Source: a virus
Taxonomy: Duplodnaviria > Caudoviricetes
Strand: one strand, 5' to 3'
Length of the DNA: 37,178 bases
Virus record (IMG/VR): IMGVR_UViG_3300012855_000006
Span: 1-37,178 of that record
Notes under the pieces: generated by a model
The model's database searches: none
The model's input: only the letters and a program-made list of their open reading frames with translations
Told to the model about the DNA's origin: nothing
In this document: piece by piece, positions 1-37,178 of the stretch
How positions within the stretch are numbered: position 1 is the stretch's first letter
Layout of the letters: the number at the start of each line of letters is the position of its first letter
Made by a program: the position numbers and the translations under genes

Positions 1-79
1 CGGTCACCGCGCCATTGGCGAGATCATCGAAGACAGCAGCAATCGCCGCCGCTGCCGCGGCGTTATCAAGGTTGGCCAT
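1..79 (-). CDS. 5' end of a gene running off the window, probably a tail fibre or receptor-binding protein
   Basis: ATG at 79 preceded by AAGGA; reads MANLDNAAAAAAIAAVFDDLANGAVT...; lies directly downstream of the tail tip gene. Product inferred from position only. Confidence 0.55.
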   Translation of the reverse strand, partial: MANLDNAAAAAAIAAVFDDLANGAVT

Positions 80-90
80 GGTCTTGATCC

Positions 91-3000
91 TTAGTCAGAG
101 CCGGTGCGAGTGAGATCGCCCGTTACATCCGCCACCACGACGCGGCTTTCGGTGTTGCCGGTCACACGGGCCTGAAAGACGACCGAGACGTTGCCGCCAT
201 AGGGCATGGCGGCGGGCGCCGAGATCACCCGATTGATGATGCCGACAGGGCCTTCCGTGCCCGAAGCGAGCGTGAAGTCGGTCTCGCCGCTGGCGCTCAG
301 AACGATGCGCCAGTCCACAGTGATCTCCCCCAGCGGGTCTTCGACGTTCACGATGGTGGGGCGGGCGTTGAACTGCCCGGCGAACCGGATCAGGCCTTCG
401 CTGGACGCGCCCGAGAGCGTGCCCGTGGCGAGTGTCTGATAGGTGGCGGCAAGACTGGTGGTGGAGCCGGTGAGCACGATCGCGTCGGTCCGGATCGAAG
501 GCGGAAGGCCCGCCACCTGGATCCCGCCCGCCGCGCTGTCAAACACCAGCACGCCCGCATCCGTGCGCAACTGCAGACGCCCGGTGTCCATGTCGAGCTG
601 GAAGGTCTTCACCGTACCGGCGGCGTTGAGCGAATAGACCTCCGAGCCGTCCATATCGATGACAAAGCGCGGTGAAGCGAAGGCCGGGCCGAACTTGATC
701 TGGCCTGCAGCGAAGCGAATGTCCGAAGACGGATTGCCGTCAGACTGGCGCGCGCTGAACTGCACCCCGGCGAACGCTGTCCCGGCCTGAACCGCGATCA
801 GGCGCGTGGCCAGAAGCTCATCCACAGACGCAGAGACCGCCGTCAGGTCCGTGGCGATGGCGCCCACCTCGCCATCCAGCGTGTTCACGTCCGCTTCCAG
901 CAATGTCAGGGCGCTTGAAGTCGCCTCCTGATCATCGGCCAGCGTGTTGAACTGTAGCGTCAGGCTGGCGAGTGAGTCCCCCACCGCACTGAATTGCGTG
1001 GTCGTAGACTCGGTGAAGGCCGACAGATCATCCGCCACCGTGGTGACGCTCGTTTGCACCCCGGCGATTGAATCGTTGAGTGCGCTGATCTGCGTAGTGC
1101 GGGTGTTCGTTTCCGCCACCAGATCAGAGGCCAGCGTAGTGACTTCATCCTCGACCAGCGCGAGGGCGTCATCCACCGCGCTGATCTGCAGCGTCAGGCT
1201 TGATTGAACCGCCTCGGTGGCGGTGATCCGCTCGGTGCGTTCCTGCACAAACAGGTTCACCGCCTTGCGTTCAACGCCCCGGCGCTGATTAGCCTCTTCG
1301 ATCAGGGAGCGGATCGTCGCCTGGGCGGCTGATTTGCCCGTCGCGATCACCTCGTCCGCCAGCGCGGCCAACCGCTCATAGGTGTAATCACCAACGCGCA
1401 AGGCGTCCGTCGCCGTCATCCCGCCCGTGGTGATCGTGCCCAGAATGCGGCGATCCCCGATCACGCCGAACTGAGACACATATTTCACCGCCACCTGATA
1501 GGCGGTTTCAGGCTCAAGCCCCGTCAGCACCACGCCTTCAGTGGCGATGTCGTATTGGCCGAACACGCGCCAGCCCGCATCATCATCCGCCCAGGCGGCG
1601 TCCGTCGCGGGATCAATCGCGGTGCGGTATTCGACAATGATGGCCTTGGCGTTGTCCTGATCGGCCGAACCGGTCACCACGATCGTGGGCTGCTGGCCAT
1701 TGCCCGCGCTGGCGCTCCACACATCGATTGCGGGAGGCGGCACGTCATAAATGTCAGGAACCGTCAGTGTGGCCGGAACCGGCGCGGTGTTCGTGCGCCC
1801 AAGGGCGAAGTCATGCTTGCCCGCGCTCTCGGAGATGAAACTCACGCGGACGATATTCGTCATGGGATCAAACGACCGGGTCAGGCATTTCAGCTCGACG
1901 GCATCCAGCAGGAAGCCCGGCTCGGTGATGGTGAACACATCGCCCGGCTCGATCTGCATCGCCCAGGGCTTGAGCGGCACGGTCCCGCTGAACGGCTCCC
2001 GGCTGTCCAGAATAGCATAAGCGGCAAGCTCTGCGATCTGATCGGCGTTCGAGCCGTCCGCATGCAGGGCCACATAAGGATAGCTCAAATCACGGTCGAT
2101 CACCCCGCCATCGGCGGTGACGTATTCCGCAACGCTGATCTCGTCCTGCGGCACGTCTTCCCAGTTGTGGGATTCCATACGGCAGGTCGGAACCAGCGTG
2201 TTGATCTTCTCCAGCCGGTCCGCGTTCGTGGCGATCTCGAACGGGCCTGCCGTGTCTTCAACCGACAGGGCGACGACGCTCGATTTCGGCGCCGAGACGA
2301 TGCAGCTGATCTTGCCCGCAAAGCGCGCATACCGCGCGCCGCCCGCCTGCATCAGCCCCAGAAGAACCTGATGCCGGTCATCGAGCGAAGACGGATAGGC
2401 CGAAGCCGTCCAGCCGTTCGCATCGCACACATTCGCCCATTCCATGAAGGCGGGCAGATGCACGCCGGCGGAACCCGCCCCGATGCCGCCCACGAGCTTC
2501 GAGCCCTCGTAAAGCCCCATCGCCCAGTTCAACGCCAGCAGCGCCGCATTGTCCGAATAGGCGTAGGTGCTGGGCGTGCCCCAACGGTGAGAGCCGGATC
2601 CGCCCGGAACCGTGGAATCCAGACGCGGGTCATAGAGCTTGATCCCCTTCAGCGTCAGCCGCGTGCGCGGCTCGCCCGAGGGGTAGGATTTGAACTTGCT
2701 GTCCTGATAGAGCGTCAGCTGGCAGGACGCGCGATAGGGCAAGGCTTTAGACGCATTCCACCCCTCATAGCCGGGCGTAGCGGCGTCCAGCCCGGTCTGC
2801 GCCAATGCCGTATCACTCGATGCGCCCAGCTTGGTCTGCAGCCACATCTTGTCCGCATAGGGCCCGGTGCTCGCCGCGCCATTGGCGCCAAAGCTCACCG
2901 CCACATCGTCAGCATAAAAGCCCTCGATCTGCTGGATCGGACCCGCGCCGGAACACACCGTCCAGATCGACTGATACCGGTTGTCCGCGCCCCATTCATC

Positions 3001-3276
3001 GCGATGCACGATCCGCCCCGCGGCCGCCACGCGACCCAGCGCGAAGGGAACCCCCGCCGTGGGGTCCGCGCGCCACTCGAGAGGGGAGCCTTCAAACCCC
3101 GTATCGGGCTGAAGGAGTGCGGTCGCGGCTGCGCTTACGGCCGCCGACGCGGCCAAGTTCACACCAACAACGGTTGCGGTTTGAGCGAGAGTGGCGGTCC
3201 CTGCAGCAGTGGCGGCGAAGGCTCCGCTGACATAAGTCGCAATCGCACTGACAGCAGCCGTGATCGGATCAGCCAT
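91..3276 (-). CDS. Tail tip / central fibre host-specificity protein (gpJ-like)
   Basis: About 1060 aa from MADPITAA (GGGAG RBS). Has the P.A.GR motif, KGIKLYDPRLDST...GSGSHR typical of alphaproteobacterial tail tips, an FN3-like GLEPETAYQVAVKY segment and a long S/T/A-rich coiled region. Confidence 0.85.
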   Translation of the reverse strand: MADPITAAVSAIATYVSGAFAATAAGTATLAQTATVVGVNLAASAAVSAAATALLQPDTGFEGSPLEWRADPTAGVPFALGRVAAAGRIVHRDEWGADNRYQSIWTVCSGAGPIQQIEGFYADDVAVSFGANGAASTGPYADKMWLQTKLGASSDTALAQTGLDAATPGYEGWNASKALPYRASCQLTLYQDSKFKSYPSGEPRTRLTLKGIKLYDPRLDSTVPGGSGSHRWGTPSTYAYSDNAALLALNWAMGLYEGSKLVGGIGAGSAGVHLPAFMEWANVCDANGWTASAYPSSLDDRHQVLLGLMQAGGARYARFAGKISCIVSAPKSSVVALSVEDTAGPFEIATNADRLEKINTLVPTCRMESHNWEDVPQDEISVAEYVTADGGVIDRDLSYPYVALHADGSNADQIAELAAYAILDSREPFSGTVPLKPWAMQIEPGDVFTITEPGFLLDAVELKCLTRSFDPMTNIVRVSFISESAGKHDFALGRTNTAPVPATLTVPDIYDVPPPAIDVWSASAGNGQQPTIVVTGSADQDNAKAIIVEYRTAIDPATDAAWADDDAGWRVFGQYDIATEGVVLTGLEPETAYQVAVKYVSQFGVIGDRRILGTITTGGMTATDALRVGDYTYERLAALADEVIATGKSAAQATIRSLIEEANQRRGVERKAVNLFVQERTERITATEAVQSSLTLQISAVDDALALVEDEVTTLASDLVAETNTRTTQISALNDSIAGVQTSVTTVADDLSAFTESTTTQFSAVGDSLASLTLQFNTLADDQEATSSALTLLEADVNTLDGEVGAIATDLTAVSASVDELLATRLIAVQAGTAFAGVQFSARQSDGNPSSDIRFAAGQIKFGPAFASPRFVIDMDGSEVYSLNAAGTVKTFQLDMDTGRLQLRTDAGVLVFDSAAGGIQVAGLPPSIRTDAIVLTGSTTSLAATYQTLATGTLSGASSEGLIRFAGQFNARPTIVNVEDPLGEITVDWRIVLSASGETDFTLASGTEGPVGIINRVISAPAAMPYGGNVSVVFQARVTGNTESRVVVADVTGDLTRTGSD

Positions 3277-3290
3277 GCGGAACTCCCATG

Positions 3291-3318
3291 CAGAAACGCC
3301 CCGCACAAGGGCGGGGTG
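3291..3318 (-). terminator. Probable intrinsic terminator closing the moron
   Basis: Minus strand CACCCCGC-CCTTGT-GCGGGGCG followed by TTTCTG. Confidence 0.55.
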
Positions 3319-3389
3319 AATTAGAGTCTTCAGAGAAGTCTGATTGCGAGCGTGCGCAGGTTGGCTCAGTCAGATCACAAGCTATCAAG

Positions 3390-3407
3390 CACGGGCAATT
3401 GCCCGTG
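3390..3407. repeat. Perfect 18-bp palindrome just after the moron stop codon
   Basis: CACGGGCAATTGCCCGTG. Confidence 0.8.
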
Positions 3408-3414
3408 AATGTGA

Positions 3415-4362
3415 CTAGCGATCTGGATTTAGGAAGCTTTCGATATCAAGCTGCTCTTTGGGCGGCACGATTTCATGAACTTTCAGGATCCGAAAGCTAG
3501 GTCGACCCACGGCCATGCCGCTTTCATCGACCGGCCAACGCTCTTCGAGAGTGACACGCAGCCGTGAATTGGGCGGGGCGTAGACGCGATTATTCTGAAA
3601 GTCGTCAAGCCATTCTTCATCTTCAATTGATGCAGAGACAACCTTCTTGTAGATGATCTCCCACTGCGCCTTGCCTTCATAGACAGGTGAGTGAATACCC
3701 ACCTCCGCCTCAATCTTGGCGCTGTGCTCATTTGCTAAGGGCGCTAAGGAATCCGTGCTGGCGTCTCGCAGATTTATGGCGTCGGCGCGGTGGAAGATTT
3801 CATTGGTTTTTTCTCGGGTGCGAAACTCAAGAGTTTCGTACCCGTCTTTCTCAAGAGGTCGCAGCATGGTTTGAGTGCTGCGCAGGACCCTGGGGTCCGT
3901 TGCCAGCTTGTAGACTTCCGGTTTCACTTCAATGACATTGCTGTCTCCGTTCACTTGGATGACAACAATGTCTTTGCTCTGTTTGATTTCTATCGCCTGG
4001 CCCGGTTTGCGGTGCTTGCTTAGAAACTTGTAAACCGCCCAGACAGACCCTAGCCCGCCGCCGAGAATGCCTATCCACTCAAGGATTTCCTTGGCGGTCG
4101 CCACATCCTTGTGTTCCAGAAAGTCAACTGTCGCCGCCGCAAGAGTCTGGACAACTTCGAAGCTCAGCTGGAAGCACTGGCGCTCCACATCAGCATTCAC
4201 CACCACACGCACCGATGCGCGATCTCCGTTCAGGCGATGGTTCGCTGACTTGCAGAGCTCTCCGAGGGCCAGGAGCGCCGGACCAAGGTCCTGCACATCC
4301 ATTTCATGGTCCGCAAGCGCAGGGCCATCATATCGTATGGATGCGACAACTCGCCGGCTCAT
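3415..4362 (-). CDS. Moron: accessory protein of unknown function (about 315 aa)
   Basis: Likely start MSRRVVASIRYDGPALADHEMDVQDLGPALLAL. Visibly more AT-rich codon usage than the flanking tail genes; inserted between two tail-tip genes with its own intergenic flanks. Confidence 0.8.
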   Translation of the reverse strand: MSRRVVASIRYDGPALADHEMDVQDLGPALLALGELCKSANHRLNGDRASVRVVVNADVERQCFQLSFEVVQTLAAATVDFLEHKDVATAKEILEWIGILGGGLGSVWAVYKFLSKHRKPGQAIEIKQSKDIVVIQVNGDSNVIEVKPEVYKLATDPRVLRSTQTMLRPLEKDGYETLEFRTREKTNEIFHRADAINLRDASTDSLAPLANEHSAKIEAEVGIHSPVYEGKAQWEIIYKKVVSASIEDEEWLDDFQNNRVYAPPNSRLRVTLEERWPVDESGMAVGRPSFRILKVHEIVPPKEQLDIESFLNPDR

Positions 4363-4504
4363 CAGTGCGCCCGTGAACAGCAAAAGGAGGCCTGTCTTAA
4401 ACAGGCGTTGGGGCTGCAGAGGGAAGTTCGCGGCATCATCGGTGGCCCCTAACGGCGGTTTACACTTCGCCAAGCTAACCCCTGAAAAGCTGCTGTCTAG
4501 TTAC

Positions 4505-4957
4505 CTAAGGCGTGCGCCAGCACGCGAGAGTCAATTCAAGATTGGGAACCAGCACCGCGAAGGCGCCCTGACCATCAAGGCCGATAACCCGGCGCGCGGC
4601 GGCGGTGTGGACCACCATCAGGGACGCCTTGAACGCATCACCCTCCGGCGTCGGCAGGGCGATCAGATCACCCGGCATGGCCATGGCCGGGGCGATCTTC
4701 ACCAGACCCAGCGCGTCCACCGCCTCGCACAGGCTCGACAGGCCCTGTTCGCGGAACCGGCGCAGAGCGGTCTGCTCGCTCGAATACCGCACGCCCTTCA
4801 GAAGCGGCACGGGGTGGCCTTGCTTGCGCAGGGCCAGCGCGCACAGCTTCACACAATCGGTCCGGCCCCAGTTGAGCGGTTGGCCCACAAAGCGCTTCAC
4901 GCACGCGCTCACCGCCTGCTGACGGGCCAGCAGGGCGCTCTTGTGTTTCACGGTCAT
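4505..4957 (-). CDS. NlpC/P60-like tail assembly protein (gpK analogue, DUF6950-like)
   Basis: F.GQPLNWGRTDC motif with catalytic-type Cys, then AMPGDLIAL; position in the tail-tip cluster. Confidence 0.75.
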   Translation of the reverse strand: MTVKHKSALLARQQAVSACVKRFVGQPLNWGRTDCVKLCALALRKQGHPVPLLKGVRYSSEQTALRRFREQGLSSLCEAVDALGLVKIAPAMAMPGDLIALPTPEGDAFKASLMVVHTAAARRVIGLDGQGAFAVLVPNLELTLACWRTP

Positions 4958-4962
4958 GAGGG

Positions 4963-5592
4963 TCAGCCGATCCTGTTGCCCGGGCCGCCGCCGACTTCAT
5001 TGCCGCCGCCGGTATATCCGCCGCCGCCGGTGCCGTAGCGGATCGCGCCGCGCGGCTGTTCGGCGCGCCAGTAGATCTTGCGCGTCACGCTGGACATCAG
5101 CGGCTTGAGGGCGGGCGTCTCCGCCAGCCGCACCCCGCGCGGGGTCAGCTGGAATTGCTCGAACGTGTAGGAAGTCAGAACCACAGAGCGCCGCCCCGTC
5201 GATACCGCCAGAGACGCCACGTTGAGAAGGCCCGTGGTCAGGGTGTCAGGCGTGCCGATCACGGCGCCGGTGTTCGGGTTGATCTGCCCCCAATAGAGCA
5301 CCCAGGGCGAACCCTGCGCAGCCGGGGCCGTCAGCGCCGCAACGCCATCATCGGTATAGGGCTCAAACGTCAGATCGGGCGCGATGGCTTCAGACACCTG
5401 CCCCTCTTCGATGTTGGCCACCGAAGACAGAACCCCCAGATCGTCATGCTCGGGCAGATAGGTCTGCCCGCCGAACACCACCGTGCCGCCCGAGGTCAGC
5501 CGCACCGTCTCATCGGGCAGGGTCAGCTCGAGCGCGATGAAGGCGTGAGGGTTCGACTCCTGCCATGCGGCGATGTTGAGCGAATCCATCAA
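4963..5592 (-). CDS. Minor tail / hub protein
   Basis: LELTLPDETVRLTSGGTVVFGGQTY...LGVLSSVANIEEG; coupled to the upstream gene; lies between the Dit-like and NlpC genes. Confidence 0.7.
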   Translation of the reverse strand: MMDSLNIAAWQESNPHAFIALELTLPDETVRLTSGGTVVFGGQTYLPEHDDLGVLSSVANIEEGQVSEAIAPDLTFEPYTDDGVAALTAPAAQGSPWVLYWGQINPNTGAVIGTPDTLTTGLLNVASLAVSTGRRSVVLTSYTFEQFQLTPRGVRLAETPALKPLMSSVTRKIYWRAEQPRGAIRYGTGGGGYTGGGNEVGGGPGNRIG

Positions 5593-6176
5593 CCACGCTC
5601 CCGCAGGGTGAAGGTGCGGGGCAGGGACAGGGCCGCATCGCCAAATTCCAGCCCGCTATCGCTGGTCACAAGACCTTCGAGCTTCGGACTCGCGATCTCG
5701 ATCACATCATTGTCGGACGGGGCGACACGCAGCGGTATGCGCAGATCAAGCGCCGCCGTGCCCGATCCGCTCGCCGTCACCGACGAGGCGATAGGATACG
5801 TATAGCGCCGGCCAGTGCTGGCGATGTGGGTGACATAGGCGCCCTTCGGGATGACATAGCCCGCAGTCACCCCGTCCACATTGAGCGTGCGACCCAGCTG
5901 GCCCGCCCCGGCGACGCGCGGCGCGCCCTCATTAGCCGCCACCAGATCGCCCTGATCGATCGGCCACACAAGCGTGTCGAACGGCTCCTCAAGATCAGAC
6001 CAGGCCAGCGCATCAGAACGGGTCATTGGGACAAGCAGAACCCGCGCCTCAAGGTGCTGCCCCGTGCGCGTGATATGGTTCATATTGGTCTCGAAGGCGG
6101 ACACAGCGCGCGCGGCGCGGGGCGTGACCGTGATCGACCAGGTGCGGACCTGCCCTGACGGCAACAGCAATCCCAT
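5589..6176 (-). CDS. Distal tail (Dit-like) protein
   Basis: 195 aa directly after the tape measure; beta-rich, P.V.GAGQ.G motif. Confidence 0.65.
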   Translation of the reverse strand: MGLLLPSGQVRTWSITVTPRAARAVSAFETNMNHITRTGQHLEARVLLVPMTRSDALAWSDLEEPFDTLVWPIDQGDLVAANEGAPRVAGAGQLGRTLNVDGVTAGYVIPKGAYVTHIASTGRRYTYPIASSVTASGSGTAALDLRIPLRVAPSDNDVIEIASPKLEGLVTSDSGLEFGDAALSLPRTFTLRERG

Positions 6177-6179
6177 GGC

Positions 6180-8165
6180 TTACCTCAAACGCTTGCTGGC
6201 ACGCTGACGTGCGCCGGCCATATCGGCACGGGATTGCTGGACGGCGCCTTGCGCGGCCTGCACGGCCACCGGCGCGGCGGCCTCCTGAACGGCGGTGGTG
6301 AACAGCTCGGACTTGTCCACCTGCACCAGCACCACGCGCTCGCGGATGATCTCGCGGCCCATATCGCTCGCGCGGATCACTTCGCCGGGAACGGACGGCG
6401 CAAAGAACTCGCGGCCCTGCTCTTGCCACTGATACGCCATGCCGGGACGAGCCGGGCCGCCAGCGGCGCGCTTGCCGCCAAAGCCGAACGCGCCCAACAC
6501 AGAGCCCAGAAAGCCGCCGCCCTTGGATCCTCCCATGCCGTCAAAGAGCGAGCCGCCAAGATTGCTGAAGGCATCATACAGCCCCTCATAGGCAGCCTGT
6601 CGCAGGCGCTCGATCAGGAACTCCTGAAGGTTGCCGTCAAACGCCGCCTTGGCGCCGCCCGCGAACACCGCCGCGAACTCGTCCATGAACTGGCCGCGAT
6701 CCTCTCCCAGCTGATCCTTGTAGGCCTGAGCCTGAAGTCGGCCCAGTTCTTCAGCGACACCGCGCTGCTCTTGGAGTTTGACCGCCGCCGCATCCGCCTC
6801 GATGCGCGCCAGCTCTTCTGCAGCACGGCGCCGCTCTTCAGGTTTGGCGGCGGCGATGGCCGCCTCTTTGCGCGCCATATCCTGTTCACTGCTGGAGTCG
6901 TCACCAGCCCCGGAGCCTCCGAGGCCTCCCGCTCCACCGCCCAGATTGGTCTGCTGGCCCAGCGCGTCACCCGCCTGCTCAAAGCCGCTCTTGAGATTGC
7001 GGACCCGTTCAGCTTCTTCGCGGAGCGCTTCAAGCATCAGCGAAACTTGCAGGCGTTCAGCATCACCTGATGAAGAGCCGAGCAAGGAATCGCCGGGGCC
7101 AAGCCCCCAGCCTGGCGTGTCGCTATCCATAACCTGCCGGTTGATGGCGCGAAGGGCGTCGCCCCCCATCAGCGACATAAAGCGCTCTCGAACGTCTGAA
7201 AGGTTGCCTCTGTGCTGGCGCTCACCAGAGCCAAGCCTTTGCGACAGGTCGCCCGCAAGAACACCCACTTGCGTCAGGCGGGCTTGAGCCTCAAGGCGGC
7301 TTGTGGGGTCTGCACCAGACATGCCCGCCCAGCGCGCAATCTGATCGGCAAGCTGTGTCGCCAGCTCGATCATGCCTGGCAGAGCATCGGTGAAGGCTTC
7401 CGCCAACTGCCCGATCTCATCGGCATTATCGATGATGGCGGCCTGCACATTGGTGCGCAGCACCATTCCCAGCGTTTCCATCTGGTCAGACGCTTCGGCG
7501 CCCTTGGCGATCATCTCGTCAGTCAGAACAAGGCCCAACTCACGGGCGCGATCTGTCAGGCTCGAAATACCCTCTTCACCGCGCGCCAACAAAGACGCGA
7601 GCCGCGGGCCGCTGTCCTCGCCAAAGAGCTGGGACGCCAAAGCTGAGCGGCGGGATTCGCTTTCCATATCACCCAGCGCGCGCACAACCTCGCGAAACAC
7701 GCTTTCTGCGTCGGCCAGTTCACCGGATGCAATGCGGGCTTCAAGCCCCATGGCGCGAAAGGCGTTCGCAGCCGGGCCCGCCTCCCCCGTTCCACTAGCG
7801 AGATATTGCTGAAACAAGCCGAGGCGGCGGTTCAACCGAGAGATCGCATCATCCCAATCGCGGGTCTCCGCGCCAGCCTGCGAGGCCGCATAGCGCATCT
7901 CCTGAAGGAATTCCGCCGACACCCCGGCGCGGTCCGCCAAATCCTGAACCGCCTCTGCGGCGGAAAGGGATTCGCGCACCAGCAGCGCCAAGCCCGCGCC
8001 ACTGACAACGCCGCCAATGCCCAGCAAAGGACCGGCGGCGCGCAACAGACCGCCAACCGCCCTTTGCGTGCGCTGAATGGAATTCTCCACGCCGCGCCAC
8101 GCCGGGCCGGAGCGGTCACGGGCGAAAATGTCAAAGCGAAAATCTGACGGCATACCAAGGGGCAT
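6180..8165 (-). CDS. Tail tape measure protein
   Basis: 661 aa, Ala/Gly/Leu-rich and helical; DLADRAGVSAEFLQEMRYAA motif; C-terminal GKRAAGGP...GREFFAP; follows the chaperone genes. Confidence 0.9.
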   Translation of the reverse strand: MPLGMPSDFRFDIFARDRSGPAWRGVENSIQRTQRAVGGLLRAAGPLLGIGGVVSGAGLALLVRESLSAAEAVQDLADRAGVSAEFLQEMRYAASQAGAETRDWDDAISRLNRRLGLFQQYLASGTGEAGPAANAFRAMGLEARIASGELADAESVFREVVRALGDMESESRRSALASQLFGEDSGPRLASLLARGEEGISSLTDRARELGLVLTDEMIAKGAEASDQMETLGMVLRTNVQAAIIDNADEIGQLAEAFTDALPGMIELATQLADQIARWAGMSGADPTSRLEAQARLTQVGVLAGDLSQRLGSGERQHRGNLSDVRERFMSLMGGDALRAINRQVMDSDTPGWGLGPGDSLLGSSSGDAERLQVSLMLEALREEAERVRNLKSGFEQAGDALGQQTNLGGGAGGLGGSGAGDDSSSEQDMARKEAAIAAAKPEERRRAAEELARIEADAAAVKLQEQRGVAEELGRLQAQAYKDQLGEDRGQFMDEFAAVFAGGAKAAFDGNLQEFLIERLRQAAYEGLYDAFSNLGGSLFDGMGGSKGGGFLGSVLGAFGFGGKRAAGGPARPGMAYQWQEQGREFFAPSVPGEVIRASDMGREIIRERVVLVQVDKSELFTTAVQEAAAPVAVQAAQGAVQQSRADMAGARQRASKRLR

Positions 8166-8180
8166 GGCGGCCTCTTTGAT

Positions 8181-8338
8181 CTAGCGCCCGTCCTTCTTGA
8201 CCTCTTCAGCCCTGAGCACATCACGCGCGGCGTGCAGCATCAGCTCATCACAGGTCATCTCGGCGTCAAGGCGGGCAAGGGTCATCCCCAGCCTTTCGGC
8301 AAGGTTCAGCCGGTAAAGAAGGTCCGGGTTCTCGCTCA
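8181..8338 (-). CDS. gpT-like C-terminal extension of the tail assembly chaperone, reached by -1 frameshift
   Basis: The -1 frame reads LSENPDLLYRLNLAERLGMTLARLDAEMTCDELMLHAARDVLRAEEVKKDGR* with no RBS-preceded start; absent from the ORF track. Confidence 0.8.
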
Positions 8339-8719
8339 GTTTTTTTTTGCGGCCGCCAGCGACAGACCGGCGTTCAGCCGATAGGCCAGCGCCTCGATCA
8401 CATCGGCGGGAACCCGGCTACGCATGAACTGGGCGTTCTCAAGCGTGAACAGCCGGTCGCCGGTTTCATCACAAGCAAGCTGGATCACCGTCCGCACCGC
8501 CGCCTCGGCATGATTGATCTTGCCGGTTTCAACGTCCTTCGCGGCGCGCTCGATGGCGGCGCGGTCCGCCGGGGTGGGTTTGCGGCCATAGACGATGACC
8601 GGGGGCTCTCCCTCGGCTGCGAATTCAGGGACAGCGATCTGCGTAAGTGCGCCGTCCGCATCGCGGCGGGCGGCGGCGGCCTCAAGGAAACCGCCGCCCT
8701 TGCTGACACCCTTGGCCAT
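8336..8719 (-). CDS. Tail assembly chaperone (gpG-like)
   Basis: Start MAKGVSK overlaps the tail tube stop (TGATG); ends AAAKKN*; contains D.TGDRLFT. Confidence 0.8.
   Translation of the reverse strand: MAKGVSKGGGFLEAAAARRDADGALTQIAVPEFAAEGEPPVIVYGRKPTPADRAAIERAAKDVETGKINHAEAAVRTVIQLACDETGDRLFTLENAQFMRSRVPADVIEALAYRLNAGLSLAAAKKN
8339..8348 (-). other. Programmed -1 frameshift slippery site
   Basis: Minus strand GCA AAA AAA AAC TGA, containing the A AAA AAC heptamer, at the end of gpG. Confidence 0.8.
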
Positions 8720-9117
8720 CAGCCTGCGCTCACCGCGCCGGTGGTCAGTGCGCCATTGCCCTGGCATTCAAAGCTGATGGTGTTGAGCGCATCATTGGCG
8801 TTGTTCGGCGACACGCTCGTAACGGTGGCCGTGCCGGTATATTCGCGATCCCCTGCATCGGCGCCGTCAGGATAGAGCTTCAAGGTCACCGAAGCGCCAA
8901 CCGTCAGAGCGCCCTGCCCGGTGCTGTCAGCGGTGTCCAGATTGGCCGTCACAGAAGCGGTCCAGCTTTTCTGTCCCACAAGATGAGTCCGCCAGTCGTC
9001 GCCGTGCGCGGTGTCGTCCACCGTCTCGGCGGTCTCGGTGAGGCTCCAACCGGTCGTTTCGAGAACGGTTGCGGTCCCGACTTTGACCAGACCGCCTTTA
9101 CCATGTGAAGTGGCCAT
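8719..9117 (-). CDS. Major tail tube protein
   Basis: 132 aa; HGKGGLVKVG...WSLTETAETVDDT..GD.WRT...G.KSW...SFECQGNGAL; strong AAGGA RBS. Confidence 0.85.
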   Translation of the reverse strand: MATSHGKGGLVKVGTATVLETTGWSLTETAETVDDTAHGDDWRTHLVGQKSWTASVTANLDTADSTGQGALTVGASVTLKLYPDGADAGDREYTGTATVTSVSPNNANDALNTISFECQGNGALTTGAVSAG

Positions 9118-9134
9118 GAGCGTTTCCTTTCATG

Positions 9135-9584
9135 CTAGGCCAGAACGGAACCGGCTGAACCTTCAGCCGTGTGGTATTCCACCTCATAGGTGAGGCGGGC
9201 TTGGGCGATGACCTTGCGGCCCTCGCCGTCATAGCTCTCGGTCAGACTGACCGGGCTGATGGAGAAGATCAGGGCGGATGACCACGCGCCCTCGACCATG
9301 ACCGCCTCGATCTCGGCGGCGATGGTGTCGAGCGTGTCCGCCGCACCGTCTGAATCCGCGTCCGCAATAAGATCAAAATGCACCTGCATGACCCGGCCCA
9401 GACGACGGGTGACGCCCTGGGACAGAACCTGCATCTGTTCATCGCCGGACATGACGTTGATGGCGGGCAGGCTTGTTTGCGGCAGCGGCTTGACCCGGTT
9501 CTTGAAGACACGATCGCCGCAGGTCTCAAGGCCAGTCACGCGGGTCGCCAGCAGATCGCGGATCTGGGTGCGGACATGCGCCAT
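9135..9584 (-). CDS. Tail terminator (gpU-like)
   Basis: MAHVRTQIRD...RVFKNRVKPL...LPAINV...YEVEYHT; sits before the tail tube gene. Confidence 0.75.
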   Translation of the reverse strand: MAHVRTQIRDLLATRVTGLETCGDRVFKNRVKPLPQTSLPAINVMSGDEQMQVLSQGVTRRLGRVMQVHFDLIADADSDGAADTLDTIAAEIEAVMVEGAWSSALIFSISPVSLTESYDGEGRKVIAQARLTYEVEYHTAEGSAGSVLA

Positions 9585-9586
9585 GA

Positions 9587-9895
9587 TCAGGCCTCGTGAA
9601 GAATGAGCGTGATCATGCCGAACCCGTCAGGCTGGACCTCGACCACGGTGTAATCCTGAGCACCCACCGTCACGCCATCACCCTGGGCGGCGTTCGGCGC
9701 ATCCGCTGCGCGAACCGAGACTGCAGGGCTGACGCTCTCGACTGACAGATCACCATCCGCGCCGACAGCGACGTAATTGCGCGTGAAGACGCCCCGGACG
9801 GAGACGCCAGCCCCACCCTGCGGGGTGTAGGTGACGCCCTCGCCCAGGGCGCTTGTGAAGACCCGACCGACGCCGGAAAAGACGCGGCCAGCCAT
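9587..9895 (-). CDS. Head-tail joining protein (gpFII-like)
   Basis: GEGVTYTP...VRGVF...GD.VT...Y.VVEVQPDGFGMITLIL. Confidence 0.8.
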   Translation of the reverse strand: MAGRVFSGVGRVFTSALGEGVTYTPQGGAGVSVRGVFTRNYVAVGADGDLSVESVSPAVSVRAADAPNAAQGDGVTVGAQDYTVVEVQPDGFGMITLILHEA

Positions 9896-9898
9896 GGC

Positions 9899-10249
9899 TT
9901 ACGCGCCAGCAGCCGCAGGCATGGCGCCATTCAGGCGAACCTGAACAACGGCGGTGCCGTTCGGCGCTGCGGTGACGGCAGTGCCCAGATACCAGTTGGA
10001 CGCAGCGGTCTTGTTGAATTCGCCGTCAGCAACGTCCCAGTAGAGGGCGTCACCGATCGCGACCACGACTGCAGACGCCACCGGAAGGGTGTGAACGCCT
10101 TCGGTGTCGATAACGACATCCGCGCCATTGGCCGCGTCGTTTTGGGCCACACCGAACACGGAGCCCACCTTCACCATGTCGCCAGACGACACGGCGGCGG
10201 GGGCGGTGACGGTCAGAAGGCGCCCGTCCTGAATGAAGTTCTTGGCCAT
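9899..10249 (-). CDS. DUF2190 family capsid-associated (cement/decoration) protein
   Basis: MAKNFIQDG..LTVTAPAAVSSGD.V.VG..FGVA...G.ALYWD; directly after the capsid gene. Confidence 0.85.
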   Translation of the reverse strand: MAKNFIQDGRLLTVTAPAAVSSGDMVKVGSVFGVAQNDAANGADVVIDTEGVHTLPVASAVVVAIGDALYWDVADGEFNKTAASNWYLGTAVTAAPNGTAVVQVRLNGAMPAAAGA

Positions 10250-10280
10250 GATGGTTTCCTTTCTCAGGCCGGAAACGAGA

Positions 10281-10303
10281 GCGGGCGGCTCATTGCCGCC
10301 CGT
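10281..10303 (-). terminator. Hairpin after the major capsid gene (terminator or mRNA stabiliser)
   Basis: ACGGGCGGC-AATGA-GCCGCCCGC followed by TCTCGTTTCC. Confidence 0.5.
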
Positions 10304-10330
10304 CCCTGTCTCAGTTCAGAAGATCAGCCC

Positions 10331-12310
10331 TTACGAGCCGGGGTTTTTCACCGCGCCGCGGTGATCGATCCAGGCGGCGCCCACATCGAGACGGCCCTTG
10401 AGCTTGATGCCGTCCGTGTCGAAGTCTTCCATCTGGTCGATCTGAGGGCCCTGCTCGCCTTCGAGATAGGCGAACTCGATGATGTCCACCTGATTGGGAG
10501 AGGCGAACAGATACCAGTCATCCGCCGAGCCGCCGTTGAGCGAGGCGAGGCGAGGCTCGATGATCGGCTGCATGCTGCCCGCATAGACGTTCTGCTTTTC
10601 GGGATCCGTGACCACAGAGGTCTGACGGGTGTACTGAAGGGCCACCGTTTCCAGCTCGGCCGGAACCGCCAGGAAGGCCGGTTCAAGGTTCAGCAGCGTA
10701 CCGTCCGTATCAGCATCCGGCGCGAGCGAGCGCTGATTGCGCATCAGGGTCCGCGCGACGCCCAGGGTGACGATAGAGATCGCGCCGGCGCTCGCAAGGT
10801 TGGCGTGATCGGCGTGGAACACCGCGGTGCCGTCCGACATATCCGGATTGCCGGTGATCAGGCCCCAGACCAGATCGGACTCCAGGTTGGCCGCAGAGGT
10901 GCCGAACTGGCGCACGACCCGGTCAAACGCGGCCAGATCATCATTGATGATCATTTCACGGGTGAAGGTCAGCCCACGGCCATAGGTCGCCAGCTGGTAC
11001 TGCTCGCGGCCTTCCGCCATGGTTCCGAACTTGTATTCCGCGCCCTCGAGCTTGCGCACAAAGGACGGAGCGTCAGACAGCTGAACACGGCTGACGGTCT
11101 TGAAATCCGGCAGCGTGGTCTGGTTGACGATTGCGCGGAAGGTCTGCGGAGCGGCCTGATAGGCCGCGCGCAGGCTCTTGTTCGCCACATTGGCCAGGAT
11201 GAACGGGAAATCGCTGGTGCCGTGGGCGCCACGCGACAGCATGGCCTTGGCGATTTCCGAACGGCTCATGCCGCGCACCTTGACGCCGCGCGCCTGCAGC
11301 AGTTCTTCACCCAGACGCAGCAGAGACATGCCGCGGAACTCGCGGGCGCCTTGCTCAAGCTCGACCTTGGGATTGAGGCGATGCTCGATCGCGTTGATCG
11401 CCAGCGCGCGGCGGGTGTCCTGTTCGTCCTGATTGACGCTGAGACGGGCGCGGGTTTCACCCGGCGCGTCATCGGCGTCCGCCAGCTTGTCAAGGAAAGT
11501 CGCGCGGGCGGCGTCGACGCTCAGGCCGTCATTGATGGCGTTGGTGATGTCGCCCTGTTCAAGGCCGCGACCAATGAACTTGGCGCCAACCGCATTGATG
11601 TCGGCAACGCGCTTGCGCTCCACCGCCACAGCCTCGGCCTTCGCCGCGTTGATGTCCGCTTCCGAGCGCTGCTCAGTCACGGTGCCGCCATCGGGAGCGG
11701 CGCCCTGGGTCTTCTCCGTCATGGGAGTCTCCATTTCAGAATGTGCGGGCTCCGCCCGTTTGATGTGGCAGGGATTTTCGTCGTTCTGGGAGCGGAACCC
11801 CGCCATGTCGTCCGCTCCGATGGGAACCGCGGAAATCTCCATCGGCTCCCAATCCCGCGCGATCACACGGGTGACGCTTTCGTCATCACCGTCGATCACC
11901 TCATAGCCATGGACCCGATAGCCCACGCTGATATTGCGAAGGATGCCGCTGACCACATCGCGCCAGATCGGCTCAACACTTTCGCGGGCCGAAAAACGGA
12001 TGATCGCTCGACCCTCGCCGTCCTCAATCCATGCACGCTCGACAACGCCGATCACGTGTTCAAGGGACCAGTCAGAATGCGTGTTCAGGAAGGGTGCGCC
12101 ATTGTTCAGCCGGTCAAGCCGAATGGCGGCGGCGCTGACTTCAAGTTCCTCAAGAACCCGGCCAAGACCGGGCATGTAGCGCGGCACGGCGGCGCCGGCA
12201 GTCCAGGTCACTTCTACCGTGCGAGCATCTTCATCAACGGTGCTCGCGCGCACCTCTGCCGTTCGGCCAAGCCGGGAGAGCTTGACCGTCTCGTCCATGT
12301 CCTTCGGCAT
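10331..12310 (-). CDS. Prohead protease / major capsid protein fusion
   Basis: N-terminal maturation protease (APFLNTH, ISVGY, EISAVPIGAD), a linker, then an HK97-fold capsid domain (TSDFP.ILANVANK, TYGR...TREMIINDDL, D.RGAVKNPG). Confidence 0.92.
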   Translation of the reverse strand: MPKDMDETVKLSRLGRTAEVRASTVDEDARTVEVTWTAGAAVPRYMPGLGRVLEELEVSAAAIRLDRLNNGAPFLNTHSDWSLEHVIGVVERAWIEDGEGRAIIRFSARESVEPIWRDVVSGILRNISVGYRVHGYEVIDGDDESVTRVIARDWEPMEISAVPIGADDMAGFRSQNDENPCHIKRAEPAHSEMETPMTEKTQGAAPDGGTVTEQRSEADINAAKAEAVAVERKRVADINAVGAKFIGRGLEQGDITNAINDGLSVDAARATFLDKLADADDAPGETRARLSVNQDEQDTRRALAINAIEHRLNPKVELEQGAREFRGMSLLRLGEELLQARGVKVRGMSRSEIAKAMLSRGAHGTSDFPFILANVANKSLRAAYQAAPQTFRAIVNQTTLPDFKTVSRVQLSDAPSFVRKLEGAEYKFGTMAEGREQYQLATYGRGLTFTREMIINDDLAAFDRVVRQFGTSAANLESDLVWGLITGNPDMSDGTAVFHADHANLASAGAISIVTLGVARTLMRNQRSLAPDADTDGTLLNLEPAFLAVPAELETVALQYTRQTSVVTDPEKQNVYAGSMQPIIEPRLASLNGGSADDWYLFASPNQVDIIEFAYLEGEQGPQIDQMEDFDTDGIKLKGRLDVGAAWIDHRGAVKNPGS

Positions 12311-12313
12311 GGC

Positions 12314-13837
12314 TTACTCCTCTGCGGGGTTGTCGACGGAAATGTCGGTCGGAGGCAGAACAGTGCCGTCCGGGCGGGCCTGAGTGAGACCAGCGTTCGA
12401 GGTCTTGCGCGGATCGCTGTCGAAGACGAGCTCCTGCTCATCCACCAGCTTGGTCCACGCCTTGATTTCAGCGATGACCGCCTCCGGGTCGCGACCCGAC
12501 GCACGGATAAGCTCGGTCATCGACGCCTTGCCGATGCGCGCTTCCATCTGGTCCGCCATCAGCTCTTTCTGCCGGTCGATGGGCTCAAACCCGGGTAGGG
12601 TCCACTGGACGCCATAGTTCAGCTCAGAGATGCGGCCCGCAGCGAAGGCGCTTTCGATGAACCAGCGCCATGCGGGGCGGCAAACCATCGGCAGGACGGT
12701 GCGCTTCTGAAAACGGCGGATCATGGCCTTGAACGGCACGATCCCCGCCTTGTAGCTCGACCAGTTGACCCGGCTGACATCGCCGGTCAGCAGCTGATAG
12801 GGCATGCCCATGGCCGTGGCGATCTTGTGAAGCCGGGCGCGGGTATAGCTGTCATAGCCGGATGACGGGGAGGGCTGGGCGAAAGAGACATCTTCGCCAG
12901 GCTCAAGATATTCGATCATGCCCGGCTCAAGCGTTTCAAGCCGGCCGATATCGTCTTCGCCTTCCTCACCCAGAAGACCGGGGTCGGAAAGGTCTGACGA
13001 GGTGACGAAGGCCGCAAAGCAGGCTTCGACCTTCTTGCGCACCTGTTCGGCGTTCTCGTATTCGCCAAGATCCCGCAGATCGATCATAGCGGCCGTCAGC
13101 CACGGCACGCCCGAAAGCTGGCCGGGGCGTGTCTTTCGATAGGCGTGCGCGATCTGGTCAGCCGGGATTCGCTGGCTGTCAAAGCGCATGGGGCGGTAAA
13201 GCCCCACCTCGCCGGGATGGGTCTGGTACAGCCAGTACGCCACGCGGCGGTTAATGCGGTCGAGCTCAATCCCGTTGATGATGTCAAAGCCGGTGGTGTT
13301 GTTCTTGATGTGCGTCACATCAAGATGGTCCGGCTCCATCAGCTGAAGCTGAAGCGGGACAGAGAGCCCTTCATCAGAGCGGCGACGACGGCGGCGGATC
13401 AGTACATCACCTGACACAGCGATGGTCTGAACAGCGAGGTCTTGCAGGCCGTAGAAGTCCGCTTGCTCTTCAGCATCACAGAATTCAGACCAGTCAGCGA
13501 ACGCCTGAGCGATCTCCTTGTCGAGACGATCCGTGCCCGTTTCAGGCTTGGGAATGATGCCGCCACCAATCGAGCACTCGGAAACGATCTCCACACCGCG
13601 CTTGGCCCAGCCGTCATTGCGGTCCAAGTCACGGGCGCGAGCGCGCAAAGTCTGGATGGCCGGGCCGATCTCTGAATTTGCACTGGTGCCGCGCGGGTTC
13701 CAGTTCTTCATGCGCCGGCCTTTTGATGCGCCGTCATAGTTACGCTTCTCGGCAACTTCGAGTGCCTTGCGCGCCATGGCGCGCTTGAGCGCCGCTTCAG
13801 GCGCCACGGCGCCCAGCGCCTTAGTGAACCAGCCCAT
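12314..13837 (-). CDS. Portal protein, lambda gpB family
   Basis: YDGAS.GRR, LRARARDL.RND, RPGQLSGVPW, LEPGMIEYL.PGE, GDVS.VNWSS. Confidence 0.95.
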   Translation of the reverse strand: MGWFTKALGAVAPEAALKRAMARKALEVAEKRNYDGASKGRRMKNWNPRGTSANSEIGPAIQTLRARARDLDRNDGWAKRGVEIVSECSIGGGIIPKPETGTDRLDKEIAQAFADWSEFCDAEEQADFYGLQDLAVQTIAVSGDVLIRRRRRRSDEGLSVPLQLQLMEPDHLDVTHIKNNTTGFDIINGIELDRINRRVAYWLYQTHPGEVGLYRPMRFDSQRIPADQIAHAYRKTRPGQLSGVPWLTAAMIDLRDLGEYENAEQVRKKVEACFAAFVTSSDLSDPGLLGEEGEDDIGRLETLEPGMIEYLEPGEDVSFAQPSPSSGYDSYTRARLHKIATAMGMPYQLLTGDVSRVNWSSYKAGIVPFKAMIRRFQKRTVLPMVCRPAWRWFIESAFAAGRISELNYGVQWTLPGFEPIDRQKELMADQMEARIGKASMTELIRASGRDPEAVIAEIKAWTKLVDEQELVFDSDPRKTSNAGLTQARPDGTVLPPTDISVDNPAEE

Positions 13838-13839
13838 GA

Positions 13840-14043
13840 CTACAGCCCCCGAGCAAAAACGGCGCGCGAGCGGCGCTTGGTTTTGACCACGCCAAGTTCA
13901 CGCTCCATCTCATCCCGGACCGACTTCATCTCGGCAAGGTCGCGATAGTCCACGCGCTGGCCGTTATAGCTGACGCTTTTGGCGCCGGTGGCGATGGCGG
14001 CGTTGAGAGCGTCAAGATCGGCTTGCGAATAGCGAGTGCTCAT
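13840..14043 (-). CDS. Head-tail joining protein gpW-like
   Basis: 67 aa; DLDAL.AAIATGAKSVSYNGQRVDYRDLAEM; between TerL and portal. Confidence 0.9.
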   Translation of the reverse strand: MSTRYSQADLDALNAAIATGAKSVSYNGQRVDYRDLAEMKSVRDEMERELGVVKTKRRSRAVFARGL

Positions 14044-16073
14044 AGCCAGCTCCTGCCGGTGGTGTTGAGCCCGCGCCGGGGGCGGGACTTGCGTTTGACG
14101 GGCGCCTTGGCCGGCGCGGGCTGAGGCGCCTGTTCGACTTCCGGCGCTTCCTGCGTCGGCTGGGGCTCTGAAACAGGGACCGATCCAGGGGGCAGTTGCC
14201 GAGGCAAGGCGTGAAGCGCGGCGAGCGCATAACGGCGGCAGTCATGGGCTTCGTTACGCGTCCCCTTCGGGCACTCATAAACACGCACGTCCTGCCCGTT
14301 GACGCGCTTGCGAACCAGACGCTCGGCGAGCAGCTGAGTGAACCACGCCTGATCGTAATCCGCGGCGAAGTGGCAATACCCTGCGCCAGGACGCTTGACC
14401 CTTAGATCGCCGTAAATCTGGTCAGAGGCGGCATTCGTGCCGACCATGAAGAGAACTTGCCGGGTCTTGGACTTGGACGCCCGCTTGGGCCATATCGGCT
14501 TTGCCGGACCACCATCGCCCTTGATCGCATAAACCCTGCGCCCGAAGCGCGGCTTGGTGAACGCATAGACGCGCTCGGTATGATGACCGCCGGAGTCGAT
14601 GCAGGCGGCCTGAATACGCATCAGGGCGCCGTCATCGCGGCGATAGCTGCGCAACAGGATCTGATCGAGCTCATGCCAGACCTGATCTTGAGACGGATCG
14701 CCATGGATGACGTGATACTCTACGCCCCAATTCTCACGGCCCGCGCCCCAGCCCACAATCTCGCATTCAAGCCGGTTGTCCTGTACGTCCACGCCCGCCG
14801 TCAGCACCAGAGCGCCAGACGGGATATTGTCTGGGCCGTAGGCTTCGCGGCGCGCCAACAGGCTTTCAGGATCAACCGCCGTACCACTTTCCTCCCAGAG
14901 CTCTGCAAGCTGGGTGTTCGTAAACACCTGCAAAAGCGACAGGTCATCTTTGGACGACAGGAACTTGCGCACCGTCTGCTCAAGGCTTTGCGTCAGCGAA
15001 TAGAGCTTTGAGGCGTTGAAACCTGCATGCCGCACCGGCACGCCGGGTTTTGAGCACTTCGGACAGCAGGCCTCACCGTGTTCATTCCAGTGCCCGCCGT
15101 CGGTCCAGTTCAGCGGCTTGTGGTCTTCACCGCAGCAGCGAAAGGGCTTGGTCTGACGCCAGCCGAAATCAGGCTCAAGCGCGACCGCCTGAATCGCCTT
15201 CCGGCGTTCGGTCTCCGTCCAGATCGTGCCGCACCCCCGGCAAACCACACCCGCAGTCTCAGGCAAGTGCTGGCCGTTTTCATCCTTGTCCCACCGGACG
15301 CGATCAAAGGTCAGCGGTTGCGCCTCGTCACAGTGCGGACACTTCACGAATAGTCGGCGCTGATCGCTCATCTCGTACTCCCGCCCGATCCGCGAAAACC
15401 CCTTCTGCGTCGGAGAGCAGGCCCGGATGGATTTGGCGTTCCAGAAGGTGGACTGGCGTTCTTCAGCCAAGGCGAGCGGGTCACCCTCCTTGCCTGCGCT
15501 CGGCGGGTATTTGTCGATCTCGTCAGCCAGGACGATGCGCTTGGGACGCGAGGCCAGATCAGTCGGGCTGTTCGCCCCCACAATGTCGATCACCGCGCCC
15601 GTCTCGAAAGCCAGACGGTCAAGCGTGCGATCAGGGGAACGCGACTTTTTCGGGGGCGCGATCGCGGCGAGGGCTGGCGTCTCGTCAACAAGCGGGTCCA
15701 GACGATCCTTGGTGTAGGACTCGGCAAGGTTCACCGTGGGCAGAACCAGCAGGATCGGTGAGGCGTCCTGATGCGCGTAATACCCGGCGGCGTTATTGAT
15801 CAGCTCCGTCTTGAATTCCTGCGTCGGGGCCATGACCGACACAAAGCGCACGCGCGGATCTGTTACGGCGGCGGTTGGCCCGAGCGCCATGGGAACTGTG
15901 GCCGTGCGCCAGCGTCCCGGCTGGGCGGCGGCGCGCGCACTCAAGCGGCGGAACTCGTCAGCCCACTCGATCAGATTCCGGCGAGGCGTCGGCTTCAGCG
16001 TCGAGCGGCGTATCGACCGCAGCGCCGTCACAGCCCTCGCCATCGCCGTCAAGTTGGGCGGCGAGATCGTCAT
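14040..16073 (-). CDS. terL: Terminase large subunit, lambda gpA family
   Basis: Walker B VLADEIDKYP, EGDPLALAEER, CPHC/C..C zinc motifs, nuclease LTAGVDVQ, IDSGGH, RNEAHDC. Walker A is atypical (APTQEFKTE). Confidence 0.95.
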   Translation of the reverse strand: MTISPPNLTAMARAVTALRSIRRSTLKPTPRRNLIEWADEFRRLSARAAAQPGRWRTATVPMALGPTAAVTDPRVRFVSVMAPTQEFKTELINNAAGYYAHQDASPILLVLPTVNLAESYTKDRLDPLVDETPALAAIAPPKKSRSPDRTLDRLAFETGAVIDIVGANSPTDLASRPKRIVLADEIDKYPPSAGKEGDPLALAEERQSTFWNAKSIRACSPTQKGFSRIGREYEMSDQRRLFVKCPHCDEAQPLTFDRVRWDKDENGQHLPETAGVVCRGCGTIWTETERRKAIQAVALEPDFGWRQTKPFRCCGEDHKPLNWTDGGHWNEHGEACCPKCSKPGVPVRHAGFNASKLYSLTQSLEQTVRKFLSSKDDLSLLQVFTNTQLAELWEESGTAVDPESLLARREAYGPDNIPSGALVLTAGVDVQDNRLECEIVGWGAGRENWGVEYHVIHGDPSQDQVWHELDQILLRSYRRDDGALMRIQAACIDSGGHHTERVYAFTKPRFGRRVYAIKGDGGPAKPIWPKRASKSKTRQVLFMVGTNAASDQIYGDLRVKRPGAGYCHFAADYDQAWFTQLLAERLVRKRVNGQDVRVYECPKGTRNEAHDCRRYALAALHALPRQLPPGSVPVSEPQPTQEAPEVEQAPQPAPAKAPVKRKSRPRRGLNTTGRSWL

Positions 16074-16554
16074 CCACGCTTAACTCCCGGAGAATGTCAT
16101 CCACCTGGTCGGCTATGATCGGCTGAAGCTCGATGGCGCGGGTCGGGTCGATCTGGGCGGCGAGGCGGCCCGGCAGGGAACCGAACCGGGTCCGCACAAC
16201 CGCATACTCGGACCGCACCGCAGACAGGATCGTCTCAAGCTCGATGAGCTCGCCGCGCTCCCGGCGCAGCTTGAGCTCCGCAAGGTCAGCGTCAATTTGC
16301 TCTCGACGGGCGCGCTCTTTGTCGAATTTCGGCGCGGGACGCGCGTCACCTTCAGGCGGTGAAGGCTCCTGAGCTTGCTCCACCAGCCAACCCGAGACCG
16401 AAGCGGTGTTGAACTTCCACTCAACTCCTTTCCGGCCACGCTCCAAAGCCGGACAGCCGCGCTTTACCCACGCGGAAACCGTGTCAACGGAAACACCAAA
16501 GATTTCAGCGAGCTTTGAGCGATTGACCTCTAGCCCTGAATAGGTTCTCGCCAC
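15958..16554 (-). CDS. terS: Terminase small subunit, Nu1-like
   Basis: EVNRSKLAEIFGVSVDTVSAWVKRGCP winged HTH, like lambda Nu1; ERARRE..ADLAELKL...GELI coiled coil. Confidence 0.9.
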   Translation of the reverse strand: MARTYSGLEVNRSKLAEIFGVSVDTVSAWVKRGCPALERGRKGVEWKFNTASVSGWLVEQAQEPSPPEGDARPAPKFDKERARREQIDADLAELKLRRERGELIELETILSAVRSEYAVVRTRFGSLPGRLAAQIDPTRAIELQPIIADQVDDILRELSVDDDLAAQLDGDGEGCDGAAVDTPLDAEADASPESDRVG

Positions 16555-16618
16555 CGCCGCATCCTCACTCGAAAAAGAAGAAAGCCCGGCCTGAAAACCT
16601 TATGGCTAGAGACAAAAC

Positions 16619-16663
16619 GGGGATCGAACTTACCCACGATCCCCCTACCCCTTGGAAGAACCT
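16619..16663 (-). other. Putative cos site (cosN dyad plus cosQ-like element)
   Basis: GGGGATCG-N10-CGATCCCC dyad at 16619-16644; AGGTTCTTCC (minus strand, 16654-16663) resembles lambda cosQ GGGTCCT; immediately upstream of terS as in lambda. Confidence 0.65.
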
Positions 16664-16711
16664 AGCCGGGTGGGGGTGGGGTAGCTGCGGCTGTGGCGCT
16701 CAGGCCACACT

Positions 16712-17482
16712 CTACCTTGCGGTCTGGATCGCCCGGCGCATGGACAGGCGCAGGTTGATGGGCAGCATCCGGGCAACGAACTGATCAGATATCCCGAAGA
16801 AGTCGTAGCGCCGCTCATAGCGGGGCTGGTTGATCTCGATCAGGACAGGTTTGATCTTGCCCGAGCGTGCGCGCTCGTACACTCCAGGGTGAAGAGCCCC
16901 GCCCTGCTTGGCGTAGAAGTAGTTCTTGCGGCGTTGATTGCGGGCGGCAGAACGAGCCGTGCGATTGGCGACGTACCCGTTCTCCTGAAATGATCCGAGC
17001 GCGCTCAATATCTGGACATACCGTGAGCCGGTTAGGTTGCCATACTGGTTCAACCTCTGCCCGGGCGCAGGAGCTAGAAAGCTGTTCGGTCCGAGGAAGC
17101 CACGCCGTCGCAAGGCGATCTCGTGACGCTTGGCCCGGCGCGGCTGGCCATAGACGATAGGCCGAAGGTACTTCTTTGCTGCAACGCCTTTGCCAGCAAA
17201 CTCACGCCACATCAGCGAGGCCTCAGCGATGGCCTCACCCATACCGCGCCGACGCCGACCGCGCATGTATCGCCCCTTCCGGGCATAGACGCCTCGGATG
17301 GTGAACGGCTTGGGCCGGTCGATATAGCGCTGCATCTGACGCTGATTATGAACTACAGCGTCAGTCGCCGTCTTGTTCACAGCCAGGAAGGTGGCGAAGG
17401 GCAGCTGTTGCCGCTCTACCCGGTTCAGACCCCGTTTGAACTCCCTGACATTGGTCCTGATGTCAAACCCTGCGCGGGCCAT
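16712..17482 (-). CDS. Basic virion morphogenesis protein, probable tail completion / neck (gpZ/Ne1-like)
   Basis: QLPFATFLAVNKTA...IDRPKPFT...LNQYGNL...P.YERRYDF; very Arg-rich; the tail cluster lacks a gpZ equivalent. Confidence 0.6.
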   Translation of the reverse strand: MARAGFDIRTNVREFKRGLNRVERQQLPFATFLAVNKTATDAVVHNQRQMQRYIDRPKPFTIRGVYARKGRYMRGRRRRGMGEAIAEASLMWREFAGKGVAAKKYLRPIVYGQPRRAKRHEIALRRRGFLGPNSFLAPAPGQRLNQYGNLTGSRYVQILSALGSFQENGYVANRTARSAARNQRRKNYFYAKQGGALHPGVYERARSGKIKPVLIEINQPRYERRYDFFGISDQFVARMLPINLRLSMRRAIQTAR

Positions 17483-17485
17483 GGT

Positions 17486-17746
17486 CTAACGCTTGCGACG
17501 GCCAGTCCCGCCTTTGGTGACCTGCCGAGGCGTGCGGAGCTCTTCGGCGCGCTTTTCAATGGCCTCAACCTTACGCGCCGTAAACTCCCCGCAACTATCA
17601 AGCTCAAGGGTTTTCGGCCATGCGGCTTGGTGATCCGGGCCGCCCGTTGTGGACGGCGACGGAGCCGAGCGGCGGCACTCACCGACCTTTTGGGCATTCC
17701 CGGCCCCGGTCTGGCTCCAATGCCTGCATGCAGAGCAAGTGGTCAT
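17486..17746 (-). CDS. Small Cys-rich metal-binding phage protein
   Basis: GGAGG RBS; CSACRHW...GECRR..P...WP.T...DSCGEF (4 Cys). Confidence 0.7.
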   Translation of the reverse strand: MTTCSACRHWSQTGAGNAQKVGECRRSAPSPSTTGGPDHQAAWPKTLELDSCGEFTARKVEAIEKRAEELRTPRQVTKGGTGRRKR

Positions 17747-17810
17747 GTTCGCCTCCGTGATTGAGATTGGCAAAGCGCATCAAACACCCTTCCCACTTGA
17801 CGCAGAAAAG

Positions 17811-17862
17811 TGCTCATTTATGCGCATTTATGCTTGCTTATCTGCTCATTTTTGAGCATATT
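17811..17862 (+). promoter_or_regulatory. Sigma70-like promoter with two palindromic operators
   Basis: TGCTCATTTATGCGCA (17811-17826) and TGCTCATTTTTGAGCA (17843-17858); TTGCTT-N17-CATATT (17834-17862). Confidence 0.65.
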
Positions 17863-17919
17863 GATCATGCGCAGAGCGGGAGGCAATCGTGCACCCCGGA
17901 AGCGCAGAAGGAGAGAACG

Positions 17920-18009
17920 ATGACGATCTTTGAAGTCTCGCTTCTCATCCTTCAAGCCTGCGAACTGGTGATCGGGTTGGCCGCCCTGTACGTCACCAGC
18001 CGCAGGTAA
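17920..18009 (+). CDS. 29-aa single-pass membrane peptide (type I toxin-like)
   Basis: AAGGAG RBS; MTIFEVSLLILQACELVIGLAALYVTSRR*, a hydrophobic helix with a basic C-terminus. Confidence 0.7.
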   Translation: MTIFEVSLLILQACELVIGLAALYVTSRR

Positions 18010-18010
18010 G

Positions 18011-18055
18011 AAGGAGGGCGGCTCCGGGTCCAAACCGGGGCTGCCTTCCCTCCTT
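18011..18055 (+). promoter_or_regulatory. Strong intergenic hairpin between the peptide and HTH genes
   Basis: GGGCGGCTCCGG-GTCCAAA-CCGGGGCTGCCT, extendable by AAGGAGGG/CCCTCCTT. Confidence 0.6.
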
Positions 18056-18070
18056 ATAGCGGAGATCAGC

Positions 18071-18265
18071 ATGACCGGCAAAGACTTCACAGCCTGGCTA
18101 GATCATATGGGCTTCAAGGATGCTCAGGCGGCGCGCGCCCTGGGCGGCATGTCTCGCAACAGCATCAAGAAGTACAAGGACGAAGGCGCACCCTATCACA
18201 TCGGGCTGGCCTGTGCGGCGCTGGCCTATGGCCTTCCACCGTGGAAAGCGCCAGAGACCACCTGA
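18071..18265 (+). CDS. Small XRE/Cro-like HTH regulator
   Basis: GGAG RBS; MTGKDFTAWLDHMGFKDAQAARALGGMSRNSIKKY...IGLACAAL. Confidence 0.8.
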   Translation: MTGKDFTAWLDHMGFKDAQAARALGGMSRNSIKKYKDEGAPYHIGLACAALAYGLPPWKAPETT

Positions 18266-18270
18266 CCGAT

Positions 18271-18305
18271 AAGAGAAAGCCCCGCCTGCCGAAGCGAGCG
18301 GGGCT
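18271..18305 (-). terminator. Intrinsic terminator on the late strand (tR'-like); may also stop the plus-strand cassette
   Basis: Minus strand AGCCCCGC-N12-GCGGGGCT followed by TTCTCTT. Confidence 0.65.
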
Positions 18306-18374
18306 GTGCGGTTTAGTGCGTGAGACGGCATGGGAACCGCAACCAGCCGACTTTGCCTCGTTCCCGCGCGCCAG

Positions 18375-18611
18375 TCAGGTGGTCAGGGCGCGGTCTATGT
18401 CGTCATAGCTATAGACCCTTGGGGCCTGATCGTGTGGACCGGTTGCGAAGACGATCAGATCCACCTCAAAATCGATCTCTCGGCGCGCCCGCTTGTCCCA
18501 GCCCCGGTGAACGTAATCTGGTGGGCCGAATGCCTTGACCGCAGACCAGTATTCTTCACCCCGGAAGCCGACAAAGTGAACGCAGCGCATCTTGGGAAAC
18601 TCAGGACACAT
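18375..18611 (-). CDS. Small hypothetical protein in the late leader
   Basis: VHFVGFRGEEYWSAVKAFGPPDYVHRGWDKRARREI reads as a folded protein; the start may be the Met at 18590. Confidence 0.65.
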   Translation of the reverse strand: MCPEFPKMRCVHFVGFRGEEYWSAVKAFGPPDYVHRGWDKRARREIDFEVDLIVFATGPHDQAPRVYSYDDIDRALTT

Positions 18612-18685
18612 TGACCCTATCAGGCGTCTCTGCCCGTAGGCCCGGCCCCTCCGTCATGCGGCGGCCGCTGCCCCTTACATCGCGG

Positions 18686-18715
18686 ATCATGGGCGAAGCC
18701 CATGGCATGTGTCAA
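18686..18715 (-). promoter_or_regulatory. Putative late promoter (pR'-like)
   Basis: TTGACA-N18-CATGAT just downstream of the NusG-like gene; inverted repeat CATGGGC-N3-GCCCATG (18688-18704) overlaps the spacer and -10. Confidence 0.55.
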
Positions 18716-18726
18716 GACTGATACGG

Positions 18727-19362
18727 TCACGCACACCGCTCCAACATCTCAAACGGGATCTTCAGCGGGCCGCTCTGCGTGTCGAACTCGGCATACCCGC
18801 CGCGGGTGGCGATGATCTGGCCCGAGAAGCTGGACAGCGCTCCCACGCCCATCGTCATTTCAGAGGGGTAGAACACCTCGCAGAAGGCAGCCTCTTCTTC
18901 TTCGCGGTCACGCCCCTTGAACAGCGGCGTCGTGCTGGCACGCATGACCGTCTCCACCGCCTTGGACTGCAAGCGATAGGGATTGCCGAACGGATCAGCG
19001 ATATAGCCCGTCAGAAAGCTCACAGGTGCCAAGGCGTGCCAGGGCAGCCCTCCCCACACTTCGGGAACACCGATGAACAGATACCGCGGATAAGCGCTGA
19101 CCTCGATTTCACGATAGGGCCGCTCACCCTTGCGATGGCGGGGCTTCTTGATGGTGCGCGTGCTGCGAGGGGTGAACACGAACACGCCCGGAATCATCTC
19201 CGCAATCACCTTCTCGGCGCGGATTTCACATTGCGGCTTCGTGGCCAGCACAAACCAGATCAGGGACTCGCACAGCTCGATTTCGCGCTCAGTGATCTTC
19301 AACCGGCGCTTGGGCTGGCGCAGGCGGGCGGCGGCGCGCTGCTCTCCACGGGTCTTAGCCAT
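18727..19362 (-). CDS. NusG-family transcription antiterminator (occupies the lambda Q position)
   Basis: NGN domain WFVLATKPQCE.RA...YPRYLFI; degenerate KOW GALSSFSGQI; start MAKTRG overlaps the upstream stop. Confidence 0.85.
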   Translation of the reverse strand: MAKTRGEQRAAARLRQPKRRLKITEREIELCESLIWFVLATKPQCEIRAEKVIAEMIPGVFVFTPRSTRTIKKPRHRKGERPYREIEVSAYPRYLFIGVPEVWGGLPWHALAPVSFLTGYIADPFGNPYRLQSKAVETVMRASTTPLFKGRDREEEEAAFCEVFYPSEMTMGVGALSSFSGQIIATRGGYAEFDTQSGPLKIPFEMLERCA

Positions 19363-19972
19363 TCTGGGCGGCCTCCGTGGTGGTGAAGTTTTCAGGATCG
19401 GTGAGAAAGTTGTCTGACGGCCAGGTCGCAAAGTGCGGCACGGCACGCGCGTTGATCTCCTGTGACTCACTCTCACGCACCACCAGCGCGGGCCGGTCAT
19501 CCATCTCGGGATAGTGCCGCCAGTAATGCGCCAGCATGACGAGGTTGCAGCCGATCGCGCCCAGATGCGGAACCCCGCTCTCAGGGTCATTGTGCTCACC
19601 GTCGATGATCGCCAGCGCATGGCGCTTGATGCAGGCGATGGGCACAGACCACGCCATGCCCTTCGCCCAGTTGAACGGGGCATACTTCCCAGCGCCGAAC
19701 TTGAACTGAGCGATGGCATGGCCCCATGCGGTCTGCCAGTCCTCACCCTCAAGCAACGCCCAGATGCGGGCAATATCGTCCTCCGCGCCGCCCTCTTCAA
19801 ACGCACCCAGCGCATCAAGAACACGGCGTGCAAGACGGGCGCTCTCGGGCAAATCCTCACGCGCCGTCAGGATCGCCAGAACACGGGCCGGCACATACTC
19901 CATCGCCAGCTTGCCTTCGTTGAACCTGGCGCCCGATCCGCGCGCCGCGCTGCTCACATCTCCAATGCTCAT
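19355..19972 (-). CDS. dATP/dGTP diphosphohydrolase-domain protein (DUF5664-like)
   Basis: GARFNEGK, FGAGKYAPFNWAKGM, RH...GE..DPESGVPHLGAIGCN. Confidence 0.8.
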   Translation of the reverse strand: MSIGDVSSAARGSGARFNEGKLAMEYVPARVLAILTAREDLPESARLARRVLDALGAFEEGGAEDDIARIWALLEGEDWQTAWGHAIAQFKFGAGKYAPFNWAKGMAWSVPIACIKRHALAIIDGEHNDPESGVPHLGAIGCNLVMLAHYWRHYPEMDDRPALVVRESESQEINARAVPHFATWPSDNFLTDPENFTTTEAAQNG

Positions 19973-19974
19973 CC

Positions 19975-20181
19975 CTAGCTCCATGTCTTCACGCGTCCGC
20001 GCGGTCCTGAAATCAGCTCGCCACCGCCCGAAACGGCCCTGCCCCACCCGAGACGCCACGCCTCGTAAGCGCGCTGCCTGTCGGCATCTGAAAGCCCAGC
20101 GCGGGCCACTTCAGCGGTGAACGCGTCATGTGTTGGAAAATCCCGGCCAGCATGGGCCAAGGCGAATTGCTCGAAGGTCAT
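19975..20181 (-). CDS. Hypothetical protein
   Basis: 68 aa, ATGA-coupled to the initiator stop. Confidence 0.6.
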   Translation of the reverse strand: MTFEQFALAHAGRDFPTHDAFTAEVARAGLSDADRQRAYEAWRLGWGRAVSGGGELISGPRGRVKTWS

Positions 20182-21044
20182 GCCGCACCCCCCTCACGCT
20201 TGGCGAAGCCGAACTCATCCAGCACGCTCTGCGGCGCGAGGCAGCCGTCTCGATCCGGGCGCGGTCCAGGCCCGGCCCAGTCGCCCTTGCGGTGGAAATA
20301 CCCGACATAGCTGCGCCACTGGGCGTGACTAAGGGCCGCCGGATCGGCGGGGCTGTCCACATACGGGGCTTCTGGTGGGGCGTATTGGTCCACCAGGGCC
20401 GGATCGGCCAACCAGTTCCCCAGCGCCTTGGGCTTGGTGTCCTGCTTGCGTATGGCGGCGGCATAGTTCCGGGCCGCGCAGATCAACCGCTCCACCGATC
20501 TCAGGCGAGCCACATGGCGACCCAGCGCGATCGGCAGGCTCGACCGGGCGAAGTTCACCTTCCCCGCTTCCGGGTACGCCTCCCAGAAACGGTCACAAGC
20601 CCTCTGGTCCAGAACGTCACGCGCGCTCTGATCTGGTTTATTATTTGGTTTTATATCTGGTATTGGTTTGCGATTTTTCGCAGATGGATTTGCGATTTCT
20701 GACAAATCGGTTTGCGATTTTTCGCAGTCCATTTGCGATTTTTCACAAATGAGGCAGGACGGGGAATACCACTTGGTGCGGTCGGCCCCCATCTTGTTGA
20801 AAATGCCGGACACGATCAGGCCAACATCCTCGAGCTTGCCCAGCGCCGTCCTGATCTGGCTCTCGCTCAGATACGGGAACAGCTGCTTGAAAGCCGCGAT
20901 GGAGTTATAGGTCCAATAGCGCCCGTCATAGAAGTGCTTGTCATTGGCCGCGTTCTTCTCTGTCCAGTACACGATGTTCTGGTAGATCACGGCGGCGTTC
21001 ACGCCCACGGTGGCGGCAATGTCAGGGTCGAAGCTATGCCTCAT
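20178..21044 (-). CDS. Phage replication initiator (winged-HTH, O-analogue)
   Basis: MRHSFD..IA..VGVNAAVI...DGRYWTYNS...FPYLS..QIR.AL.KL...DRTKWY N-domain; C-domain FWEAYP; carries internal iterons. Confidence 0.85.
   Translation of the reverse strand: MRHSFDPDIAATVGVNAAVIYQNIVYWTEKNAANDKHFYDGRYWTYNSIAAFKQLFPYLSESQIRTALGKLEDVGLIVSGIFNKMGADRTKWYSPSCLICEKSQMDCEKSQTDLSEIANPSAKNRKPIPDIKPNNKPDQSARDVLDQRACDRFWEAYPEAGKVNFARSSLPIALGRHVARLRSVERLICAARNYAAAIRKQDTKPKALGNWLADPALVDQYAPPEAPYVDSPADPAALSHAQWRSYVGYFHRKGDWAGPGPRPDRDGCLAPQSVLDEFGFAKREGGAA
20632..20749. repeat. Replication origin: four iterons plus an AT-rich tract
   Basis: TTTGCGA-N4-TCGCAGA-like dyads starting at 20667, 20689, 20711 and 20732 (spacing 22, 22, 21 bp), next to AT-rich 20632-20666. 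Confidence 0.85.
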
Positions 21045-21552
21045 CTTCGCCCCTCCACTCAGCCATAGTCTTCGCGCCCTTGGAGACGTTGCAGCGCGCG
21101 CACAGCACCTGCAGGTTATCCACCTCGTCGCCGCCTCCACGGCTTACTGGATGAACGTGATCGATGTGCAGTGGGCCTTCAGAGCCGCACACGACGCAGC
21201 AATGCCCATCGCGGTCCATCACCTCTCGACGGACGGCCGCGGGCAGCTTTGGCCGTAAAATTGCGGGAGGCTGGGCTAACTGCTCGTCCCTGTATTCCAG
21301 GGTGCAGACGAAACCCTCATAGCCCCATGCGAAGTCCCTGATACGGCCCCTCCGGACCAACGCCGTGATGGCGTGTCGCACCTCATCAATGGTGCAGCCG
21401 CAGAACGCTGCTAGGTCGTGATATTTGGTGAAAAGCGTCTCACCCTCATCGTCCGGATACCCGACCCAAGAGTCAGACAGCTTCATCATGATGAGCTTCT
21501 CTATGGGCGGCAGGTTCATCTGCCACGCAGCGAAGAAGGCCTGATGGCTCAT
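21034..21552 (-). CDS. HTH + HNH endonuclease fusion
   Basis: N-terminal wHTH (EKLIMMKLSD...LAAFCGCT...AITALVRRG); C-terminal RD..CCVVCG...HIDHVHPVSRGG...NLQVLCARCN.SKG. Confidence 0.85.
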   Translation of the reverse strand: MSHQAFFAAWQMNLPPIEKLIMMKLSDSWVGYPDDEGETLFTKYHDLAAFCGCTIDEVRHAITALVRRGRIRDFAWGYEGFVCTLEYRDEQLAQPPAILRPKLPAAVRREVMDRDGHCCVVCGSEGPLHIDHVHPVSRGGGDEVDNLQVLCARCNVSKGAKTMAEWRGEDEA

Positions 21553-23027
21553 TGCCCGTCCCTCCGGTCTTGATCTGAGAATTTCGTGGTGTTGGCGTCA
21601 AAGTGCAGCTTGACCGCCCCAATAGGGCCATGGCGCTGCTTGCCGATGATCACCTCGGCCTCATTGGCCACCCGGCGCATATCGTCTTCCCAGGCGATAT
21701 GTTCAGGCGATCCGACGCTCTTCGGCTCCAGTCGTTCGAGGTAATAGGCCTCGCGATAGCAGAACAGCACCACATCGGCGTCCTGCTCGATGGATCCGGA
21801 CTCCCGCAGGTCCGACAGTTGCGGGCGCTTGTCGTCCCGGTTCTCCACCTGACGAGACAGCTGGGACAGCGCCAGCACCGGAACGTCCAGCTCCTTGGCC
21901 AACGCCTTCAACGCCTGGGTGATGGCGGAGACTTCCTGCACCCGTTGCCCGGCATAGCCCGCACAGGTCACCAGCTGGATGTAATCCACCACGATCAGGT
22001 CAAGGCCGTGCATGCGCTTGGTGCGCCGCGCACGGGCGCACAGCTGGCCGATGGGCAGGCCGCCCTGATCATCGATCCACAGCGGGGCGTGCTCGATCTC
22101 GCGCCCCGCTTCGTGCAGGGCTTGCAGCTGATCCCGGTCCAGTCGGCCCCGGCGCTGGTCATGCGTGCTGATGCCCGATCGGTCGGCTAGAATGCGGCCC
22201 GTCAGCTGCTCATGGCTCATCTCAAGGCTGAAGAACAGAGCGCGGCCGCCGGCCTTCACCACCTCTTGACCCTCGCCGTCCATCTCGGCGTAGAATTTCA
22301 GGGCCAGACTGGCCGCAATGTTCGTGGCCAGCGCGGTTTTGCCCATGCTGGGCCGACCGGCCAGGATGATCAGATCAGACGGGCACAAACCGCCAAGACG
22401 GTTATCAAGGTCCATCAGACCCGTGGACAGGCCCGCCAGACCCCGGCCCGACTTCACCGACGCGTCCACACGGTCCAGCTGGGCGCGCACCGAATCCAGA
22501 AAGCTCACCGGACCCTTGCGGGCGGCGGGCGTCTTCTCAGCCAGCGCGAAGATGGCGCCCTCATGCGCTTCGAGCACGTCATCGGCGCTCTGATCGTCTT
22601 CAGGGCGGCGGGCCGATACGATCAGCCCCTCACCGGCTGCAATCAGCGCTCGGCGCTTGGCCAGATCATGAACCTGCCGGGCGTACTCGGGCGCTGAACG
22701 CGCCTCGGCGCGCTCATACATCAGATCGGCCAGATACCGGACGCCGCCCACCTGAGCGATGCCTTCATCACTGGCGAACCGGTCTTTCAGCGTCACTGCG
22801 TCCGCCAGACTCCCCGCGCCGATCAACCGCGCGCATTCGGCATAGATGCGGCCGTGAAGCGGATCGTAAAAGTCCTCAGCGGTCAGGAACGCCGAGACGG
22901 ACCAATAAACCTCGTTCTCAAACAGCAACGCGCCCAGAAAGGCCTGCTCCGCTTCAATATTGCTGGGCGGCGCGTAGGCGTCGTCATCCAGGGGATGGGC
23001 CGGGTTGTAATCATCATGATCCAGCAT
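21549..23027 (-). CDS. dnaB: Replicative DNA helicase DnaB
   Basis: P.NIEAEQA.LG, LAGRPSMGKT, FSLEMS, VVDYIQL, LSQLSR.VE.R.DKRPQLSDLRESGSIEQDAD, KQRHGP. Confidence 0.97.
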   Translation of the reverse strand: MLDHDDYNPAHPLDDDAYAPPSNIEAEQAFLGALLFENEVYWSVSAFLTAEDFYDPLHGRIYAECARLIGAGSLADAVTLKDRFASDEGIAQVGGVRYLADLMYERAEARSAPEYARQVHDLAKRRALIAAGEGLIVSARRPEDDQSADDVLEAHEGAIFALAEKTPAARKGPVSFLDSVRAQLDRVDASVKSGRGLAGLSTGLMDLDNRLGGLCPSDLIILAGRPSMGKTALATNIAASLALKFYAEMDGEGQEVVKAGGRALFFSLEMSHEQLTGRILADRSGISTHDQRRGRLDRDQLQALHEAGREIEHAPLWIDDQGGLPIGQLCARARRTKRMHGLDLIVVDYIQLVTCAGYAGQRVQEVSAITQALKALAKELDVPVLALSQLSRQVENRDDKRPQLSDLRESGSIEQDADVVLFCYREAYYLERLEPKSVGSPEHIAWEDDMRRVANEAEVIIGKQRHGPIGAVKLHFDANTTKFSDQDRRDGQ

Positions 23028-23338
23028 CAGCCGCCCACCTCTGACAGAAGTGAAACGGCGGCGCGGCGATATCCTTCCAGCATGAGCTGACGATCTTTCG
23101 GTGTCTCATAATCCGCAAGGGCGGCCTGAAGATCGGCCAGCGCCAACGCTTCCATCTCACTGATGTTCGCGCGCGGTCCTGCCTTGGTCTGGGTGCGAAT
23201 CTTCAGGTCTCGATTGATTTGCGAGACATAAGATGGAGACACGCCCGCAATCCTGCCGATTTCTTCCATGGACTTGGACGGAGAGAAGCGCAGATGCCGC
23301 GTCACGAAGTCGATCTTGCGGGTGGAGCTCGCAATCAT
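23027..23338 (-). CDS. HTH-containing hypothetical protein
   Basis: SMEEIGRIAGVSPSYVSQI; coupled to both neighbours. Confidence 0.7.
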   Translation of the reverse strand: MIASSTRKIDFVTRHLRFSPSKSMEEIGRIAGVSPSYVSQINRDLKIRTQTKAGPRANISEMEALALADLQAALADYETPKDRQLMLEGYRRAAVSLLSEVGG

Positions 23339-23523
23339 GCCGCGCTCCCTTCGTTGATGTATTCAAAATCCTCGATGACGGCGCGCACATCGGCCTCGGC
23401 GTAACCCAGCGCCTTGTGGGTCTCGATCACGGCCTGGGCATACTCATGGCCATGGGCGCGGCAGGCCTGATAGACCTCAAGAACCCGCTCCCATTGGGCG
23501 GTGGTCAGGGAGTGCTTAGCCAT
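23335..23523 (-). CDS. Hypothetical protein
   Basis: MAKHSLTTAQW..., GAGGGG RBS, coupled. Confidence 0.6.
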   Translation of the reverse strand: MAKHSLTTAQWERVLEVYQACRAHGHEYAQAVIETHKALGYAEADVRAVIEDFEYINEGSAA

Positions 23524-23719
23524 GCGCGCCCCTCTCGATCTCCCGCATGGCGGCACGATCCAGAGCGGGAAGCTCAGCGAGGGACCGGCTCAGCTTCGTG
23601 CAGCGGCGCAGGGCGTCATGGCAGCGCTCGTAATTGCGGCCCAACATGATCTGCTTGTGGCCTCGGCTGGCGTTGTCGACACGGCGCTTGGCTTCGATGG
23701 GGTCGAAATGATCGGTCAT
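23516..23719 (-). CDS. Hypothetical protein
   Basis: 67 aa, GGAG RBS, ATGA overlap. Confidence 0.6.
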   Translation of the reverse strand: MTDHFDPIEAKRRVDNASRGHKQIMLGRNYERCHDALRRCTKLSRSLAELPALDRAAMREIERGAHG

Positions 23720-24018
23720 GCGGGATCTCCGTCATTATCAACGGCGAGGGTCGGGCCGGTTGGAAGGTCGTGGGGGCGCTTGATGCCGAGGGCGTCCGCC
23801 ACGGCATTCTCGGCGGCGGGCATGTCGCCCAGCCGCCCTATGCGCTTATCTCCAAGGATGGCGCTCAGTTCCTCGGGGGTGATGGTCTTGATCCGGGGCG
23901 CGTAGAACTCATCGCGCGGGATGTGCGGACACCAAGTCATGACCTCGACGTCCAGGCTATCCGCGATCAGGGAGTAGCTGCCGTCTTCGTCGTACTTCAG
24001 GAGAATGCGAACAGCCAT
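23716..24018 (-). CDS. Hypothetical protein
   Basis: MAVRILLKYDEDG..., GGAGG RBS, TGATG overlap with the HNH gene. Confidence 0.6.
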   Translation of the reverse strand: MAVRILLKYDEDGSYSLIADSLDVEVMTWCPHIPRDEFYAPRIKTITPEELSAILGDKRIGRLGDMPAAENAVADALGIKRPHDLPTGPTLAVDNDGDPA

Positions 24019-24533
24019 CACACCCCCTCCCGCCGCACGGTCTTGCCGCCCAGCGGTGTCTTGAAGGGGCCGTTGCGGCCATTCTGAAAGCCTCGGCTTT
24101 CGATCCGGTGCTTCGCCTTGGCGGGCGTCTCGCCAGCCGCGACAAGGATCTTCTCGACCGGGCCGTGCTTCTTCTGCATCCGCACGCACCAGGCCGCATC
24201 GCCCGTATCGCGCTCATTGCCCTTTTTCAGATTGCAGCGGCAGTGCGCGCCGTAGACATTGCCCGGCACATGGCCGCCGCCCACGCCGATCGGGATTTCA
24301 TGTTCAAGGCTGATGGCGAGGCTTTCATGGGTCTTGCCATTCTCGACGATCAGCTCAGGGTCCATCACCTCGCCACAGATGCAGCACGCCCAGTTCTGCG
24401 CTTGCAGAACGGCGATGAAGTCCACCGGGGCCACCGGCACACCAGCCTTGCGGGCGCGGGCGCGGTTGGACTTCTCAAGGCGCTTCAGGCGCTTGATGGC
24501 GGCGGGGGAGAGGTCAAGCGTTAGGGCCGTCAT
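24018..24533 (-). CDS. HNH endonuclease
   Basis: CCICG...SLEHEIPIGVGGGH..GNV...HCRCNLKKG. Confidence 0.85.
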   Translation of the reverse strand: MTALTLDLSPAAIKRLKRLEKSNRARARKAGVPVAPVDFIAVLQAQNWACCICGEVMDPELIVENGKTHESLAISLEHEIPIGVGGGHVPGNVYGAHCRCNLKKGNERDTGDAAWCVRMQKKHGPVEKILVAAGETPAKAKHRIESRGFQNGRNGPFKTPLGGKTVRREGV

Positions 24534-24967
24534 GACGCGGCCTCGCTTTCGCGGGGTGCGGTGGCCTCATCTAGCGGGTGAAGGCCGAAGCCGGGTTCAT
24601 ACCCCTCCGGCATAACCCACAAATGGTACATGTCGGCCTGATCGATGATGCGCTCATGGGGTGGGCAAACCTGAAAGGCAAAGCGGCCTTTATAGCCAAG
24701 CTCATCTTTAATCCGCTGCAGGTCGCGCCAAGGCGGCTCGGCGTTAGACGCGGTACGGATTGCTAGGTGGTGAACCCCGCTTTTCAGAGGGCGCAGGAGA
24801 ACCACATAGGCATCATTGCGGGCGGCGGACACAATCTCACGGACCCAGCCTGCTTTGCCTGCTGTTCCCGTGGAGAAATGCGTGTATTCCCACTTGCCCC
24901 ACTTGCCCGTTTTGCGGGCGCTGCGCTCAAGATGCTTGGCGCGGCGCATCTGCGCTCGGTTAGTCAT
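24530..24967 (-). CDS. Conserved phage protein
   Basis: HLAIR...WRDLQRIKDEL...P....IDQADMYHLW motif, recognised as recurrent in phages. Confidence 0.7.
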   Translation of the reverse strand: MTNRAQMRRAKHLERSARKTGKWGKWEYTHFSTGTAGKAGWVREIVSAARNDAYVVLLRPLKSGVHHLAIRTASNAEPPWRDLQRIKDELGYKGRFAFQVCPPHERIIDQADMYHLWVMPEGYEPGFGLHPLDEATAPRESEAAS

Positions 24968-24976
24968 CTCCGCCCC

Positions 24977-25414
24977 CTATTCCGCAGCGAGTGAGGGGGC
25001 AGTATCCACCCCCAGCAGGGCGCGTTCCGCGGCGTCGGCGGCGGCGCGAAGCTCTGCGATCGATTGCATCAGGGCGCGGCGCTCGGTTTCATCGATCCGT
25101 CCGTCCGCCATCGCGTCCATCACCTGCGCGGGCAGTGAGCCAGCGCTGCGGCACGCCTCGGCGGCGCTACACAACAGCCCCTGCACCGGCCCGTTCGGCG
25201 GCGTCACCAGATTGCTGATCGCATCCGAATAGCTCGACACCCCCAGCGCGCATTGCAGGCTGGTCAGATGCCAGGCGCTCATCGTGCCGTTGCCATTGAG
25301 CCAGCGCGACACGGCGGACGTGTCCGCCAGGCCAAGGATTTCAGCGGTCGGCTGGGCGCCGCCAGCGGCGTTGACGATCTGGCGCGTCTGCGCCCGGTGA
25401 AAGGTCGGGGTCAT
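24977..25414 (-). CDS. CII-like regulatory protein
   Basis: IVNAAGG...AEILG..SAVSRW HTH; C-terminal AMADGRIDETER; downstream of cro. Confidence 0.65.
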   Translation of the reverse strand: MTPTFHRAQTRQIVNAAGGAQPTAEILGLADTSAVSRWLNGNGTMSAWHLTSLQCALGVSSYSDAISNLVTPPNGPVQGLLCSAAEACRSAGSLPAQVMDAMADGRIDETERRALMQSIAELRAAADAAERALLGVDTAPSLAAE

Positions 25415-25491
25415 GCAAACGCTCCCGTGATTTTTGCGTGGCGGACAGAGCGCGCGGCGGCGAGAATCGCCCCGCCAGAAAGGAGGCCGCG

Positions 25492-25662
25492 ATGAACACA
25501 CAGCCCAGCGCCCGCGAACTGCGCGCCGAAAGCGTCCGCCTGATGCGTCAGGCCGTAGAGCTCGAGATCCGGGCGCGAGAGATGGACGCGGCACAGTGCG
25601 CGCGCCGCGGGGCGGCGCCAGTCCGCCCGCACCTCAAGCTTGTCAGTGAGGCTCAGTCTTGA
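25492..25662 (+). CDS. Small protein antisense to the early-right operon
   Basis: AAGGAGG RBS; MNTQPSARELRAESVRLMRQA...RPHLKLVSEAQS. Confidence 0.55.
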   Translation: MNTQPSARELRAESVRLMRQAVELEIRAREMDAAQCARRGAAPVRPHLKLVSEAQS

Positions 25663-26141
25663 GGGGCGATAGCCATCCGCGCTGCCCGGCGAAGGCGACC
25701 CAGCGCGACCTGCCCGCAGAGGGCGAGCGCCGCGCATACGAGGCCCCAGCCCAGCGCCAGTGCGAAGCCGGTCTTGACGTCGATCGGCAGGGCGATGCCC
25801 GCCCGCTCCCCGGCGAATCCGCACAGGGTCAACAGCACAGTCAGAATGGCCATGATCAGCGTGGTCACCTGAAACGGGATACCCACGGCCAGCAGGCGCG
25901 AACGCCAGGCGCCCAGCGCGGCCCGGCGCTTCAGATGCACCGACAGGGCGTAAACCCCGTCCGTGTACAGCCAGAACAGATACGCCAGCGCCACACAGCA
26001 CAGCGCCGCCGCGAACAGCGGCGCGCCCGCCCCCGTCCCGGTCACAAGTCCTGCGCCCGGCAGGGCCGCAATCGCGCCCAGACCGGCCAGAATGCGCTGG
26101 CCCTCGGCCTGCTTGAACTCGGCATCCGTCATGTCCGTCAT
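25653..26141 (-). CDS. Multi-pass membrane protein
   Basis: About four hydrophobic segments; GGAG upstream of MTDMTD. Confidence 0.6.
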   Translation of the reverse strand: MTDMTDAEFKQAEGQRILAGLGAIAALPGAGLVTGTGAGAPLFAAALCCVALAYLFWLYTDGVYALSVHLKRRAALGAWRSRLLAVGIPFQVTTLIMAILTVLLTLCGFAGERAGIALPIDVKTGFALALGWGLVCAALALCGQVALGRLRRAARMAIAPQD

Positions 26142-26183
26142 GATGGAAGGACTCCGCATTAAGGGGAAGTGAGGATGAGCGGG

Positions 26184-26432
26184 TCATGCGACTTCACTCT
26201 CAGACGAAGAGGGTCTGTCGATTTTCTCGGGCCAGCACGCGTTGGCAGGCCAGTTGTCACTGAACCACTGAAGTGCGCAGGCGGCGCGCTTGGTTTGAAG
26301 ATCGCCGCCATTCTCAAGCGCGCGAAGCTTCTTCGTGTCGCCAAACACTCGCCAGCTGACCGTAGTCAATCCGACCTTTTCGGCCTTCGCATAGACGCGC
26401 GATAACGACAGGAGGTTCTCGATGATGCTCAT
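26184..26432 (-). CDS. cro: Cro-like regulator
   Basis: TTVSWRVFGDTKKL..L..GGDL.T......QWFSDNWP....WP..I.RP, the alphaproteobacterial Cro-position family; divergent from cI. Alternative start at 26441. Confidence 0.8.
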   Translation of the reverse strand: MSIIENLLSLSRVYAKAEKVGLTTVSWRVFGDTKKLRALENGGDLQTKRAACALQWFSDNWPANACWPEKIDRPSSSESEVA

Positions 26433-26444
26433 GACGAACATAAA

Positions 26445-26484
26445 GCGGTATTTTTACCGCCTTCGTCAACGGTTTTATTACCGG
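26445..26484. promoter_or_regulatory. OR: two operators overlapping pR
   Basis: GCGGTATTTTTACCGC (26445-26460) and ACGGTTTTATTACCGG (26469-26484); minus-strand -35 TTGACG at 26464-26469. Confidence 0.85.
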
Positions 26485-26519
26485 TGGCGCATCATCTTTG
26501 CCAGTTAGATATTCCGCGC

Positions 26520-27281
26520 ATGATGAAAGACGTCCTTGAACGCATAGAACAACGCCTGAAGGCGGTCGGCAAAAGCGCGCAGGCAGCTTCTCTTGAGGCT
26601 GGCTTGAGCAAGGATGCGATCCGCAATATGCGCCGCGCCGCCAAAGAACCTACAAGGGCTGGCGTGTCCACGCGGACAATAGAACAGTTGGCTGACGTGC
26701 TCGATGCACCGGTCGGATGGCTGCTCACTGGTGACGGCCCTGGTCCGGGTGATGAACCTGTCAAACATAATCGCGATCACGGTAAAGCATTGATTGAGGT
26801 GCATTCTTCCGGCGAGATACCCGTCATTGGCGAAATCGCCGCCGGAGTTTGGCAAGAGGCAATCGAGATGCTTGATACCGGGGAATCCATTCCCTTCATC
26901 CCGCACCCCCGCTTCCCCAAGGATGCCCAGCTCGCTCTGCGCGTGCGCGGCGACAGCTGCGACCTCATCGCTCAGCCGGGCGCCTATGTGAACACCGTGC
27001 CGCTCGAAATGGCCCTGCCCGTTGACGGCCTGGAAGGCCTGCTCAGGGAGTTCGAGGCCAAGGGACGCGACCTGATTGTTGTGGCCGAACGCCTGCGGGG
27101 CGGCCTTGTTGAAGCCACGCTGAAGGCCCTGGTGCGCGATCGCGCCGGCTATGCGCTCGAGGCGCGCTCATCCAACCCCAAATGGGCCGGCAAGATCCCG
27201 CTGACCGATGACATGCTCCGCGACGGCGATGAAACCCGCATCGCCCGGGTCATGATCGGCAAGTACGAGGTGATGCTCTAG
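26520..27281 (+). CDS. cI: CI-like repressor (XRE HTH + S24 autopeptidase)
   Basis: HTH (SAQAASLEAGLSKDAIRNM...LADVLDAPVGWLLTG); IPVIGEIAAG cleavage-type site; ALRVRGDS (Ser) and EATLK (Lys). No SD, possibly leaderless. Confidence 0.92.
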   Translation: MMKDVLERIEQRLKAVGKSAQAASLEAGLSKDAIRNMRRAAKEPTRAGVSTRTIEQLADVLDAPVGWLLTGDGPGPGDEPVKHNRDHGKALIEVHSSGEIPVIGEIAAGVWQEAIEMLDTGESIPFIPHPRFPKDAQLALRVRGDSCDLIAQPGAYVNTVPLEMALPVDGLEGLLREFEAKGRDLIVVAERLRGGLVEATLKALVRDRAGYALEARSSNPKWAGKIPLTDDMLRDGDETRIARVMIGKYEVML

Positions 27282-27392
27282 GCGCCAACGCGGGAATATG
27301 TAAGCTTTTCTCACCCATTTGGGGAAAAGCTAGATAATGCGACACATCGACAACATCACGCGCATTTCATCCACGCCCTATTTACGACACGG

Positions 27393-27414
27393 TTGTTACC
27401 TTATATGTCAACAA
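27393..27414 (+). promoter_or_regulatory. Imperfect palindrome over the start codon of the RelE-like gene (autoregulatory operator)
   Basis: TTGTTACCTTATATGTCAACAA (TTGTT-N12-AACAA) contains the ATG at 27405. Confidence 0.55.
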
Positions 27415-27896
27415 TAGACAGAGCCATTCTTAGCGGCGCTCTGCTGGAATATCGGGTTGCGGGCGATGAAACCCGCGAGCAGGTGAGGCCGCTTTACTAT
27501 GCGCCTGAGTTCGAGGAATGGGTTGAGGATGAGGAACGCCTTGAAGCAAGAACACACTATCAGCATGGGTTGTCTTTAGCAGAACACATCGAGATCCGGC
27601 TTGCTGACTTGGTGTGCGAAAACCCGCTCCACCGCCATGGGATTTTTTCTGTGGATCCCACGTATCAGAGTGTCTGGAAGGTGTCGGCGGAAGGTGTTCG
27701 CCTGTTCGGCTGGTTCTGTAAGCCTGACATCTTCGTGCTCGTAACGGGCGCCTTGAAAACAGACCTCAAACAGAATGCTGACTTGCATCAGGACCACGTA
27801 ACTAGGGTCGCAAATTTTAGAAAGCGTCATGGCTTGGATGATGCCGTGATAAAGGGGGATGTCCGTGAAGTCCTTACGCAAAAACCGGTCGAATAG
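27405..27896 (+). CDS. Putative RelE/HigB-superfamily toxin
   Basis: VWKVSAEGVRLFGWFCKPDIFVLVTGALK resembles the RelE/Gp49 beta-sheet; upstream of an XRE HTH gene; lower GC. Confidence 0.55.
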   Translation: MSTIDRAILSGALLEYRVAGDETREQVRPLYYAPEFEEWVEDEERLEARTHYQHGLSLAEHIEIRLADLVCENPLHRHGIFSVDPTYQSVWKVSAEGVRLFGWFCKPDIFVLVTGALKTDLKQNADLHQDHVTRVANFRKRHGLDDAVIKGDVREVLTQKPVE

Positions 27897-28305
27897 ACGC
27901 GGAATGTTTCTTGGCCTGACAAGCTCGGTCGCGAGCCAGCTTCGGGAGGCCTTTGCCGAGCGCAGGCAGAACCACGGGGAAACCCAGGAAGACATCGCCG
28001 CGCTGCTGGGCGTGAACAGATCAGTCGTCAACCGGCGTCTGCGCTCAGGTTCAAACCTGACACTCGAAACCATTGCCGATATGGCGTGGGCGCTTGGCCG
28101 CGGCGTGAAGATCGACATCTATGATCCGGCAGAAAGAATCGGCTGCAACGAAAGACTTTACTTCTCCGAGCGCGCAACAGTGCCGCTCCCTTCCGAAGGA
28201 GTGTCTGAGGCCCGGGTTCAATTCAATAGTCGGCAAAATGCGCCTGCCCCAACGCGCAACAAGACCCAAATTGAGTTCAAACCGTCTCAACTGGTTCAGG
28301 CATGA
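27859..28305 (+). CDS. XRE-family HTH antitoxin-like protein (HigA-like) with a C-terminal extension
   Basis: TQEDIAALLGVNRSVVNRRLRSGSNLTLETIADMAWALG followed by about 55 aa of polar, low-structure tail. Confidence 0.8.
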   Translation: MSVKSLRKNRSNRRGMFLGLTSSVASQLREAFAERRQNHGETQEDIAALLGVNRSVVNRRLRSGSNLTLETIADMAWALGRGVKIDIYDPAERIGCNERLYFSERATVPLPSEGVSEARVQFNSRQNAPAPTRNKTQIEFKPSQLVQA

Positions 28306-28718
28306 CCATATCCGCTGAATACGTGATCTTGGCCGATTCCATACGTCGCGAGGATAATGGGAAGTTCATCTTCGTTGGCGTTTACACAGGCGATATCGTT
28401 CTGGATCATCCGCCTGCCCCGTTCAACATCGAGGCCTACATCAAGCTGCGGGCTGAAGTTCGGCAGCCGATGGAGTTCACGATCACCGTCCATCAGGCCT
28501 CACGGGAACAACCGATTGCGCGCCTGAGGGCTGATGCGTTCGAAACTCCGGGCGAAGGCCCTGTTTCCGGTGACCTGTTGCTGCCGGCCTTTGGCGTTCG
28601 GGCCGAGGGCCCCGATGAAATCTACTTCACGATGAAGGTGGGCGATGCCGAGGAAACGGAGATCGGGCGAACCAGGATTGTGCTCAAGGATGAGCCGGTG
28701 ACCGACCAGCACGACTGA
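28302..28718 (+). CDS. DUF6941-like beta-sandwich protein
   Basis: ILADSIRREDNGKFIFVGVY motif; ATGA-coupled to the HTH gene. Confidence 0.7.
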   Translation: MTISAEYVILADSIRREDNGKFIFVGVYTGDIVLDHPPAPFNIEAYIKLRAEVRQPMEFTITVHQASREQPIARLRADAFETPGEGPVSGDLLLPAFGVRAEGPDEIYFTMKVGDAEETEIGRTRIVLKDEPVTDQHD

Positions 28719-28719
28719 C

Positions 28720-28749
28720 AAAAACCCCGCCTCGGCGGGGTTTTCTTTT
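28720..28749. terminator. Bidirectional intrinsic terminator
   Basis: AAAAACCCCGC-CTCG-GCGGGGTTTTCTTTT between convergent operons. Confidence 0.9.
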
Positions 28750-28753
28750 GCCC

Positions 28754-29125
28754 CTACTCCGCCCCCTGCTCCACATGCACATGGCCTTCACGGACAAATC
28801 CTCGGCCGGTGGCGAGATCGACCGCGCCCCCTAGGACGCCGCCAAAGAGGATGTTTCCGAGCAGCGCTCCATTGGCCTCGGTTCGGAGGTCCACTTCAAC
28901 AGCTTCACCGTCAGCGAACGTGAAGGTGTATCCTTCCATGACCCGCATCTCGCTGCGCCTCACCTGACAAGGCGTCTGACAGAGCGTGCGCGGCCCTTGG
29001 CTGACATACGCGCCAGAGGGAGCTGACGTAAACAGCACAGCCTGCGAAGGCTCCATCGTGCCTTCAGACAGAGATGCGCAGCCACCCAGCGCGAGGGTGG
29101 CTGCAATCATACTAGCGCGGATCAT
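28754..29125 (-). CDS. Lipoprotein with PEGA-like domain and glycine-zipper
   Basis: Lipobox LGGC; TSAPSGA.V...QTPC; GNILFGGVLGGAVDLATG; ATGA-coupled. Confidence 0.8.
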   Translation of the reverse strand: MIRASMIAATLALGGCASLSEGTMEPSQAVLFTSAPSGAYVSQGPRTLCQTPCQVRRSEMRVMEGYTFTFADGEAVEVDLRTEANGALLGNILFGGVLGGAVDLATGRGFVREGHVHVEQGAE

Positions 29126-29634
29126 TCGAGGAAGTTGTCGATATTGGCCGCGTTCTGCATAGCGGCCTGCTCGTCGCATTCCAGGTCAAGCCGGGCCATC
29201 TCTGCGCAAACTCGATCAGCCTCACCCGAGCGGGTCATGCTGTCCCCCATCATCAGCCACATGTTCTTGTAGCGGCTCTGTTCATTGCGCTCTGCGCGGA
29301 GATAACGATCGCTGGCGTCAAAATAAAAGGTCGCCACTGTCGCATCCACGTCAGACCCGCCGGTGACCATGCCGACGAACGGGATGTATGTGCTGGCGTT
29401 CGTTCGCGCGCGAAGACTGGCATAGCTCCACATACGCTCGCCAGTCTCATCGATTACGGCCACTGCGTGCGGCTGCCCGAAGCTGCGGTGAACATCCATA
29501 ACGGTCGTTTCCCCAGCCTCGAGGGCGGTAAACCGACCGAAATCGTTCACGGCTTGCGTGCCCAGGTTTTGCGCACAGCCCGTCAGACCCAGCGCCGAGA
29601 CCGCAACCAATGCGGCATGTTTGATGGTGCTCAT
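29122..29634 (-). CDS. Lipoprotein, SmpA/OmlA (BamE)-like fold
   Basis: Lipobox LTGC; GETT..DV...FGQP...WSY...YIPFVG...FYFD. Confidence 0.75.
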   Translation of the reverse strand: MSTIKHAALVAVSALGLTGCAQNLGTQAVNDFGRFTALEAGETTVMDVHRSFGQPHAVAVIDETGERMWSYASLRARTNASTYIPFVGMVTGGSDVDATVATFYFDASDRYLRAERNEQSRYKNMWLMMGDSMTRSGEADRVCAEMARLDLECDEQAAMQNAANIDNFLE

Positions 29635-29661
29635 TCGCCCCTCCCTATGTGTGGCGCAACC

Positions 29662-29689
29662 ATTTTAGGCCCGACACCTCGCGCGCCAA
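29662..29689 (-). promoter_or_regulatory. Putative promoter of the lipoprotein operon
   Basis: TTGGCG-N16-TAAAAT on the minus strand, outside the OL operators; GGGAGG RBS follows. Confidence 0.45.
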
Positions 29690-29748
29690 GAGAATATCTA
29701 AAAACGCACTCACCGGAGGCATGAAATTCATTTAGAGAGAACCTGAGA

Positions 29749-29799
29749 GCGGTACTTTTACCGCTTTTTGTTGACGCGGTAATTTTACCGCTGCATAGT
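29749..29799 (+). promoter_or_regulatory. OL / pL: two operators and the early-left promoter
   Basis: GCGGTACTTTTACCGC (29749-29764) and GCGGTAATTTTACCGC (29776-29791); TTGACG-N17-CATAGT (29771-29799). Confidence 0.9.
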
Positions 29800-29858
29800 C
29801 ACGCCATCAAACACCACGCCGGACGCCCAGCGCACACCGGCTCTGATGGGGAAGCGAC

Positions 29859-30188
29859 ATGCTGAACATTGGCGAGAACGCCGAAATCATGGAGCGCCAG
29901 CGGGCGCTCAAGCACGCGGTGCAGAACGCGATTGGCCCCTGCTTCGAGCCCGAACTGAAGATGGTCTGCAATGAGGATCTGGGTGCGCCCTGGCAGGTGC
30001 TGATCAATTTCCGCGCGCCGGGCGGCCAGATCGATCTCACGCCGAAACGCCTGCAGGTCTGGGGCGCGTGCCCCCTCTCCGCGATCGAGGCCGCATTCGC
30101 GGAAGCGCGCCGCCGCTTCACCGAGGCCGAGGCCATGCGCAACGAAGCTCGCGCCGCCCTGTCCCTTGATCAGCAGGGGGCCGCGTGA
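29859..30188 (+). CDS. Hypothetical protein, first gene of the pL operon
   Basis: 109 aa ORF after pL, GGGGA RBS. Confidence 0.65.
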   Translation: MLNIGENAEIMERQRALKHAVQNAIGPCFEPELKMVCNEDLGAPWQVLINFRAPGGQIDLTPKRLQVWGACPLSAIEAAFAEARRRFTEAEAMRNEARAALSLDQQGAA

Positions 30189-30292
30189 TGCGCCGCTTTC
30201 TTCTTGACCTTGCCAGTGACGCACTCAGCGCCTGCGCCGTCTTCGCCTTCTTCGGCGTGGTGATCGTGTGCGCAGCCTGCGCCATCGCCTGA
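30188..30292 (+). CDS. 34-aa hydrophobic peptide
   Basis: TGATG-coupled; MRRFLLDLASDALSACAVFAFFGVVIVCAACAIA*; not in the ORF track. Confidence 0.6.
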   Translation: MRRFLLDLASDALSACAVFAFFGVVIVCAACAIA

Positions 30293-30300
30293 CCCTTTCC

Positions 30301-30381
30301 GCTGGCGTCCTCAACCGCCAGCACCACCGCGACCGGGGTTTCGCTCAACGCTCCCCCCAGCCTGAAAGCTGCCCCGGTCGC
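30301..30381 (+). ncRNA. Tandem hairpins with C/U-rich loops (unit 1)
   Basis: GCTGGCG-TCCTCAAC-CGCCAGC; GCGACCGGGG...CTCCCCCC...CCCCGGTCGC. Confidence 0.45.
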
Positions 30382-30403
30382 TAGCCCTTTCATGAGGCCC
30401 GAT

Positions 30404-30652
30404 ATGTCGAAGCCTGATTTCATCTACGACCCTGAAGAGTGGGAATACACGGTCCCGTTTGAGGACAAGGCGAACATGGCGGACGACCTCTCAAACTGCG
30501 AGGTCAAGCGCTTCTCCACGCTCATCAAGGGCCCGGATATCTTCGCCGCGCGCGTGCCCACCGGCGTCGATGAATGCGGTGATGTGACCGACAGCGAGCT
30601 TGAATGGTTCGATACGCTGGAAGCCGCCCAGGCTGCCGCAAGCCCCTACTGA
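30404..30652 (+). CDS. Small acidic hypothetical protein
   Basis: GAGG RBS; MSKPDFIYDPEEWE... Confidence 0.65.
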   Translation: MSKPDFIYDPEEWEYTVPFEDKANMADDLSNCEVKRFSTLIKGPDIFAARVPTGVDECGDVTDSELEWFDTLEAAQAAASPY

Positions 30653-30660
30653 ATAGCCCT

Positions 30661-30737
30661 TTCGCCGGCGTCGTCTCCTCCCCTGTGTGAGCGCCGGAAC
30701 ACTGGCCGGGCGAGTCCTCTTTTGCCGCTCGCCCGGC
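30661..30737 (+). ncRNA. Tandem hairpins with anti-SD-like loops (unit 2, cuckoo-like)
   Basis: CCGGCG...TCTCCTCCCC...CGCCGG; GCCGGGCGAG-TCCTCTTTTGCCG-CTCGCCCGGC. Confidence 0.5.
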
Positions 30738-30759
30738 GCCTTTCTCTCGGAGACTGGAT

Positions 30760-31395
30760 ATGACTGACAAGCACTGCCTCTTCGCCGTCGCTGATGCCGA
30801 TCCGGCCCGCTCGATTTGCGAAACCTTCCGCGCCGAGTTCAACGCCGCACGCAAGGCGCAGTTTGAATGGGTTAAGCGACAGGCGCCCCATGCGGACTCT
30901 GCTGCCCTGAAGCAAGGTCACTCATCCCGCATCGGCATCTTTCACGCCGATCTGGACCGGAAGCTCTGGACCAATCCCGACAAGAAGGGCTGTCAGTTCC
31001 CGCGGGCTTCGGCCAAGGCGCTCATGAAGGAGATGGCCGCCATCCCGGCATTGCCCGGTGGTGAAGTGCTGGCCCGGCGCCTGGGCGTGATCGACACCAT
31101 GCAATACGAGAGAGGCGGGAGCATAAAAGGCGGCGGCGCGATCGGGCCGCTGTCCATGGCCTTCAATGGCGGCGTCACTCCCTTCTGGGGCGCTGCAGAG
31201 GGCCGCATCCTGATGAAGATGGTTGATGCGGCATCTGCTGCGGCGGACCACCTCAAGGAAAACCCGGACGACATCATCACCACGCCCGGCGCCATCGACT
31301 GGAAGCCGATGGAAGGCTTGCGGGTCATCTCTGAAGATGAGGCGATGGCGATCTTTCACACCGACAAGGCGGCCTCTTCGGAGCAAGCCGCATGA
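30760..31395 (+). CDS. Hypothetical protein
   Basis: 211 aa, GGAG RBS, phage-like codon usage. Confidence 0.7.
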   Translation: MTDKHCLFAVADADPARSICETFRAEFNAARKAQFEWVKRQAPHADSAALKQGHSSRIGIFHADLDRKLWTNPDKKGCQFPRASAKALMKEMAAIPALPGGEVLARRLGVIDTMQYERGGSIKGGGAIGPLSMAFNGGVTPFWGAAEGRILMKMVDAASAAADHLKENPDDIITTPGAIDWKPMEGLRVISEDEAMAIFHTDKAASSEQAA

Positions 31396-31517
31396 CCCGC
31401 CCCCTGTTCCATCGCCGCCCGCGCTGGCTCACCTACACCGCGTGGGAATACATCGCCTTCGCGCTCATCTGCGCGGCGGCGGGCGTGGTGCTCCATTTCA
31501 CCGGGATCAAGCCATGA
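31392..31517 (+). CDS. 41-aa membrane peptide
   Basis: ATGA-coupled at both ends; [41 protein letters not shown]. Confidence 0.6.
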   Translation: MTRPLFHRRPRWLTYTAWEYIAFALICAAAGVVLHFTGIKP

Positions 31518-32431
31518 GCGATGACGCCCGCCTCAAGCGCCGGGTGCTGGACAAGCGCACCCGCCGCCATCGCCGCCCCCTGCCGTCTGTCGAGCGCGGC
31601 GTGCAGATTGCCGCCTATGCGGTTCACACCACCGGGCTGGCGCCGTCTGACCGGGTGTGTGAACTCGGCGTGGCCACGCTTGAGCTCGCACTGAAGGCGC
31701 GCGAAGGTTCCGCGCCCCGCGTCACCGATGTGCAGAGCGCCCTGGTTGATCCCGGCATGGCCATCGCTCCGGCGGCCACTGAAGTCCATGGCGTGACCGA
31801 CAAGATGGTGCACGGCCAGCCCTCCTTCACAACGGTCTGGTCCCGGCTGGGGCGGCCTGCGCCGTGGATCGCGGCGTACAATGCCGACTTCGCGCTGATG
31901 CATCTGCCCGTCAGCAAGGATCGCATGATCTGCACCCTCGCCTGTGCGCGGTTGCTGATGCCCGAGCAGCAGCACTTCAGTCTCGATGCGCTCGTGCAGG
32001 GGCTGGACCTCCCCCGGCCGGACAACGCCGCCACACGCGCCGCCATCGGGCCGGGCGCGGGGCTGGACGCGTGGAACGTGGCCTGGCTGGCCGAACGCCT
32101 CACCCGACTTGCGGCGCCCGAAGAGCTGGCCGCCATCACCGCACAGGCGCGGGAGGCTGCGCGCCAGCCCGTCGAGATCACCGGATCTACCCCCCTGCCT
32201 TTTGGCAAGCACCGGGGCCGGGCGCTGTCTGACGAACAGGGCGTGCCCACCCACTACGTGGCGTGGATCGCCGGCAACTACACCGGCCGTGATGCCGGCC
32301 AGTGGCGCGCCGCGGCCAGCAAGGAGCTGACCCGCCGCCACGCCGATCCCTGCGATCCGTCCGTTTACCAGATCGCCCGCGGGGCACAGCCCCGCACGGC
32401 AAGTGATGAACCCGGCGCACCCAGCGCATGA
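31514..32431 (+). CDS. DnaQ/DEDDh exonuclease-fold protein with a degenerate active site and a C-terminal PFGKH module
   Basis: TTGL...[15 protein letters not shown]...[28 protein letters not shown]; C-terminal LPFGKHRG..L....P..YVAW. Catalytic motifs are altered. Confidence 0.85.
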
Positions 32432-32457
32432 CCCAACCCCACCAGAAGGAACACCCC

Positions 32458-32742
32458 ATGGCCGACTTTGCAGCATCCGCGCCCGAGAAAGACCAATCCG
32501 ACGCCATCGGCGCCGCCGCCCGCGATCAGCTCCGCGCTCTGGTGGCGCGCATCGAGCGCCTGGAAGAAGACAAGGCCCAGGTCGCCGCTGAGATCAAGGA
32601 GGTCTACGCCGAGGCCAAGTCCAACGGCTATGACACCACCGTGCTCCGCAAGGTCATCGCCCTGCGCAAGCAGGACTCCCACGAACGGCAGGAAATGGAA
32701 GCCCTGCTTGAGCTGTATCTGGGCGCTGTGGGGGAGCACTGA
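32458..32742 (+). CDS. gapR: GapR-like (DUF2312) nucleoid-associated protein
   Basis: [17 protein letters not shown]...[24 protein letters not shown]...E.EALLELY; AAGGA RBS. Confidence 0.92.
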
Positions 32743-32744
32743 GG

Positions 32745-33218
32745 ATGGACCGCCCTCTGAACGATCCGGTGGTCAAGGAGATCATGAAGACCAAATGGCT
32801 GCGGCCCCACTGGATCGCGCGCGGCGTGGTTTGCGCTGTCATCGCATCAGCTTTCGTGGATACCGGCGCGGGCCTGATTGTGTTGGCTGGGATGATGTTC
32901 GCCATGACCAGTGCAGAACACTTGCGCACGCTCATTGGCGTCGTGACAGCGGTCGAAGTGATGAAGCTTGCGGCGGCGGACACAATACAGGAGCAGCGCG
33001 CCGCCGCCGTCAAAGTCCGCACCGTTGGCGGCGTCGATTGGTGGCTGGTGCTGGGCCTTGAGAACCGCCCGCGCACTCTGGCTGAAGCCGACGCCGCCTA
33101 CCGCAACGCCGTGAAATACGCGCACCCGGACGCCGGCGGGAACGCCGCCGTCTTCAAGGCCGTCAAGAGCGCGCACCTGATCGGCAAAACCGAGCTGCGG
33201 AGCGCCGGCCATGCCTAA
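32745..33218 (+). CDS. Membrane-anchored protein with a C-terminal J-domain
   Basis: Hydrophobic N-terminal half; WWLVLGL...AAYRNAVKYAHPDAGG...F with the HPD motif. Confidence 0.75.
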   Translation: MDRPLNDPVVKEIMKTKWLRPHWIARGVVCAVIASAFVDTGAGLIVLAGMMFAMTSAEHLRTLIGVVTAVEVMKLAAADTIQEQRAAAVKVRTVGGVDWWLVLGLENRPRTLAEADAAYRNAVKYAHPDAGGNAAVFKAVKSAHLIGKTELRSAGHA

Positions 33219-33402
33219 CCTCACCCTGCACCTGGACGCCTCCGAGGTGGAATGGCTGGCCGACGTGCTCGAACACGCCGCCGAGGGAAGCTGTGACCAT
33301 CCCTGCCCCATCCAGGGCGGGTGCGTGATCCACCGCGCGAGGCATCTGCAAGACGTTCTGAAAGCTGCAGCCCAGCGCGCACAGCAAGACATGAAAGGCT
33401 GA
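33211..33402 (+). CDS. Hypothetical protein
   Basis: 63 aa, GGAG RBS, Cys/His cluster. Confidence 0.55.
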   Translation: MPNLTLHLDASEVEWLADVLEHAAEGSCDHPCPIQGGCVIHRARHLQDVLKAAAQRAQQDMKG

Positions 33403-33405
33403 ACA

Positions 33406-34335
33406 ATGCATAGCGTGAGAGACGAAGTGCGGCGCAAATTGGAATGGTTTGACCGCGAATGGATGTGCGGCGACAACTTGAGCCTTGTGTTTTGTGGCCT
33501 GATTGAAAGCCACCTTGGCCTCCCAAAAGACCCGGACAACGACACCGGCTGGCATGAGGATGTCGAGACCGAATGTGACGCCACGCTAAACGCCCTCACA
33601 GACGCCATCATGTCAGCGCTTAAGCGCGGAGCTGGTGTGGTGGTGAAGGAGTTGGAGTGGGAGCCTTACGTAGGCATCGGGGTAAAGGCTTCCAGCGTTG
33701 CCGGTGTATACAAGGCATTCCCCAATCTCTGCTGGCTAGACGGCGTTGAGCTGATCGACGTGACCGACGACACTCTCGAAGCCGCCAAGGCGGCCTGTCA
33801 GGCCGACTTCGCCAAGCGCATCACCGCAGCTCTCTCCTCTCGTACTGAAGAAGAGCGCGTGGTTCCGGCATATATCCGCGAGCGGGCCGGCGAGGAGATC
33901 GCCCAGATCAAGGCGAGCATTGGCCGGGATGAACCCAAAGCTGAAGAGCCGTTTCAAGACCGGGTGTGCCCGTGGGTGGTGTCCTGTTTCGGTGAAGACA
34001 TTGCCGCAGACAAGCTCGAACGGAACGACCGCTTCATTGAGGAGGCATTGGAGCTGACGCAAGCGTGCGGATACGACCGCGAACGCGCTCACGCACTTGT
34101 CGATTATGTCTTCGACCGCGAGCCGGGCGAGCCCTCGCAGGAAGTTGGCGGCGTCATGGTCACGCTCGCCGCTCACTGCTTGGCGCATGGCATGAACATG
34201 CACGCTGACGGAGAGCGCGAGCTTGCCCGTATCAGCGCACCCGAGATCATGGCGAAAATCCGGGCCAAGCAGGCCGCAAAACCCAAAGGCTCTGCGCTTC
34301 CCGTCGCACGCTCTCTCACTAATGGAGGTGAGTGA
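33406..34335 (+). CDS. Mosaic early protein with a C-terminal MazG-like (all-alpha NTP pyrophosphatase) domain
   Basis: VKELEW...LEAAKAACQADF module, then FQDRV..W...CFG...RF.EEALEL...QEVGGVMVTLAA. Confidence 0.65.
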   Translation: MHSVRDEVRRKLEWFDREWMCGDNLSLVFCGLIESHLGLPKDPDNDTGWHEDVETECDATLNALTDAIMSALKRGAGVVVKELEWEPYVGIGVKASSVAGVYKAFPNLCWLDGVELIDVTDDTLEAAKAACQADFAKRITAALSSRTEEERVVPAYIRERAGEEIAQIKASIGRDEPKAEEPFQDRVCPWVVSCFGEDIAADKLERNDRFIEEALELTQACGYDRERAHALVDYVFDREPGEPSQEVGGVMVTLAAHCLAHGMNMHADGERELARISAPEIMAKIRAKQAAKPKGSALPVARSLTNGGE

Positions 34336-34646
34336 TGCGCCCCGTCACATACATCACCAGCATGGCTCGCAGCTTTCGGCACTCGCCGGGTCTGGCCGCA
34401 CAATACTTGGCGCAAGAGCTGTTGCGGTGGAGCCTGTGGACAATCCTCAGCCCGCTCGTGCTGCTCGTTCTCGTGCTGCTCCTCATTCGGGAAGTATTCG
34501 AGCGCGCAGGGAAGCTGGTCGAAACATACATCATCGGCCCGACGCTTGGCCCAATCTGGGCGGCTCTGGATGGCTGGCGCAGCAGCATTAAGACCCGCCT
34601 GATTGCGCGCCGCAAGGCATGGGAGGCGGCGCGGTCTCATGACTGA
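34335..34646 (+). CDS. Hypothetical membrane protein
   Basis: GGAGG RBS; hydrophobic stretch ILSPLVLLVLVLLLI. Confidence 0.6.
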   Translation: MRPVTYITSMARSFRHSPGLAAQYLAQELLRWSLWTILSPLVLLVLVLLLIREVFERAGKLVETYIIGPTLGPIWAALDGWRSSIKTRLIARRKAWEAARSHD

Positions 34647-34974
34647 TCAAGAACACACACACCGCGACCTGTACGGCTGCAATCACCATCACCCCATCAA
34701 GCCGGATGAAGAAGAGTTCGTGGACTTCGGGGCCGGGCGATTTGTGGCCGACAAGCCGATGATCCCGCTTTTGAAAGCGCTCAACGAGATCGGGCTGCGC
34801 ACCCGCACCCACAACTATGGTGGCGCAGACGTGGCCTTCTTCAGCATCATTCTGGACGAGCATGTCCGCGTGGAATGCAGGCCGGTGAATGAGATCGACG
34901 CCAACCGCGACACCTTCAACGGCGAGCGAGAGCTTTTGATCATGTTTCGACCCACCAAAGGACAAGACCGATGA
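34639..34974 (+). CDS. Hypothetical protein
   Basis: MTDQEH...ADKPMIPLLKALNEIGLRT; overlapping coupling. Confidence 0.6.
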   Translation: MTDQEHTHRDLYGCNHHHPIKPDEEEFVDFGAGRFVADKPMIPLLKALNEIGLRTRTHNYGGADVAFFSIILDEHVRVECRPVNEIDANRDTFNGERELLIMFRPTKGQDR

Positions 34975-35177
34975 GTGATGTGAAGCGCCTGACAGTTCGC
35001 ACGCTCGATAGTGAGCCGACGCACTCAGTTTGCATGGACGAACAATGCAGCTGGGTGTGTCACGGCCATAAAGCCAGATCAGAGGCTAGGAGGCATGTCC
35101 GCAACACCGGCCATGCCGTCTCCGTCGAGGTCAGGTCAGACTTTCTTATCGAGCGCAAGGAGCCTACCCATGACTGA
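34971..35177 (+). CDS. Small C2H2-like zinc-finger protein
   Basis: CMDEQCSW...ARRHVRNTGH. Confidence 0.55.
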   Translation: MSDVKRLTVRTLDSEPTHSVCMDEQCSWVCHGHKARSEARRHVRNTGHAVSVEVRSDFLIERKEPTHD

Positions 35178-35568
35178 TGCAGAACTGGAAGAGCTGGAGG
35201 CTTTGCTGGCGGGCTCCGTGGACCTGCCTTGGAGGTGTGGGGAAATGTGGCGCCCGCCCATACCTGGATCACAGCATACCGGAGATCGTGTGGACAGTGA
35301 AGGCAACGTGTTCTGGGGATACTCGCTCTCAGGGTCCAACGAGAGCGGGGGCGCAATCCTGCCAACGCTGGGGGCTGTTCACAATTTTCCCAACGAGTGC
35401 GAGTCTAACGCCTCCCTTATCGTGAAGGCCGTCAACGCCCTCCCTTCCCTCATCTCCACCATACGGGAACTGAGAGAAGAAAATGCCGAGCTGAAAGACG
35501 AACTCGCCACGGTTTCAGATCGCCTTGAGCAGGCGAACCAAGCCCTTGAGGAACAGTCAGATGCTTGA
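35170..35568 (+). CDS. Ead/Ea22-like early protein
   Basis: AAGGAG RBS; ELEELEALL....PW...NASLIVKAVNALPSLI..IRELR. Confidence 0.6.
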   Translation: MTDAELEELEALLAGSVDLPWRCGEMWRPPIPGSQHTGDRVDSEGNVFWGYSLSGSNESGGAILPTLGAVHNFPNECESNASLIVKAVNALPSLISTIRELREENAELKDELATVSDRLEQANQALEEQSDA

Positions 35569-35719
35569 GATTCTGGAATACGCCACGTCCGGGTTCTGGC
35601 GCTTCATCGGGTGTTTCATTCTGCTGGCCTTGGCTGGGCAGGTGACGCTTGGGCTGGGCTCGCAATTAGTGCGGCTGATCGGCGTCATGATCCATAAGCC
35701 GGATCGGGGGGCGTCATGA
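35561..35719 (+). CDS. Small membrane protein
   Basis: MLEILEYATSGFWRFIGCFILLAL...; GAGG RBS. Confidence 0.6.
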   Translation: MLEILEYATSGFWRFIGCFILLALAGQVTLGLGSQLVRLIGVMIHKPDRGAS

Positions 35720-35976
35720 CCTCTGCCCCGGTCATCCTGAACATGACCAAGCTCGGATTCCGGCGCACTGAGGCGGCCGCATTCATTGGCGTGTCCGCTT
35801 CCAAGTTTGACCAGATGGTCAAGGCGGGGGATATGCCCGAACCGCATCGCATAGGTGGCGTGGTGATCTGGCGCGGGGATGACCTGCTCGCCGCCTTCAA
35901 CCGCTTGACGGGGCGCGGTGACGATGGCGAGGTGTCGCCTCAAGACGCATGGGATAAGGCCGTTGGGCTCGGTTGA
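35716..35976 (+). CDS. xis: Excisionase / AlpA-like HTH
   Basis: RTEAAAFIGVSASKFDQMVKAGDMPEP.RIGG..IW; immediately upstream of the integrase. Confidence 0.85.
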   Translation: MTSAPVILNMTKLGFRRTEAAAFIGVSASKFDQMVKAGDMPEPHRIGGVVIWRGDDLLAAFNRLTGRGDDGEVSPQDAWDKAVGLG

Positions 35977-37048
35977 TCTGCCATATATCCAGAAGAAGAC
36001 CAACGCCCAGGGCCGCACCTACTGGTTCTATCGGCGCAATGGGCGCTATGTGACCCTGCCCGGCCTGCCCGGATCCGATGAATGGCTCGCCGTCTACTGG
36101 TCCGAGCGCCAGAAGGATGACGCCAGCAAGGCCCGTGCGGACAAGCAGACCCGGACCAAAGACCGCACCTTCAACCGCCTGTCGCTGGAATTCTTCAACT
36201 CGCCGGGCTTCAAGAAGCTGGCCGCATCCACGCGCCGGGCCTATCGCTCCAACCTGTCAGGCTTCCTCGAGCAATATGGCCACCTTCCCGTTCCGGGCGT
36301 GAAGTTCCAGCACATCAACAAGATTATCGGGGATATGGATGATCGCCCCGGCGCCGCGAACAATCTGCTCAAGCGACTGCGGGAGATGTTCAAACTTGCC
36401 CGCCGTCTCGAATGGATCGACCGTGACCCGTCCGAAGGGGTAAGCTTCTACCGGCTGGGCGAAATCCACACCTGGACTGATGACGAGATCACGCAGTTCT
36501 GCAAGCGATGGAAGCCGGGCACGACCCAGCGCCTCGCCTTCATGGTTCAGCTCCACACCGGCCAGCGCAACAGCGATGTGGTGAAAGAGCCTTGGCCGCG
36601 TGATGGCGAGATACGGGTGACGCAGGTCAAGACCGGCGCGCATCTGTGGATACCGGTGATGCCAGAGCTCGCTGAAGAGCTTTCCCTACACCAGAGGCGT
36701 CACGCACTCATTCTGGCGACCGACAGCGGCCGGCCCCGCTCCACAGCCGGGTATGGCAACATGATGCGCGCCGCGATCCGTGAGGCGGGCCTGCCCGCGC
36801 GCTGCACGCCCCACGGGCTGCGCAAGGCGGCGGCGGCGCATCTGGCCGAAGCAGGCTGCACCACGCGCGAAATCATGGCCATCACGGGCCACGCAACGCT
36901 TGCAGAGGTGGAGAGATATACGCGGGCCGTCGATCAGCGTAGACTGGCCAAGGACGCGACCGCGAAACGCAGCGCGAACACGCGAGTGGGAACGACCGCT
37001 AAAGATAGTGGGAACGATCCCAAAACACCAACCCAATCAACTAACTAG
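35924..37048 (+). CDS. int: Tyrosine integrase
   Basis: TGQR, QVKTG, HGLRK, TGH and RY catalytic motifs; N-terminal arm-binding-like YWFYRR...LPG.PGS. Start codon uncertain. Confidence 0.95.
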   Translation: MARCRLKTHGIRPLGSVDLPYIQKKTNAQGRTYWFYRRNGRYVTLPGLPGSDEWLAVYWSERQKDDASKARADKQTRTKDRTFNRLSLEFFNSPGFKKLAASTRRAYRSNLSGFLEQYGHLPVPGVKFQHINKIIGDMDDRPGAANNLLKRLREMFKLARRLEWIDRDPSEGVSFYRLGEIHTWTDDEITQFCKRWKPGTTQRLAFMVQLHTGQRNSDVVKEPWPRDGEIRVTQVKTGAHLWIPVMPELAEELSLHQRRHALILATDSGRPRSTAGYGNMMRAAIREAGLPARCTPHGLRKAAAAHLAEAGCTTREIMAITGHATLAEVERYTRAVDQRRLAKDATAKRSANTRVGTTAKDSGNDPKTPTQSTN

Positions 37049-37169
37049 GAAAGGGGTGGTGAGCCGACAGGAAGGGCCACAAGTTAGGCTTTTCAAGAGC
37101 TTACCACCTTCTCACCATGGGAACGACTGGCAAGCATCACAGTGAGTTATCCGGCAAGTGGGAACGACC
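36985..37169. other. Putative attP: four arm-type direct repeats flanking a tRNA-3'-like core
   Basis: TGGGAACGA at 36987, 37009, 37118 and 37159; the core on the minus strand reads TTCCTGTCGGCTCACCA (about 37056-37072). Confidence 0.7.
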
Positions 37170-37178
37170 GGGCCCCAA

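Follow-up and report, generated by a model that had tools for sequence, protein, structure and literature searches.

We suggest that three overlapping genes behind the cI-like repressor gene of a lambdoid phage form a TAC-like toxin-antitoxin (TA) module with a DUF6941 protein in SecB's place, which would shield the tail of the antitoxin and release the toxin under phage attack. We put the probability of this combined reading at about 0.5. Its two parts, that DUF6941 protects the antitoxin via the extension and that the module restricts phages, each stand at somewhat better than even odds, and these odds are not independent of each other. If the reading is true, DUF6941 would represent a new kind of toxin-release switch that is thrown on attack by another phage.

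The window, by which we mean the whole analysed stretch of 37,178 nt, is a virus record with a lambdoid layout comprising head, tail and replication genes, a cro-like gene and cI. The cI-like repressor gene (HTH and peptidase S24; 26523..27281, + strand) is the upstream neighbour of the triad, which consists of three + strand ORFs starting 123 nt after it. Gene 1 (27405..27896) encodes a 163-aa HigB/RelE-fold protein predicted to be an mRNase toxin, gene 2 (27859..28305) a 148-aa XRE HTH protein predicted to be the antitoxin and autorepressor, and gene 3 (28302..28718) a 138-aa DUF6941-like Ig-fold beta-sandwich predicted to be a tail-binding guard or sensor. Gene 2 overlaps gene 1 by 38 nt, and gene 3 overlaps gene 2 by ATGA. 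The GC contents of genes 1, 2 and 3 are 0.52, 0.57 and 0.58, respectively, compared with 0.626 for the window, and the triad falls within the lowest 2% of equal-sized windows. It is followed at 28721..28749 by an intrinsic terminator-like hairpin with an 11-bp perfect inverted repeat (28721-28744, -16.2 kcal/mol), a T-run on the 3' side and an A-run on the 5' side. A further hairpin lies between cI and gene 1 (27303..27331, + strand, -12.5 kcal/mol); cI is a possible source of read-through transcription into the toxin gene, and this hairpin might attenuate it. Paired palindromic operators of the form CGGTA..TTACCG are located beside cro and cI at 26446 and 26470 (span 26446-26483) and again at 29750 and 29777 (span 29750-29790), and the two pairs are likely the OR and OL sites. 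Because these operators flank it on both sides, the region 27282-29750 was taken as the cI-OL interval. The initial annotation had described three overlapping, lower-GC genes behind cI in this interval with a terminator of their own, and the coordinates, base composition, hairpin and operators agree with that description. The same interval contains two lipoprotein-like genes (phrog_6823 and phrog_3135; 28754-29634, - strand) that run towards the triad's terminator from the opposite side and represent candidate superinfection-exclusion cargo. Elsewhere in the window, a 104-aa gene (32428-32742, + strand) matches phrog_4212, and we take it to resemble the nucleoid protein GapR/DUF2312.

The start of gene 1 was placed at ATG 27405 and not at TTG 27393, because the family alignment begins with M-[AS]-T at this position. 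A full-library phmmer search gave 118 relatives at E<=0.001, mostly of 155-170 aa, and the family alignment, from which fragments and long forms were excluded, comprises 97 sequences. In this alignment R28 and R99 are invariant and a W-x-x-K/W-K motif precedes R99; these basic residues may be counterparts of RelE K52/K54/R61. There was no convincing Pfam match for any of the 97 aligned relatives, searches with the gene 1 sequence in Pfam, NCBIfam, PHROGs, PADLOC and the PDB (by profile) gave no meaningful match, and word-index searches recovered just 1 and 3 proteins. The AF2 model (pLDDT 95.5) had S. pneumoniae HigB as its top match (6af3; Z 9.0, rmsd 3.4, 105 aligned) and also matched HigB1 of the M. 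tuberculosis TAC (7nbu; Z 8.6, rmsd 3.1, 105 aligned). RelE-superfamily chains filled 22 of the first 23 rows, with RelE, YoeB and ParE coming after HigB, and Foldseek with the same model likewise ranked the RelE superfamily first, none of its matches reaching E<=0.001. A RelE/HigB-like gene 1 had been proposed from the sequence alone, with a missing RelE fold as grounds for abandoning it, and the model does have this fold. As judged from the model, gene 1 has the HigB/RelE fold and belongs to a family that has neither a name nor a Pfam model, and mRNase toxin activity is predicted for it. The window's copy forms a long branch, with a best identity of 28% to any surveyed locus, and no viral loci close to its gene 1 or its cI were found.

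Gene 2 matches Pfam HTH_3 above the cut-off. Its family shows a conserved G-x-N97, in which N97 is nearly invariant, followed by a variable S/T/P-rich tail that aligns poorly and has little sequence in common; the composition suggests that the tail is disordered, and no conserved aromatic motif like ChAD was seen in the tail alignment. In the window, the tail ends in Ala, and 59 residues lie beyond the last core strand and 70 after the HTH anchor, which agrees with the XRE HTH protein and C-terminal extension of about 55 aa noticed at the outset. Counted from the HTH anchor, the tail has a median length of 59 residues where DUF6941 is adjacent (range 41-91, n=83), 55 and 71 residues where DUF3467 occupies the third slot, 42-54 residues where DUF6941 is displaced, and is shortest, with 25 and 31 residues, in two loci without a third gene. 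These last two have lost most of the tail; they are independent loci, possibly from incomplete MAGs.

For gene 3 of the window no Pfam match was found. The ESM Atlas puts it with DUF6941 (28 of 30 matches, TM 0.79-0.81), and PF22091 (DUF6941) is matched by 59 of the 76 members of the gene 3 alignment. The protein is a divergent DUF6941-like member, with LADSIRREDNGK where the consensus reads FCDDIRxExxGK. The DUF6941-like label given earlier is thus suggested by the Atlas and by the relatives. The gene 3 model (pLDDT 94.4) consists of nine beta-strands without any helix, and its fold matches are generic Ig-like sandwiches in a flat list (best Z 8.7, rmsd 2.9, 106 aligned). SecB, by comparison, folds as a sheet of four strands lying on two helices. 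SecB was absent among the listed gene 3 fold matches, an absence that alone excludes nothing. On the evidence of the model, gene 3 encodes a DUF6941-like protein with an Ig-like fold built of beta-strands throughout and not SecB, as the initial annotation had supposed in calling it a non-SecB beta-sandwich. No long DUF6941 fusions (357-2000 aa) were found, which is weak evidence. A 223-aa protein (P0003), whose last 40 residues are identical to those of gene 3, lies on a 737-nt contig that is probably an assembly chimera.

The linkage of the three genes was surveyed from gene 1 in 24 viral loci (all those confirmed) and in 80 genome loci, the best of 125, found by motifs from larger-clade sub-alignments and not from the window's closest clade, whose alignment was too variable for such scans. 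All 80 named genome relatives are Alphaproteobacteria or unclassified proteobacteria. By iterated profiles and with the window included, gene 2 is present in 102 of 105 loci and gene 3 lies within 1.2 kb in 90 of 105. After removal of duplicates, DUF6941 is directly behind the pair in 85 of 100 loci, a count, like the others given here uncorrected for relatedness, that includes an apparently broken gene 2, an unreadable gene 2 and a toxin-antitoxin fusion. In the latter (L024:4848-5783), a 312-aa fusion ORF is followed by DUF6941 in two frames. In another 10 of the 100, DUF6941 is intact but separated from the pair by about 1.5 kb that include a curlin-like gene, and it is encoded on the other strand, an arrangement that apparently arose by inversion; the gene 2 tails of these ten loci are shortened and end mostly in D/E, and the palindrome described below is missing. 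Counting these Bradyrhizobium-type loci as gene 3 losses was rejected as wrong, DUF6941 being kept on the opposite strand. The other loci have DUF3467 in the third slot (2/100), a contig end (1/100) or no third gene (2/100); the genomes of the last two gave no DUF6941 match and are possibly incomplete. A quick tree puts the two DUF3467 swaps and the two losses on separate branches. An unbiased search found gene 1 in 8 of 401 genomes, six of them with triads already in the survey; in the remaining two, the locus ends just after gene 2 or gene 2 is continuous with a long, unrelated ORF. The initial annotation had made its case depend on gene 3 being linked to the pair, and with 85 adjacent and 10 nearby copies in 100 loci the triad proved to be conserved. 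We consider it highly probable that the three genes form a functional unit. The two loci with DUF3467 (L037:4859-5203 and L052:1778-2203, on separate branches) still have long tails, and DUF3467, for which no structural placement was found, is a possible third guard family.

The linkage was also followed from gene 3. Among 301 Alphaproteobacteria, gene 3 profile matches occurred in nine genomes and in 9/9 behind a TA pair, which was of the gene 1 family in eight (one being the centre genome, chosen as a carrier) and a HicA-HicB pair with a C-terminal antitoxin tail in one. A Pfam-model search of 401 Pseudomonadota gave three matches, namely the HicAB locus, one lone copy and a weak non-match. 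The reverse set comprised 160 viral and metagenome loci (80 of 88 and 80 of 426) and one genome locus, of which 133 had upstream room and 125 were distinct, some contigs being shared with the forward set. Upstream of these 125 DUF6941 genes were the gene 1 family (56), a second RelE-like and XRE pair (47), a Gp49-type pair (6), DUF4160 with an HTH protein (3), an XRE protein without a clustered toxin (1) or no pair (12). The second family is distinct from the gene 1 family (hhalign probability 3.8%) and weakly RelE-like by sequence, its ParE/Gp49 matches lying below the cut-off; its XRE protein has an N-terminal S/T-rich extension, and the antitoxins of DUF6941-linked pairs bear C- or N-terminal extensions. 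DUF6941 is common to at least five TA types: the gene 1 family, the second RelE-like family, Gp49-type, HicAB and DUF4160. The view first taken of the module was therefore too narrow, since DUF6941 accompanies at least five kinds of TA pair, and many of its copies lie on chromosomes, away from any cI. In the second family, a palindrome of about TATA(C/T)CTAGG(T/A)(C/A)GATATA lies just before the GTG or TTG toxin start (L130, L140, L142, L285 and kin). At L150:2552-2986, the gene ahead of DUF6941 encodes a 144-aa protein that belongs to no known family and has an S/T-rich terminus closing with AVA.

We then compared the triad with known systems. Like the triad, SecB TACs have the order toxin, antitoxin, third gene, a HigB-fold toxin (7nbu, Z 8.6), an HTH antitoxin with a low-complexity extension often ending in Ala, a third gene common to unrelated TA pairs and a place behind cI in lambdoid prophages. 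They differ from the triad, whose third protein is all-beta Ig-like DUF6941, whose toxin family has no Pfam model, in which no conserved aromatic ChAD motif was seen and which is known from sequences and models; in the second family, moreover, the extension is N-terminal. Because the third protein is not SecB, we regard the triad as TAC-like in architecture and not as a TAC member. The accessible text of Mets et al. (10.1101/2024.02.24.581848) reports VA or AA ClpXP degrons on TAC antitoxins and describes HigBAC of E. coli NT1F31, which lies in the rexAB slot and has a tail protein as trigger. HigBA-type type II TA systems also place the toxin first and an XRE HTH antitoxin second, with a palindrome at the operon start. 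Lambda rexAB shares the cI-OL slot with the triad, but its components are different and no relation in sequence or fold is expected. Full-text searches gave no paper on DUF6941 and nothing relevant on DUF3467, and the literature on TAC, three-gene TA systems, Ig-like or beta-sandwich partners and rexAB contained no such system, a listing in a supplementary table remaining possible. In their accessible parts, PMC11980606, PMC10865869, PMC13069673, PMC12894663, PMC8508860 and 10.64898/2026.10.19.760177 deal with SecB TACs, ptuXYZ and ParA-captured TA triads and not with a DUF6941 triad.

A 20-bp palindrome, TGTTACC-TTATAT-GTCAACA, covers the ATG of gene 1 at 27394..27413. In the window it is imperfect (5/7 pairs), and the family consensus, TGTTGAC-N6-G(G/T)CAACA, likewise lies over the toxin ATG; the palindrome over the first ATG seen earlier is therefore a family-wide motif. 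Its sequence makes it a likely operator for gene 2 that overlaps promoter-like elements. First, the left arm retains TTGAC even at the cost of symmetry, and TTGAY is present at -9 in 66 of 92 loci. Second, TA occurs at the -10 position (codons 5-6) in 34 of these 66 loci, compared with 6.5-9.3 expected from synonymous resampling (0 of 2000 resamplings reached 34), and in 0 of the 26 loci without TTGAY. Third, another TTG stands at -26/-25 in 23 TTGAY loci (no other offset has more than 3), and its partner would be the TA(T/A/C)ATG that spans the start codon. Either predicted promoter would start downstream of the toxin ATG. Finally, an SD-like motif precedes gene 1 in 8 of 92 loci and gene 2 in 58 of 90. 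In the window the promoter elements are degenerate, TTACCT replacing TTGACT. Since the promoter-like elements sit on the palindrome over the toxin ATG, the autoregulated transcript would probably skip the toxin. According to the accessible part of PMC11594946, P2 of E. coli hicAB is an antitoxin-repressed promoter that gives an antitoxin-only transcript in a toxin-first operon; the promoter of the triad differs from it in being sequence-predicted, and in lying over the toxin ATG, and it would also express the third gene. In two metatranscriptomes of one study, contigs begin at 27416 or 27417 and run to 28693, and one of them covers 27416-28693 in a single piece of 1281 nt with the flanks uncovered. 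These contigs are a weak hint, because contigs cannot show starts, a single study is concerned and one DNA run likewise breaks at 27403-27413; in RNA run X18 the flanks are covered as well.

Based on these observations, we propose the following mechanism. In the lysogen, the antitoxin would bind the toxin and repress at the palindrome. The palindrome promoter would supply antitoxin and DUF6941 with hardly any toxin or none at all, because its transcript would start inside gene 1, and the toxin would be supplied by weak read-through from upstream. The C-terminal Ala of the tail would mark the antitoxin for ClpXP unless it is covered by DUF6941. A protein of an incoming phage could then compete for DUF6941, whereupon the antitoxin would be lost, and the freed toxin would cleave mRNA and abort the infection. 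A wider generalization, to which we give somewhat less than even odds, is that DUF6941 is a second class of antitoxin-guarding chaperone, structurally unrelated to SecB, that also senses phages, that at least five TA families took it up independently and that it is exchangeable with DUF3467. This would be convergent chaperone-addicted immunity, with, in the gene 1 family, an operator-promoter on the toxin start codon that expresses antitoxin and guard only. The analysis offers a testable role for the uncharacterised DUF6941 and would widen the TAC principle beyond SecB, and, if true, a small Ig-fold sensor that can be joined to toxins of unrelated kinds would open a new way of finding phage triggers.

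DUF6941 could also be a direct sensor or co-antitoxin that binds the toxin, the TA core or a phage ligand and does not shield the tail, a reading we consider unlikely. It draws on the Ig-like domains known in defence proteins, among them the Pycsar AGS-C domain found among the gene 3 fold matches (Z 6.9, rank 50), on the RhoGDI/PDE6D-type ligand-binding sandwiches that head the Foldseek list for the gene 3 model, and on the little sequence that the tails share. However, neither the Pycsar nor the RhoGDI/PDE6D matches rise above background, and the partner toxins are of different families and folds (RelE-like, HicA, DUF4160), the extended antitoxin being the common feature.

The genomic setting bears on an alternative that we hold to be slightly less likely still, in which the three genes do cooperate, but to stabilise the prophage, as a selfish element or in a stress response, and play no part against phages. 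Among viral loci, 10 of 22 from the gene 1 family and 30 of 41 from the second family have cI as their immediate upstream neighbour (a few being HTH-only matches), so that the slot behind cI noticed in the window is a recurrent one. In contrast, only 2 of 77 genome loci have this placement. The other 75 genome loci are not behind cI and one clade is fixed beside curli genes; this placement, together with the Nitrobacteraceae curli cluster, fits a non-defence role. In these Nitrobacteraceae (L066, L075, L080, L082, L087, L093 and kin), the module sits in a chromosomal curli-like cluster, the labels being assigned by eye. Also in line with this alternative, HicAB2 of a P. putida prophage works as a TA system without a defence role, as far as the accessible part of PMC12894663 goes, and no PADLOC model matched genes 1 and 3 of the window, six other DUF6941 proteins or one more behind HicAB, bar one weak short match. 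Matches to PADLOC PDC-M64B/C were discarded as generic HTH matches. Against this alternative, the rexAB slot repeatedly contains DUF6941 triads of two unrelated kinds, including those of the cultured phages MD8 and MinM1, and defence activity is proven for a TAC in this slot (10.1101/2024.02.24.581848, accessible text). Prophages of alpha- and gammaproteobacteria commonly carry the module.

The end of the antitoxin bears on the direction in which DUF6941 would act. A C-terminal Ala is found in 33 of 83 antitoxins, 13 of them ending in AA, compared with 3 of the 101 toxins and 15 of the 86 third-gene products. The ATGA-type overlap of genes 2 and 3, present in 39 of 83 loci, was ruled out as the cause of this enrichment, since 18 of 44 antitoxins without the overlap also end in Ala, compared with 10.6% expected (kinship not corrected). 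The enrichment suggests ClpXP turnover of the antitoxin, which would also suit a protease adaptor or trigger, a pro-toxin role in which DUF6941 promotes loss of the antitoxin, and the tail being mostly gone in the two loci without a third gene fits either direction. The coupling of genes 2 and 3 by the ATGA-type overlap and the expected co-expression of gene 3 from the predicted toxin-skipping promoter both suit protection, and we regard the pro-toxin role as quite improbable. It is very improbable that an ordinary HigBA pair is merely accompanied by an independent DUF6941 gene, as the 12 of 125 DUF6941 loci without an adjacent pair might suggest, since at least seven of these 12 lone copies share, by eye, their upstream genes with the displaced ones and DUF6941 is kept in 95 of 100 loci, in proteins about 30% identical and with five TA types.

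Returning to the TAC-like reading, the occurrence of the module in cultured phages makes neutralisation, tail dependence and the trigger directly testable. Pseudomonas phage MD8 (KX198612.1) carries a second-family triad behind cI, and phage MinM1 carries a triad behind cI that is gene-1-like by eye. The MD8 pair, gp52/gp51, is HigB-HigA-like (PMC8508860), lies behind cI as in the window and is also followed by a third gene. It differs in belonging to the second RelE-like family, and the accessible part of that paper treats it as a two-gene TA system and leaves the third gene unmentioned. This third gene is annotated as 'putative Ig-domain containing protein' and matches DUF6941 relatives.

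Contigs of related prophages, from three small DNA runs of about 3 Mb, contain the triad without any base difference. In place of the two lipoprotein-like genes at 28754-29634 they have a different 896-nt block, and cro and the N-terminus of cI are swapped (window 26180-26760, 535 other bases) with the C-terminus of cI unchanged. These prophages are heteroimmune relatives.
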